NCBI GenBank assembly: GCA_028713575.1 | Contig: JAQTOB010000001.1 | Coordinates: forward strand, 30,001-62,000 | Length of the DNA: 32,000 nucleotides | Reading direction: 5' to 3' | Origin: Patescibacteria group bacterium | GTDB taxonomy: Bacteria; Patescibacteriota; Patescibacteriia; UBA2591; UBA6264 | Part shown: piece by piece, positions 1-32,000 of the stretch | Position numbering within the stretch: position 1 is the first letter of the stretch | How the letters are laid out: the number at the start of each line of letters is the position of its first letter | Translations under genes and position numbers: made by a program | The notes under the pieces: model-generated | Seen by the model: the letters and a program-made list of their open reading frames with translations, nothing else | Databases searched by the model: none | Told to the model about the DNA's origin: nothing

Positions 1-202
1 CATTTATATTTTATGTTTTTGTTATTATCTTAATCTTGTTTATCTTATTTAAAAATGCACAACAAATAATTAAATCTTTTCATAAAAAGAAACCGTGCTT
101 TGTTCTCTATGTTGCTTTCATTATTATTTAATTTTTGATAAAATAGTATACGAAAAACGCACTATAAAAATTTATAGGTAACAAAAAATCATATTTATTC
201 TT

Positions 203-1498
203 ATGTATATTTCACTTAAAAACCTTCAAAAACATTTAAATAAAATTGTGACCTTAAGGGGATGGATATATAATTTTCGTTCTTCCGGTTCAATTATGTT
301 TTTGCAGCTAAGAGACGGAACCGGTTTTATTCAGGCAATTTTAAATAAATCAGATATTGATGAAAAAAAATGGATTGAGGCACAAAAAATTAGCTTAGAA
401 ACATCTCTTGAATTAACTGGAAAATTAACCATGCATCCGAAAAATAAAAATGAGTTTGAAGTGCAAATAAAAAATTTTAAAATCTATCAAATCCCTAAAG
501 ATGATTATCCGATTAGTAAAAAAGAACATGGACCTGAATTTTTATTAGATAATCGCCACTTGTGGTTACGTTCCCGTCGTCAATGGGCCATTCAACGTAT
601 TCGCGACACCTTAATTCGCGCCACTTACGAATGGATGCATAATAATAATTTTACAAAAATTGATTCTCCCATCCTAACGCCGTCCGCCTGCGAAGGAACA
701 ACCACGCTTTTTGGTGTAAAATACTTTGATTTGGGTAAGGCCTACTTATCCCAATCTGGCCAATTATATTTAGAAGCGGCTATTGCCTCTTGGGGAAAAG
801 TTTATGATTTCGGTCCGGTTTTCCGCGCGGAAAAATCAAAAACCAGAAGACACTTAACCGAATTCTGGATGATGGACGCAGAAATGGCCTTTATAGAACA
901 TGAAGAAAATTTAAAAATTCAGGAAAATCTTATTTCCTTTATGATTAAAAAAGTTTTAGTTGAAAATCAGGAAGAACTAAAAATTTTGGAACGCGACCCC
1001 GAACCCTTGAAAAAAATCAAACCACCCTTTTATCGGATTACTCATCAAGAAGCAATAAAAAAACTGCAAAAATTAGGCAGTAAAACAAGGGAAACCGAAG
1101 ATTTAGGCGGAGAAGACGAAACAATTATAACCAAACAATATGACAAGCCCTTGTTTGTTGAAAAATATCCCGCTCAGGTAAAATCTTTTTATATGAAACG
1201 CAACCCCAAAAATCCTTCCCTTGTTCTTTGCGCCGACTTGCTGGCGCCAGAGGGTTATGGTGAAATCATTGGCGGCTCGCAAAGAGAAGACAATTATGAC
1301 GAATTAATAAAAAGAATTAAAGAAAATAATTTACCTTTGGAAAACTTTAAATGGTATTTAGACCTACGCCGTTATGGGAGTATTCCTCACTCCGGGTTCG
1401 GTTTTGGATTAGAACGAATTGTCGCCTGGCTTTGCGGCTTGACGCATGTTCGGGAAACCATTCCCTTTCCCCGACTAATTAACAGGCTAAATCCTTAA
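203..1498 (+). CDS. asnS: Asparaginyl-tRNA synthetase (class IIb)
   Basis: 431-aa ORF. Class II motif 2 'FRAEKSKTRRHLTEFWMMDAEMAF' is the AsnRS-type signature (cf. E. coli FRAENSNTSRHLAEFWM). Motif 3 is 'GFGFGLERIVAWL'. An N-terminal OB-fold-like region is present. Confidence 0.9.
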   Translation: MYISLKNLQKHLNKIVTLRGWIYNFRSSGSIMFLQLRDGTGFIQAILNKSDIDEKKWIEAQKISLETSLELTGKLTMHPKNKNEFEVQIKNFKIYQIPKDDYPISKKEHGPEFLLDNRHLWLRSRRQWAIQRIRDTLIRATYEWMHNNNFTKIDSPILTPSACEGTTTLFGVKYFDLGKAYLSQSGQLYLEAAIASWGKVYDFGPVFRAEKSKTRRHLTEFWMMDAEMAFIEHEENLKIQENLISFMIKKVLVENQEELKILERDPEPLKKIKPPFYRITHQEAIKKLQKLGSKTRETEDLGGEDETIITKQYDKPLFVEKYPAQVKSFYMKRNPKNPSLVLCADLLAPEGYGEIIGGSQREDNYDELIKRIKENNLPLENFKWYLDLRRYGSIPHSGFGFGLERIVAWLCGLTHVRETIPFPRLINRLNP

Positions 1499-1503
1499 AA
1501 CTT

Positions 1504-1824
1504 ATGAAAGAAAAAATTGAGAAAAACTCTTTTGCTCTGACGGAAAAACAGCAAAAAATAGAAAAAAATCTAAAGGACTCTTTAAAATCAATTGAAAAAA
1601 TCAAAGAGACGCTGGAAGAAAAAAACTTTTTTGAGGAGGATTCCGTCAAAATTACTTCCCTTTTAAGAAAAAAATATCCTGATGCGGAAAAATACTATCT
1701 TTATCACTTAGTTGCCGGTAGCACACCAAGTCCAGAAAAATCTCTTTATTTTGACTTCCCGGGCGAAGATTCTATCTACGAAATTCTGCGAAAACTATTA
1801 AAAAACTTACTCTCCAAATTATAA
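1504..1824 (+). CDS. Hypothetical small protein (106 aa), K/E-rich N-terminal half
   Basis: ORF packed tightly between asnS (5-nt gap) and aspS (11-nt gap) on the same strand. No recognisable motif. Confidence 0.5.
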   Translation: MKEKIEKNSFALTEKQQKIEKNLKDSLKSIEKIKETLEEKNFFEEDSVKITSLLRKKYPDAEKYYLYHLVAGSTPSPEKSLYFDFPGEDSIYEILRKLLKNLLSKL

Positions 1825-1835
1825 ACACAAACGAT

Positions 1836-3236
1836 ATGGAAAAAATAAAAAACATTCAAATAACGGATAATGTTGGAAAAAATGTTACTCTCCACGGATG
1901 GGTAAATGATTGTAAAAATTTAGGGCAAATTACCTTTATTTATTTACGTGACCGTTCTGGTTTGGCACAAATCGTTTTCGCCCCCTCCGAACTTGACGAT
2001 GAATCGAAAGAAGCGGTAAAAACCCTTCGGCCGGAATTCGTGATTGAAGTTAAAGGTACGGTCAACTCAAGGCCAAAAAATCAAATCAATAAAAATTTTC
2101 CTACCGGCACGGTAGAAGTCCTAGCTAAAAAACTTATTATTCTTAACCGGGCAAAAACACCTCCCTTTGAAATCAACTCCGAAAAAAAACAAATCAGCGA
2201 AAAATTACGACTGAAATACCGTTACCTTGATTTGCGAAGAGAAAAAATAAAAAATAATTTGATTCTGCGCCACAAAATAATCAAATTTATTCGCGATTAT
2301 TTAGACAAGGAAGAATTTTTAGAAATAGAAACACCGATTCTTACCAAAGGCACGCCAGAAGGAGCGCGTGAATTTATTGTTCCTTCCCGTCTTTACCCGG
2401 GAAAATTTTATGTTCTCCCGCAAGCGCCCCAACAATTTAAACAACTTTTAATGGTGGCAGGCTTAGAAAAATATTTTCAAATTGCCCGCTGTTTTCGCGA
2501 TGAAGATACGCGTGGTGATCGGCAACCTGAATTCACCCAATTGGATATGGAAATGAGTTTTATAGAAAAAGAAGACATTATGGAATTGATTGAAAAATTA
2601 ATTATTTCTTTAGTAAAAACCGTGGTCCCAAATAAAAAAATTACTACCTATCCTTTTCCTCGCCTAAATTACGATGAAATAATAAAAAAAGACAAGACCG
2701 ACAAGCCCGATTTAAGAAAAAATCAAAAAGATGAAAATGAATTAGCCTTTTGTTTTATAACTAATTTTCCTCTTTTTGAATATTCAAAAAACGAAAAAAA
2801 AATTGTTTCTGTTCATCACCCCTTTACTTCCCCCCAGCTAGAATACCTTCCTCTGTTAAAAAAAGAACCATTGAAAGTTAAATCTCAGCAATACGACCTT
2901 GTTTGTAATGGTTTTGAAATAGGGGGCGGATCAATCAGAATTCACCAAAAAAATATCCAGAAACAAATATTTGAAATCCTTAAAATTAAAAAAGAAGAAA
3001 TTAAAAGGCGCTTCGGTCATTTGCTTGAAGCCTTTGAATATGGTGCCCCGCCACACGGCGGCATTGCTCTCGGACTTGACCGCCTGATGATGATTTTGGC
3101 CAATGAACCGAACATTCGCGAAGTCATTCCTTTCGCCAAAACTGCCGATGCTAAAGATTTAATGATGGGTGCGCCAAGCAATTTGCCAAAAGAACAAATA
3201 GAACAAGTAAACATTGAAATTAAAAAGAAAAAATAA
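1836..3236 (+). CDS. aspS: Aspartyl-tRNA synthetase, bacterial-type catalytic core lacking the GAD insertion domain
   Basis: 466-aa ORF. Motif 2 is 'FRDEDTRGDRQPEFTQLDMEMSF'. 'DKPDLR', 'HHPFTSP' and motif 3 'GGIALGLDRLMMIL' are present. 'DKPDLRKNQKDENELAFCFITNFPLFEY' joins directly the two segments that flank the ~130-aa insertion in E. coli AspRS. Confidence 0.9.
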   Translation: MEKIKNIQITDNVGKNVTLHGWVNDCKNLGQITFIYLRDRSGLAQIVFAPSELDDESKEAVKTLRPEFVIEVKGTVNSRPKNQINKNFPTGTVEVLAKKLIILNRAKTPPFEINSEKKQISEKLRLKYRYLDLRREKIKNNLILRHKIIKFIRDYLDKEEFLEIETPILTKGTPEGAREFIVPSRLYPGKFYVLPQAPQQFKQLLMVAGLEKYFQIARCFRDEDTRGDRQPEFTQLDMEMSFIEKEDIMELIEKLIISLVKTVVPNKKITTYPFPRLNYDEIIKKDKTDKPDLRKNQKDENELAFCFITNFPLFEYSKNEKKIVSVHHPFTSPQLEYLPLLKKEPLKVKSQQYDLVCNGFEIGGGSIRIHQKNIQKQIFEILKIKKEEIKRRFGHLLEAFEYGAPPHGGIALGLDRLMMILANEPNIREVIPFAKTADAKDLMMGAPSNLPKEQIEQVNIEIKKKK

Positions 3237-3240
3237 ATAT

Positions 3241-4134
3241 ATGCGATTTTTAAAATTAGCTATCCAAAATTTTTTTCGAAATTTCTGGCTAAGCATCACC
3301 AGTATTATTATTATGCTTTTAATGTTATTTTGCTTAAGTCTCTTATATAACTTCAATGTTATTGGTCAACAAATAATGGTTTCTTTAAAAGACAAAATGG
3401 ACCTGGGTGTTTATTTAAACCAAAATATTGACCAAAATAAAACTGCTCTTTTAATCTCAGAATTAGAAAATATGGAAGAAATTAAAAAATTGGATTTTTT
3501 TTCTCCGGAGCAATCATTAGAAAATTTTAAGGATAAACATCAAAACGACTCTTTAATTTTAAGGTCTTTGGAAACATTAAACGAGAATCCTTTTGGCGGA
3601 CTGATAACCATAAAATTTCATAACCCGACGGATTATCAAAAAATAATTTCAGTTATTGAAAAACCCGTTTATCAATCCCTTATTCAAGAACAAAATTTTT
3701 ATGACTACCAAAACCTGATTCACGATTTCAATGCTATTAGTCAAAAAATAACGCAAGCTGGAATTAGTATCAGCGTTTTATTTTCCCTAATTACCGTCTT
3801 AGTAATTTTTACAACTATTAAACTGGGAGCGCTTTCTCGGCAAAAAGAAATCAAAATTATGAGATTGGTGGGGGCTTCGGCTCACGCTATTCGTCGGCCG
3901 TTTCTGATTGAGGGCGGTTTATACGCTGGTATTTCATGGATTTTAAACATGGGAATCATTTTTTCCTTAGCTTATTTTTTCCAGCCTCGTTTACAACAAT
4001 TTCTTGAATTAAATTTTAATTTATTTAATTATTTAAAAAACGCTTTTTATTTTTGGGTCGGATTACTCGCCTTTTCTTTAGTTATTTCCCTAATCGGCAG
4101 TGGCTTAGCCATTAAAAAATATTTGAAACTTTAA
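3241..4134 (+). CDS. ftsX: FtsX-like cell-division/ABC permease protein
   Basis: N-terminal TM segment, extracytoplasmic domain, then three C-terminal TM segments. 'EIKIMRLVGASAHAIRRPFLIEG' matches the conserved FtsX motif. Start moved to ATG 3241, just after the aspS stop. No ftsE is adjacent. Confidence 0.75.
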   Translation: MRFLKLAIQNFFRNFWLSITSIIIMLLMLFCLSLLYNFNVIGQQIMVSLKDKMDLGVYLNQNIDQNKTALLISELENMEEIKKLDFFSPEQSLENFKDKHQNDSLILRSLETLNENPFGGLITIKFHNPTDYQKIISVIEKPVYQSLIQEQNFYDYQNLIHDFNAISQKITQAGISISVLFSLITVLVIFTTIKLGALSRQKEIKIMRLVGASAHAIRRPFLIEGGLYAGISWILNMGIIFSLAYFFQPRLQQFLELNFNLFNYLKNAFYFWVGLLAFSLVISLIGSGLAIKKYLKL

Positions 4135-4136
4135 AA

Positions 4137-5144
4137 ATGGATTTAAAAAATTTTAATTATATTCTTCCCGAAGAACTAATTGCTCAAACCTCCGCTAAGC
4201 CTCGAGATCATTCGAGGCTGATGATTTTAAACAAAAAAAAACAATCAATCAGTCACGACTTTTTCTTTAATTTAAAAAATTATCTGCCCAAAAATAGTAT
4301 TTTGGTGGCTAATAATTCTCGGGTTCTCCCGGCCCGTCTATACGGAACTAAACCAACGGGTGGGAAAATCGAAGTTTTGCTCTTGAAAAAATTCAAGGGA
4401 AACGCTTGGCAAGCAATGATTGGCGGAAAAGCGTCTCTGGGAATGCAAATATCTTTTAATAAAAATTTAAAAGCAACTATTTTGAAAAAAGAGCATCAAT
4501 TAGGAATAATGAAATTCAATCAAACAACGAAAAATTTCTTAAAAATCCTGGACAAATTAGGACAAGCCCCTACTCCTCCCTATATTAAAAGAATTTCTAA
4601 TTTGAGAGAATATCAAACAATTTACGCTAAAAAAATCGGTTCAGTCGCTGCCCCGACTGCTGGTTTTCATTTTACGAAAAAATTGATTAAAAATTTAGAG
4701 AAAAACGGATTTCAATTTTCGTTTATTACCTTGCATGTCGGATTGGGAACATTTCAACCAGTCAGTGAAAAAAAAATTGAGAATCACCGCATACATCCCG
4801 AAAAAGTTCAAGTGTCCTTAAAAACAGCAAAAATTCTCAATAAAGCAAAAAAACAAAATCAAAAAATAATTGCCATCGGTACCACTAGTGGCCGAGCATT
4901 GGAATCGTTTGTTAAAAATAAAAAATTGCTCTATGGCAAAAAAGAAACAAAAATCTTTATTTATCCGGGATATAAATTCAAATTTATTGACGGTTTAATC
5001 ACCAATTTTCACCTGCCTAAATCAACCCTCTTAATGATGGTTTCCGCTTTAGCCGGACAATCTTTGGTCCAAAAAGCATACCGACAAGCTATTAAAAAAA
5101 AATATCGTTTCTATTCATTTGGTGATGCTATGTTAATTATCTAA
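4137..5144 (+). CDS. queA: S-adenosylmethionine:tRNA ribosyltransferase-isomerase
   Basis: The N-terminus 'FNYILPEELIAQTSAKPRDHSRLMIL', 'APTAGFHFT' and 'RFYSFGDAMLI' are typical QueA signatures. Confidence 0.9.
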   Translation: MDLKNFNYILPEELIAQTSAKPRDHSRLMILNKKKQSISHDFFFNLKNYLPKNSILVANNSRVLPARLYGTKPTGGKIEVLLLKKFKGNAWQAMIGGKASLGMQISFNKNLKATILKKEHQLGIMKFNQTTKNFLKILDKLGQAPTPPYIKRISNLREYQTIYAKKIGSVAAPTAGFHFTKKLIKNLEKNGFQFSFITLHVGLGTFQPVSEKKIENHRIHPEKVQVSLKTAKILNKAKKQNQKIIAIGTTSGRALESFVKNKKLLYGKKETKIFIYPGYKFKFIDGLITNFHLPKSTLLMMVSALAGQSLVQKAYRQAIKKKYRFYSFGDAMLII

Positions 5145-5167
5145 AGATTTTAAACAAAACGCAGTCC

Positions 5168-5191
5168 CGCGCCATCCGCAGGATTGGTGCG
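5168..5191 (+). terminator. Possible rho-independent terminator after queA
   Basis: GC-rich hairpin cgcgccatcc-gca-ggattggtgcg (about 10 bp with one bulge and one G.U), followed by a T-rich 'tagatatttatttgg'. The T-tract is imperfect. Confidence 0.4.
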
Positions 5192-5244
5192 TAGATATTT
5201 ATTTGGTGATATCATGCTAATATCATTCAAACGTTAAGTTTAAA

Positions 5245-5272
5245 TTGACTAATTTGATAATTTTGTTATATT
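5245..5272 (+). promoter_or_regulatory. Putative sigma70-type promoter for tRNA-Cys
   Basis: TTGACT (5245-5250), 16-nt spacer, TATATT (5267-5272), about 20 nt upstream of the tRNA 5' end. Confidence 0.35.
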
Positions 5273-5292
5273 ATCAATATAATTGAGAGAGG

Positions 5293-5365
5293 GGCCAGGT
5301 AGCCAAGTGGCAAAGGCAAGGGTCTGCAAAACCCTTATACAGGGGTTCGATTCCCCTCCTGGCCT
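5293..5365 (+). tRNA. tRNA-Cys (GCA)
   Basis: Acceptor stem ggccagg/cctggcc. Anticodon arm AGGGT-CTGCAAA-ACCCT. T-arm has 'GGTTCGATTCC'. CCA is not encoded. Confidence 0.9.
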
Positions 5366-5431
5366 TTTCCAATTTTCTCTAAAATTGTGAGCCAACAAAG
5401 ACAAAACAATTTTAGTAAGAAAGTTGAGAAC

Positions 5432-5565
5432 CCCGCCCTTATTTTACCTTTTTGAAGATAAATATCGCTAATTTTGATTTATTGTTTTAACGCTCGCAGT
5501 GCAGTAAGGTCCTTGACGAAATTAAAATGCATTGCCTCACATTATCTTGTAAAGTAAGGCGGGGC
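5432..5565. other. Long imperfect hairpin (~134 nt): candidate structured ncRNA or MITE-like palindromic element
   Basis: Three nested complementary segments. (1) ccccgcccttattttac (5432-5448) pairs with gtaaagtaaggcgggg (5550-5565), 16 bp with one bulge and one G.U. (2) aagataa pairs with ttatctt. (3) attttgattt pairs with aaattaaaat. No ORF is present. Confidence 0.4.
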
Positions 5566-5631
5566 GTTGTGTTTAACACAACTAAAAATAGAAAGGCAAC
5601 CCACGCTCTAATTTTACGGATTAAAACAAGG

Positions 5632-5677
5632 GCGGCAAACTCGCCTTTGGCGAGGTCCTATTCGGACACTTTGCCGC
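5632..5677. repeat. GC-rich three-helix element (member of the GC-rich hairpin family)
   Basis: The outer helix gcggcaaa/tttgccgc encloses hairpins ctcgcc-ttt-ggcgag and gtcc-tattc-ggac. It shares 'cgcctttggcg' and 'gaggtcc' with the insert in the pseudo-tRNA-Glu (21136-21186). Confidence 0.45.
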
Positions 5678-5792
5678 AAAAGTAAAAAAAGAAAAAATTA
5701 TTTAAAAATAAATATATAAATGGTAAAATTAGAGCGGGGTGCTCATAAATCTAACAAATTTTTATTCACTTCGTTCTAAAAATTTGAGATTT

Positions 5793-6743
5793 ATGGCAAA
5801 ACTTATTCTTATAGACGCTCAAGCTGTTCTCCATCGCGCTTGGCACGCTTTACCCAAACTGACTGATTCTCATGGCCAAGTGATTAATGCTGTTTATGGA
5901 TTTTCTTCTCTTTTATTAAAACTTATTAATGAACAAAACCCTGATTATTTGGTTGTGGCTTTTGACACTAAGGCGCCCACTTTTCGTCATCAAGAATATA
6001 AAGAATATAAAGCCGGCAGAGAAAAACAGCCAGCGGAATTCTACGACCAAATTCCTTTGAGTAAAAAAATTGTTGAAGCCTTTGGTCTTCCTATTTTTAT
6101 TAAAGAAGGATTTGAGGCCGATGATTTAATCGGCGCCGTTATCCAGTCGCAAAAAAAGAAAAATCCGAAAATAGAGTCCTTGATTGTCAGTGGTGACCTT
6201 GATCTGTGTCAACTGGTTGGTCCCCGGACTTCTGTTTATTATCTCCGGCAAGGGTTGTCTCAAATAAAAATTTATGATCTTAAGGCGGTTAGAGAACGGT
6301 TTGAATTAGAACCAGAACAGTTAATTGATTTTAAGGCTTTAAGGGGCGACCCTTCCGACAATATCAAAGGAATGACGGGCATTGGTCCGAAAATCGCTTT
6401 AAAATTAATTAAAAATTTTAAAACTCTGGACAATCTTTATGAGTATTTGGAAAATTGCTTTAATAAAGGAAGAAAATGTGAAATCAAACAATCTTTAGCG
6501 GAAAAGCTCTGGCAAAATAAAGAACAAGTTCTTCGCGATAAAAGATTGGTAACAATTCAAAAAAATATTCCCGGACTGGAAGCTGAAAAAATAAAAAAAA
6601 TTAATTTTGACTATAAAAAAATAAATAAAATTTTTGAAGAGTTTGGGTTTAAAAGTTTAATAAAAAGATTAATGAAAAATCATTCAAATCAATCTGTAAT
6701 AAAAACAAACTTAATTACCTGCAAACAGAACAAATTATTTTAA
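5793..6743 (+). CDS. Stand-alone 5'-3' exonuclease (Pol I N-terminal/FEN-like domain, no polymerase domain)
   Basis: 'KLILIDAQAVLHRAWHALP', 'VVAFDTKAPTFRHQEYKEYKAGR', 'EADDLIGA' and the H3TH motif 'GIGPKIALKLIKNF'. Start moved to ATG 5793. The ORF ends after about 317 aa. Confidence 0.85.
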   Translation: MAKLILIDAQAVLHRAWHALPKLTDSHGQVINAVYGFSSLLLKLINEQNPDYLVVAFDTKAPTFRHQEYKEYKAGREKQPAEFYDQIPLSKKIVEAFGLPIFIKEGFEADDLIGAVIQSQKKKNPKIESLIVSGDLDLCQLVGPRTSVYYLRQGLSQIKIYDLKAVRERFELEPEQLIDFKALRGDPSDNIKGMTGIGPKIALKLIKNFKTLDNLYEYLENCFNKGRKCEIKQSLAEKLWQNKEQVLRDKRLVTIQKNIPGLEAEKIKKINFDYKKINKIFEEFGFKSLIKRLMKNHSNQSVIKTNLITCKQNKLF

Positions 6744-6899
6744 CCCCTCGCCCCTTAATCACAATGTGCCCGTAAATCGGAATATGTATAAAACCAAAAA
6801 ATAATTTAAAGATTTTTTGAATAATTTAATCAATTTAAATCGCTGCAAAATCATTGCTCTATATTTGAAAGTGATTTCGCCGTAATTAAAAAGTAAGAA

Positions 6900-7961
6900 A
6901 TGATTATTTTTCTTTACGGAAAAGACGCTTATCGTTCCAAGCAAAGACTAAATGTCTTAAGGGAAGAATTTATGAGGAAAAAAGACAAAAAGGGTCTAAA
7001 TGTTTGTATTTTTGAAGCCCATGAATTATCTCTTGATGAGTTGAGAAAATCCTTTTTAAGCGCTGGTCTTTTCTCAGAAAAAAGACTGATGATTATAAAA
7101 AATATCTTATTGGCAAAAACGGCAAAAAAAGATGGGGAAAGTCGCCCCGTCCCGTCCCCTCTGCAAACAGGTGGCAACCCGCCGGAAAGGCAAAAAATTC
7201 TGTTTGAAGAAATTATTAAAATTTTAAAAAAAAACAAAAAAGATGAAGATTTCCCCGCACAGACAAAAAATGTCATTATTTTTTGGGACGAAGAGGTTAA
7301 TGAAAAAAAATTAAATTCTTTTCAAAAAAAAATATTTATTCTTTTAAAAAAAGAGAGGTTTTGTGAAGAATTCAAATTATTAAATGCCGTTGAATTAAAA
7401 AAATGGATTAAAAAAAGAGTTAATAATCAAGGTTTTAAAATTGACGAACAATCTTTAACGCTATTAATTAACGCTTTTGGCAATAATCTTTGGCTGTTAA
7501 ATAATGAGTTGGAAAAGCTAATGGCCTGGAAAATAACAAAAAAAGAAATTGTTTTTTCTGACCTGCAAAAATTTGTTTTCCCCGGACTGGAACAAAATAT
7601 TTGGAAACTGGTTGATTCTTTGGGTCAAAAAAATAAGGCCCTGGCTTTAAAAATTCTTTCAGACCAATTTAAACAAAATGTTGATGTAGCTCAAGTTATT
7701 ACCCTTCTTGCTCATCAATATAGAACAATTATCAGAATAAAATCTTATTTAGAAAAAAATCCAATAAATAATCCTTATCAGTTGGCTAAAATCTTGTCTC
7801 TTCATCCCTTTGTGTGCCAAAAAGCTGTGGCTCAAGAAAAAAATTACAACCTTAATCAATTAAAAAAGACCTATCAGCAATTACTGAAAATAGATCTTTG
7901 GCGGAAAACTAAGAATATTGACTCGGAAACTCTTTTAGATTTGTTAATTGCCAAATCCTGA
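6900..7961 (+). CDS. holA: DNA polymerase III delta subunit
   Basis: The N-terminus 'MIIFLYGKDAYRSKQRLNVLREEF' and 'LFSEKRLMIIKN' are typical of HolA, and the length fits. Contains a GC-rich in-frame island at 7131-7191. Confidence 0.75.
   Translation: MIIFLYGKDAYRSKQRLNVLREEFMRKKDKKGLNVCIFEAHELSLDELRKSFLSAGLFSEKRLMIIKNILLAKTAKKDGESRPVPSPLQTGGNPPERQKILFEEIIKILKKNKKDEDFPAQTKNVIIFWDEEVNEKKLNSFQKKIFILLKKERFCEEFKLLNAVELKKWIKKRVNNQGFKIDEQSLTLLINAFGNNLWLLNNELEKLMAWKITKKEIVFSDLQKFVFPGLEQNIWKLVDSLGQKNKALALKILSDQFKQNVDVAQVITLLAHQYRTIIRIKSYLEKNPINNPYQLAKILSLHPFVCQKAVAQEKNYNLNQLKKTYQQLLKIDLWRKTKNIDSETLLDLLIAKS
7131..7191 (+). repeat. GC-rich in-frame island inside holA
   Basis: 'gatggggaaagtcgccccgtcccgtcccctctgcaaacaggtggcaacccgccggaaaggc' sits in otherwise A/T-rich coding sequence. 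It encodes 'DGESRPVPSPLQTGGNPPERQ'. Confidence 0.5.
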
Positions 7962-8228
7962 TTATTTTCCTAAATTATTAATTTTTTTCATTAAACGCGA
8001 CTTAGTACGAGCCACGGTATTTTTTTTTAAAATGCCTTTTTGTAACATCTTGTCAAGAGATTTCTGAATTTTTAAATAAAAATCCATCATTTGCTTTTTA
8101 TCTTTATCTGCAAAGGCTTTTAAAAATTTTCGTTTCAGCCAGGCGACATTCGCTTTAACGTCTTTATTGCGTTCTGTGCGTTTTTTTGTTTGACGAAGCG
8201 CTTTCTTCGCTGATTGTTTAATCGGCAT
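7962..8228 (-). CDS. rpsT: 30S ribosomal protein S20
   Basis: 'MPIKQSAKKALRQTKKRTERNK' is the canonical S20 N-terminus. Start set at ATG 8228. Confidence 0.9.
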   Translation of the reverse strand: MPIKQSAKKALRQTKKRTERNKDVKANVAWLKRKFLKAFADKDKKQMMDFYLKIQKSLDKMLQKGILKKNTVARTKSRLMKKINNLGK

Positions 8229-8240
8229 AATAGTGAACTT

Positions 8241-8261
8241 AAAAATCAAAAATCAAAATGA
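8241..8261 (-). promoter_or_regulatory. Conserved 21-nt leader motif upstream of rpsT
   Basis: 'aaaaatcaaaaatcaaaatga' (sense strand TCATTTTGATTTTTGATTTTT) lies 12 nt upstream of the rpsT ATG. It is identical to 15723-15743 upstream of rpmH. Confidence 0.5.
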
Positions 8262-8318
8262 AAAATAATAATATAAATAAATTTAAAATTTCTCCTAATT
8301 TTAATGCTGTTCCGTTTT

Positions 8319-8612
8319 TTAATTATCGTAATAATCTTCTTTTTCTTCTCTTTCTCCTTCTTCTAAAAATTCCTCCTCTTTGGAAATCAATTTATCCCAT
8401 TTATCGCGGCCGTCTATTAGGATATTTAATCTAGCCTTAAAATCTTCGTTAAAATCTTTTAATAATTTTGGTTCTTCCTTAAATATTCTTAAAAGATTTT
8501 CCAATGATTCCTCTGGTAAAATGGGTAAAAAAATTAACAGATCGTTCTGATCATCTGGAGAAATTTTAGAAGAATTGATAAATTCCCCCAATTTGTCTAA
8601 TACTTTTGACAT
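8319..8612 (-). CDS. Hypothetical acidic protein (97 aa)
   Basis: ORF with a plausible non-repetitive composition and an acidic C-terminal tail. No recognisable motif. Confidence 0.45.
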   Translation of the reverse strand: MSKVLDKLGEFINSSKISPDDQNDLLIFLPILPEESLENLLRIFKEEPKLLKDFNEDFKARLNILIDGRDKWDKLISKEEEFLEEGEREEKEDYYDN

Positions 8613-8648
8613 TTATTTAGCTAATTCCTTCTCAATTTATAAGCCTTG

Positions 8649-8999
8649 TTATCTCAGTTTTTTAGGATGGCAAAAAATTCTAGGTTTGGTCTCTTGGTTG
8701 ATAATCTGGGGGTTTTCTTTAACTTTCATCATGGCTTCCCGACTAGTTATAAGAATCCCCATTCTATTCCTAGTCGTATGAGGATGTCTATCCATCATTT
8801 GCAAATTCTCTTGGTCCTTTTCGTTAAAAAAAACTGCCTTTTCCGGATTATTGGTCTTTTCAAGAATTTTTCTTCTTATCTCCCTGGTAGTCTGTTCTAT
8901 CGCCTGTTCAATAGCCAATTTTTCCTCCGTCTCCTCCGACCTCATTGTTGGATTTTCAAAAACATTCATATATTTATCGGCTTGATAAGTTTCCTCCAA
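8649..8999 (-). CDS. Hypothetical protein (116 aa)
   Basis: The minus-strand ORF has a protein-like charged composition. The overlapping plus-strand ORF (8646-9008) is F/L/S-rich and looks like an antisense artefact. Confidence 0.45.
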   Translation of the reverse strand: MEETYQADKYMNVFENPTMRSEETEEKLAIEQAIEQTTREIRRKILEKTNNPEKAVFFNEKDQENLQMMDRHPHTTRNRMGILITSREAMMKVKENPQIINQETKPRIFCHPKKLR

Positions 9000-9108
9000 T
9001 ATCGCTAATTAATTAAATGATATATTTATTATTTTTCTTTGTCAACTGTGGATTTCCTATCCGATTATGCTATAATACTAACATAAATTATAAACTTTGT
9101 CAAGAGAA

Positions 9109-9681
9109 ATGATTTACTCGCTCCAAGGCACCATTACGGAAAAGGAAAGGGACTTCATCGTCATTGAAACGAATGGCGTTTCTTTTCAAGTTTTCGTCAC
9201 CAGCTCCCTATCGGAAAAAATCAGGCTTGGACAAAACTTGAAAATTCTCACCTATCTGGAAGTAAAAGAAGACGTCCTGGCGCTTTACGGTTTTGAAAGT
9301 AAAAAAGAATTGCAATATTTTAAATATCTAGTGGCTATTTCCGGCATCGGTCCAAAATCTGCTCTTAACGTTCTTTCTTTAATCCGAATTGAAGACCTGG
9401 AGAAAGCCGTCTTAAACGAAAAATTAGATATCTTGACCAAAGTTTCAGGTATCGGTAAAAAGACTGCCCAAAGAATAATCCTGGAACTCAAAGAAAAAAT
9501 AAAAAAAACCGCTAATTTATCCTCGTCCCAGGGAGAGGATGATTCTTTGCTCATTGATGCTCTCATGGCTATGGGCTACAGCCTTGCTCAGGCCAGAGAA
9601 ACAATTAAAAAAGTTCCCCTGGAAGCCAAAGGAACTGATCAAAGACTCAAACAGGCATTAAAAATACTTTCTGGAAGATAG
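9109..9681 (+). CDS. ruvA: Holliday junction DNA helicase subunit RuvA
   Basis: 'MIYSLQGTI...DFIVIETNGVSFQVFV' forms the OB domain. Two HhH motifs are present, 'ISGIGPKSALNVL' and 'VSGIGKKTAQRIILEL'. Start at ATG 9109. An extended -10 (TGcTATAAT) lies at 9068-9076. Confidence 0.9.
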   Translation: MIYSLQGTITEKERDFIVIETNGVSFQVFVTSSLSEKIRLGQNLKILTYLEVKEDVLALYGFESKKELQYFKYLVAISGIGPKSALNVLSLIRIEDLEKAVLNEKLDILTKVSGIGKKTAQRIILELKEKIKKTANLSSSQGEDDSLLIDALMAMGYSLAQARETIKKVPLEAKGTDQRLKQALKILSGR

Positions 9682-9683
9682 GG

Positions 9684-10043
9684 CTATTTTTTGATTTTTT
9701 TCTCCGCCGCTGGTTCAGTGGATTTTTTTTCTTCCATAATTGACAAAATTTTTACTTTCGTCTGCCACTGCCGGTGTCCAACATTGCGATGATAACGAAC
9801 TTTTGGCTTATATTTAATCACGCTGACCTTCCTTCCTTTTTCTTCAGCCAAAACTTCACCTTCCACTTTTATTTTTAAAGCCGGTTTGCCGATTTCCACG
9901 CCGGTCTTTTTTTGGGGGTCAAAACACAAAAGAACATCTTTAAAAGATATTTTATTACCAGCCTTTTTATCTAATTTTTCAACCCGAAGCACGTCTCCTT
10001 CTTTAACCAGGTATTGCTTGCCCCCGGTCCTAATAACAGCCAT
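9684..10043 (-). CDS. rplU: 50S ribosomal protein L21
   Basis: 'MAVIRTGGKQYLVKEGDVLRVEKL' is the canonical L21 start. It has a K/E-rich C-terminal extension. The start is uncertain (10043, 10052 or 10064). No rpmA is adjacent. Confidence 0.85.
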   Translation of the reverse strand: MAVIRTGGKQYLVKEGDVLRVEKLDKKAGNKISFKDVLLCFDPQKKTGVEIGKPALKIKVEGEVLAEEKGRKVSVIKYKPKVRYHRNVGHRQWQTKVKILSIMEEKKSTEPAAEKKIKK

Positions 10044-10157
10044 TAAGCTCATAAATTTACACATAAATTACCTATTACTTACTTTTATATTTTAGCACAT
10101 TCCTAAAATATTTCAAGGTTCGGCATCTTTTTAAAACGCCCTATGTCCAAAAAATAC

Positions 10158-10646
10158 TTATCTTTTTTTATCCACCGCTCTTTCATTTCTGATTAATATA
10201 TCGGCAAGTCTCTTCTCCCGTATCTCAAACGCCCTATCCGGACGATACACAAAAACCCTTAAATCTATTTTTGAAAAAGGCAACCCGAATTTTTTTGCTT
10301 TTACTTCTATCGCGGAATCTCTAGTATAAACATCTTCAGCGGTTAAAATAAGCACTTCGCCGGATTCAGGAAATTCCGACTTAAATTCTAGGGTGTCAAT
10401 ACTCCCGCACCATTTTATTCTGGTCCCGTTTTCCATCAAGCCTCTCCCCAGCCGACTTGAAACTGTCGTCTTCCCGGCGTCAAAACTACCCCCAATAACG
10501 GCGACGATTACACTCCCATGATTCTTTAATAAATCTAAAATTCTGGAAATGCTTTCTTTTACGCCCTCTTCAAAGGAATATTCCCTTGACTCAAATTGTT
10601 CATTTATCCGTTCAGGTTGTTTCATTTGACTCATTATAATAATCAA
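10158..10646 (-). CDS. Small P-loop NTPase-like protein (162 aa), function unknown
   Basis: Walker A-like 'GGSFDAGKTT' (GxxxxGKT) and a possible Walker B 'EVLILTAED'. It is the last gene of the minus-strand rpmH-to-clp-like gene string. Confidence 0.5.
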   Translation of the reverse strand: MIIIMSQMKQPERINEQFESREYSFEEGVKESISRILDLLKNHGSVIVAVIGGSFDAGKTTVSSRLGRGLMENGTRIKWCGSIDTLEFKSEFPESGEVLILTAEDVYTRDSAIEVKAKKFGLPFSKIDLRVFVYRPDRAFEIREKRLADILIRNERAVDKKR

Positions 10647-10737
10647 TCCTAAAGACCATAAAATACTTTACTTCCCCTTCTTCTTCTAATCAATCGGCTT
10701 CAAGCTTAATTTTTCAATCTCCGAAATAAATAAATTT

Positions 10738-13482
10738 CTATAAACTCTCTGCCTTTTCCACTCTCATTTTCCCTCCCTTTTCTAAAACCACCACGTCCCG
10801 ACGATTAATCTTGCCGGTCAAAAGGGATTTTGCTAAAATGTCGCTTACTCTATTCTGAATTACTCTATTTAACGGTCGAGCGCCGAAGGCCGGATCAAAA
10901 CCTTCTTCAGCCAGTTCTTTAACAGCTTCTTCTGTTACTTTTAGAATAATGCCTTTTTCTTCCAGTTGTTTAGTTAATTTCTTCAAGAGCAACTTGGCAA
11001 TTTGTTTTATTTCTTCCATCCCTAATGGTTTAAAAACAATCACACCATCAAAACGATTTAAAAACTCCGGACGAAAATATGGTTTTAATTTTTCCCTGAT
11101 TAGAATTTCGGTAATTATTTCTACTGATGTTTGTTTATTGATTTCTTCTTGAATAAAATCCGTACCGGCGTTTGATGTCCCGATAATAATCATATTGGTA
11201 AAATCAATAGTCCGGCCCAAGGCATCAGTCAATCGACCATCGTCCATTACTTGTAAAAAAACATTTAAAATATCAGGGTGGGCCTTTTCTATTTCATCAA
11301 GCAGAAGAATAGAAGAAGGATTTAAGCGAACTTCTTCGGTTAGTAATCCTCCCTTTTCTCCTCCTGGAACGCCAATTAAACGATTAATACTTGATTTCTC
11401 TTGATATTCACTCATATCTAAACGAATCATTCTGTTTTCATCTCCAAAATATACATCTGCTACGGTCTTTGCCAATTCTGTTTTTCCTACGCCAGTTGGT
11501 CCAAGAAAAAGCAAATTAACAATCGGTTTTTTCTGGCTTCTCAACTCTGTTCTCGCTCTCCTTAGAGCCGAGGAAACCATACCAACCGCTTCATTCTGGT
11601 CAATCAAGCGCTGGTGAATCTGGTCTTCCAAATTCAATAATTTTTCCGTTTCTTTCTCCGTAATCTTATTAACCGGAATCTTTGTTCTTTCCGCTACCAA
11701 ACTGGCGATATCTTCACCCTGAACAATACTTTTTTTGCCTCTTTTGTTTTTAACCGCAATTGCCGCATCTTTTATAAGATTAATGGCCTTTTGGGGCAAA
11801 AATTGCTCGTGCAAATAACGCGTTGATAAATCAACTGCTTGATTTAAGGCATTATAAGAAAAATAAATATTTTCTTTAGCCTCAATAAACGCAGCTTGCG
11901 TTTCTAAAATTTGAATGCTTATATTTTTTCCCGGCTCTTCCACGTTTATTTTTTTAAAAACTTCATCTAAAGATTGGCCTTCAATTAAACGCCGATATTC
12001 CCCTGGCGTAGAAGTGGCAAGAATAAAAAATAAATTCTGTTTTAAAATGCTAACCAAAATTTCTGAAATATCCAGTTCTCCTTCGGTTGTTTTAACTCCA
12101 ATCATATTATGAATGTCTTTAACAAAAAGGATAATATTGCCTGAGCGAGCAACTTCGCTCAAAATAATCTGCAATCTTTGTTCAATTTCTCCCGGTCGCG
12201 AAGCACCGGCCACTAAACTTGGCAAATCAAGGCTAACCAGCCTTTTGTCCTGTAAAATCCGAGGGACATCCTCCGACACCATTCTTCTGGCTAAACCATT
12301 GATAATCGTGGTTTTCCCCACTCCAGGTTGACCAACTAAAATTACGCCCGTCCGGCCGCTTTCTACTGCTTGAAAAATTTGTTCTGTTTCTTCGTCTCGG
12401 TCCGTACAAATTCCCAAATAGCCACTTCGAGCCAATTGTGTTAAATCTTGACTGTGCGTATCCAGGTTTGGCGTGGCAATGGCCGTATAAGAACGATTAA
12501 TCGGCCCTTTTGGTTTAAATTTTGCCTGCCGAAAAAAATGATTTTGATAAGTTCTCAATTCTTTATAGACGGCAATCCAAAGGCAAACATTTTTTATTTC
12601 ATTAAAACCAACTTCAAAATCATAAAAAATCTCCTTAACCGGACCCTCAAATTCAACCAAAGCCTGTAATATTTCTAAGGATGATAGGCTATTACTTTTA
12701 TTTTCTCCCGCTAAACCATAAGCCATTAAAAGAACTTTTTGTGCTTCCAGACTATAAAAAATATTTTTCTTTTTTTTCTTGGGGATTCTACTCAAAACTT
12801 TAGCTATTTTATTATTTAAGGCGTCCCATTTTAAACCTAAACGATTGATTACTGAGGCGGTTTCTAAAATTTGTAAACAACCAACCAACAAATGGATTGG
12901 TTCAATTTGCTGATGTTTTAACTTATGGGCTAATTTCCTGGCCCTTTGAACAACTTTAACGGATTCTTGAGAAAAAACATTAGCAATATCTATTTTAAAT
13001 TTTCGCGCCAAACGATGAGCCTGCTCCCAAGTGTCGGGAATCTTAACGTCTGTTCTAAAAGATTTGGGCCAATTCTTCCTTTTTTTGCCTTGTTCTTTCT
13101 CTAAAATATAAATAAAAAAACAATCCGTTAAAATTGATGTCCAAAATATTAAAAGAAGTTTTTCTGATTTAAAATTTAAAATGTAAATTTGGTCTAACCC
13201 ATTGATAATAAATTCCGGAGCGACTACTCCCGGAAATTCTAAGATGATTTTAGCCAAAATAAGAATGCCCCAAAGCCCCAAAAAAATCAATAAAATTTTA
13301 ATAATAATTTTTAAAATTTTATTTAGAAAATTGCCTATTACTTCCGGTCGATCAAAAATTTTATCTAAAAACAAAAGATGGCCGCCGAACCAAGCATAAA
13401 CTTCACGGTTATGGCAATTTGGGCATTTATTTTTCTGTGCCTGCCCCCTGCCTTTACAAATAGGACAAATGATAAACTCCAT
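10738..13482 (-). CDS. Hsp100/Clp-family double-AAA+ protein with N-terminal zinc ribbon and two TM helices; degenerate D1, no M-domain
   Basis: N-terminal 'CPICKGRG...CPNC', then two hydrophobic segments and Clp_N-like repeats. D1 Walker A is 'GQPGVGKT'. D2 has 'GPTGVGKT', 'LLLDEIEKAH' and 'GARPLNR'. See findings for the missing motifs. Confidence 0.85.
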   Translation of the reverse strand: MEFIICPICKGRGQAQKNKCPNCHNREVYAWFGGHLLFLDKIFDRPEVIGNFLNKILKIIIKILLIFLGLWGILILAKIILEFPGVVAPEFIINGLDQIYILNFKSEKLLLIFWTSILTDCFFIYILEKEQGKKRKNWPKSFRTDVKIPDTWEQAHRLARKFKIDIANVFSQESVKVVQRARKLAHKLKHQQIEPIHLLVGCLQILETASVINRLGLKWDALNNKIAKVLSRIPKKKKKNIFYSLEAQKVLLMAYGLAGENKSNSLSSLEILQALVEFEGPVKEIFYDFEVGFNEIKNVCLWIAVYKELRTYQNHFFRQAKFKPKGPINRSYTAIATPNLDTHSQDLTQLARSGYLGICTDRDEETEQIFQAVESGRTGVILVGQPGVGKTTIINGLARRMVSEDVPRILQDKRLVSLDLPSLVAGASRPGEIEQRLQIILSEVARSGNIILFVKDIHNMIGVKTTEGELDISEILVSILKQNLFFILATSTPGEYRRLIEGQSLDEVFKKINVEEPGKNISIQILETQAAFIEAKENIYFSYNALNQAVDLSTRYLHEQFLPQKAINLIKDAAIAVKNKRGKKSIVQGEDIASLVAERTKIPVNKITEKETEKLLNLEDQIHQRLIDQNEAVGMVSSALRRARTELRSQKKPIVNLLFLGPTGVGKTELAKTVADVYFGDENRMIRLDMSEYQEKSSINRLIGVPGGEKGGLLTEEVRLNPSSILLLDEIEKAHPDILNVFLQVMDDGRLTDALGRTIDFTNMIIIGTSNAGTDFIQEEINKQTSVEIITEILIREKLKPYFRPEFLNRFDGVIVFKPLGMEEIKQIAKLLLKKLTKQLEEKGIILKVTEEAVKELAEEGFDPAFGARPLNRVIQNRVSDILAKSLLTGKINRRDVVVLEKGGKMRVEKAESL

Positions 13483-13522
13483 AAATACTTTATTAAATTC
13501 AAAACAAAATGATTTTTATTGT

Positions 13523-13882
13523 TTATTTTAGTAAAACAATAATTTGCCACATTGCAATAATCGGCAATATTATCCAAATGACTAATAAAGCGAACCGGCT
13601 GACCGTTCCCAAAACAAACAAAAAAAGACGCCAGACCAAAAGAATCAAGCGCATAAAAAAACTGATAATTCTCCCTGATTTTGAACGTTCTCCAAACATG
13701 GGCTTAAAAAGATGAGTAATCATCAGTTTTAAGGCTAAGTTACGAAATAAATTGATTGTTCCTTGTCTAAATTCAGTTATTCTTTTTTTAAGACCAAAAG
13801 AATACCACCAAATCGGAAAATAAAGAACATTAATTAATGCTTTATAAAACGTTGATTTAAAAATAGCAATAAAAAAGGACAT
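13523..13882 (-). CDS. Hypothetical integral membrane protein (119 aa)
   Basis: Contains several hydrophobic segments ('VLYFPIWWYSF', 'LILLVWRLFLFVLG', 'LLVIWIILPIIAMW'). Same strand as yidC and the clp-like gene. Confidence 0.5.
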   Translation of the reverse strand: MSFFIAIFKSTFYKALINVLYFPIWWYSFGLKKRITEFRQGTINLFRNLALKLMITHLFKPMFGERSKSGRIISFFMRLILLVWRLFLFVLGTVSRFALLVIWIILPIIAMWQIIVLLK

Positions 13883-13891
13883 ATAAAATGT

Positions 13892-14152
13892 TTAACTCGC
13901 AGGGTCAGAAGCCAATTCTTTTATTTCTTTTAAAATATCTTTTACTAATATTTTTTTACGAGAAACGAAAATTATCTGATTGACGTCAATAATTAAACAT
14001 CCTTGAAATAAATTTTTAAAGGGATTGCTACTCTTAACTAAAATTTTTTGAATCTGATATGATTCGTTATTAATTTCTAAGTCAACAACCCGTCCCAAAC
14101 AATGACCGGATTGAGTATAAACTGGCAAATTAATTATTTGAACCGACTCCAT
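13892..14152 (-). CDS. PRC-barrel-like small protein (YlmC/YmxH-like)
   Basis: 'VYTQSGHCLGRVVDLEINNESYQIQKILV' resembles PRC-barrel proteins. ATG 14152 lies 1 nt after the yidC stop, which suggests translational coupling. It occupies the position usually held by jag/khpB. Confidence 0.5.
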   Translation of the reverse strand: MESVQIINLPVYTQSGHCLGRVVDLEINNESYQIQKILVKSSNPFKNLFQGCLIIDVNQIIFVSRKKILVKDILKEIKELASDPAS

Positions 14153-14153
14153 A

Positions 14154-14876
14154 TTAAATTGCAACTTTTTTTTTAAAAGCAATTTTTTGTTCAAAAATCG
14201 TGATTAAAACGCTAACCAACCAATAAAGCATTAAACCGCTAGGCAGGGTTAAACCAATAAAAAAAGTCATTATCGGCATCATAAATTTCATTTGTTTATT
14301 CATAATAGACATCATGTTTTCATCTTTGGCTTCTTTTTGTTTAATCATTTCTTTAACTGGCTGATTGTCGGCTAAAACTTTTATCTGTAAATATTGAAGA
14401 ACACTTGTGACTAAAGCTAAAATAAAATTCGGCTTAGATAGGTTTAAAATACCAAAAGCCATAACATTTAAAGTTCCGGGATTATGAATAAAAGAATAAA
14501 TGGGTAAAGAAGCGTTTGTTAGCCCAACGCGGAAAACTTGAAAAACTGCAATTAAAATAGGAAATTGAATTAATAAAGGCAAACAAGAAGAAAGGGGGTT
14601 TATTTTATTTTCTTTATAAATCATCATCATTGCCTGTGCTTGCTTGTCTTTTTGGTTGGCGTACTTTTTTTTAATTTCTTCTATCTTTGGTTGTAAATCC
14701 TTTAATGATTTTTGGGCTTTAATTGATTGGCGAGATAAAGGAAAAAGTATTAATTTGACTATCAAAGTCAAAAAAATAATAGCCACTCCTAAATCATGAC
14801 CCGGAATTAAATTATAGAAAACCACCAAAAGGTTTAATAATGGTTGATAAAGAATTGTTTTAAAAAATTCAATCAT
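14154..14876 (-). CDS. yidC: Membrane protein insertase YidC (short form)
   Basis: 'LGVAIIFLTLIVKLILFPLSRQSIKAQKSLKDLQPKIEEIKKKY' and 'SCLPLLIQFPILIAVF' are typical of YidC/Oxa1. Start set at ATG 14876. The track start at 14927 lies inside a repeat/promoter tract. Confidence 0.85.
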   Translation of the reverse strand: MIEFFKTILYQPLLNLLVVFYNLIPGHDLGVAIIFLTLIVKLILFPLSRQSIKAQKSLKDLQPKIEEIKKKYANQKDKQAQAMMMIYKENKINPLSSCLPLLIQFPILIAVFQVFRVGLTNASLPIYSFIHNPGTLNVMAFGILNLSKPNFILALVTSVLQYLQIKVLADNQPVKEMIKQKEAKDENMMSIMNKQMKFMMPIMTFFIGLTLPSGLMLYWLVSVLITIFEQKIAFKKKVAI

Positions 14877-14906
14877 ATTTTCTCGCCAATGCTCAGTCAA
14901 ATGCAA

Positions 14907-14935
14907 AATATAAATTTCAAAATGCAAAATGACAA
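14907..14935 (-). promoter_or_regulatory. Putative promoter for yidC
   Basis: On the minus strand: TTGTCA (14930-14935), 17-nt spacer, TATATT (14907-14912). It is embedded in the CAAAAT-type repeat tract 14897-14947. Confidence 0.35.
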
Positions 14936-14962
14936 TGTAAAAATTTTTTAAATTTTAAACTT

Positions 14963-15211
14963 TTATGGTTCGTCCCATCCTCCCTTGGCCCAAGGATGAC
15001 AACGAAAAACTCTTCCAACTGCTTTAATCCCTCCCTTTATGAGTCCGTATTTCTCAATGGCCTGATAGGCATATTCCGAACAAGTCGGCTGAAACTTACA
15101 GACACCGGGCCAAGGATGTAACAAAGAAAACGGTCCATGGTCGGGAGAAAGTGTTTTTTGATAAAGACGAATTAATTTTAAAACCAACAGCTTTAACCAA
15201 GTAAATGCCAT
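14963..15211 (-). CDS. yidD: Membrane protein insertion efficiency factor YidD
   Basis: 'CKFQPTCSEYAYQAIEKYGLIKGGIKAVGRVFRCHPW..GGWDEP' is the YidD signature. Confidence 0.9.
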   Translation of the reverse strand: MAFTWLKLLVLKLIRLYQKTLSPDHGPFSLLHPWPGVCKFQPTCSEYAYQAIEKYGLIKGGIKAVGRVFRCHPWAKGGWDEP

Positions 15212-15213
15212 TT

Positions 15214-15555
15214 TTATTGAATTAATCCTCCTTTTTTAAAAATTTTTAAAATTGCGCTTTCTATTTGTTGAAAATCTAATTCTTTAATCTTTGGTCGCGT
15301 GAGAATTAAAAAATCATACCCTAAAACAAACTGTAGTAAATATTTTTTTAAAATGGCCCTAATTCTTCTTTTGATTTTATTGCGCATTACCGCCCTTTTA
15401 TCAACTTTTAAAGAAACCGTAATGCCAAAACGAGAATAATTTAGATCATTTTTAATCCATTTTAAACTGACTTCTTGACCAAAAATCATTTTCCCTTTTT
15501 GCGCTACTCTCGCAAAATCATTATTTTTAACCAAGCGATATTTCTTGGGTAACAT
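15214..15555 (-). CDS. rnpA: Ribonuclease P protein component
   Basis: The position between rpmH and yidD, 'KKYRLVKNNDFARV' and the basic 'RNKIKRRIR' motif all fit RnpA. Confidence 0.85.
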   Translation of the reverse strand: MLPKKYRLVKNNDFARVAQKGKMIFGQEVSLKWIKNDLNYSRFGITVSLKVDKRAVMRNKIKRRIRAILKKYLLQFVLGYDFLILTRPKIKELDFQQIESAILKIFKKGGLIQ

Positions 15556-15559
15556 AAAA

Positions 15560-15697
15560 TCAAGGCGTCAATTTTTTTCTTGACCTTGCTCTTCTTTTCT
15601 TTAAAACATTTCTTCCGGCCTTGGTTTGCATTCTTTTACGAAAACCATGTGTTTTAGCTCTTTTTCTTTTTTTTGGTTGATATGTTCTTTTGGGCAT
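15560..15697 (-). CDS. rpmH: 50S ribosomal protein L34
   Basis: Not in the ORF track (45 aa). Hand translation gives '[45 protein letters not shown]'. A GGAG Shine-Dalgarno sequence lies about 8 nt upstream. Confidence 0.9.
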
Positions 15698-15722
15698 AGG
15701 CGCTCCACTAAATTTAAAATTA

Positions 15723-15743
15723 AAAAATCAAAAATCAAAATGA
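15723..15743 (-). promoter_or_regulatory. Conserved 21-nt leader motif upstream of rpmH
   Basis: Identical 21-mer to 8241-8261, located 25 nt upstream of the rpmH ATG. Confidence 0.5.
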
Positions 15744-15925
15744 CGTATTAAAAAACAAAAATTTCTTTAATTTCTATTTTACGTTTCAATTTTTAAGTTT
15801 ATTATATCACAAATATTTAAATTAGCCCAGTGTGTATTAATTTTGCTATCATATAGATATTGGACACCTAATCTTATGGTTTCTATGCCGTGCTTCATGT
15901 TTCAATGTTGCTGTGTTCTAATGGT

Positions 15926-17443
15926 TTATCTGGCGTATTCCGTAACTCTGTTTTCCCTAACAACGGTCACTTTAATTTCTCCTGGATATCTTAACTCCTC
16001 TTCAATTCTATCGGCTATTTCTCGGGCTAATTTATAAGCGCCCAAATCATCAATCTCTTGAGGAAGAACAAAAACTCTTAATTCACGCCCCGCTTGAATA
16101 GCATAAGCTCTTTCTACTCCTGAAAAACCTTTAGCTAAAACCTCTAATTCCTCCAGGCGTTTTAAATATTCTTCATAGGTGTCCCTTCTCGCCCCTGGTC
16201 TGGCCCCGGAAATAGCATCAGCAACTTTTACAATAATAGCCTCCAGTGTCGGCGGATGATCTTCATGGTGAGTAGCGATAGGAATGATGACTTCTTTGGA
16301 AAGTCCGTATTTTTCACCTAAATCTTTGCCAATTTCCGGATGAGTGCCCTGTACTTCAAAGTCAATCGCTTTTCCAATGTCATGAACCAATCCCGCTTTT
16401 TTGGCTACCGCGACATCTGCCCCCAATTCATGAGCCAACATTGCGGATAAATGAGCCACCTCTATAGAATGAATCAAAACATTTTGCCCATAACTAGTGC
16501 GATATTTTAACCGACCCAAAAGCTGAATAAGCTTTGGGTCTAATCCGGCAATTCCGGTTTGATAAAGCGCGTCTTCTCCCGCCTTTCTGATATCTTTGGC
16601 TAGTTCAATTTTTGTCTCTTCCACAATTCTTTCTATTCTTGAGGGTTGAATTCGTCCGTCACTAACCAATTTTTCCAAAACCAATTTTCCAAGCTGACGC
16701 CGGATTGGATTAAAAGCTGAAACAAAAACCGTTTCCGGGGTATCATCAACAATAATCTCCGCCCCAGTTAATTGTTCAACCACTTTAATGTTTCTCCCTT
16801 CTCTTCCAATAATTCTCCCTTTTACTTCATCAGAAGGAATGGAAATAGTGGCCGTGGTTGTTTCGGCTGTATGTGCTGAAGCGTATCTTTCTATCACACC
16901 GGTAATCAATTCTTTTGTTTTTTTCTCAATTTCATCCGCTCCATATTTTTCCAATTTTTTTATTCTTCCCAAAACATCGTCTTTCATTTTCTTTTCTATA
17001 TTCTCTAAAAGAAATTGTTTTGCTTCTTCTTCGCTCATTCCTGAAATTCTTTCTAATTCTTGTTTTGCTTCTTCATAAAGTTGCTTTATTTTTTCTTTAG
17101 CGTTTTCTAGGCGATTGGCCTTTTCAGATAAATCCTTTTGTCTTGATTCTAATTCAAAAATCTTTTTTTCAAAAAGCGCCTGTCTTTTATCTAAGCGGTC
17201 TTCCAAAATATTTAACTCCCTTCTTCTTTCCATTTCCTCCTTCTTCACTTTTTCTATAAATTTTAATGATTCTTCTTTGGCTTTAAAAAATATTTCTTGT
17301 TGTTTAATTTTAGCTTTAGCCAAAATATCCTTAGCCTTAGCTTCTGCTGATTCAGTCATTTTTTGACCCATCAAACGACGGAAAAACCAACCAATCAGGG
17401 CTCCAACAATAAAACCCGTGGCAATAAAAATATAGTTTAACAT
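15926..17443 (-). CDS. rny: Ribonuclease Y
   Basis: N-terminal TM segment, long K/E coiled coil, KH domain 'GRIIGREGRNI' and HD domain 'HSIEVAHL...VHDIGKA'. Confidence 0.9.
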   Translation of the reverse strand: MLNYIFIATGFIVGALIGWFFRRLMGQKMTESAEAKAKDILAKAKIKQQEIFFKAKEESLKFIEKVKKEEMERRRELNILEDRLDKRQALFEKKIFELESRQKDLSEKANRLENAKEKIKQLYEEAKQELERISGMSEEEAKQFLLENIEKKMKDDVLGRIKKLEKYGADEIEKKTKELITGVIERYASAHTAETTTATISIPSDEVKGRIIGREGRNIKVVEQLTGAEIIVDDTPETVFVSAFNPIRRQLGKLVLEKLVSDGRIQPSRIERIVEETKIELAKDIRKAGEDALYQTGIAGLDPKLIQLLGRLKYRTSYGQNVLIHSIEVAHLSAMLAHELGADVAVAKKAGLVHDIGKAIDFEVQGTHPEIGKDLGEKYGLSKEVIIPIATHHEDHPPTLEAIIVKVADAISGARPGARRDTYEEYLKRLEELEVLAKGFSGVERAYAIQAGRELRVFVLPQEIDDLGAYKLAREIADRIEEELRYPGEIKVTVVRENRVTEYAR

Positions 17444-17474
17444 AGAAACAAATTAATTAATAAAATTAATAAAT

Positions 17475-17498
17475 AAAAGCCAAAATAATTTGGCTTTT
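17475..17498. terminator. Bidirectional rho-independent terminator-like hairpin (downstream of clpP)
   Basis: Perfect 10-bp stem aaaagccaaa/tttggctttt with a 4-nt loop. A/T tracts lie on both sides. Confidence 0.55.
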
Positions 17499-17522
17499 AA
17501 AAATATATTAAAATAAAATAAT

Positions 17523-18101
17523 TTATCTGCTGATAATTTTGTCAACCAAACCATATTTTTTTGCTTGTTCGGCTGACATATAAAAATCGCGGTCTGTATC
17601 TTTCTCTATTTTTTTTAATGATTGTCCTGTATGCTTGGCGAGGATTCTGTTGATTTGATCTCTAATGGTCAAAATGTGTTCCGCCCTAATTTTAATATCC
17701 GCCGCCGGGCCTTCTGTTCCACCCATAACTTGATGCAACATTACCTCTGCGTTGGGTAAAACCAATCGTTTGCCCTTTGCTCCGGCGGACAAAAGAACTG
17801 CTCCCATAGAAGCGGCCAAACCGACACAAATGGTCATTACATCTGGTTTAACATATTGTATAGTGTCATAAATAGCTAAACCGGCCGTTACCGATCCTCC
17901 GGGAGTATTAATATAGAGCTTAATATCTTTATTTTTATCCTCACTAGCCAAGAATAAAAGTTGAGCAATAACAATATTGGCAACATCATCGGTAATCGTA
18001 TCTCCGAGAAAAATTATTCTTTCTTTTAAAAGCCGAGAATATATATCATAAGCTCGTTCTCCTTGTGTAGATTTTTCAATAACTGTTGGAACGAGATACA
18101 T
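17523..18101 (-). CDS. clpP: ATP-dependent Clp protease proteolytic subunit
   Basis: 'ERIIFLG', '[16 protein letters not shown]', the catalytic Ser in 'GLAASMGA', and the His ('MLHQ') and Asp ('DRDFYM') contexts are all present. Confidence 0.9.
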
Positions 18102-18272
18102 ATATAAATTAATAATTATATTTTATTTTACTTTAATAAAGTATATCAGGATATAAATGGTTGTCAAATTTACAAAGTGGATAAACTCCTCACTAAACCC
18201 ATACTCCAGATTAATAAATTTGATGTCAATATAAATTCTAGCTCATAAATCAAGGTTTAACCCAAGATGGTC

Positions 18273-18611
18273 TTATTTTCTAATCTTATCAAAAATCTTT
18301 TCTATTTTACTGGCCCTTTCTTCTGTTTGATCAAGAACAAATCTTATTCTTGGCAGAGGATAAATGATTAATCTACGATTCAACAGTCCCTGTAAATGGC
18401 CGATTTTTTTATTTATTTCTTTTAAAATTTGTTTAGCAAAAAAAATGGGGAAAACACTCACCCAAATTTTAGATTCTAACAAATCTTGGCTGGTTTCTAC
18501 TTGAGTAATAGTAATCAAAGAACCTTCCGGGGGTTCTATTTCTTTAAGAAAAATTCTACTCATTTCCCTTTTTATTAATTCGTCAATTTTTTTTGCTCTC
18601 TCTAAAGACAT
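18273..18611 (-). CDS. rbfA: Ribosome-binding factor A
   Basis: 'RAKKIDELIKREMSRIF...ITITQVETSQDLLESKIWVS' fits the RbfA pattern. Confidence 0.8.
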   Translation of the reverse strand: MSLERAKKIDELIKREMSRIFLKEIEPPEGSLITITQVETSQDLLESKIWVSVFPIFFAKQILKEINKKIGHLQGLLNRRLIIYPLPRIRFVLDQTEERASKIEKIFDKIRK

Positions 18612-19175
18612 TTAAAATCTAAAAATTGTAAAAGGTTCTTCGGTCAAATCAATGATAATGGAGGGTTGACCACTAAGTCTTTCGCCTTTTAATATAAAAT
18701 CTGTTTGATTTTTAAATTTTTTAGCTATTTTATTAATATTCAGGTCTGGTTGAAAACCGGAAACATTGGCGCTGGTGGTGGTAATGGGCATATCTTTGCT
18801 TAATTGACGACAAATTTTTGAAGCTGGAATACGCAATCCTACTTTTTCCGAACCAGCCGTGATATTATAAGGAATTTTTTTCTTTTTCTTTAAAAGAACA
18901 GTAAAGGGACCGGGTAAAATCGTCTTTATTAATTTTTCCTGTTTTTGGTTAACCCAAGCTAAATTTTTAATTTGTTTTAAGCTGGAAACCATTATAGAAA
19001 GGGGCTTTTTAAAGTCTCTCTCCTTTATTCTGAAAATTCTCTCTACTGCTTCTCTATTAAAAATATCCGCCCCTAATCCATAAAGGGTGTCTGTCGGATA
19101 AATAATAACTCCCCCGTTTTTAAGAATTTTTCTTGCTTTTTTTATATTTTTTTCAATTGATTGGCAAACCAACAT
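18612..19175 (-). CDS. tsaC: L-threonylcarbamoyladenylate synthase (YrdC/Sua5 domain)
   Basis: 'GGVIIYPTDTLYGLGADI', 'RIKERDFKKPLSIMV' and 'TTTSANVSG' are YrdC-family motifs. Confidence 0.85.
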   Translation of the reverse strand: MLVCQSIEKNIKKARKILKNGGVIIYPTDTLYGLGADIFNREAVERIFRIKERDFKKPLSIMVSSLKQIKNLAWVNQKQEKLIKTILPGPFTVLLKKKKKIPYNITAGSEKVGLRIPASKICRQLSKDMPITTTSANVSGFQPDLNINKIAKKFKNQTDFILKGERLSGQPSIIIDLTEEPFTIFRF

Positions 19176-19185
19176 AAATTAATAA

Positions 19186-19737
19186 CTATAATCCCAATAT
19201 CTCTGAAATTTTTTGCATGGCTCGCAGACTAATTTCTACAAATTCATTTAAAGATAAATTTAATTCTTGACAGGTGGCAATCGTCTCCCGATTAACGCTT
19301 TTAGCAAATCCTTTTTCTTTGTAACGATTTAAAATGTTTTCTTTTGACAAATCTTTTATTTTTTTAGAAGGCAAAACTAAGGTAGCGGCAACAATCAAAC
19401 CAGTGATGGGGTCAGCGCAAAAAAGAGCGCGAGAAATACTATCTTCTCTGGCTAAGCCGTGAATTTCATTGTGGCATTTAATCGCCCTGATAATTTCCGG
19501 TTCAAAATTATAACTCTGCAAAATTTCCGCTCCCAATAAACTGTGTTTTTGCGGATTATCTTTTGTTTGTTCGTAATCAATGTCGTGCAATAAACCAGCC
19601 AATCCCCATTTTTCTTCATTTTCCTTAAAATATTTTGCCAATTCCTTCATTACCGCCTCTACGGCTAAACAATGTTTAATTAAATTATCGTTCTTTATTT
19701 TTTTATGAATTAATTTTAAGGCCTCTTCTCTCTTCAT
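19186..19737 (-). CDS. HD-domain phosphohydrolase (HDIG-like, 183 aa)
   Basis: 'KHCLAVEAVM...GLLHDIDYE' provides the H...HD metal-binding motif. Confidence 0.7.
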   Translation of the reverse strand: MKREEALKLIHKKIKNDNLIKHCLAVEAVMKELAKYFKENEEKWGLAGLLHDIDYEQTKDNPQKHSLLGAEILQSYNFEPEIIRAIKCHNEIHGLAREDSISRALFCADPITGLIVAATLVLPSKKIKDLSKENILNRYKEKGFAKSVNRETIATCQELNLSLNEFVEISLRAMQKISEILGL

Positions 19738-19782
19738 AAATTTATTTCTAAATCCACTGGTTATTCGTAAATTTGTTTTGTT

Positions 19783-20475
19783 TTATAACAACTTAAAATT
19801 ATTGATTATTAAATTAAATTTATAACCTAAAAAATCAGCAGCCTGACGACAATAGGTCATTCTCTCGGTAAATATCTCAAAATATTCCATAATCGGGACA
19901 TATTTACGATCTATTTTAATGGTCAAAATAATTTGTTTTTTTTGCCGATTAACTTTTAAGTCCGATTTGGTGGCGGCATAGTTTACCCTATCATGAATAT
20001 CGGTTTTAAGTTCATTTTTTGACAAATCTCTAACTCTTGAACGATTAACATCTGACTTATCAGCAATAACCACAATGGCGGAAATTGGATTTGTTAATTT
20101 CATGGTATATTTATCATGATTGACGATTGCCTGCATGATGTGACTTAATTCCTTGGAAGAAAAATTTTCTTCCCCGCCGGAGGTGAATCCGCCTTTAGTG
20201 GAAAAAATCTGATGGAACAAAAGCGCGCCCCAATAATGATGACGTGAACGGCCTAAAAAATTTCCCATATCATGACAAAATCCGGCGATAGCAGATATCT
20301 CCTGTCCTCTTTTACTTAATCCTATTTCTTTAGCCATCATTTGAGCTCGACGGGAAACTAAATTAGCATGTCTTAAGCCATGTTCCGTATAACCTAAAGC
20401 ATCCATTGAAATTTCAGTTTGTCTAATAAATTCCAAAACCTGAGGATGATTTTTTACTTCTTTAAATTTTAACAT
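19783..20475 (-). CDS. HD-domain phosphohydrolase (230 aa)
   Basis: 'HGLRHANLVSRRA...GFCHDMGN' provides the H...HD motif. Specificity is unknown. Confidence 0.65.
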   Translation of the reverse strand: MLKFKEVKNHPQVLEFIRQTEISMDALGYTEHGLRHANLVSRRAQMMAKEIGLSKRGQEISAIAGFCHDMGNFLGRSRHHYWGALLFHQIFSTKGGFTSGGEENFSSKELSHIMQAIVNHDKYTMKLTNPISAIVVIADKSDVNRSRVRDLSKNELKTDIHDRVNYAATKSDLKVNRQKKQIILTIKIDRKYVPIMEYFEIFTERMTYCRQAADFLGYKFNLIINNFKLL

Positions 20476-20477
20476 AT

Positions 20478-20711
20478 TTATTCAATGTTTAATTTTTCTT
20501 TAATTTTTGACAAATCAAAGCCTAAAATCATTTCTCCATCAATTTCTGTAACCGGCACAGCCATTTGTCCGGTTTTTTTGATAAAATCATCTATCATCTC
20601 TTGGTTTTTGCTTAAATCAATCTCTTCAAATTCAATTTTTTTTTCTTTTAAAAAATCCTTTAATTGATGACAATAAAGGCACGCCGGAGACGTATATACT
20701 TTTATCTTCAT
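20478..20711 (-). CDS. Glutaredoxin-like protein (NrdH/YruB-like)
   Basis: 'MKIKVYTSPACLYCHQLKDFL' carries the CxxC motif, and 'VPVTEIDGEMILGF' is present. Start at ATG 20711. Confidence 0.8.
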   Translation of the reverse strand: MKIKVYTSPACLYCHQLKDFLKEKKIEFEEIDLSKNQEMIDDFIKKTGQMAVPVTEIDGEMILGFDLSKIKEKLNIE

Positions 20712-20784
20712 ATAATTTTTGATTAACAAATAATATGTTATTTTATCATCTTATCATCTTCCTGAGTTTTTGTCAAAATAAAAA

Positions 20785-20856
20785 TAGCCCCGAGGAGAAT
20801 CGAACTCCTGTTACCAGGATGAAAACCTGGTGTCCTAACCACTAGACGACGGGGCC
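20785..20856 (-). tRNA. tRNA-Glu (UUC), intact
   Basis: The minus-strand sequence is ggccccgtcgtctagtggttaggacaccaggttttcatcctggtaacaggagttcgattctcctcggggcta. The anticodon arm is ccagg-TTTTCAT-cctgg and the T-arm contains GTTCGATTC. The G1:U72 end pair is slightly atypical. No CCA is encoded. Confidence 0.9.
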
Positions 20857-20862
20857 TTAATA

Positions 20863-21117
20863 TTATTTCAAATTGAATCCTAACTTATTAAGCAAATTTT
20901 TTCTTTCTTGATAATATTTTTTTAACCTTATTTCCCTTTTCCTTGCTTCTGATTTACTATCATACTCCTCCCTATACATCATAATAAACGGTCTTCTGTT
21001 TTTATTGGATTTTGTTTTGCCGGCGTTATGCTCTTTTAATCTTTTTCCAATGTCATCAGTCATACCAATATAATAACCTGAATCCTTTAAACTTTTTAGG
21101 ATATATAAATAATACAT
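20863..21117 (-). CDS. Small GIY-YIG (URI-domain) nuclease family protein (84 aa)
   Basis: 'MYYLYILKSLKDSGYYIGMTDDIGKRLKEHNAG...RPF...YREEY.SKSEARKREIRLKK' matches the GIY-YIG pattern (YxYIL...YIG...R...H...E). Start at ATG 21117. The 30 codons upstream in the track ORF merely read through tRNA-derived and GC-insert sequence. Confidence 0.8.
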   Translation of the reverse strand: MYYLYILKSLKDSGYYIGMTDDIGKRLKEHNAGKTKSNKNRRPFIMMYREEYDSKSEARKREIRLKKYYQERKNLLNKLGFNLK

Positions 21118-21221
21118 ACTCCTGTTACCAGGATGCCCGCCAGGGGCAGCCTGTCCGCCTACTGGCGGAGGTCCGCCTTTGGCGGAAAAACCTGGTGTCC
21201 TAACCACTAGACGACGGGGCC
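21118..21221 (-). pseudogene. Truncated tRNA-Glu(UUC) copy (nt 1-53) interrupted in the anticodon loop by a 51-nt insert
   Basis: 21187-21221 and 21118-21135 are identical to tRNA-Glu positions 1-35 and 36-53 of the intact copy. The T-arm and 3' acceptor strand are absent. Homology stops exactly at the ATG of the GIY-YIG ORF. Confidence 0.8.
21136..21186 (-). repeat. 51-nt GC-rich triple-hairpin insert between anticodon positions 35 and 36
   Basis: The minus-strand sequence is tCCGCCaaaGGCGGaCCTCCGCCagtaGGCGGAcAGGctGCCCctggcGGG(C). It forms three consecutive GC hairpins. It shares 'cgcctttggcg'/'gaggtcc' with 5640-5658 and 'gcctgtccg' with valS 28889-28897. Confidence 0.6.
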
Positions 21222-21271
21222 AAAAATAAGAATCATTCTAACAGTTAAATATTCTAACATTTTAACAGAAT

Positions 21272-21299
21272 TTGTCAAAGTAAAAAAATCTGTTAAAAT
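21272..21299 (+). promoter_or_regulatory. Putative promoter for tsaD
   Basis: TTGTCA (21272-21277), 16-nt spacer, TAAAAT (21294-21299), about 10 nt before the ATG region. Confidence 0.3.
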
Positions 21300-21309
21300 A
21301 AGCATTGCT

Positions 21310-22416
21310 ATGAATAACAAACAAAAATTTATTATCTTGGGTATTGAGACTTCATGCGACGAAACATCAGCCGCCCTTTTGGAATATAAGAATAATCGTT
21401 TCAAAATAATTTCCAATTTGGTTTCCTCACAGATTCCCATCCACCGAAGATACGGTGGAATCATTCCGGAAATCGCCGCCCGCGCCCATCTTAAAAATAT
21501 GCCCTTAATAATCAAAAAAATTAGCCGAGAAATCAACCTAAAAAATATTGATTTAATTGCCGTTACTCGCGGTCCAGGACTAATTACCTCTTTATTAGTT
21601 GGCGTGGAAACAGCTAAAACTTTGTCTTATCTTTTTGAGAAACCTCTAATTGGCATCAATCATTTAGAGGGGCACCTTGCCGCTAATTGGCTTCCGCCAA
21701 TTAGCGGAAATCCCAAATCCGAAGTCCTAAGCCCGAAACATATATTTCCTGCGGTGAGTTTGATTGTTTCCGGCGGACATACTGAACTCGGCTTAATAAA
21801 AAAAATGGGGAAGTATGAAAGAATTGGCCAAACCAGAGATGACGCGGCCGGCGAATGTTTTGACAAAGTCGCTAAATTGCTCAATCTCGGCTATCCAGGA
21901 GGCCCAGCCATTGCCGAGTATGCCCGTCAATGGAAATCTCAAATTTCAAATACCAAATTCCATATCTCCCTGCCACGACCGATGATAAAATCCAATGATT
22001 TTGATTTCAGTTTTTCCGGTCTCAAAACCGCTGTTCTTTATCTAGTTAAAAAAAATAAGAATAAAATAAAAAATAAAGACTTTATTAAAAATGTCTGTGC
22101 TGAAACGCAACAAGCAATCATTGACGTTTTAATTTATAAAACCATTAAGGCGGTAAAAAAACATCAGGCCAAAAGCATCTTTCTGTCCGGCGGAGTAGCG
22201 GCGAACCGCGAATTAAGGGAACAACTGCGGGACAGCGTGGAAAAACTGTCCCCGCAACGGAATTTTTTGGTTCCCCCGAACAATCTTTGTACTGATAACG
22301 CCGCCATGATTGCCGCCGCCGGAGTTATAAGATACGGCATGCTTTCGCTGAAACAAAAAAAGGGACTGAAGAACGGGTGGAAAGACGTAAAAATCGATCC
22401 AAACCTAAGCCTGTAG
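21310..22416 (+). CDS. tsaD: tRNA N6-adenosine threonylcarbamoyltransferase
   Basis: 'ILGIETSCDETSAAL', 'HLEGHL' and 'VSGGHTEL' are Kae1/TsaD metal- and ATP-binding motifs. 'GGVAANRELR' is also present. Confidence 0.9.
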   Translation: MNNKQKFIILGIETSCDETSAALLEYKNNRFKIISNLVSSQIPIHRRYGGIIPEIAARAHLKNMPLIIKKISREINLKNIDLIAVTRGPGLITSLLVGVETAKTLSYLFEKPLIGINHLEGHLAANWLPPISGNPKSEVLSPKHIFPAVSLIVSGGHTELGLIKKMGKYERIGQTRDDAAGECFDKVAKLLNLGYPGGPAIAEYARQWKSQISNTKFHISLPRPMIKSNDFDFSFSGLKTAVLYLVKKNKNKIKNKDFIKNVCAETQQAIIDVLIYKTIKAVKKHQAKSIFLSGGVAANRELREQLRDSVEKLSPQRNFLVPPNNLCTDNAAMIAAAGVIRYGMLSLKQKKGLKNGWKDVKIDPNLSL

Positions 22417-22436
22417 TCTTAATACGTAAATAAAAA

Positions 22437-22455
22437 CTGAGAAACAAATTCTCAG
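22437..22455. terminator. Bidirectional rho-independent terminator between convergent tsaD and the OCD-family gene
   Basis: Hairpin ctgagaa-acaaa-ttctcag, flanked by 'taaaaa' upstream and 'tttttatttt' downstream. Confidence 0.6.
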
Positions 22456-22491
22456 TTTTTATTTTAACTCTATCTCAAATCTATATCTTAT

Positions 22492-23484
22492 CTAATTGAT
22501 TAAATCCACTCTTTTACCAATTTTTTTCTTTAGGGCCATCCTGTAAACTAGCTCCGCAGTGAACAGGTCCTGAATCGCCAGGCCGGTGGAGTCAAAAACC
22601 GTGACTTCCCTATTATTTTTTCTTCCCACTGATTTTCCGCTAACCACCTGTCCTAAAGAGGCAAAAATATCCTTTTCCCTGATTATTCCCCTTTTTAAAG
22701 GCACGTTTATCTCTCCGGAATGACTGGCCTGTGCCCAGTCGTCGATGAAAATCTTGCCTTTTTTCAGAATCATGGGATCCAGTTCTTCTTTTCCCTGGGC
22801 ATCGGCGCCGATGGCGTTGATGTGAGTTCCGGGTTTAATCCATTCTTTCCTGATAATCGGTTTTTCCGAAGGCGTAACTGTCACTAAAATATCCTGCTCG
22901 GCCGCCTCTTTCAAAGAAACGCCCTGAACCTTCAGTTTTAAGGGCTTCAGTTGATTGGCCAACCAATTTATCTTTTTCTGGTTGATGTCGGAAACAAAAA
23001 TTCTCTTTATCTTCCTGACTTGGCAAATGGCGGCGATCTGGAACAGGGCTTGGACTCCAGCTCCTGCTACGCCCAAGGTTTCAGCGTTTTTGCGAGACAG
23101 ATATTTCGTCGCCACACCGCCAGCGGCGCCGGTTCGCATGCCGGTGATGTAAGTGCCATCCAGTAAAGCGACAGGCCGGCCGGTTTTGGCATCATTTAAA
23201 ATAATAGCGGCCATGACTGTGGCTAATCCCTTTTTCGGATTTTCCGGATGGACGTTAACTATTTTTGTCCCCGCCATGTCCAGTTCTGGAGCGAAAGAAG
23301 GCATAACCCGCAAATCACCGTGATATTTTTTAAAATATAAATAATTTTTTGCCGGCATCTGGACTTTCTGGCGACCGTAACTGTCAAAGGCTCTTTCTAC
23401 TTTCCCGATCACCTTTCTAATTTCCTCTAAAGGAATGATTTTTTTAACTTGATTCTGATTTAAAATCAAAATTTTTTTTCTCAT
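22492..23484 (-). CDS. Ornithine cyclodeaminase/mu-crystallin family enzyme (archaeal-type alanine dehydrogenase-like)
   Basis: 'GDLRVMPSF...GTKIVNVHPENP', 'ITGMRTGAAGGVATKYL' and the Rossmann motif 'LGVAGAGVQA'. Start at ATG 23484. Confidence 0.8.
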   Translation of the reverse strand: MRKKILILNQNQVKKIIPLEEIRKVIGKVERAFDSYGRQKVQMPAKNYLYFKKYHGDLRVMPSFAPELDMAGTKIVNVHPENPKKGLATVMAAIILNDAKTGRPVALLDGTYITGMRTGAAGGVATKYLSRKNAETLGVAGAGVQALFQIAAICQVRKIKRIFVSDINQKKINWLANQLKPLKLKVQGVSLKEAAEQDILVTVTPSEKPIIRKEWIKPGTHINAIGADAQGKEELDPMILKKGKIFIDDWAQASHSGEINVPLKRGIIREKDIFASLGQVVSGKSVGRKNNREVTVFDSTGLAIQDLFTAELVYRMALKKKIGKRVDLIN

Positions 23485-23509
23485 AAAAACGAAGTTAGTC
23501 AATTAATAA

Positions 23510-23893
23510 TCACTTTTTAAGAGAATCTCTTATCTCTTTGAGAATTTCTATTTCCTCTGGCGGCTTAACGGGTTCTTTTTCTTCTTTCTTTTTCAGTTTG
23601 CCAAAGTAATGAACGGCAATGAAAATAGAAAAAGCAATGATTATAAAATCTATAATCGTATTAATGAAAATTCCGTAATTAATCGTAATTGCCGGAGCCG
23701 TTTCTGACGCCTTTTTTAAAACAAGCATCAAGTTTGAAAAATCAATGCCTCCCAAAAGCAAGCCGATTGGCGGCATAATAACGTCCGTGACCAGGGAGCT
23801 AACTATTTTTCCAAAGGCGCCACCAATAATTACGCCGACTGCCATATCAATCACATTTCCTTTTAAAGCAAATTTTTTAAATTCTTGTAACAT
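23510..23893 (-). CDS. mscL: Large-conductance mechanosensitive channel
   Basis: '[40 protein letters not shown]' is the canonical MscL N-terminus. Confidence 0.9.
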
Positions 23894-23919
23894 ATTTTTT
23901 TATTATTATATTATATATC

Positions 23920-24624
23920 TTATTTTCCATTAAGATTGTTCCTCTTTTTGTCCGGTAAACTATTTTTGAAAAATCGCCCAAAACCTAATGCTGATAAAAA
24001 TTTTAGAAAAACATTTTTCAGAAATAATCCCCTTTTAATAATAAAAAAATCTTTGAAGTGACACCATTCTCTAACATCTTCCCCTAATTTTTGGATTAAC
24101 GTCAAACTGTTAACTGGCGTTTTGACTATTTTATAGTTTTTCTTATTGTTTTTTATCCAAGAAACCACATACTGTGTAGACCTCATCCATGAATCGTGAA
24201 AAAGTATGTATCCTTTATGATTTAGCAATAAATCAATGTAATAAAAATCAATAAAAATGTCATCAAATTTATGGCCTCCATCAATAAAAGCAAAATCTAT
24301 TTTTACGTTCTTTTTCAGTAACCCCGGTAAAACATTGTGTGAAAAATCATTTTTAAGATTAAGATACTTTTTCAGGCCCAATTTTTCCATATTCTCCAAA
24401 CCAAGATTAAAATATAGTCCTTGTGAAGGATCTATGACATAGTGAATGCTTTTAGTTGCAGAAATGATATAAGCCGTTGAACAACCGTAAGCAAATCCCA
24501 CCTCAAGTGTTTTTTTTAGATTATTATCCTTAAGAAAATTGTAAATATATTCGCCCTCTGTCTCAGTGATAGAAGTTGCCTTGTCTCCGTTAGGGATTTC
24601 TAGTTGTTGATAAATTCCGGTCAT
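23920..24624 (-). CDS. Class I SAM-dependent methyltransferase (O-methyltransferase family 3/Methyltransf_24-like)
   Basis: SAM motif I 'LEVGFAYGCST' and 'FAFIDGGHKF'. The substrate is unknown. Confidence 0.65.
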   Translation of the reverse strand: MTGIYQQLEIPNGDKATSITETEGEYIYNFLKDNNLKKTLEVGFAYGCSTAYIISATKSIHYVIDPSQGLYFNLGLENMEKLGLKKYLNLKNDFSHNVLPGLLKKNVKIDFAFIDGGHKFDDIFIDFYYIDLLLNHKGYILFHDSWMRSTQYVVSWIKNNKKNYKIVKTPVNSLTLIQKLGEDVREWCHFKDFFIIKRGLFLKNVFLKFLSALGFGRFFKNSLPDKKRNNLNGK

Positions 24625-24719
24625 AATCCAAAAAAAAATTAAAATTTATTAAGTTTTATATTAAAGGCTCTTCCTTAATTTTGTATATTTGCAATGTCTA
24701 TAATATTATCATTTATAAC

Positions 24720-24822
24720 GGGGATTTAGGGACCGCCCCCCCCCTTTCTCTCTCCGCAAACTTGCTCTAGAAGAGAATTTTAGGGCGTTTTTTAAAATTT
24801 AGAACTATTTCGACTACTCGGA
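24720..24822 (-). repeat. Diverged inverted copy of the 97-nt repeat
   Basis: The reverse complement reads tagtcgaaatagttctaaattttaaaaaacgccctaaaattctcttctagagc...gggggggggcggtccct. It aligns to the 25436-25532 repeat at three anchors with conserved spacing. Confidence 0.5.
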
Positions 24823-25425
24823 TTAAATAAATCTTTCGTTCTTAATAAATTTCGGCTTTGGGGGATTTTTGGATTCCTCTTTAACAAATTCTATATAATC
24901 CTGACGAAGTCCTTCTATCTCTCTTTCTCCGCTATATTCCAAAAAACGATTTCTATCAATTAAATCATCATTGTATTCCTTTTGAAAATAAACCGAAAAA
25001 CTGCTCCAAAGATAATCTTCTAATTTTTTACAAAGCCCCGCCCGTAAAGCATTCAGATCAATATAGGCGCTAACCGCCCAAAAATAAGATTCTGTATTTA
25101 TTAGAGAGGCATAAAATCTATCCTGAAATAAATGGCCCTTTCTTTTATATCTTCTATTAAAATATCCTGCATAATAACTATTAATGTAATGCATTATCTT
25201 GGAAACGACAACTTCGCCGACTTCTACGTATAAATGAAAATGGTTTGGAAGTAAATTATAGGAATAAAGATAAAAACCAAACATTTTTTTTGCCCTTTTC
25301 AAAATCGTCAAAAATTTCTTATAATCCTGTGGTGCTCGGAAAATACATCGTTGATTAACACCACGACAAACTATGTGATATAAAGCACCATTAGTAATAA
25401 TTTTTTCCCTTGTTTTTCGGGGCAT
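24823..25425 (-). CDS. IS200-like / REP-associated tyrosine transposase (RAYT)-like HUH protein
   Basis: HUH motif 'LLPNHFHLYVEV', 'GHLFQDRFYASLI', the Tyr region 'YIDLNALRAGL' and 'DYLWSSF'. This is the Y1_Tnp-family pattern. Confidence 0.8.
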   Translation of the reverse strand: MPRKTREKIITNGALYHIVCRGVNQRCIFRAPQDYKKFLTILKRAKKMFGFYLYSYNLLPNHFHLYVEVGEVVVSKIMHYINSYYAGYFNRRYKRKGHLFQDRFYASLINTESYFWAVSAYIDLNALRAGLCKKLEDYLWSSFSVYFQKEYNDDLIDRNRFLEYSGEREIEGLRQDYIEFVKEESKNPPKPKFIKNERFI

Positions 25426-25435
25426 TTTATTAAAT

Positions 25436-25532
25436 TAGTCGATATTCGACTACTTTTTAAAAATTGTCTTACAACCCGCTTCTAGTAATGATTTTAGAAT
25501 GGTATTTTTAGGGGACAGTCCCCTTTTTATAA
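25436..25532 (+). repeat. 97-nt hairpin-containing repeat, copy 1
   Basis: Contains the palindromes gtcga-tat-tcgac and aggggac-a-gtcccct. It is 95/97 identical to 26769-26865. Confidence 0.85.
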
Positions 25533-25590
25533 AACGACGAGGCGCGAGGAATGTGGTCGTATATGCCGTGTTGGGTGATGTAAAAAACGG

Positions 25591-26553
25591 TTATTTCAAA
25601 TAGTGATTCAAATTAATCTCAACAAAAAAATATTTTTCTCCTCTTTTTGCAAGAAAAAATAAAATTCCATTTTTATCGAGTTCAATTGGATAAGCAAAAA
25701 TCGCACAACAGCTGTTAGTTCTTATTTCATCAAAATCCCGAGAAATTTTTTGACCATTAAAGAAAAAAAATTTTTTTTCATCTTTTTCACCTACGAATCC
25801 TATATTGTCTTTATATGCAAATAAATGTGAACTTGCTTCAACTAAATATTTCTCATTGATCGTTTCATCATTATACCAAATATTTCGCTCCACAATTGGC
25901 GTATTCTTATCCTTCCACTCCTTGAGATCGTAAAAAGTGAATGCGGGTGAATTTAGTATCATGCTTGCATCTTCAATAACACTTTCCGCTCCGAAATACA
26001 TTTTATGGGAAAAAATTTCTTGCTCATTTTTAAAAATAGAATAATTGTCGTCGCCTTTGATGTTTCCAATAGTATAAACGTCCTTACTAAAACCATAAGA
26101 TTCTGCTGTTTGTTTAATATTAATATTATTTATTAAATCTTTTCTAAATTCAGGGTTAATTATTAAACACCAATTATCTGGACCACATTCAGCCACTTTA
26201 AATTCCGGTGGTAGATTATTTTTATATGCTTGCAAGCCAACTATTGAACAATTATCTTTTGTGCCATTTCTACATTCAATTTTGTATTGCAAGTGATACA
26301 TTGGCGTTCGTCCCTGGATTTCATGATTTTGGTTATACCAAAAATTTTTTCCTTGTTTTTGAAGTCGGGTTATTTCTTTTCTGATTAGTGTGAAAATATC
26401 ATCAACGGTTTCACTTGTAAGAGTTGTTTCTATTTCATGGTAAATTTGAGATTGGCTATCAACGGGAATTTTATTTTCCCTGTTTTCAATTTGAGAGGTC
26501 GTGCACCCCGCTAAAAAAAATCCCATTATCAGTAGAAAAAAATATTTCTCCAT
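25591..26553 (-). CDS. Hypothetical lipoprotein (320 aa)
   Basis: The signal peptide has the lipobox 'FFLAGC'. No recognisable domain. The gene is bracketed by the two 97-nt direct repeats. Confidence 0.6.
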   Translation of the reverse strand: MEKYFFLLIMGFFLAGCTTSQIENRENKIPVDSQSQIYHEIETTLTSETVDDIFTLIRKEITRLQKQGKNFWYNQNHEIQGRTPMYHLQYKIECRNGTKDNCSIVGLQAYKNNLPPEFKVAECGPDNWCLIINPEFRKDLINNINIKQTAESYGFSKDVYTIGNIKGDDNYSIFKNEQEIFSHKMYFGAESVIEDASMILNSPAFTFYDLKEWKDKNTPIVERNIWYNDETINEKYLVEASSHLFAYKDNIGFVGEKDEKKFFFFNGQKISRDFDEIRTNSCCAIFAYPIELDKNGILFFLAKRGEKYFFVEINLNHYLK

Positions 26554-26768
26554 AAATGTTTAATTGGTTTTATTTATATTATAAGCGAACTTTTTTATTT
26601 TGCTTAACGTCAGGAACCTCCGAAGTTTTTTTGGAACGAAGTAAAAGAAAAATTCGGGAAAATTGCAAGCTGAACAATTTTTCTTTTATCCCTTGTTATG
26701 CAAATTTAAACTATTTAAACTAAATCGTATTGTATTACATATTTGAGAAACAACCCCTTTTGGTCCCG

Positions 26769-26865
26769 TAGTCGATATTCGACTATTTTTTAAAAATTGT
26801 CTTACAACCCGCTTCTAGTAATGATTTTAGGATGGTATTTTTAGGGGACAGTCCCCTTTTTATAA
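26769..26865 (+). repeat. 97-nt hairpin-containing repeat, copy 2 (direct orientation)
   Basis: Two mismatches relative to 25436-25532. Confidence 0.85.
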
Positions 26866-26900
26866 GTCCCCTTTTTATTGAAGGTCCCTTTTTATTGAAG
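26851..26900 (+). repeat. Three tandem 15-18-nt units
   Basis: The units are gtcccctttttataa, gtcccctttttattgaag and gtccctttttattgaag. The first unit is the 3' end of repeat copy 2. Confidence 0.7.
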
Positions 26901-26991
26901 TAATATTGACTTCTCGTTGCCTATTAAACGAATTTTAAGTATAATGTCTTTGCTTCTTAAGTTTACCACTCTTAAAATAACAGGCAATATT

Positions 26992-27450
26992 ATGTCAATT
27001 ACCCCAACCTATTCGGAAAAACAAACATTTGATTTAGGTAAAAAATTCGCGGAAAAACTCCAAGGCGGAGAAGTTATCGGTTTAACCGGCGATTTAGGCG
27101 CGGGAAAAACCGTATTCATTAAAGGTTTAGCAAAAGGACTGAAAATTGAACAAATTATCAACAGTCCGACATTTGTTTTGATGAAATTATACAAAATCAA
27201 TTCAAAATTCAAAAATCAAAATGCAAAATTACAATGCAAAATTCAAAATTTAGTTCATGTAGACGCCTATCGTTTAAATTCTAGTCAAGAATTAATTAAC
27301 GTTGGCATTGAAGATTATCTGGAAAAGAAAAATGCGATTGTTGTGATTGAATGGGGGGAAAAAGTGAAAGATATTTTGCCAAAAGACAAGATTTCTGTTA
27401 AAATAAAGTTTGGGGGGAAAAAAAATGAAAGAGTAATAAGAATAAAATAA
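26992..27450 (+). CDS. tsaE: tRNA threonylcarbamoyladenosine biosynthesis ATPase TsaE
   Basis: 'GLTGDLGAGKTVFIKGLAKGL', 'SPTFVLMKLY' and 'HVDAYRL' are TsaE/YjeE motifs. Start at ATG 26992. Contains a repeat-encoded insert at 27192-27251. Confidence 0.85.
   Translation: MSITPTYSEKQTFDLGKKFAEKLQGGEVIGLTGDLGAGKTVFIKGLAKGLKIEQIINSPTFVLMKLYKINSKFKNQNAKLQCKIQNLVHVDAYRLNSSQELINVGIEDYLEKKNAIVVIEWGEKVKDILPKDKISVKIKFGGKKNERVIRIK
27192..27251 (+). repeat. CAAAAT-type A-rich repeat tract inside tsaE
   Basis: The sequence is caaaatcaattcaaaattcaaaaatcaaaatgcaaaattacaatgcaaaattcaaaattt. It shares 'aaaaatcaaaatg' with the rpsT and rpmH leaders and 'caaaatgcaaaat.acaatg' with the yidC leader (14917-14945). 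Confidence 0.7.
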
Positions 27451-27555
27451 TCCGAAAAATCCAAATATACCCGAATGTCCCTAATAAAATAATTAATTAT
27501 AAATTATTCGTAGCATTCGGATAAATTCGTAAATTAGAATTATTTTGTGAAAACA

Positions 27556-30150
27556 ATGGATAAACAATACGAGCCAAAAAATTGCGAAACGAAAATTTAC
27601 GAACTCTGGGAAAAGAGCGGATTTTTTAATCCAGACCGACTACCGGGCAAAAGAAGAAAAAAATATTCTATTTCCATCCCTCCGCCCAACATCACCGGTT
27701 CCCTGCATATGGGACACGCCCTGAATAACACAATTCAGGACATTTTAACCCGCTACTACCGCCTGCGGGGCAAAAAAACTCTTTGGTTGCCGGGAATTGA
27801 TCATGCCGGCATTGCCACCCAAAACGTGGTAGAAAAGAAAATCTCTAAAGAAGGATTGACTCGCCATCAACTCGGCCGAGATAAATTTATAGAAAGAGTC
27901 TGGCAGTGGAAGGAAAAATATGGCAACCTAATCTTAGAACAATTAAAAAAACTTGGTTGTTCCTGTGATTGGTCTCGGAGTAGATTCACCTTGGACAAAG
28001 AATACGAACAGGCCGTACAAACCGCTTTTATCAATTATTACAAAAAAGGCTACATCTACCGGGGTCCTCGGATCGTCAACTGGTGTCCCCGTTGCGCCAC
28101 GGCTATCTCCGACATTGAAGTGAAATACCAAGAAGAAAAAGGTGCCTTGTGGTATATTAAATACCCGTTGCTTGAAAATTCCAAATTCCAATTTCCAAAT
28201 TCCAAACAATATCTAAATTCAAAACCTAAAATCCAAAAATTTATTACGGTAGCGACTACTCGACCAGAAACAATGCTGGGAGATGCGGCCGTGGCCGTGA
28301 ATCCCAAGGAAGAAAGATATAAAAAGTTAGTCGGCCAAAAAGTTATCTTGCCAATAATGAACCGCGAGATTCCTATTGTCGCCCATCGTTTAGTTGATCT
28401 TAATTTTGGCACTGGCGCCTTAAAAATCACGCCAGCTCATGATAAAACCGACTGGCAGATTGGCAAAGAAAATAATCTAGAAATAATCAATGTTATTGGT
28501 CCTGACGGAAAAATGTCAAAAGAGGCGGGAAAATATGAAGGCCTCTCAACTCTTGAGGCCAGAAAAAAAATCATCGCCGAACTGGAAATCTTGGGTCTTT
28601 TGGAAAAAACCGAAGAATACGAGCATCAAATCTCCCTGTGTGATCGCTGTCATACTCCAGTCGAACCGCAAATTTCTACCCAATGGTTCGTTCAAATGGA
28701 AAAATTAGCCCAACCGGCGATTAAAGCGGTTAAAAACAATAAAATAAAAATTATTCCCGAACGATATAAAAAGGTATATCTTGATTGGTTAAATAACATT
28801 GAAGATTGGTGCATTTCTCGCCAGCTCTGGTGGGGACACCGTTTGCCAATTTGGCTCTGCCAAACAGCAAACAAAATTAAAAATCCCTGCCTGTCCGGCA
28901 GGCAGGAAAAATTAAAAATCAAAAACATTAATAACGATTATGTTGTTTCGGCGACTCGACCAAAAAAATGCCCATTCTGCGGACAATGCGAGATGAAACA
29001 ATCGGAGGACGTATTAGACACCTGGTTTTCTTCTGCTCTTTGGCCATTCGCTACTTTGGGCTGGCCAATCGCTTGCGCTCAAAATAAAAAATCAAAAATA
29101 AAAATTAAAAAATATTGTAAACCAATTCGCGGTACCGATTTAGACAAATTTTTTCCGACTTCTCTTTTATCCACCGACCGCGGAATCCTTTATCTTTGGG
29201 TGGCGAGAATGGTTTTCTCAAGTTTGGAATTTTTAAAAAAAATACCCTTTAAAACCGTTTACATTCACGCCACTATTCTCAATCCGGAGGGCCGACGAAT
29301 GAGTAAGTCGCTGGGAACGGGCATTGACCCCTTGGGCTTAATTGATAAATACGGCGCCGACGCGGTCCGCCTCGGTCTAATAATCCAAACCAACCGCGAC
29401 CAGCAGGCCATCCGCTTTGATGAAAGAACGATTTTGGCGGCCAGAAATTTTGTGAATAAGCTCTGGAACATAAGTCGTTTTATTGAAATTTCAACAAAAC
29501 AAATCCAAGATTCTAAATCAGAAATCCAAAACAAGTCCAAGATTCTAAACTCAAAAATCAAAACATTAACTCTATCGGACAGATGGATACTTAGCCGCTT
29601 AAATTCCGTTATTGATTCAATAACAAAAAAAATCGCCGATTATCAATTCGGCGAAGCGGGGCAAGAACTTTATGAATTTGTTTGGCATGAATTTGCCGAT
29701 TGGTATTTAGAAATCAGTAAATTTCAAATGGCGGAAAAAAAATTAAAAAATAACACCATTTATTGTTTAAAATTTATAATTTATAATTTATTAAAACTCC
29801 TTCATCCTTTTATTCCTTTTGTCACTGAAGAAATCAACATTCATCTTAATAATTTGACCATAGAAAAAAATGGGGTTTTGCCAGAGAAAGCAATGGAACA
29901 ATTTAGTCAGTTATTGATAGTGGCAAACTGGTCCGCCGTGAAAAGAAAATACATAAATAAAAAGATTGAATCTCAATTTGAGAAAATAAAAAAAATTGTG
30001 GCTGAAATCAGGAACTGGAAATCAGAACAGAAAATTCCTTTTAATCAGGAAGTGGAATACCAAATTCAAAAAGAAGAAAAAAATCTTTTAATCATTAAAG
30101 AGGTAAAAACCCTGGTAGAACAAATGACCAAAACAAAATTGATTTCTTAA
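27556..30150 (+). CDS. valS: Valyl-tRNA synthetase
   Basis: The HIGH-type motif is 'PPPNITGSLHMGHAL'. 'TTRPETMLGD', 'WCISRQLWWGHRLP' and the KMSKS motif 'RMSKSLG' are present. Start at ATG 27556. Confidence 0.9.
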   Translation: MDKQYEPKNCETKIYELWEKSGFFNPDRLPGKRRKKYSISIPPPNITGSLHMGHALNNTIQDILTRYYRLRGKKTLWLPGIDHAGIATQNVVEKKISKEGLTRHQLGRDKFIERVWQWKEKYGNLILEQLKKLGCSCDWSRSRFTLDKEYEQAVQTAFINYYKKGYIYRGPRIVNWCPRCATAISDIEVKYQEEKGALWYIKYPLLENSKFQFPNSKQYLNSKPKIQKFITVATTRPETMLGDAAVAVNPKEERYKKLVGQKVILPIMNREIPIVAHRLVDLNFGTGALKITPAHDKTDWQIGKENNLEIINVIGPDGKMSKEAGKYEGLSTLEARKKIIAELEILGLLEKTEEYEHQISLCDRCHTPVEPQISTQWFVQMEKLAQPAIKAVKNNKIKIIPERYKKVYLDWLNNIEDWCISRQLWWGHRLPIWLCQTANKIKNPCLSGRQEKLKIKNINNDYVVSATRPKKCPFCGQCEMKQSEDVLDTWFSSALWPFATLGWPIACAQNKKSKIKIKKYCKPIRGTDLDKFFPTSLLSTDRGILYLWVARMVFSSLEFLKKIPFKTVYIHATILNPEGRRMSKSLGTGIDPLGLIDKYGADAVRLGLIIQTNRDQQAIRFDERTILAARNFVNKLWNISRFIEISTKQIQDSKSEIQNKSKILNSKIKTLTLSDRWILSRLNSVIDSITKKIADYQFGEAGQELYEFVWHEFADWYLEISKFQMAEKKLKNNTIYCLKFIIYNLLKLLHPFIPFVTEEINIHLNNLTIEKNGVLPEKAMEQFSQLLIVANWSAVKRKYINKKIESQFEKIKKIVAEIRNWKSEQKIPFNQEVEYQIQKEEKNLLIIKEVKTLVEQMTKTKLIS
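28873..28920 (+). repeat. 21-nt GC-rich palindrome flanked by a 13-nt direct repeat, inside valS
   Basis: The layout is aaaattaaaaatc | cctgcctg-tccgg-caggcagg | a | aaaattaaaaatc. It encodes '...KIKNPCLSGRQEKLKIKN...'. Confidence 0.7.
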
Positions 30151-30160
30151 AGAATAAAAA

Positions 30161-30185
30161 ACAAGGATTAAATTTATTTCCTTGT
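30161..30185. terminator. Bidirectional terminator between convergent valS and pilB-like gene
   Basis: The stem acaagga/tccttgt has an 11-nt loop. It is flanked by 'aataaaaa' and 'tttttatttatttt'. Confidence 0.5.
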
Positions 30186-30207
30186 TTTTTATTTATTTTC
30201 TAAAAAA

Positions 30208-31920
30208 TTATTCCGCTACCCTAAAAATCTCTTCTATAGTGGTTGTTCCTTCTAAGGCCTTTAAAATTCCGTCTTGAACCATATTAATCATTCCTTGACT
30301 TTGGGCCAATTCTCTCATTTTATATTCTGAAAGGTCTCCTCCTAAAATAATTTTTTCAATGCTTGCATCAATAATAAAAACCTCATAAATGCCGATTCTG
30401 CCTTTATATCCTAACCCTTGACATATTTCACAGCCTTTGCCGTGATAAAATTTTAAATCATTGTTAATCTTTATTCCGGAATTCTCGGGGATTTCCGCTA
30501 AAATTTTTTTTACTTTTTCCATGTCTCCCGGCGAAATAACAATCTCTTGCTTACAATTTGGACAAATTTTTCTAACTAATCGTTGTCCAATAACCGCATT
30601 AATGGCCGGGGCTAAAAGATAAGGCTTAACGCCCATTGATAAAAAACGAGGAATGGCGCCGGCCGCATCATTGGTGTGTAAAGTAGAAACAACCATATGC
30701 CCAGTCAAGGCGGCTTGAATGGCAATCTCAGCTGTTTCCAAATCTCTGATTTCGCCCACCATCACCACATCTGGGTCTTGACGGAGGATAGAACGAAGCC
30801 CTTTGGCAAAAGTATAATCTTTTGATTTGTCAACCTGACTTTGATTAATCCCTTTCAAATGATATTCTACCGGGTCTTCTAAGGTAATAATTTTTGTCTC
30901 CGGGCTGTTTAATCTATTTAAAATCGCATATAAAGTAGTCGTTTTCCCTGACCCAGTCGGACCAGTGGTAATCACCATTCCGTTTGGTCTTTCTATCTGC
31001 TGTTTTAACTTATTATTGATTTCTTCTCTAAATCCCAATTGTTCAAAACTTAAACTAGCAACAGAAGAGCGTAAAAGTCTCATTACTACGCTTTCACCAT
31101 AAGCCGTGGGAAGACAAGAAACACGAACATCAACTTTTTCTTCTGTTAAAAAAATGGTGAAACGTCCATCCTGTGGTCGGTCAACTATATTCATTTTCAA
31201 TCCGGAAATTAATTTAATACGGGAAATGATTTGTGGCCAAAATTTTTTATTAATTTCCGCAACGTCAATTAGAACTCCGTCTATTCTAAATCTAACTTTT
31301 ATTTCTTCTTCTTCGGCTTCAATGTGGATGTCTGAAGCCCTTGATTGAATAGAACTGGCTATAATTAAATTAACCAAATCAGTAATTTTCGCATTTTTAA
31401 TCTCCTGATTTAAATCCTTAAATGTTTTTATTTTACTTTTAAAAAATTCTACATCTTTAGCGGTAATTTCCACTCCCTTAATGGCTTTACTAATTTTTGG
31501 CAAAGTGGCATAACGTTGATAAACAAAATTGAAACTATGTTCAGAAATAAGATAAAGTTCTGTTTTCAGGCCATATCCTCCCTCTATTTGTTCCCTGTAT
31601 TCTGCCAGGGACGGATTATCCGGCTGAACGGAAGCCAATTTGGCCGTTTGTTCGGTCCGATAAAAACAAATTAGTTTATATTTTAAAGATTCTTCTTGAG
31701 GAATTAAACTTAAGGATTCCTGCGAAACCGGGAAATCAACCAAATTGATATATGATATGCCTATTTGTCTGGCTTGAGCGGAAATTTTTTCTTCTTTGTC
31801 CTTTAATTCAATATCAATTAATTTTTTTTGTAATTTTTCTTGGTCTTCCGACGAACTAATGTTTGGCTTTATATTTGTTGCCTTTTGACTTTGTTTTAAT
31901 AAGTCATTTATATTTAACAT
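30208..31920 (-). CDS. pilB: Type IV pilus / type II secretion ATPase (GspE/PilB family)
   Basis: Walker A 'GPTGSGKTTT', 'ITLEDPVEY', 'RQDPDVVMVGEIRD', the His box 'GHMVVSTLHTN' and the tetracysteine 'CPNC...CEIC'. Confidence 0.85.
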   Translation of the reverse strand: MLNINDLLKQSQKATNIKPNISSSEDQEKLQKKLIDIELKDKEEKISAQARQIGISYINLVDFPVSQESLSLIPQEESLKYKLICFYRTEQTAKLASVQPDNPSLAEYREQIEGGYGLKTELYLISEHSFNFVYQRYATLPKISKAIKGVEITAKDVEFFKSKIKTFKDLNQEIKNAKITDLVNLIIASSIQSRASDIHIEAEEEEIKVRFRIDGVLIDVAEINKKFWPQIISRIKLISGLKMNIVDRPQDGRFTIFLTEEKVDVRVSCLPTAYGESVVMRLLRSSVASLSFEQLGFREEINNKLKQQIERPNGMVITTGPTGSGKTTTLYAILNRLNSPETKIITLEDPVEYHLKGINQSQVDKSKDYTFAKGLRSILRQDPDVVMVGEIRDLETAEIAIQAALTGHMVVSTLHTNDAAGAIPRFLSMGVKPYLLAPAINAVIGQRLVRKICPNCKQEIVISPGDMEKVKKILAEIPENSGIKINNDLKFYHGKGCEICQGLGYKGRIGIYEVFIIDASIEKIILGGDLSEYKMRELAQSQGMINMVQDGILKALEGTTTIEEIFRVAE

Positions 31921-32000
31921 ATTTATTCAATTATTGATTTTGCTTCGTTAATCAATTTTATTATTTTTAATTCGCTAATTTTTGTTTTTCTCTTTAAGGT

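Follow-up and report, generated by a model that had tools for sequence, protein, structure and literature searches.

Comparison with related loci gives a somewhat better than even probability that a homing-like selfish cassette entered the tRNA-Glu(UUC) gene of this Patescibacteria locus, the only such gene seen there. The resident 5′ half stays next to the resident promoter as a pseudo-tRNA that hairpins interrupt, and nucleotides (nt) 1–35 carried in by the cassette abut resident nt 36–72, such that an intact tRNA is rebuilt. The features of the locus, given in their minus-strand order within the window (the whole 32-kb stretch of DNA that was analysed), are as follows.

21251..21278, minus strand: putative tRNA-Glu promoter, sigma-70-like, TTGACA-16-TAGAAT with TG before the second hexamer (11/12 matches in a consensus scan)
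21187..21221, minus strand: pseudo-tRNA-Glu nt 1–35, 100% identical to 20822–20856
21136..21186, minus strand: GC-rich hairpin insert of 51 nt between tRNA nt 35 and 36, three hairpins
21118..21135, minus strand: pseudo-tRNA-Glu nt 36–53, 100% identical to 20804–20821
20863..21117, minus strand: GIY-YIG nuclease gene, 84 aa, UPF0213/Slx1 type, catalytic domain only (Pfam PF01541)
20857..20862, minus strand: spacer TATTAA, 6 nt from the nuclease stop to the intact tRNA (read from the sequence)
20785..20856, minus strand: intact tRNA-Glu(UUC), 72 nt (ARAGORN; Rfam tRNA, 65.4 bits)
20822..21186, minus strand: the cassette as one block of 365 nt, a single gap against the empty alleles L170 and L166

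Structure and integrity of the locus

An earlier sequence-only reading had proposed the order tRNA nt 1–35, 51-nt insert, nt 36–53, open reading frame (ORF), 6 nt and intact tRNA, and we recovered every item at the minus-strand coordinates it gave. Its claim that the 53 duplicated tRNA nucleotides are identical in both copies also held, for the 35- and the 18-nt segment alike (each 100%). Within the 32-kb window these in-register repeats had blastn-short E values of 1.8e-15 and 2.6e-5, and exact in-register tRNA repeats in 32 kb are not a product of chance. The 365 nt are made up of the hairpins (51), tRNA nt 36–53 (18), the ORF (255), the spacer (6) and tRNA nt 1–35 (35). Because the insert begins with T and ends with G it cannot slide either way, and the insertion point is unambiguous.

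The promoter upstream of the truncated copy (21251..21278) matched the resident tRNA-Glu promoter of the empty alleles, the leader that includes it aligned with the empty allele L170 at the nucleotide level, and its distance from pseudo-tRNA nt 1–35 equalled its distance from the tRNA in empty alleles. If there was a single insertion, pseudo-tRNA nt 1–35 would be the resident 5′ half of the invaded gene, and the intact tRNA would be a composite in which nt 1–35 (20856–20822) are cassette-borne and nt 36–72 resident. Pseudo-tRNA nt 36–53 is a short repeat of what follows the insertion point on its 3′ side; it contains an AGGAG that lies 1 nt before the nuclease ATG.

Mis-assembly of the window contig was rejected as an explanation. 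A second assembly (NCBI JAQTSZ010000006.1) had the same architecture and showed no difference from the window across ~500 nt outside the insert, and dozens of unrelated metagenome-assembled genomes (MAGs) and metagenome contigs shared the design. In that NCBI scaffold the insert was 30 nt, not 51, and a 100-N gap with duplicated flanks fell exactly at the hairpins, so either insert length varies within the population or the insert is difficult to assemble. Independent evidence for 51 nt came from locus L168, where 49 of 51 positions matched.

Empty and filled alleles among relatives

We located the closest relatives through look-ups of neighbouring genes, as they were absent among the metagenome-scan matches listed. 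The nearest two relatives that share the gene order (L170; L166/L167), in which TsaD was 78% and 67% identical, respectively, to that of the window, were empty, each carrying one uninterrupted tRNA-Glu. The flanks of L170 aligned with the window at the nucleotide level, the difference being the 365-nt block between tRNA nt 35 and 36, and the tRNA-Glu of the window equalled that of L166 and L170 save for one T-loop base in L170. Filled alleles were found in the window, in L001 and in L168/L169 (TsaD 64%), the last with a nuclease 74% identical to that of the window and the same 51-nt insert. Since the relatives differ by one contiguous block, a cassette did enter, bringing a 5′ half from which the gene was rebuilt.

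These alleles answer the check for empty versus filled sites that the sequence-only reading had suggested, and the empty alleles in the two nearest syntenic relatives bear out its proposal that a GIY-YIG cassette inserted into a tRNA gene with an intact tRNA preserved. The locus thus shows presence/absence polymorphism at the same site, one of the features by which free-standing homing endonuclease genes are recognized. The same reading had placed the break point at the start of the T-stem; the meaningful junction is instead at nt 35/36 in the anticodon loop, where the hairpins mark it. Among relatives, the truncation point of the upstream copy ranged from ~nt 41 to 53, while the hairpin site was fixed.

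An 84-residue UPF0213/Slx1-type nuclease

A profile search against GIY-YIG families, also suggested earlier, matched the 84-aa ORF to Pfam PF01541 over residues 1–70 (E = 1e-15, 58.2 bits against a cut-off of 22.6). Residues Y5, G18, R26, H30, N31 and E62 were invariant across 17 relatives and Y2 and Y16 nearly so, such that both the domain threshold and the catalytic residues place the protein in the GIY-YIG superfamily. Its pN/pS of 0.23–0.30 indicates purifying selection. Profile matches to the PDB were strongest for 1zg2 (8.5e-14) and 1ywl (2.1e-13), followed by SLX1 (3e-4) and I-TevI (E = 0.11). An AF2 model spanning all 84 aa (pLDDT 92.8) also had 1zg2 as its top Foldseek match, with TM scores of 0.65–0.68 and rmsd of 2.0–2.9 Å for Slx1 nuclease domains, and E = 0.38 and TM 0.44 for I-TevI.

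With UPF0213 proteins as its closest relatives, and as a catalytic domain only in the ~80–110 aa size range, the nuclease falls into the single-domain UPF0213/YhbQ type. It is not a member of Slx1, as the C-terminal zinc finger is absent and its 84 aa stop where the domain does, though with its similar nuclease domain it may work like Slx1. Assignment to the SegB/I-TevI lineage was not supported, and the NCBIfam model for group I intron endonucleases scored 16 bits, below its cut-off of 56. The label ‘homing-type’ in the sequence-only reading therefore does not apply to the nuclease in the classical sense, given a UPF0213/Slx1-type catalytic domain to which I-TevI is a marginal match. We detected no DNA-recognition module, as all 84 residues belong to the catalytic fold and no further Pfam domain was present; how a catalytic domain of this size would single out one loop in one tRNA gene is not obvious. 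The wider family comprised 7,311 representative clusters at E ≤ 1e-3. A known anti-phage defence system was considered and rejected, since PADLOC returned only partial matches of 23–31 residues to the candidate PDC-S14 (E ~2e-4 to 2.5e-3) and none at full length.

A conserved, covarying hairpin insert

The 51-nt insert had a G+C content of ~73% by our own count, compared with a window average of 30–41%, and consists of the hairpins TCCGCC-AAA-GGCGGA (21186–21172), TCCGCC-AGTA-GGCGGA (21169–21154) and CTGCC-CCT-GGCGG (21149–21137, with one G·T pair). Its predicted folding energy was −36.4 kcal/mol (z = −3.69). Across the family the element has two or three abutting stems of 5–6 bp with loops of 3–4 nt, and this double or triple hairpin is a hallmark of the whole cassette family. 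In both the window and L168 a third hairpin is nested between two standard ones, and extra hairpins were also present in L103 and L051. The inserts of the window and L168 were 96% identical (49/51), whereas the adjacent ORF had 77% nucleotide identity and pS = 0.63; the insert is far better conserved than the synonymous sites of the ORF that adjoins it.

Among 18 tRNA-Glu inserts the two stems were 97% and 100% paired and 8 of 12 pairs had changed on both sides. The covariation score was 0.367, compared with 0.112 for shuffles (0/500 reached the observed score) and ~0.02 for slid controls. In the 80 nt before the ATG, perfect GC hairpins reached a density of 11.3 per kb, 17-fold the 0.66 per kb counted elsewhere. 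The sequence-only reading had correctly held the insert to be too short for a group I intron; it had left the nature of the insert open, which can now be given as a conserved, covarying double or triple hairpin. The insert had no Rfam match at E ≤ 1, and the double hairpin at tRNA loop positions is a new conserved structured cis element that is absent from Rfam.

In being short, GC-rich and folded into one or two stem-loops, the insert resembles GC clusters, double-hairpin elements (DHEs) and REP sequences. Hairpins of this type were found at no other site in the 32-kb window, so here they are not a dispersed repeat. Where hairpins had a single mismatch, G·T outnumbered A·C (17 vs 8), which slightly favors folding of the sense strand, as RNA or displaced DNA, over a double-stranded site, although this is suggestive only. 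An identical 20-nt palindrome (CCTGCCTGCCGGCAGGCAGG) was found in pseudo-tRNAs of Arg, Asn, Leu, Ser and Glu that adjoin nucleases of different clades. In the window, an alternative TCCTG/CAGGA pairing would sequester the AGGAG next to the ATG.

Recurrence at tRNA genes across bacteria

The matches listed contained 185 nuclease ORFs in 161 related loci. A same-strand tRNA lay within 150 nt of 108 of the 149 listed ORFs with enough flank (72%), and 171 of 176 tRNAs in the loci listed were on the strand of the ORF. Where the ORF was followed by a tRNA, a fragment of the same tRNA preceded it in 65 of 92 cases among these matches (71%), compared with 0 in shuffled controls, and 50 of these 65 fragments started at tRNA nt 1–3. 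The hairpins that broke up these upstream fragments lay within or next to one of the D, anticodon and T loops. The same design was present at Glu, Gln, Arg, Ser, Pro, Cys, Lys, Tyr and other tRNA genes in many phyla, at least a dozen isotypes in all, and protein clade, tRNA type and hairpin type co-clustered. Five loci (L002, L003, L007, L054 and L058) held tandem units; in both their enrichment at tRNA genes and their tandem arrays the cassettes behave as SegB does.

Twelve related ORFs formed a clade with neither a tRNA nor a hairpin nearby. Hairpin-bearing 3′ fragments were observed downstream of the intact tRNA in L168, L012 and L015 and in decayed form in L162, and the second copy in L003 was a hairpin-bearing fragment that no ORF follows. 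Truncated ORF remnants were also present among the loci. Insertion sites had no convincing sequence motif in common; many lay 2–4 nt after GG, but inconsistently. A phage origin was rejected, as no relatives were found in IMG/VR and 50,697 GenBank phage records gave 19 weak matches (<45% identity). The analogy that had been drawn with T5-like phages is accordingly a loose one. Within the searched literature, which was mostly outside subscription journals, we found no published description of this architecture.

A proposed selfish cassette and its alternatives

If a selfish cassette is responsible, the nuclease would break the tRNA gene in or beside a loop, and its target would probably be a folded or branched DNA form of a highly transcribed gene rather than a long sequence. 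Recognition of structure is probable because the protein consists of an Slx1-like catalytic domain only. Repair would then copy an allele that carries the cassette, using its two flanks of tRNA origin as homology arms, and the hairpins would fill the break site, where they may shield the interrupted copy from cutting and mark the junction. Tandem arrays could arise if the regenerated tRNA is cut again and then repaired from the pseudo-copy. The ORF is presumably transcribed from the tRNA promoter and parted from the tRNA by RNase P: consensus scans detected no convincing promoter of the ORF itself, and the co-transcription they predict, with RNase P cutting the message free at the intact tRNA downstream, is plausible. 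Over nt 1–53 the regenerated tRNA is identical to that of the empty alleles and is thus unprotected by sequence, so a nuclease aimed at the tRNA-Glu sequence would cut the copy of its own host too. This counts against the cassette model, as do the small catalytic domain with no evident way to select its target, the lack of a shared insertion motif, the 12-ORF clade with neither tRNA nor hairpin and the slight excess of G·T mismatches. The downstream hairpin-bearing 3′ fragments (L168, L012, L015, L162) lie outside what the model in its simple form predicts.

The hairpins may instead act as RNA, with the pseudo-tRNA and hairpins forming a structured 5′ untranslated region of a nuclease message driven by the tRNA promoter, a reading we hold to be rather unlikely. 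Proposed roles would be to stabilize the message, to block mispairing between the orphan half and the pre-tRNA or to gate translation; an RNase P cut at the intact tRNA would free the mRNA, and the cassette might be mobile with hairpins unrelated to DNA cleavage. Such a role is consistent with hairpins that end 10–40 nt before the ATG in most loci, with the sole convincing promoter lying upstream of the pseudo-tRNA, with the excess of G·T over A·C among sense-strand mismatches (17 vs 8), with a conserved G·U pair in the third hairpin of the window and L168, and with the TCCTG/CAGGA pairing that could sequester the AGGAG in the window. It leaves the fixed positions in tRNA loops and the replacement of D or T arms unexplained, however, and hairpin-bearing fragments exist that no ORF follows (the second copy in L003; downstream in L012, L015 and L168). 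The loops are also mostly of 3 nt, and such loops are less favorable in RNA than tetraloops. Less likely still is that the hairpin modules are tiny mobile elements in their own right, similar to GC clusters, double-hairpin elements or REP, which the nuclease mobilizes in the manner of RAYT and REP; their targets would be loops in DNA able to form stem-loops, and the tRNA would have been duplicated as a side effect of the breaks. Nested additions in the window, L168, L103 and L051, the different number of hairpins in two otherwise identical assemblies, and the palindrome common to five pseudo-tRNA types and different nuclease clades all point in this direction, and GC-rich hairpin elements are mobile in AT-rich mitochondrial genomes (PMC4478555). 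In the 32-kb window, though, the hairpins occupy one site, across loci they are concentrated beside the nuclease gene, and a hydrolytic nuclease alone has no known insertion chemistry.

That the ORF is an ordinary host gene co-transcribed with a tRNA, for example a tRNA-linked repair or processing nuclease, beside a relic duplication and random GC filler, seems improbable. UPF0213/YhbQ genes are widespread single-copy genes in many bacteria, one clade has no nearby tRNA or hairpin, and the ORF is under purifying selection, all of which would suit a host gene. Such a gene is hard to reconcile with presence/absence polymorphism at a syntenic site among close relatives or with the same architecture at at least a dozen tRNA isotypes, together with tandem arrays and ORF remnants. 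A decaying relic would not be expected to match the live tRNA at 100% or to hold a conserved, covarying insert, as the truncated copy does. The least credible account, and a very improbable one, is that the locus is mis-assembled or that it encodes a split or spliced tRNA whose intron is the insert. The gap and duplicated flanks at the hairpins of the NCBI scaffold would fit an artefact, and the insert does lie in the anticodon loop, where tRNA introns occur, but the architecture recurred in two assemblies and at many unrelated loci. The canonical position of tRNA introns, with their bulge-helix-bulge, is 37/38, and a group I core spans ~200 nt or more. Here the insert is 51 nt at 35/36 with no Rfam match at E ≤ 1, and because the interrupted copy lacks nt 54–72 no splicing could yield a tRNA; a group I or bulge-helix-bulge intron was rejected on these grounds. 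The sequence-only reading had further suggested that RNase P/Z processes the tRNA-like leader, which did not stand: the truncated copy, which has no 3′ strand for either the T arm or the acceptor stem, cannot be a substrate, and no tRNA model detected it even at E ≤ 1. An integrase-type island was likewise rejected, as the 84-aa ORF is the only one in the block, no recombinase is present and the duplicated part is nt 1–53.

Extending the cassette model beyond this locus, UPF0213/YhbQ mini nucleases and covarying GC double hairpins might together form a widespread, unrecognized class of selfish elements that invade loops under guidance of structure, plug them and rebuild the tRNA, a generalization that we regard as possible if doubtful. 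The target could in that case be the cloverleaf-folded non-template strand of a transcribed tRNA gene. The association ties a large uncharacterized family of 7,311 representative clusters to tRNA-gene invasion with target regeneration. If true, it would be the first biological role for a family that structural genomics has left under ‘unknown function’, and a new mode of targeting in which conserved genes are hit by a mobile element that has no DNA-reading domain. At ~365 bp and 84 aa the cassette offers a minimal system for site selectivity without a DNA-binding domain, and for the coexistence of a selfish nuclease with an essential, uncamouflaged target.

Comparison with known systems

To our knowledge, bacterial UPF0213 proteins have no established function and no known link to tRNA genes, hairpins or mobility. 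A phylogenomic survey makes no mention of such a link (PMC1564403). The UPF0213/YhbQ/YazA/Slx1 family is the best match to the cassette nuclease in both sequence and fold (PDB 1zg2, 1ywl; 4xlg, 6seh, 7cq2; PMC7017083). Slx1 is a structure-specific nuclease for branched DNA, which fits a protein that has no sequence-reading domain and is encoded beside hairpins, but it has a C-terminal zinc finger and needs Slx4, both of which the cassette protein lacks. The T4 nuclease SegB, a free-standing homing endonuclease that is also GIY-YIG, has a recognition site containing the conserved T-loop motif of tRNA genes (11 bp from the T stem-loop). Its gene is enriched beside tRNAs of many isotypes, and its cleavage, with ensuing recombination, drives tandem amplification of tRNA plus segB (PMC2330249; PMC13096335). 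Like the cassette, it places a GIY-YIG gene among tRNA genes, and how the carrier escapes self-cutting is puzzling in SegB as well. SegB of phages T4/T6 is, however, a phage protein of the I-TevI lineage with a 27-bp site, in contrast to a chromosomal 84-aa protein of UPF0213/Slx1 type, and hairpin-interrupted tRNA fragments or a regenerated tRNA are not described at SegB loci.

In its replacement logic the cassette resembles free-standing homing endonuclease genes of fungal mitochondria such as a GIY-YIG ORF in Allomyces atp6, reported by Paquin, Laforest and Lang in 1994, which is said to bring a replacement copy of part of the gene. In both, an essential gene was entered, a carried partial duplicate keeps one copy and the displaced part became a pseudogene. 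The Allomyces element replaces the 3′ part of a protein gene in an organelle and is described without a hairpin plug at the junction, whereas the cassette would replace the 5′ part of a tRNA gene in a bacterial chromosome and has such a plug. Genomic islands and prophages of the integrase type also use tRNA genes as targets and bring along a copy of the displaced part, which keeps the gene whole. They extend over kilobases, with a tyrosine integrase gene and a duplicated tRNA 3′ end, but the cassette has 365 nt, no integrase and a duplicated 5′ part. Zeng, Bonocora and Shub reportedly described in 2009 the nuclease F-CphI next to an intron-interrupted psbA in cyanophages, as a case of collaborative homing. 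That pair, like the cassette, combines a free-standing nuclease with a separate insertion that occupies and protects the cleavage site, and the two move jointly; the psbA insertion self-splices and leaves the gene functional, while the cassette hairpins are unspliceable and function is kept through a second, intact tRNA.

Double-hairpin elements of Allomyces mitochondria were reportedly described by Paquin et al. in 2000. These elements and the GC clusters of yeast mitochondria (PMC4478555) share with the cassette hairpins a GC-rich sequence of ~26–80 nt with one or two stem-loops in a very AT-rich genome, a number that varies between close relatives and the possibility of nesting. They are dispersed in tens to hundreds of copies, in contrast to hairpins confined to the nuclease cassette, with one site in 32 kb and at defined positions of tRNA-derived sequence. 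Pseudo-tRNAs and tandem arrays of the cassette type confound tRNA counts and assemblies in Patescibacteria, Bacteroidota, Ignavibacteriota and other genomes, and gene callers extend the ORF through the hairpin element, which hides it in annotations.

Organisation of the tRNA-Glu locus

Re-reading of the sequence bore out exactly the minus-strand order of parts that the sequence-only reading had given for the tRNA-Glu locus.

Features of the tRNA-Glu locus in the window
Just upstream of the truncated tRNA copy, minus strand: near-consensus promoter TTGACA-16-TAGAAT (consensus scan)
21221-21187, minus strand: truncated tRNA copy, nt 1-35, 100% identical to the tRNA-Glu at 20856-20785
Between the two tRNA fragments, minus strand: GC-rich insert, 51 nt, ~73% G+C (window 30-41% G+C)
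21135-21118, minus strand: truncated tRNA copy, nt 36-53, 100% identical to the same intact tRNA-Glu
ATG 21117, end 20863, minus strand: GIY-YIG ORF, 84 codons (Pfam E = 1e-15)
20856-20785, minus strand: intact tRNA-Glu(UUC) (ARAGORN; Rfam 65.4 bits)

The ATG of the ORF at 21117 directly adjoins tRNA fragment nt 36-53, and 6 nt separate the ORF end from the intact tRNA. With T as its first base and G as its last, the insert has no alternative placement to that between tRNA nt 35 and 36. Searches with tRNA models missed the truncated copy at a threshold as loose as E ≤ 1, and the consensus scan detected no comparable promoter before the ORF or the intact tRNA-Glu. There was no second GIY-YIG gene or hairpin cluster of the insert's type within the 32-kb window. 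Separately, the tsaD coding region (21310-22416) holds two adjacent 28-nt imperfect palindromes at window 21643-21710, one of them with 15-nt arms that are 93% complementary.

Empty and filled alleles

Relatives were located through the divergently transcribed tsaD gene, and both states of the locus that the sequence-only reading had proposed to compare were found: at a single syntenic tRNA gene, some of the genomes have the cassette and others lack it. Nearest to the window is L170 (TsaD 78% identical), which is empty, with one uninterrupted tRNA-Glu, no nuclease gene, and the same promoter leader and downstream sequence as the window, both alignable at the nucleotide level. L166/L167 (TsaD 67%) are also empty and share the window's gene order of tsaD, tRNA-Glu, grx, HD, Sua5, RbfA and ClpP, while L168/L169 (TsaD 64%) are filled and encode a nuclease 74% identical to that of the window. 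A three-way alignment reduced the difference between the window and the empty alleles to a single uninterrupted gap of 365 nt at tRNA nt 35/36, comprising the hairpins (51 nt), tRNA nt 36-53 (18 nt), the ORF (255 nt), the spacer TATTAA (6 nt) and tRNA nt 1-35 (35 nt). Other gap placements require two events, one insertion of 314 nt and an independent one of 51 nt. On grounds of economy, the alignment is therefore best read as the entry of a single cassette into the anticodon loop of the tRNA-Glu gene, with the hairpin element as its left end and a spare 5' half as its right end, which together with the resident 3' half would have rebuilt the gene. The earlier suggestion that a cassette had inserted while preserving an intact tRNA-Glu is borne out by this block and the 5' half that it carries.

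NCBI contig JAQTSZ010000006.1 (L001), from a Patescibacteria MAG, encodes exactly the same protein as the window nuclease gene, and over ~500 nt the contig is identical to the window, save for an insert of 30 nt vs. 51 nt. On this scaffold a 100-N gap (2202-2301) falls exactly at the hairpins, with duplicated promoter and tRNA-fragment flanks. The 51-nt form was also present in the unrelated metagenome contig L168, with 49/51 positions matching. The tRNA-Glu cassette locus is real, and the two insert lengths and the gap indicate that hairpin number is either polymorphic or else hard to assemble or mis-assembled.

Between tRNA-Glu and the glutaredoxin gene, relatives also have a 92-98-aa ORF for which Pfam gave no match (L170 86-364, L168 1421-1699, L162 1807-2103); its absence from the window (20730-20785) makes this a second indel here.

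Structure and conservation of the hairpin insert

At the same position of the truncated tRNA-Glu, relatives have two abutting hairpins, each with a 6-bp stem and a 3-4-nt loop (for example TCCGCC-AAA-GGCGGA then CCCGCC-YCT-GGCGGG). Stem variants were compensatory between lineages in hairpin 1 (CCGCC, CCACC, CCCCC, CCCGC, CACCC, CGCCC) and hairpin 2 (CCGCC, CACGC, CACCC, CAGCC). Across 18 tRNA-Glu inserts picked by flanks and G+C only, the stems were 97% and 100% paired, 8/12 stem pairs were altered on both sides, and the covariation score was 0.367 vs. 0.112 in shuffles (0/500 reached 0.367) and ~0.02 with slid partners; in this set the outer anticodon-stem pairs decay. A third hairpin is nested between the standard two in the window and L168. 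The inserts of these two loci are 96% identical, vs. 77% at the nucleotide level for the neighbouring ORFs, with 63% of synonymous sites changed; the insert is therefore constrained much more strongly than neutral sequence or else was recently homogenised.

The nuclease

The assignment of the 84-aa protein to GIY-YIG was upheld by profile search, with UPF0213 nearest and Slx1 next: a profile of 17 relatives matched UPF0213 BH0048 (1zg2, 8.5e-14) and EF2693 (1ywl, 2e-13), followed by Slx1 (3e-4 to 2e-3), with I-TevI only at E = 0.11. The AlphaFold model (pLDDT 92.8) contains nothing beyond the catalytic fold and resembles Slx1 nuclease domains (TM 0.65-0.68, rmsd 2.0-2.9 Å) more closely than I-TevI (TM 0.44); Slx1, YhbQ and YazA are considered a single family (PMC7017083). 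Catalytic residues are invariant among relatives, and pN/pS against six relatives was 0.23-0.30, with synonymous sites close to saturation. The family comprises 7,311 representative clusters at E ≤ 1e-3 and is essentially missing from the phage collections searched. Many database entries are 20-35 residues overlong at the N terminus (100-126 aa from an upstream GTG start, e.g., P0001 'MVRTPGFSAKGGPPPVGG...', P0009 and P0013), as gene callers translate through the tRNA fragment and hairpins, such that these entries hide the pseudo-tRNA. A defence-model search ruled out a known defence protein.

Recurrence across tRNA genes and taxa

Protein-guided scans yielded 80 genome loci and at least 80 metagenome loci, and the loci listed hold 185 nuclease ORFs, with record labels of Patescibacteria, Bacteroidota, Ignavibacteriota, Chlorobiota, Planctomycetota, Elusimicrobiota and others, some MAG labels being possibly wrong. 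Among the listed loci, a same-strand tRNA lay within 150 nt of 108/149 ORFs with enough flank (72%), and 171/176 tRNAs were on the ORF strand; downstream tRNAs were Glu (32), Ser (13), Gln (10), Pro (9), Arg (9) and others, and upstream tRNAs chiefly Cys and Pro. A fragment of the same tRNA preceded the ORF in 65 of the 92 ORFs with a downstream tRNA (shuffled controls 0), beginning at tRNA nt 1-3 in 50/65. Perfect GC hairpins occurred at 11.3 per kb in the 80 nt before the ATG vs. 0.66 per kb elsewhere (17-fold). GC hairpins interrupt the tRNA fragment at isotype-specific sites: 35/36 or 22/23, sometimes both, in Glu; after nt 18 in Gln; after nt 21/22 in Arg; after nt 21 in Ser; in the T loop in Lys; and, in Tyr, at about nt 35/36 within the anticodon loop. 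Hairpins replace the D arm, T arm or both at Bacteroidales tRNA-Pro loci, and nt 37-55 at Ignavibacteria tRNA-Cys loci, where polarity is mirrored and the intact tRNA comes first.

Many tRNA genes thus show this design, and in L002, L003, L007, L054 and L058 units made up of a hairpin-bearing tRNA copy and an ORF are repeated in tandem, the array having one intact tRNA at its end or, in Bacteroidota, at its start. Protein clade co-clusters with tRNA isotype and hairpin type. A 20-nt perfect palindrome, CCTGCCTGCCGGCAGGCAGG, is identical in L005, L050, L065, L077, L081, L105, L124, L133 and L135, within pseudo-tRNAs of Arg, Asn, Leu and Glu that adjoin nucleases of different clades, and L148 (Ser) has a one-base variant. 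This spread suggests that movement, or convergence, of the hairpin module does not depend on the ORF. A clade of 12 ORFs (83-86 aa; cluster 31) mostly has neither a neighbouring tRNA nor GC hairpins (L029, L030, L041, L049, L071, L074, L122, L136, L139, L140, L154), and may represent the nuclease gene in a stable state without mobility.

Proposed mechanism and alternatives

The cassette regenerates the tRNA, and both its nuclease gene and its hairpin element are under constraint. We propose, as the most likely course, that the predicted nuclease breaks the tRNA gene at the loop position that hairpins later occupy, and that a filled allele then serves as the template for repair, in which the tRNA fragment on the 5' side of the hairpins would pair with the left end and the intact tRNA with the right end. 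This scheme would explain why the upstream fragment matches the local tRNA and why hairpins lie where that homology ends. Re-cutting of the intact copy and repair from the pseudo-copy would add one unit, so that cutting and copy repair would account for arrays and their single intact copy. T4/T6 SegB is the precedent: the site that it recognises includes the conserved T-loop motif of tRNA genes, and SegB is over-represented next to tRNAs and causes tRNA plus segB to be amplified in tandem (PMC2330249, PMC13096335). Insertion sites were all in or beside cloverleaf loops and no common sequence motif was found among them, which, with a Slx1-like catalytic domain only, leads us to favour, speculatively, structure-dependent cutting, e.g., of the non-template strand where it folds at a tRNA gene under heavy transcription. 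By the same speculation, tight GC hairpins could plug the site and resist cleavage by such an enzyme.

Several observations fit a homing-like cassette poorly. Over nt 1-53 the regenerated tRNA does not differ from the tRNAs of the empty alleles, which counts against the model because the rebuilt gene has no sequence immunity. Downstream of the intact tRNA there are also partial 3' tRNA-Glu copies with the same anticodon-loop insert (L168 1780-1915, minus strand; L012 1822-1900; L015 1850-1905; L162 2170-2260); the L168 copy has a second double hairpin in its T loop, with one of the arms (CTCGGGGCG) repeating the 3' strand of the acceptor, and the L162 copy is decayed at a locus without any nuclease gene. 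Nested hairpin additions, and hairpins that differ between near-identical assemblies, suit autonomous hairpin modules like mitochondrial GC clusters or double hairpins, an explanation that we regard as improbable and that is partly compatible with the cassette model. Also partly compatible, and somewhat less improbable though still doubtful, is that the hairpins act as an RNA 5'-UTR: sense-strand mismatches in hairpins were G.T in 17 cases vs. A.C in 8, a bias that suits folding of RNA or of a displaced strand.

Relation to known elements and other repeats in the window

Endonuclease insertions in fungal mitochondria bring a replacement gene part with them. GC-rich hairpin elements are already known (PMC4478555), as are free-standing GIY-YIG homing genes near tRNAs, namely SegB (PMC2330249, PMC13096335). 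The combination of a UPF0213 nuclease that consists of the catalytic domain alone, a double hairpin with covarying stems at tRNA loops, 5'-half tRNA regeneration and wide chromosomal spread was found neither in the searched full-text literature, which covered few subscription journals, nor in a GIY-YIG survey (PMC1564403); the individual ideas are known and the combination appears undescribed, a prior account being possible.

Elsewhere in the window, a 200-aa IS200-like Y1 transposase ORF (24823-25425, minus strand; Pfam Y1_Tnp 6e-16) adjoins a 97-nt direct repeat (25436-25532 and 26769-26865, 98% identical, 1333 nt apart) that flanks a 320-aa ORF without Pfam match and contains two small palindromes, TAGTCGATATTCGACTA and AGGGGACAGTCCCCT; transposase and repeat may together form a RAYT/REP-like pair. 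An AT-rich motif, AAAAATCAAAAATCAAAATG, is dispersed with its variants over at least five sites (window 8236, 14900, 15711, 27199 and 29082).

Follow-up and report, generated by a model that had tools for sequence, protein, structure and literature searches.

Rickettsia palindromic elements (RPEs) are about 100–150 bp long, are known only from Rickettsia and form sequence families of their own. They are selfish palindromes whose host has a reduced, AT-rich genome; they stand in frame in its protein genes, and also in its RNA genes, and the peptide that they add is tolerated. The double-hairpin element (DHE) was reportedly defined by Paquin et al. in 2000; we know of no established partner nuclease for the DHEs of fungal mitochondria. 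The Allomyces atp6 GIY-YIG ORF is a mobile endonuclease ORF that rebuilds its target gene by duplication, and the distance from cleavage site to insertion site is 23–25 nt for the endonuclease I-TevI. GIY-YIG proteins of the UPF0213/YhbQ type are very widespread and structures have been solved, and to our knowledge no role has been established for them. The term double-hairpin element is in use in the literature (PMC10085805, PMC2800124), and a GIY-YIG homing endonuclease, SegB, is encoded in a tRNA gene cluster of T4 (PMC2330249).

The locus described here has features in common with each of these systems. It lies in a 32,000-nt stretch of DNA (referred to as the window) from a Patescibacteria group bacterium (contig JAQTOB010000001.1, positions 30,001–62,000). 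On the minus strand of the window, a truncated copy of tRNA-Glu is split between anticodon nucleotides 35 and 36 (35|36) by a GC-rich insert of exactly 51 nt (21136–21186), as delimited by reading of the sequence, folding and a model match. We consider it reasonably probable that this sequence acts as the double-hairpin cis-element in a selfish cassette that lives in tRNA genes.

The insert is composite, consisting of TCCGCC-AAA-GGCGGA, CC, TCCGCC-AGTA-GGCGGA and CAGGCTGCCCCTGGCGGG, and folds at −34.7 kcal/mol. Upstream of it is a promoter-like site (21251–21278, minus strand; TTGACA-16 nt-TAGAAT preceded by TG, 11 of 12 consensus matches). Given that no equally good site was found from there down to the intact tRNA-Glu gene, the site is likely, judged by its sequence, to be the start of a transcript shared by the pseudo-tRNA, the ORF and tRNA-Glu. 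Nucleotides 1–35 of the pseudo-tRNA (21187–21221, minus strand) match the intact gene without a difference (a perfect 35-nt repeat of 20822–20856) and include the acceptor 5′ strand, the D-arm, the anticodon-stem 5′ strand and the first two anticodon bases. Nucleotides 36–52 (catcctggtaacaggag, 21119–21135, minus strand, from reading of the sequence) follow the insert. Because this stub retains the anticodon-stem 3′ strand, the anticodon stem and the two hairpins together make a closed three-way junction, and the centroid fold preserves the anticodon stem around the insert. The stub also provides an AGGAG immediately 5′ of the ATG of an 84-aa ORF (20863–21117, minus strand), which encodes a single-domain GIY-YIG protein of the UPF0213 type. 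The intact tRNA-Glu(UUC) gene (20785–20856, minus strand; detected by ARAGORN, and by Rfam as tRNA with 65.4 bits) begins 6 nt past the ORF stop codon. Rfam, at gathering thresholds and at E-value thresholds around the two RNA-like islands of the window (this insert and an intergenic one described below), returned the two tRNAs and nothing else. There is also an annotation error at this locus: a GTG located upstream, at 21207, resulted in a spurious 114-aa gene call across the pseudo-tRNA.

The locus is polymorphic among close relatives. An assembly that is 99.5% identical (L001) has a 30-nt form where the window has the 51-nt form, and the public version of that assembly contains a 100-N gap exactly at the double-hairpin element. 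In a related species (L002), the 51-nt form is present and is 96% identical to the insert in the window. The CATCCTG that follows the insert is kept in most of the tRNA-Glu modules examined, with diverged variants in its place in some (CAAGC in L201, CAATGCGG in L010).

The position in the anticodon loop, with the anticodon stem extended as a hairpin, might suggest that the insert is an intron, or the place where the halves of a split tRNA meet, and is removed to yield a functional tRNA-Glu. The arrangement in L002, in which the 51-nt insert stands between the 5′ and 3′ parts of tRNA-Glu, could be read in the same way, except that the 3′ part there has an additional insert in the T-loop. In the window, the copy ends at nucleotide 52 and lacks the 3′ half of the T-arm and the acceptor 3′ strand, an intact tRNA-Glu follows 260 nt downstream, and neither ARAGORN nor Rfam calls a tRNA at the broken copy. 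Further, group I introns are far longer than 51 nt and none is detected by Rfam, and (from reading the sequence) the 35|36 position and the junction geometry give no bulge-helix-bulge motif. We therefore rejected this explanation, which is close to refuted.

The protein encoded by the adjacent ORF belongs to the UPF0213 (YhbQ-like) branch of the GIY-YIG nuclease superfamily. PF01541 covers residues 1–71 (E 3e-16), the solved UPF0213 structures PDB 1ywl and 1zg2 match with 1.8e-9 and 8.2e-9, respectively, and there is a weak, distant match to the structure-specific nuclease SLX1. Residues Y5, G18, R26, H30, N31 and E62 do not vary across 28 homologs, and the conservation of Y16 among them is 90% or higher. 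From established knowledge of the fold, we take the conserved Tyr residues of GIY and YIG, together with the Arg, His and Glu, to be catalytic. The domain fills residues 1–71 of only 84, leaving no separate DNA-binding domain, such as gives Seg proteins and I-TevI a long recognition site. It is therefore not obvious that this protein could home in a sequence-specific manner.

The arrangement is not peculiar to the window. Five independent homologs (64%–79% identical) show the same order of pseudo-tRNA-Glu, insert at 35|36 and ORF, followed 4–8 nt downstream by an intact tRNA-Glu (UUC or CUC), and the module occurs in unrelated neighborhoods. We also evaluated 80 metagenome loci that were chosen by protein homology, using a narrow protein alignment as the query. 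A tRNA adjoins the ORF in 48 of the 80, and in 31 of these 48 it is tRNA-Glu (the others are Arg, Pro, Ala, Val, Ser, Gly and more). In 41 of the 80, a segment of the adjacent tRNA is duplicated over 14 nt or more. In 43 of 78 loci a double hairpin ends 12–95 nt (mostly 13–30 nt) upstream of the ORF start; the finder used is sequence independent, and gave 72 matches in 200 kb versus none in shuffled loci. A detectable double hairpin or tRNA is missing from 37 of the 80 loci, some of which are cut by contig ends.

Variation among the modules is informative. In a Ser-CGA module (L055) the insert is in the D-loop; in a Ser-UGA module (L049) it is at 35|36 and accompanied by a nested twin, in which a TCCGCC..GGATCC..GGCGGA unit lies within the second hairpin of another unit; and a Val-GAC module (L080) has reversed polarity, with the hairpin downstream of the ORF. 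Some of the change is recent. One locus (L006) equals another (L007) plus one exact extra unit of 340 bp, with flanks that are 100% identical. L005 matches L002 through tRNA nucleotide 35 and then continues into a second unit that bears a 30-nt hairpin. It is possible that the 51-nt form in the window, compared with the 30-nt form in L001, is a further nested twin. In general, the pseudo-tRNA copies gather several different GC hairpins, in D-, anticodon- and T-loops. In the literature searched on GIY-YIG and tRNA, palindromic elements and UPF0213, we found no description of the hairpin element, of the module or of their pairing, and a literature search with the literal element sequences returned cloning primers alone.

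The hairpins themselves appear to be maintained. Among 30 inserts at 35|36, 356 of 360 stem positions pair, whereas shuffled versions average 280 and never exceed 302. The stems come in versions such as TCAGCC/GGCTGA, TCACCC/GGGTGA, CCACGC/GCGTGG and TCCTCC/GGAGGA. Stems were parsed by anchoring, and the formal count was made on a gapless subset, in which 99.6% of the cells pair and both partners have changed in seven of the 12 pairs. The covariation score of 0.42 (versus 0.10 in shuffles) was reached by none of 500 shuffles. Comparison of the inserts thus indicates that the stems are selected as two 6-bp hairpins. The recurrence of the same 35|36 position in diverged modules, combined with compensatory changes in the stems, argues that the insert is a selected part of the module rather than a random landing.

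Covariation of this kind does not distinguish a role at the DNA level from one at the RNA level, and its compatibility with an RNA helix brings in an explanation that we judge rather unlikely. The double hairpin, closed by the anticodon stem, could act solely in RNA, as a 5′-UTR structure of the nuclease mRNA and tRNA-Glu precursor affecting stability, translation or processing, with the solo copies described below being a separate matter. The sole strong promoter is upstream of the pseudo-tRNA, the order and orientation of the hairpins are constant, 12–30 nt ahead of the start codon, and in L006 the ATG lies within the anticodon stem. In the window, an alternative hairpin (UCCUGG-UAAC-CAGGA) would sequester the AGGAG. 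Such a role would account neither for reversed-polarity modules such as L080, in which the hairpin is downstream of the ORF, nor for the spread of the 30-nt sequence across phyla, on both strands, in different frames and in intergenic DNA.

The CCGCC variant of the double hairpin also exists as a solo element of exactly 30 nt, (TCCGCC-N3-GGCGGA)x2, although the invariance of the CCGCC stems in solo copies is partly imposed by the search pattern. A scan of representative genomes located it in at least 118 loci from many phyla. Among the matches listed, 117 of 124 sites (94%) have, out of eight allowed spacings, the one that makes the element exactly 30 nt long. The solo copies are found in intergenic DNA, on both strands and in three reading frames. 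Within ORFs of at least 200 aa, 54 of 66 copies are in the S-A-x-G-G frame, giving the product S-A-x-G-G-S-A-x-G-G, and there is no frame bias in short-ORF contexts (both among the matches listed). The host genes include DnaK, DnaJ, DnaG, UvrA, DnaE, RpoC and PheT. A GIY-YIG gene is located within about 8 kb of only eight of the 118 solo-copy loci (among the matches listed), and the double hairpin is rare in viral collections (six loci). The window holds a probable decayed copy that the first-pass annotation, made from the letters of the window, had overlooked (TCCACTAAAGGCGGATTCACCTCCGGCGGG, 20173–20202, minus strand; borderline model match of 12.2 bits, E 0.15). It encodes S-T-K-G-G-F-T-S-G-G within a 230-aa HD-type protein, and the resulting insertion of ~10 aa is common to L002 and missing from 14 more distant homologs.

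That annotation had likened the GC-rich hairpins to RPEs and proposed a genome scan for further copies. The copies exist, at the 118 or more loci noted above, and so do in-frame insertions and insertions into RNA-gene copies (the tRNA-gene hosts are all pseudo-copies); the likeness does not extend to size, sequence or host. A rival view is that the insert is an autonomous RPE-like repeat that happened to land in a dead tRNA-Glu copy, with the nuclease gene unrelated to it. The solo copies in many genes and intergenic sites with no nuclease gene nearby point in this direction, and the varied GC hairpins in pseudo-tRNA loops resemble what would gather in neutral landing pads. Nevertheless, the exact 35|36 site and the compensatory drift indicate descent with selection inside a module rather than repeated landings, and more than half of the protein-selected loci have an upstream double hairpin, when shuffled loci have none. 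Overall, we consider a chance association with an independent repeat to be unlikely, and prefer the view that the insert belongs to the nuclease cassette.

The insert was originally noted as one of at least four GC-rich islands, for which a common origin was suggested. All four were confirmed: the tRNA insert, an intergenic island (5632–5677), and islands in frame in holA (7131–7191) and valS (28886–28906). The intergenic one had been placed next to tRNA-Cys (5292–5366), from which it is actually separated by 266 nt, on the downstream side. The islands are less conspicuous than was implied, given that a simple scan of the window picks out 31 stretches in which GC reaches 70% or more over 24 nt, and the majority are ordinary, conserved coding sequence. 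Clear hairpins, as described, are found in three islands (z −4.6 for the tRNA insert, −4.6 for 5632 and −5.35 for valS), and the holA hairpins are indeed weak (z −0.05, not significant). Chance levels for the shared words were obtained from composition-matched shuffles of the islands. CGCCTTTGGCG occurs in the window only at 5642 and 21174 (an 11-mer was reached in one of 1000 shuffles), GAGGTCC only at 5652 and 21168, and GCCTGTCCG only at 21149 and 28889 (a 9-mer was reached in 17 of 1000). The shared CCCGCC is real but uninformative, with 10 occurrences in the window over both strands, and what holA has in common with the other islands does not exceed chance.

A single family for all four islands was rejected based on a model scan and BLAST on 1.14 Mb of related loci. 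The covariance model (R1) combined solo copies with the inserts at 35|36, and in the window its only significant match is the tRNA insert (25.9 bits, E 6e-5). The 5632 island scored 9.2 bits (E 0.8, not significant), and holA and valS gave no match. The 5632 island comprises a double hairpin (CTCGCC-TTT-GGCGAG and GTCC-TATTC-GGAC) with an 8-bp closing stem, and has one hairpin unit in common with the focal insert (p about 0.001); it is possibly a diverged relative. It sits in a lineage-specific region of about 380 nt that is strongly structured; relatives have only about 30–115 nt at this place, and the region contains inverted repeats (z −6.1 for the 361-nt fold). A decayed GIY-YIG gene was sought in the extra DNA after tRNA-Cys and not found.

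The valS island (28886–28906, plus strand; CCTGCCTG-TCCGG-CAGGCAGG) represents a second hairpin family, here as a solo copy, and encodes P-C-L-S-G-R-Q. As the suggested ortholog alignments verified for valS and holA, the segment is a lineage-specific insertion. The seven residues are present in the window and one homolog (P0057), and not in another (P0058) nor in most other aligned homologs. The loop of ValRS that holds them is hypervariable, and in another lineage (P0076) the same loop contains a canonical solo copy of the 30-nt element. Matches to the valS sequence (22–24 nt at ≥95% identity) occur in at least 12 loci. The family in general (CCTGCCTG-N-CAGGCAGG) is represented 15 times in 200 kb of GIY-YIG loci, almost always within a tRNA D-loop; near-identical copies are in the D-loops of pseudo-tRNAs beside GIY-YIG ORFs, and others are in holA of relatives. 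In viral collections, matches to the 16-base pattern of this family about equal the number estimated by chance.

The holA island, in the gene for the delta subunit of DNA pol III, contains a GC-rich in-frame insertion of 48 nt (7137–7184, plus strand; E-S-R-P-V-P-S-P-L-Q-T-G-G-N-P-P). These 16 residues are missing from all 43 aligned homologs, including those that are 70% and 67% identical. BLAST found no relatives of this island in the 1.14 Mb of related loci, and it could be a simple low-complexity expansion.

The abundance of GC-rich coding stretches, and the lack of a significant fold in holA, raise the question of whether the islands are just chance GC stretches, ordinary terminators or conserved codons. 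We regard this as highly improbable, and for the tRNA and valS elements it is refuted. Three of the islands fold at z −4.6 or lower, the double hairpin recurs at 118 loci or more with a single spacing in 94% of the sites listed, and close orthologs differ by indels at the valS and holA segments. With regard to terminators, no T-run occurs 3′ of the hairpins (from reading the sequence), and only the anticodon/T-stem stub was flagged.

Taken as a cassette, the locus consists of a putative promoter, a 5′ tRNA-Glu copy broken at 35|36 by the double hairpin, a stub, the nuclease gene and a complete tRNA-Glu. The nuclease would cut tRNA-Glu genes in or near the anticodon loop, and repair would copy the cassette from the carrier allele. 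Because the cassette carries its own tRNA 5′ part, a working tRNA would be rebuilt and a self-splicing intron would be unnecessary, with the displaced 5′ part remaining as the pseudo-tRNA. The double hairpin would be located at the expected cut, 12–30 nt from the ORF junction, a distance comparable to that between cleavage and insertion for I-TevI. Most likely, it destroys the target site in the pseudo-copy and/or forms a structure through which the nuclease or its mRNA is bound or regulated. The CCGCC version has also spread as a non-autonomous 30-nt element, reaching intergenic DNA and, with the frame kept, essential genes; it was probably mobilized or templated through the action of such nucleases. 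As the regenerated tRNA is itself an intact target, the cassette model leaves immunity unexplained. The tandem units may be a visible consequence of the intact regenerated target, although unequal crossing-over yields the same product.

More tentatively, and with doubts that outweigh our confidence, we suggest that single-domain UPF0213 nucleases and their cognate GC hairpins could constitute an unrecognized class of bacterial mobile element. In this class, the nuclease would read DNA structure (hairpin or cloverleaf extrusion of the tRNA gene, or the double hairpin) instead of a long sequence, home into tRNA genes while rebuilding them and write 30-nt (or 20-nt) hairpin modules into chromosomes in trans. 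If so, essential proteins would tolerate the modules in the form of S-A-x-G-G-S-A-x-G-G linkers as these spread across phyla. The orphan UPF0213/YhbQ family would then have a concrete role, as the nuclease of selfish cassettes that target tRNA genes. In practical terms, the 30-nt element adds lineage-specific segments of 10 residues to DnaK, RpoC, DnaE and aminoacyl-tRNA synthetases in Patescibacteria and other uncultured phyla, which affects ortholog alignment, protein modeling and phylogenomics. The double hairpin is also a cause of assembly breaks, such as the 100-N gap in L001.

Compared with RPEs, the element here is shorter (30 nt, or 51 nt in the window), outside their size range and sequence families. 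It is composed of two 6-bp hairpins, occurs in Patescibacteria and many other phyla, and is physically tied to a cassette of GIY-YIG nuclease and tRNA. A structural parallel is with Allomyces DHEs and yeast GC clusters, which are G+C-rich sequences of 26–79 bp in AT-rich genomes, have two stem-loops whose loops vary more than the stems, show compensatory changes and nested twins and have a distribution that suggests mobility. Two adjacent stem-loops with compensatory changes and variable loops are found here too, as are nested twins (L049). The likeness is one of structure. Fungal DHEs occur in mitochondrial intergenic regions, introns and rRNA variable regions rather than in bacterial housekeeping ORFs. 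REP/RAYT systems (REPtrons) offer the model for mobilization of a non-autonomous hairpin in trans, as they combine dispersed short GC-rich hairpins with a single-copy enzyme gene flanked by them. Yet RAYTs are HUH/Y1 transposases whereas the gene adjacent to our hairpins encodes a GIY-YIG protein, and REPs are extragenic whereas the elements here are also in frame in ORFs and in tRNA-gene copies.

T4 SegB and I-TevI resemble the cassette in having a GIY-YIG domain encoded by a selfish gene beside or within tRNA or essential genes, with cleavage expected tens of bases from the insertion point and co-conversion of the flanks. In the Seg and Tev enzymes a linker and a DNA-binding domain accompany the catalytic domain, which is all that the 84-aa protein here comprises. 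Moreover, there is no intron here; the target is restored by the duplicated part of the tRNA, and the double hairpin marks the broken copy. In this respect, the cassette is like elements that rebuild their targets (the Allomyces atp6 GIY-YIG ORF, and phages and islands that target tRNA genes), which also leave a pseudo-fragment behind. Such elements can be tolerated in an essential gene because they bring a replacement for the segment that they displace. Integrases duplicate the tRNA 3′ end via att sites, whereas here there is no integrase and the duplication mostly involves the 5′ part. The cassette would thus represent a different route into an essential gene, by way of a replacement gene half instead of a self-splicing intron.

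The 51-nt GC insert (21186-21136) lies in a compact arrangement on the minus strand. A strong promoter-like site (TTGACA-16-TAGAAT, 21278-21251) precedes nucleotides 1-35 of a pseudo-tRNA-Glu (21221-21187, identical to the intact gene), followed by the insert, pseudo-tRNA nucleotides 36-52 (21135-21119), an 84-aa GIY-YIG ORF (21117-20863; PF01541, E 3e-16) and, six bases after it, the intact tRNA-Glu(UUC) (20856-20785). This places the insert within the anticodon, at 35|36. The anticodon stem is retained around it, and in the centroid fold the insert is a GC-rich extension on top of that stem. Both ARAGORN and Rfam find two tRNAs in the window, this one and tRNA-Cys (5292-5366, plus strand). 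Compared with solved structures, the ORF matches EF2693 and BH0048, both UPF0213 proteins (E about 1e-9), and, faintly, SLX1, but no others; the expected catalytic residues are invariant among 28 homologs. The start that is conserved among relatives is the ATG (21117); gene callers instead begin at a GTG (21207), and the resulting 114-aa protein (P0001; 20863-21207, minus strand) runs through the hairpin and pseudo-tRNA.

All homologs at 64%-79% identity have the identical layout, with the insert at 35|36 and a tRNA-Glu (UUC or CUC) starting 4-8 nt past the ORF stop, despite different neighborhoods (TsaD/glutaredoxin, Mur ligase/PgpA, adjoining a recombinase, or between a methyltransferase and a helicase). 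Metagenome contigs scanned by protein yielded 436 confirmed relatives, of which 80 loci were kept. A tRNA is adjacent in 48 of the 80; it is Glu in 31 of these and otherwise Arg, Pro, Ala, Val, Ser, Gly, Gln, Thr, or Cys. In 41 of the 80, at least 14 nt of the adjacent tRNA also occur as a duplicate. Modules with other tRNAs occur in both polarities and place the hairpin either at 35|36 or within the D-loop. Extra, different GC hairpins were also seen in the D- and T-loops of pseudo-tRNA copies in a related species (L002, 3255-3295) and in two other loci (L006, 3870-3960; L010, 3830-3940), for example, TCAGGTC-ATCC-GACCTGA followed by GCCCCGAG-TTCAT-CTCGGGGC. Probably, there are hairpin families beyond the two characterized here.

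The 35|36 inserts were gathered from loci picked solely by protein similarity. Thirty of 32 distinct inserts consist of a pair of neighboring 6-bp hairpins, each loop being 3-6 nt long, and the remaining two, from the window and L002, are 51-nt composites. The stems vary by lineage yet stay complementary (TCCGCC/GGCGGA, TCAGCC/GGCTGA, TCACCC/GGGTGA, TCGCCC/GGGCGA, CCACGC/GCGTGG, TCCTCC/GGAGGA), with 356 of 360 stem cells paired (mean 280 and maximum 302 in 2000 shuffles). A gapless alignment of 22 sequences has 99.6% of cells paired and both sides varying in 7 of 12 pairs; its covariation score is 0.42 versus 0.10, and slid registers collapse. A sequence-blind finder detected 72 double hairpins in 200 kb and 0 in shuffled loci, and in 43 of 78 loci the double hairpin ends 12-95 nt (mostly 13-30) upstream of the ORF start. 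Given the stem pairing, covariation, and recurrent position upstream of the ORF, the focal insert belongs to the cassette by descent and is under constraint, rather than having landed there by chance.

Closely similar loci differ at the module, a sign that it changed recently. Contig JAQTSZ010000006.1 (GCA_028711035.1; L001) is 99.5% identical to the window, yet carries a 30-nt form of the hairpin, TCCGCCAAAGGCGGACCCGCCCCTGGCGGG, instead of the 51-nt form. A 100-N scaffold gap (2202-2301), with duplicated sequence on either side, falls exactly inside its double hairpin; evidently, either the hairpin defeated assembly from short reads or the population varies at this point. Over 6.3 kb, L006 and L007 differ by one exact additional 340-bp unit, consisting of hairpin, ORF, and tRNA nucleotides 1-35, and are otherwise 100% identical. 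Similarly, L005 equals L002 as far as tRNA nucleotide 35, beyond which L005 has a 30-nt hairpin and second ORF copy, and L002 has the intact tRNA. Tandem units of this kind may reflect re-targeting of the regenerated tRNA; unequal crossing-over is a possible alternative origin. L002 further retains, upstream, the leftover of an older ORF end and, downstream, a 3' pseudo-tRNA that bears the 51-nt insert again, plus a different double hairpin in the T-loop of this pseudo-tRNA.

Free double hairpins were sought with an exact pattern and eight allowed spacings, using one genome per species, and at least 118 loci were found. Among the matches listed, hosts are Patescibacteria, Omnitrophota, Planctomycetota, Kiritimatiellae, Verrucomicrobiota, Lentisphaerae, Ignavibacteria, Bacteroidota, Dehalococcoidia, and others; one spacing (exactly 30 nt) accounts for 117 of 124 sites, with a central T in 104 of these 117 (giving GGATCC). 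In the same set, 54 of 66 copies within ORFs of at least 200 aa use the frame S-A-x-G-G-S-A-x-G-G, and no frame is preferred among the 23 found in short-ORF contexts. Bona fide host ORFs include DnaK (where the copy equals ten added loop residues relative to E. coli DnaK), DnaJ, an E2 acyltransferase linker, DnaG, UvrA, DnaE, RpoC, HsdR, and PheT. Only 8 of 118 loci among the matches listed have a GIY-YIG gene, about four of them directly adjoining the element, and viral contigs seldom carry the element. Solo hairpins often lie between short repeats, tandem or inverted, with a ∼7-nt period (L093, L097, L098, L099, L116; e.g., AAGATTG AAGATTA on both sides), and may be pieces of larger composite elements or prefer repeat-rich targets. 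The first-pass annotation overlooked a probable decayed in-frame double hairpin in the window (20173-20202, minus strand), which reads TCCACTAAAGGCGGATTCACCTCCGGCGGG and encodes STKGGFTSGG within a 230-aa HD-type protein. It falls in a ∼10-aa insertion common to the window and L002 and missing from 14 more distant homologs, and suggests that old copies erode to ordinary coding sequence.

The insert had initially been grouped, as one hairpin family, with three other GC-rich islands, at 5632-5677, 7131-7191 (in holA), and 28886-28906 (in valS). Inspection of the window confirmed the positions and contexts of all four. However, the window (34% G+C, with proteins closest to those of Patescibacteria/Parcubacteria MAGs) has 31 short GC-rich stretches, mostly ordinary coding sequence, so the islands are not set apart by GC-richness alone. 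Three islands fold far more stably than their shuffles (z -4.6 for both the tRNA insert and the 5632 island, -5.35 for valS), and holA does not (z -0.05). The quoted common words do exist: composition-matched shuffles reached the 11-mer common to the 5632 island and tRNA insert in 1 of 1000 cases and the 9-mer common to the tRNA insert and valS in 17 of 1000. The window contains the holA word, CCCGCC, ten times, and holA shares no words with the other islands above chance in such shuffles. A single family is not upheld: valS belongs to a second family, holA has no significant fold, no match to a covariance model of 35|36 inserts and solo copies, and no relatives in 1.14 Mb of related loci, and the 5632 island matches that model in no more than one common hairpin unit (E 0.8).

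Ortholog alignment agrees with the suspected insertions in both genes. The holA island is a 16-aa (48-nt) insertion missing from 43 of 43 aligned homologs. The valS palindrome encodes PCLSGRQ and sits between cysteine motifs, in a loop that is hypervariable. The window shares it with a 93% identical ValRS, and a 74% homolog and most others aligned lack it; in another lineage the same loop has a canonical double hairpin, read as PPKADPPLAE. The palindrome defines the second family, CCTGCCTG-N-CAGGCAGG, with near-identical copies in D-loops of pseudo-tRNA-Glu and pseudo-tRNA-Arg adjoining GIY-YIG ORFs (15 in 200 kb) and, in the holA of relatives, at a second variable site. At that site (7220-7250) the window encodes DEDFPAQTKN, which may be an eroded hairpin copy; relatives including L132 and L133 have L-P-x-x-Q-A-G from CCTGCC..GGCAGG hairpins. 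Separately, valS residues 507-525 (29065-29121) are a 19-aa AT-rich insertion, PIACAQNKKSKIKIKKYCK, of mosaic distribution, common to the 74% identical ValRS and missing from the 93% identical one; similar A-rich "KIKN" repeats lie beside the valS hairpin.

In the 5632 island, an 8-bp stem closes a double hairpin of 6 bp and 4 bp, the topology being identical to that of the focal element. It lies where tRNA-Cys and a 5'-3' exonuclease gene are about 430 nt apart, versus about 30-115 nt in three relatives. The extra DNA (5405-5765; ∼380 nt missing from the three relatives) folds strongly (z -6.1) and comprises two ∼137-nt units bounded by inverted repeats, CC(C/A)CGC(C/T)CT(T/A)ATTTTAC. It had no Rfam match, and a search for a nuclease remnant found none; candidate identities are a MITE-like pair and a structured RNA of unknown type. 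Elsewhere, a ∼95-nt direct repeat (25438-25530, 26770-26862), ending in the hairpin AGGGGACAGTCCCCT and a T-run, is on both sides of a 320-aa ORF (25591-26553). Upstream of tRNA-Cys in L132 (2880-2960) and L133 (2780-2870), the first 10 tRNA nucleotides (GGCCAGGTAG) are duplicated around a ∼75-nt insert with terminal inverted repeats CCCTCACTTGG/CCAAGTGAGGG, a further small element by which the 5' end of the tRNA is rebuilt.

The best-supported reading is of a selfish cassette of nuclease and tRNA, in whose broken tRNA copy lies a selected double hairpin; in this reading one hairpin variant has also dispersed as a 30-nt non-autonomous element, and a second hairpin family behaves likewise. Judging by anatomy and analogy with I-TevI, Seg endonucleases, and REP/RAYT, the cassette would spread by homing, with a predicted cut in or near the anticodon loop of tRNA-Glu genes; the hairpin might serve target disruption, nuclease binding, or mRNA control, and solo hairpins would be mobilized in trans. 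One weak point is that the regenerated tRNA would again be a target. We found no description of the double-hairpin element or the nuclease-tRNA module in the literature and no Rfam family for the element. The nearest described systems are Rickettsia palindromic elements, fungal mitochondrial double-hairpin elements and GC clusters, REP/RAYT, and the T4 SegB endonuclease, which sits in a tRNA cluster (PMC2330249).

Follow-up and report, generated by a model that had tools for sequence, protein, structure and literature searches.

The window, a 32,000-nucleotide stretch of a Patescibacteria genome, contains a single long open reading frame between positions 24300 and 26000. The frame lies on the minus strand (24823–25425) and encodes a 200-residue protein that carries the sequences LLPNHFHLYV and YIDLN. 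The first holds the HUH motif (His62 and His64), and the second contains the catalytic tyrosine, Tyr121. A sequence-only reading of this DNA had singled out the frame by these two motifs, and Pfam agrees, matching Y1_Tnp (PF01797) with E = 6e-16 and 59 bits against a cut-off of 23. The best NCBIfam model was REP_Tyr_transpos at 64.6 bits, under its cut-off of 80, and the NCBIfam IS200 model, whose cut-off is 55, gave only 19 bits. A profile made from 45 homologs matched E. coli TnpA-REP (PDB 4ER8) with E = 8e-8, compared to about 0.6 for the IS200-type TnpAs 2F4F and 2EC2. The AlphaFold (AF2) model of the protein has a pLDDT of 86.5, and its top Foldseek match is again 4ER8 (E = 1.4e-8), followed by the IS608 and ISDra2 TnpAs at about 1e-5. 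The NHFH motif, Tyr121, the Pfam score, and the Foldseek matches all place the protein in the Y1 HUH superfamily. Residues Asn61, His62, His64, Gly97, Arg103, and Asn125 are invariant in 45 of 45 homologs, and Tyr121 is nearly so. The tyrosine motif is Y...N, compared to Y...Q in IS200. A C-terminal HTH is absent from the window protein (the Pfam search returned Y1_Tnp alone, and the chain stops at residue 200), and a C-terminal extension is present in the more distant homologs P0113, P0117, and P0120. A profile search sized the family at 46,439 clusters (50% identity) at E ≤ 1e-3 and 2,807 at E ≤ 1e-30. These data identify the protein as RAYT-like, as the sequence-only reading had proposed, and place it closer to TnpA-REP than to IS200/IS608 TnpA.

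Both sides of the gene carry a repeat of about 100 nucleotides, which we call an arm. The upstream arm, copy A, is intact (25426–25532, minus strand) and scores 77 bits with covariance model R1 and 48 bits with a profile HMM trained on arms from 20 Patescibacteria loci outside the window, termed the window-free HMM. Its inner palindrome, TAGTCGA-TAT-TCGACTA (25436–25452), lies 10 nucleotides upstream of the ATG. An A/T tract (25454–25463), a middle hairpin (about 25480–25499), and an outer palindrome, AGGGGAC-A-GTCCCCT (25510–25524), follow. The two palindromes had been noticed in the letters alone, and neither is found in shuffled windows. Copy A as single-stranded DNA forms three hairpins and folds better than its shuffles on both strands (z = -3.6 and -4.4). 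The downstream arm, copy D (24720–24828, plus strand), is inverted with respect to copy A and decayed. It consists of an outer palindrome remnant (24728–24740), a middle hairpin (about 24742–24785), an A/T tract (24788–24797), and an inner remnant (24800–24817).

Two further copies stand apart from the gene. Copy B (26769–26865, minus strand) is a solo arm in the orientation of copy A, aligned by blastn over 97 of 97 nucleotides with 97.9% identity, that scores 65.6 bits with the covariance model and 46 bits with the window-free HMM. It sits in the divergent intergenic region between a gene for a 320-residue protein and tsaE, and it bears out the earlier expectation of an additional repeat copy nearby. 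Reading the sequence at its outer end (26857/26866–26897) shows that the outer half-palindrome has been duplicated in tandem together with flanking sequence from outside the arm (GTCCCCtttttattgaag, GTCCCtttttattgaag). The idea that the 320-residue gene between arms A and B is cargo found no support; its homologs are ordinary Patescibacteria/Magasanikbacteria genes in contexts that have neither arms nor a RAYT gene. Copy C (23959–24041, minus strand) is a fourth, degenerate solo arm overlapped by the 3' end of a methyltransferase frame (23920–24624). It is 69% identical to copy A over 84 nucleotides with 45.4 blastn bits, compared to 32.6 bits for the best shuffle, and it was missed by both the covariance model and the profile HMM. 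All four arm copies of the 32-kb window lie within 1.5 kb of the gene, and blastn, motif, and HMM searches located no arm copies in the 29 kb of the window that lie farther away. The tetranucleotide GTAG occurs in copies B and D only, inside a lineage-specific palindrome, and is missing from the other ~45 arms. Rfam has no match in the region; its matches in the window are two tRNAs.

The sequence-only reading had aligned the reverse-complemented left flank to the right flank with three anchors at identical spacing. The alignment is ungapped over about 95 columns with tagtcga, ttttaaaaa, and cttctag in register. The pairwise blastn score of 32.6 bits equals the best match in 50 shuffled windows and is marginal alone, and the left flank folds no better than shuffles (z about 0). 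These two results are what would be expected if the similarity arose by chance and only the right-flank repeat and copy B were real. However, the window-free HMM found exactly three full-length sites in the window, at 25428–25524 (minus strand, 48 bits), 26770–26857 (minus strand, 46 bits), and 24729–24816 (plus strand, 30.5 bits, E = 8e-9), and the shuffle maximum is 16 bits. The inverted arrangement recurs in 21 of 24 related loci, and copy D aligns almost gap-free to 40 other arms. The sister strain L004 retains a near-perfect palindrome, GGGGGGACAGTCCCT, at the left end where the window has GGGGGGGGGCGGTCCCT. The failure of the left flank to fold is explained by the decay of its terminal palindrome to GGGACCGCCCCC. 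The window-free HMM match and the L004 palindrome exclude a chance similarity, which we consider extremely improbable, and therefore the left flank is a real but decayed inverted arm. With the terminal palindrome of the downstream arm gone, the whole unit may no longer be a substrate.

The anatomy of the arms was derived from related genomes. GTDB species genomes were scanned with the protein alignment, which gave 80 loci, ~25 of them Patescibacteria at 48–70% identity; the 24-locus comparison consists of the 25 Patescibacteria loci minus L001, which belongs to the window's own species. The upstream and downstream flanks are inverted repeats of 24–126 nucleotides in 21 of these 24 loci (≥80 nucleotides in 19), 64–96% identical with E values from 1e-4 down to 1e-15. 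The copy in L011 is direct, not inverted. Four elements recur around the ~25 Patescibacteria homologs: the outer palindrome (GGGGWC-W-GWCCCC), the middle hairpin with its covariation, the A/T tract, and a motif proximal to the gene. An alignment of 41 arms is almost free of gaps. Read from the outside in, the modules are the outer palindrome, a spacer of ~8 nucleotides, a variable segment that forms an imperfect hairpin, the T/A tract, and the gene-proximal motif. The outer ends in related loci are perfect 13-nucleotide palindromes, GGGGACWGTCCCC, GGGGTCWGACCCC, GGTGACWGTCACC or GGTGCCWGGCACC, and the variant is always identical in both arms of one element. The gene-proximal motif is usually TTTGGCA-N3-4-TTTTGA and is swapped for a palindrome in some lineages, TAGTCGA...TCGACTA in the window and TTTACCC...GGGTAAA in L031/L032. 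In every locus, the arms directly adjoin the start and stop codons, and intact arms from other loci have fold z scores from -1.8 to -6.4.

The helices were examined on a MAFFT alignment of the arms. RNAalifold recovered the outer palindrome alone; the middle helix was entered by hand and then tested against slid-partner and shuffled controls. In the outer and middle helices, 70.6% of cells pair, compared to ≤53% with slid partners. The covariation score is 0.286 compared to ≤0.172, with controls that leave the kinship of an element's two arms in place. Pairing and covariation as high as those observed were not reached in any of 500 shuffles, and both-side changes occur in 12 of the 13 middle-helix pairs. 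The pairing and covariation support a conserved hairpin that either DNA strand, or RNA, could form.

Inverted repeats around the gene extend beyond the Patescibacteria. Homologs with 30–40% identity from Lachnospiraceae, Actinomycetota, Acidobacteriota, and others also lie between inverted repeats, whose ends (GGGGTCAGG..., GGGGACGG... and similar) are GGGGWSAS-like. The exact palindrome GGGGWCWGWCCCC flanks Actinomycetota/Gaiellales genes (homologs with ~35% identity), where it is found ~100 nucleotides upstream of the ATG and again directly after the gene. Patescibacteria sequence (45 kb) without this gene contained neither the palindrome nor arms.

A compact unit with defined inverted ends might be an ordinary autonomous IS200-like insertion sequence with terminal inverted repeats, of which a unit of ~810 bp transposes and the solo arms are relics of decayed copies. 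Related units do occur in many different gene neighborhoods, and some genomes have two or three paralogs. The gene order T2SSE-LeuRS-TsaE-RAYT...TsaD is common to the window, L018, L027, and L019; a neighbor-joining tree, calculated without support values, groups the window protein with the non-syntenic L008–L010 and not with the syntenic L018/L027/L019 clade. This grouping, within the limits of a tree that has no support values, contradicts simple vertical inheritance at the tsaE-tsaD locus, and the disagreement with synteny suggests that the unit relocates or is replaced over long time scales. Bertels et al. (2017, PMC5581495) also reported that, among the housekeeping-like RAYT groups, group 1, to which the protein is assigned below, comes closest to an IS, with duplicates at 6.3%. 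Other observations speak against an insertion sequence. The exact protein is found at one place on a 517-kb contig, and neither this contig nor the related genomes with paralogs contained identical or near-identical gene copies; the paralogs have only ~48–58% identity with the query. The two arms of an element are just 64–78% alike in most loci, and therefore the insertions are old. The protein is identical in seven samples of the species, the gene varies within the species at only two sites, both synonymous, and it has stayed intact and identical across the seven samples while the downstream arm decayed. The Y...N tyrosine motif is not that of IS200, and the 98% identity of solo arm B to arm A indicates recent copying of the arm alone. 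We conclude that an ordinary insertion sequence is unlikely, and that the behavior of the unit is that of an element of low activity, domesticated for the most part, and not of a proliferating one.

Solo arms are a regular companion of the gene. The covariance model detected 49 gene-adjacent arms and 15 solo arms in 349 kb. All 15 are located ≤10 kb from genes of this family, which amounts to 15 solo arms per 315 kb near homologous genes. Solo-arm density is 0.70 per 10 kb over the first 2.5 kb from the gene and drops to 0.15–0.39 at 5–10 kb, based on only these 15 copies. Solo arms are 84–98% identical to one arm, closer than the two arms of an element are to each other, which points to the copying of single arms. 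The inner end of a solo arm usually extends to the start codon, and one arm copy in L001 includes the first ~35 nucleotides of the gene. The genome CAZDOL01 has three paralogs with a separate arm type each, and the contig of one paralog also carries solo arms of another's type; therefore, the arm families are paralog-specific and dispersed. An exact 24-mer of the arm end matched a single 3.3-kb contig among metagenome contigs, a collection that does not include the 517-kb contig.

Contigs ~99% identical to the window reveal differences between strains. In L001, four to five arms, full or partial, are clustered, a 2.7-kb insertion adjoins copy B, and the end of copy A carries a 14-nucleotide duplication. 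L004 has an arm end immediately behind the stop codon of mscL, a position without one in the window. Stretches bounded by arm ends include the 2.7-kb segment in L001, which carries integrase/HNH sequences, and the 320-residue gene, which lies between two direct arms that are 98% identical. The outer half-palindrome plus 6–12 nucleotides of outside flank is tandemly duplicated at no fewer than 11 of 62 perfect palindromes, compared to <1 expected by chance; ten of these duplications extend outside the arm and one inside. Replication slippage at hairpins could produce such duplications without an enzyme. Taken together, the solo arms, the paralog-specific arms, the strain polymorphism, and the end duplications suggest that arm ends are still being cut and copied, a process in which we infer a role for the enzyme.

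The position of the arms also raises a regulatory role. The arms may be mainly regulatory or structural host DNA, made up of insulating terminators and a promoter/operator bound by the protein for autoregulation, with the other repeats being reuse of the same module. The inner palindrome 10 nucleotides upstream of the ATG and the abutment of arms on start and stop codons in all loci fit this idea, and the region holds more hairpin-plus-T-run sites than expected (8 compared to 1.9). However, all terminator-like matches in the arms are on the plus strand, antisense to the RAYT gene and its minus-strand neighbors, and arms as terminators were rejected on these strand grounds. Across the loci, A-rich and T-rich tracts beside the outer palindrome are about equally frequent. 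Regulation leaves unexplained the solo arms away from any RAYT gene, the paralog-specific arm families on other contigs, and the half-palindrome duplications on the outside only. A mainly regulatory function is thus improbable, more so than an insertion sequence. Both ideas are less well supported than the assignment of the unit to a known class of RAYT-like elements, the TIRtrons.

In 2013, Di Nocera, De Gregorio & Rocco (PMC3733652) reported on genes resembling RAYTs that lie between long terminal inverted repeats instead of GTAG REPs. Many of these repeats have the motif GGGGWSAS, and they also occur solo, as dimers, or in clusters at moderate abundance. The units were named TIRtrons and their proteins TIRYTs; we found no later use of either term in a literature search. 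Quentin et al. (2018, PMC6006769) placed 20 of 26 TIRYT proteins in TnpA-Y1 subclass 2.1, which is characterized by NH[YF]H or NHVH, W[EQ] or FQ, Y[IV]xLNP (Y[IV]HLNP), and an 'SS' tail. This subclass usually has a C-terminal HTH (Bac_DnaA_C, HTH_23, HTH_28), is heterogeneous in this respect in 2.1.2, and yielded no REP-like structures in that study. The same class is RAYT group 1 of Bertels et al., where the flanking 16-mers number ~12 per replicon. RAYTs were not linked with Patescibacteria in PMC6006769 or in our full-text literature search, and the literature searched contained no biochemical evidence for a subclass 2.1/TIRYT protein.

The window unit resembles the TIRtrons in most respects. 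Both have a RAYT-like Y1 gene enclosed by long inverted terminal repeats with no relation to GTAG REPs, and the GGGGWSAS ends are matched here by GGGGACAG..., GGGGTCAG... and variants. The gene has a low copy number in TIRtrons and, on the contigs covered here, in this clade as well, and solo repeats, single or clustered, are moderately abundant in both. The protein was assigned to subclass 2.1 by motifs, with NHFH, LFQDRF, YIDLNA, and YLWSS fitting Table 1 of PMC6006769; the alanine of YIDLNA replaces proline in most of this Patescibacteria clade. There are also differences. The window protein is shorter than subclass 2.1 TIRYTs at 200 residues and lacks their C-terminal HTH/DnaA_C domain. 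The arms are longer than those of the described TIRtrons (~100 nucleotides), are tripartite, and end in a complete 13-nucleotide palindrome. Clear hairpins are present here, in contrast to the lack of REP-like structures reported for subclass 2.1, and the host phylum, Patescibacteria, is unmentioned in those papers.

The sequence-only reading had called the locus a REPIN-like RAYT-REP system. The RAYT-like protein, the inverted flanks with hairpins, and the extra copies stand, and the unit shares with the REPtron of E. coli TnpA-REP (RAYT group 2, 4ER8) an apparently single-copy, domesticated gene, hairpin repeats in inverted orientation with further copies elsewhere in the genome, and co-variation between protein and repeat, in addition to the top sequence and structure match. 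The REP part of the label did not hold. The arms are tripartite and ~100 nucleotides long, whereas REPs have 20–40 nucleotides and a GT[AG]G foot; neither REPs with this foot, REPIN doublets, nor a copy number in the hundreds was seen in the window or near homologous genes, and the REP_Tyr_transpos score is under its cut-off (64.6 compared to 80). The IS200/IS605 elements (IS608, ISDra2) share the HUH/Y1 fold and hairpins at the element ends, but their ends are not inverted repeats, their tyrosine motif is Y...Q, and they are present as multiple near-identical copies. By its sequence features, the unit matches the TIRtron/TIRYT class (TnpA-Y1 subclass 2.1, RAYT group 1); it is not a canonical GTAG-REP/REPIN system and probably not an ordinary multi-copy IS200. 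The appropriate label is 'TIRtron/TIRYT', in place of 'REPIN-like RAYT-REP system'.

We favor, with a probability of roughly 0.6, the interpretation that the locus is a TIRtron in which the gene for a RAYT-like Y1 HUH single-strand endonuclease lies between its own cognate inverted arms of ~100 nucleotides. Each arm presents an outward 13-nucleotide GC-rich palindrome, GGGGAC-W-GTCCCC, followed by the structure-conserved hairpin, the A/T tract, and the gene-proximal palindrome. By analogy to TnpA-REP and IS608 TnpA, the enzyme would recognize the arm hairpins while the DNA is transiently single-stranded, and would cut and rejoin one strand at or beside the outer palindrome. Occasional copying of a whole arm to a nearby intergenic site would give rise to solo arms such as B and C, and the same activity would rearrange the arm ends. 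Single-stranded hairpins at the arm ends are the most likely site of action, given what these relatives do; binding sites in double-stranded DNA would account for the palindromes just as well. It is from this analogy that we infer binding and cleavage of the arms by the protein, the single-stranded nature of the substrate, and the position of the cut.

A more specific version of the TIRtron mechanism places the nick at the center of the 13-nucleotide outer palindrome, the hairpin tip, with one-ended, rolling-circle-like copying starting there. We advance this as a speculation with low odds. A nick at this position would explain why the duplication units always start at the palindrome center. 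It would also explain the fixed outer and variable inner end of the solo arms, one of which carries the first 35 nucleotides of the gene, and the arm ends that bound strain-variable cassettes near the replication origin. If this were true, TIRYTs would shuffle reduced genomes locally and would cleave DNA in a manner unlike that of both TnpA-REP and IS608 TnpA.

What is new here is a TIRtron example in the Patescibacteria. The class itself has been known since 2013, and the general picture of RAYT-like genes is unchanged by the finding. The informative details are the tripartite arms, the palindrome shared across phyla, and the duplications that start at the palindrome center. Within the Y1 HUH family, TIRYTs (subclass 2.1, RAYT group 1) are among the largest branches, and the Patescibacteria clade is an unusually clean and compact case, a 200-residue core enzyme that has no extra DNA-binding domain. 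The clade offers a sharply defined 13-nucleotide palindrome conserved across phyla, lineage-specific variants of it, and paralog-specific arm types, and its natural polymorphisms point to the palindrome center as the break point. These features turn the question of the TIRYT substrate into a direct oligonucleotide binding and cleavage experiment.

The RAYT gene is close to what is probably the replication origin. The end of dnaA is found ~1 kb past the right end of the window (positions 1–54 of L001, a locus from a sister strain), at a distance of ~7.6 kb from the RAYT gene, and rnpA, yidD, and yidC are located at ~14–15.6 kb of the window (14154–15555). The RAYT gene sits in the tsaE-tsaD interval, and the gene content of this interval varies among genomes.

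Two neighboring genes touch the ~100-nt arms or lie between them. The last ~40 codons of a 234-residue methyltransferase ORF cross the degenerate solo arm copy (window 23920–24041). The Pfam domain of this protein ends near residue 151 of 234, and its carboxy-terminal tail may be repeat-derived. A 320-residue gene (25591–26553) is positioned between two direct arm copies (25436–25532 and 26769–26865) that are 98% identical. Its product has a lipoprotein-like signal at the amino terminus and gave no Pfam match. In Magasanikbacteria and other Patescibacteria, the gene has homologs that are accompanied by neither arms nor a RAYT gene; their neighbors include tsaD in one case and IS256-type transposase fragments in another.

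The arms are arranged unusually at several homologous loci from other genomes. At a single locus, L011 (9902–10706), the two flanks are direct rather than inverted repeats: the downstream one matches the upstream arm at 95% identity. Twin terminal palindromes spaced 2–16 nt apart, formed by head-to-head or tandem arm ends, are present in L013 (6054–6081), L032 (13080–13109), and L024 (7443–7484), and one such pair adjoins a tRNA gene. These twin palindromes are the closest likeness to REPIN-like doublets that we observed.

Arm ends also differ between closely related strains. L001, which is ~99% identical to the window, carries a 2.7-kb insertion (5982–8651; window counterpart ~26776–27007) between tsaE and the solo arm that the window has at 26769–26865. 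The insertion holds genes for a XerC-like tyrosine integrase and an HNH homing-endonuclease-like protein as well as an 85-residue ORF, and four to five full or partial arms are clustered along one of its borders. In L004, from another close strain, an arm end (AAAAAGGGGACTGTCCCC, three repeats with partial copies) directly follows the mscL stop codon (1955–2045); at the corresponding window position (23494–23510), only 7 nt separate mscL from the next gene. The L004 contig stops within this repeat, leaving one junction visible.

Tandem duplications occur at the arm ends, nearly always outside of the arm. The duplicated unit starts at the exact center of the 13-nt terminal palindrome and consists of its outer half plus 6–12 nt of outside flank. 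Examples are found at window 26857–26897, at L001 9880–9915, and at L014 2917, L015 8564, L018 8624, L025 142, L026 8320, L029 5830, L031 1620, and L032 10739. This pattern suggests a break, or slippage, at the hairpin tip.
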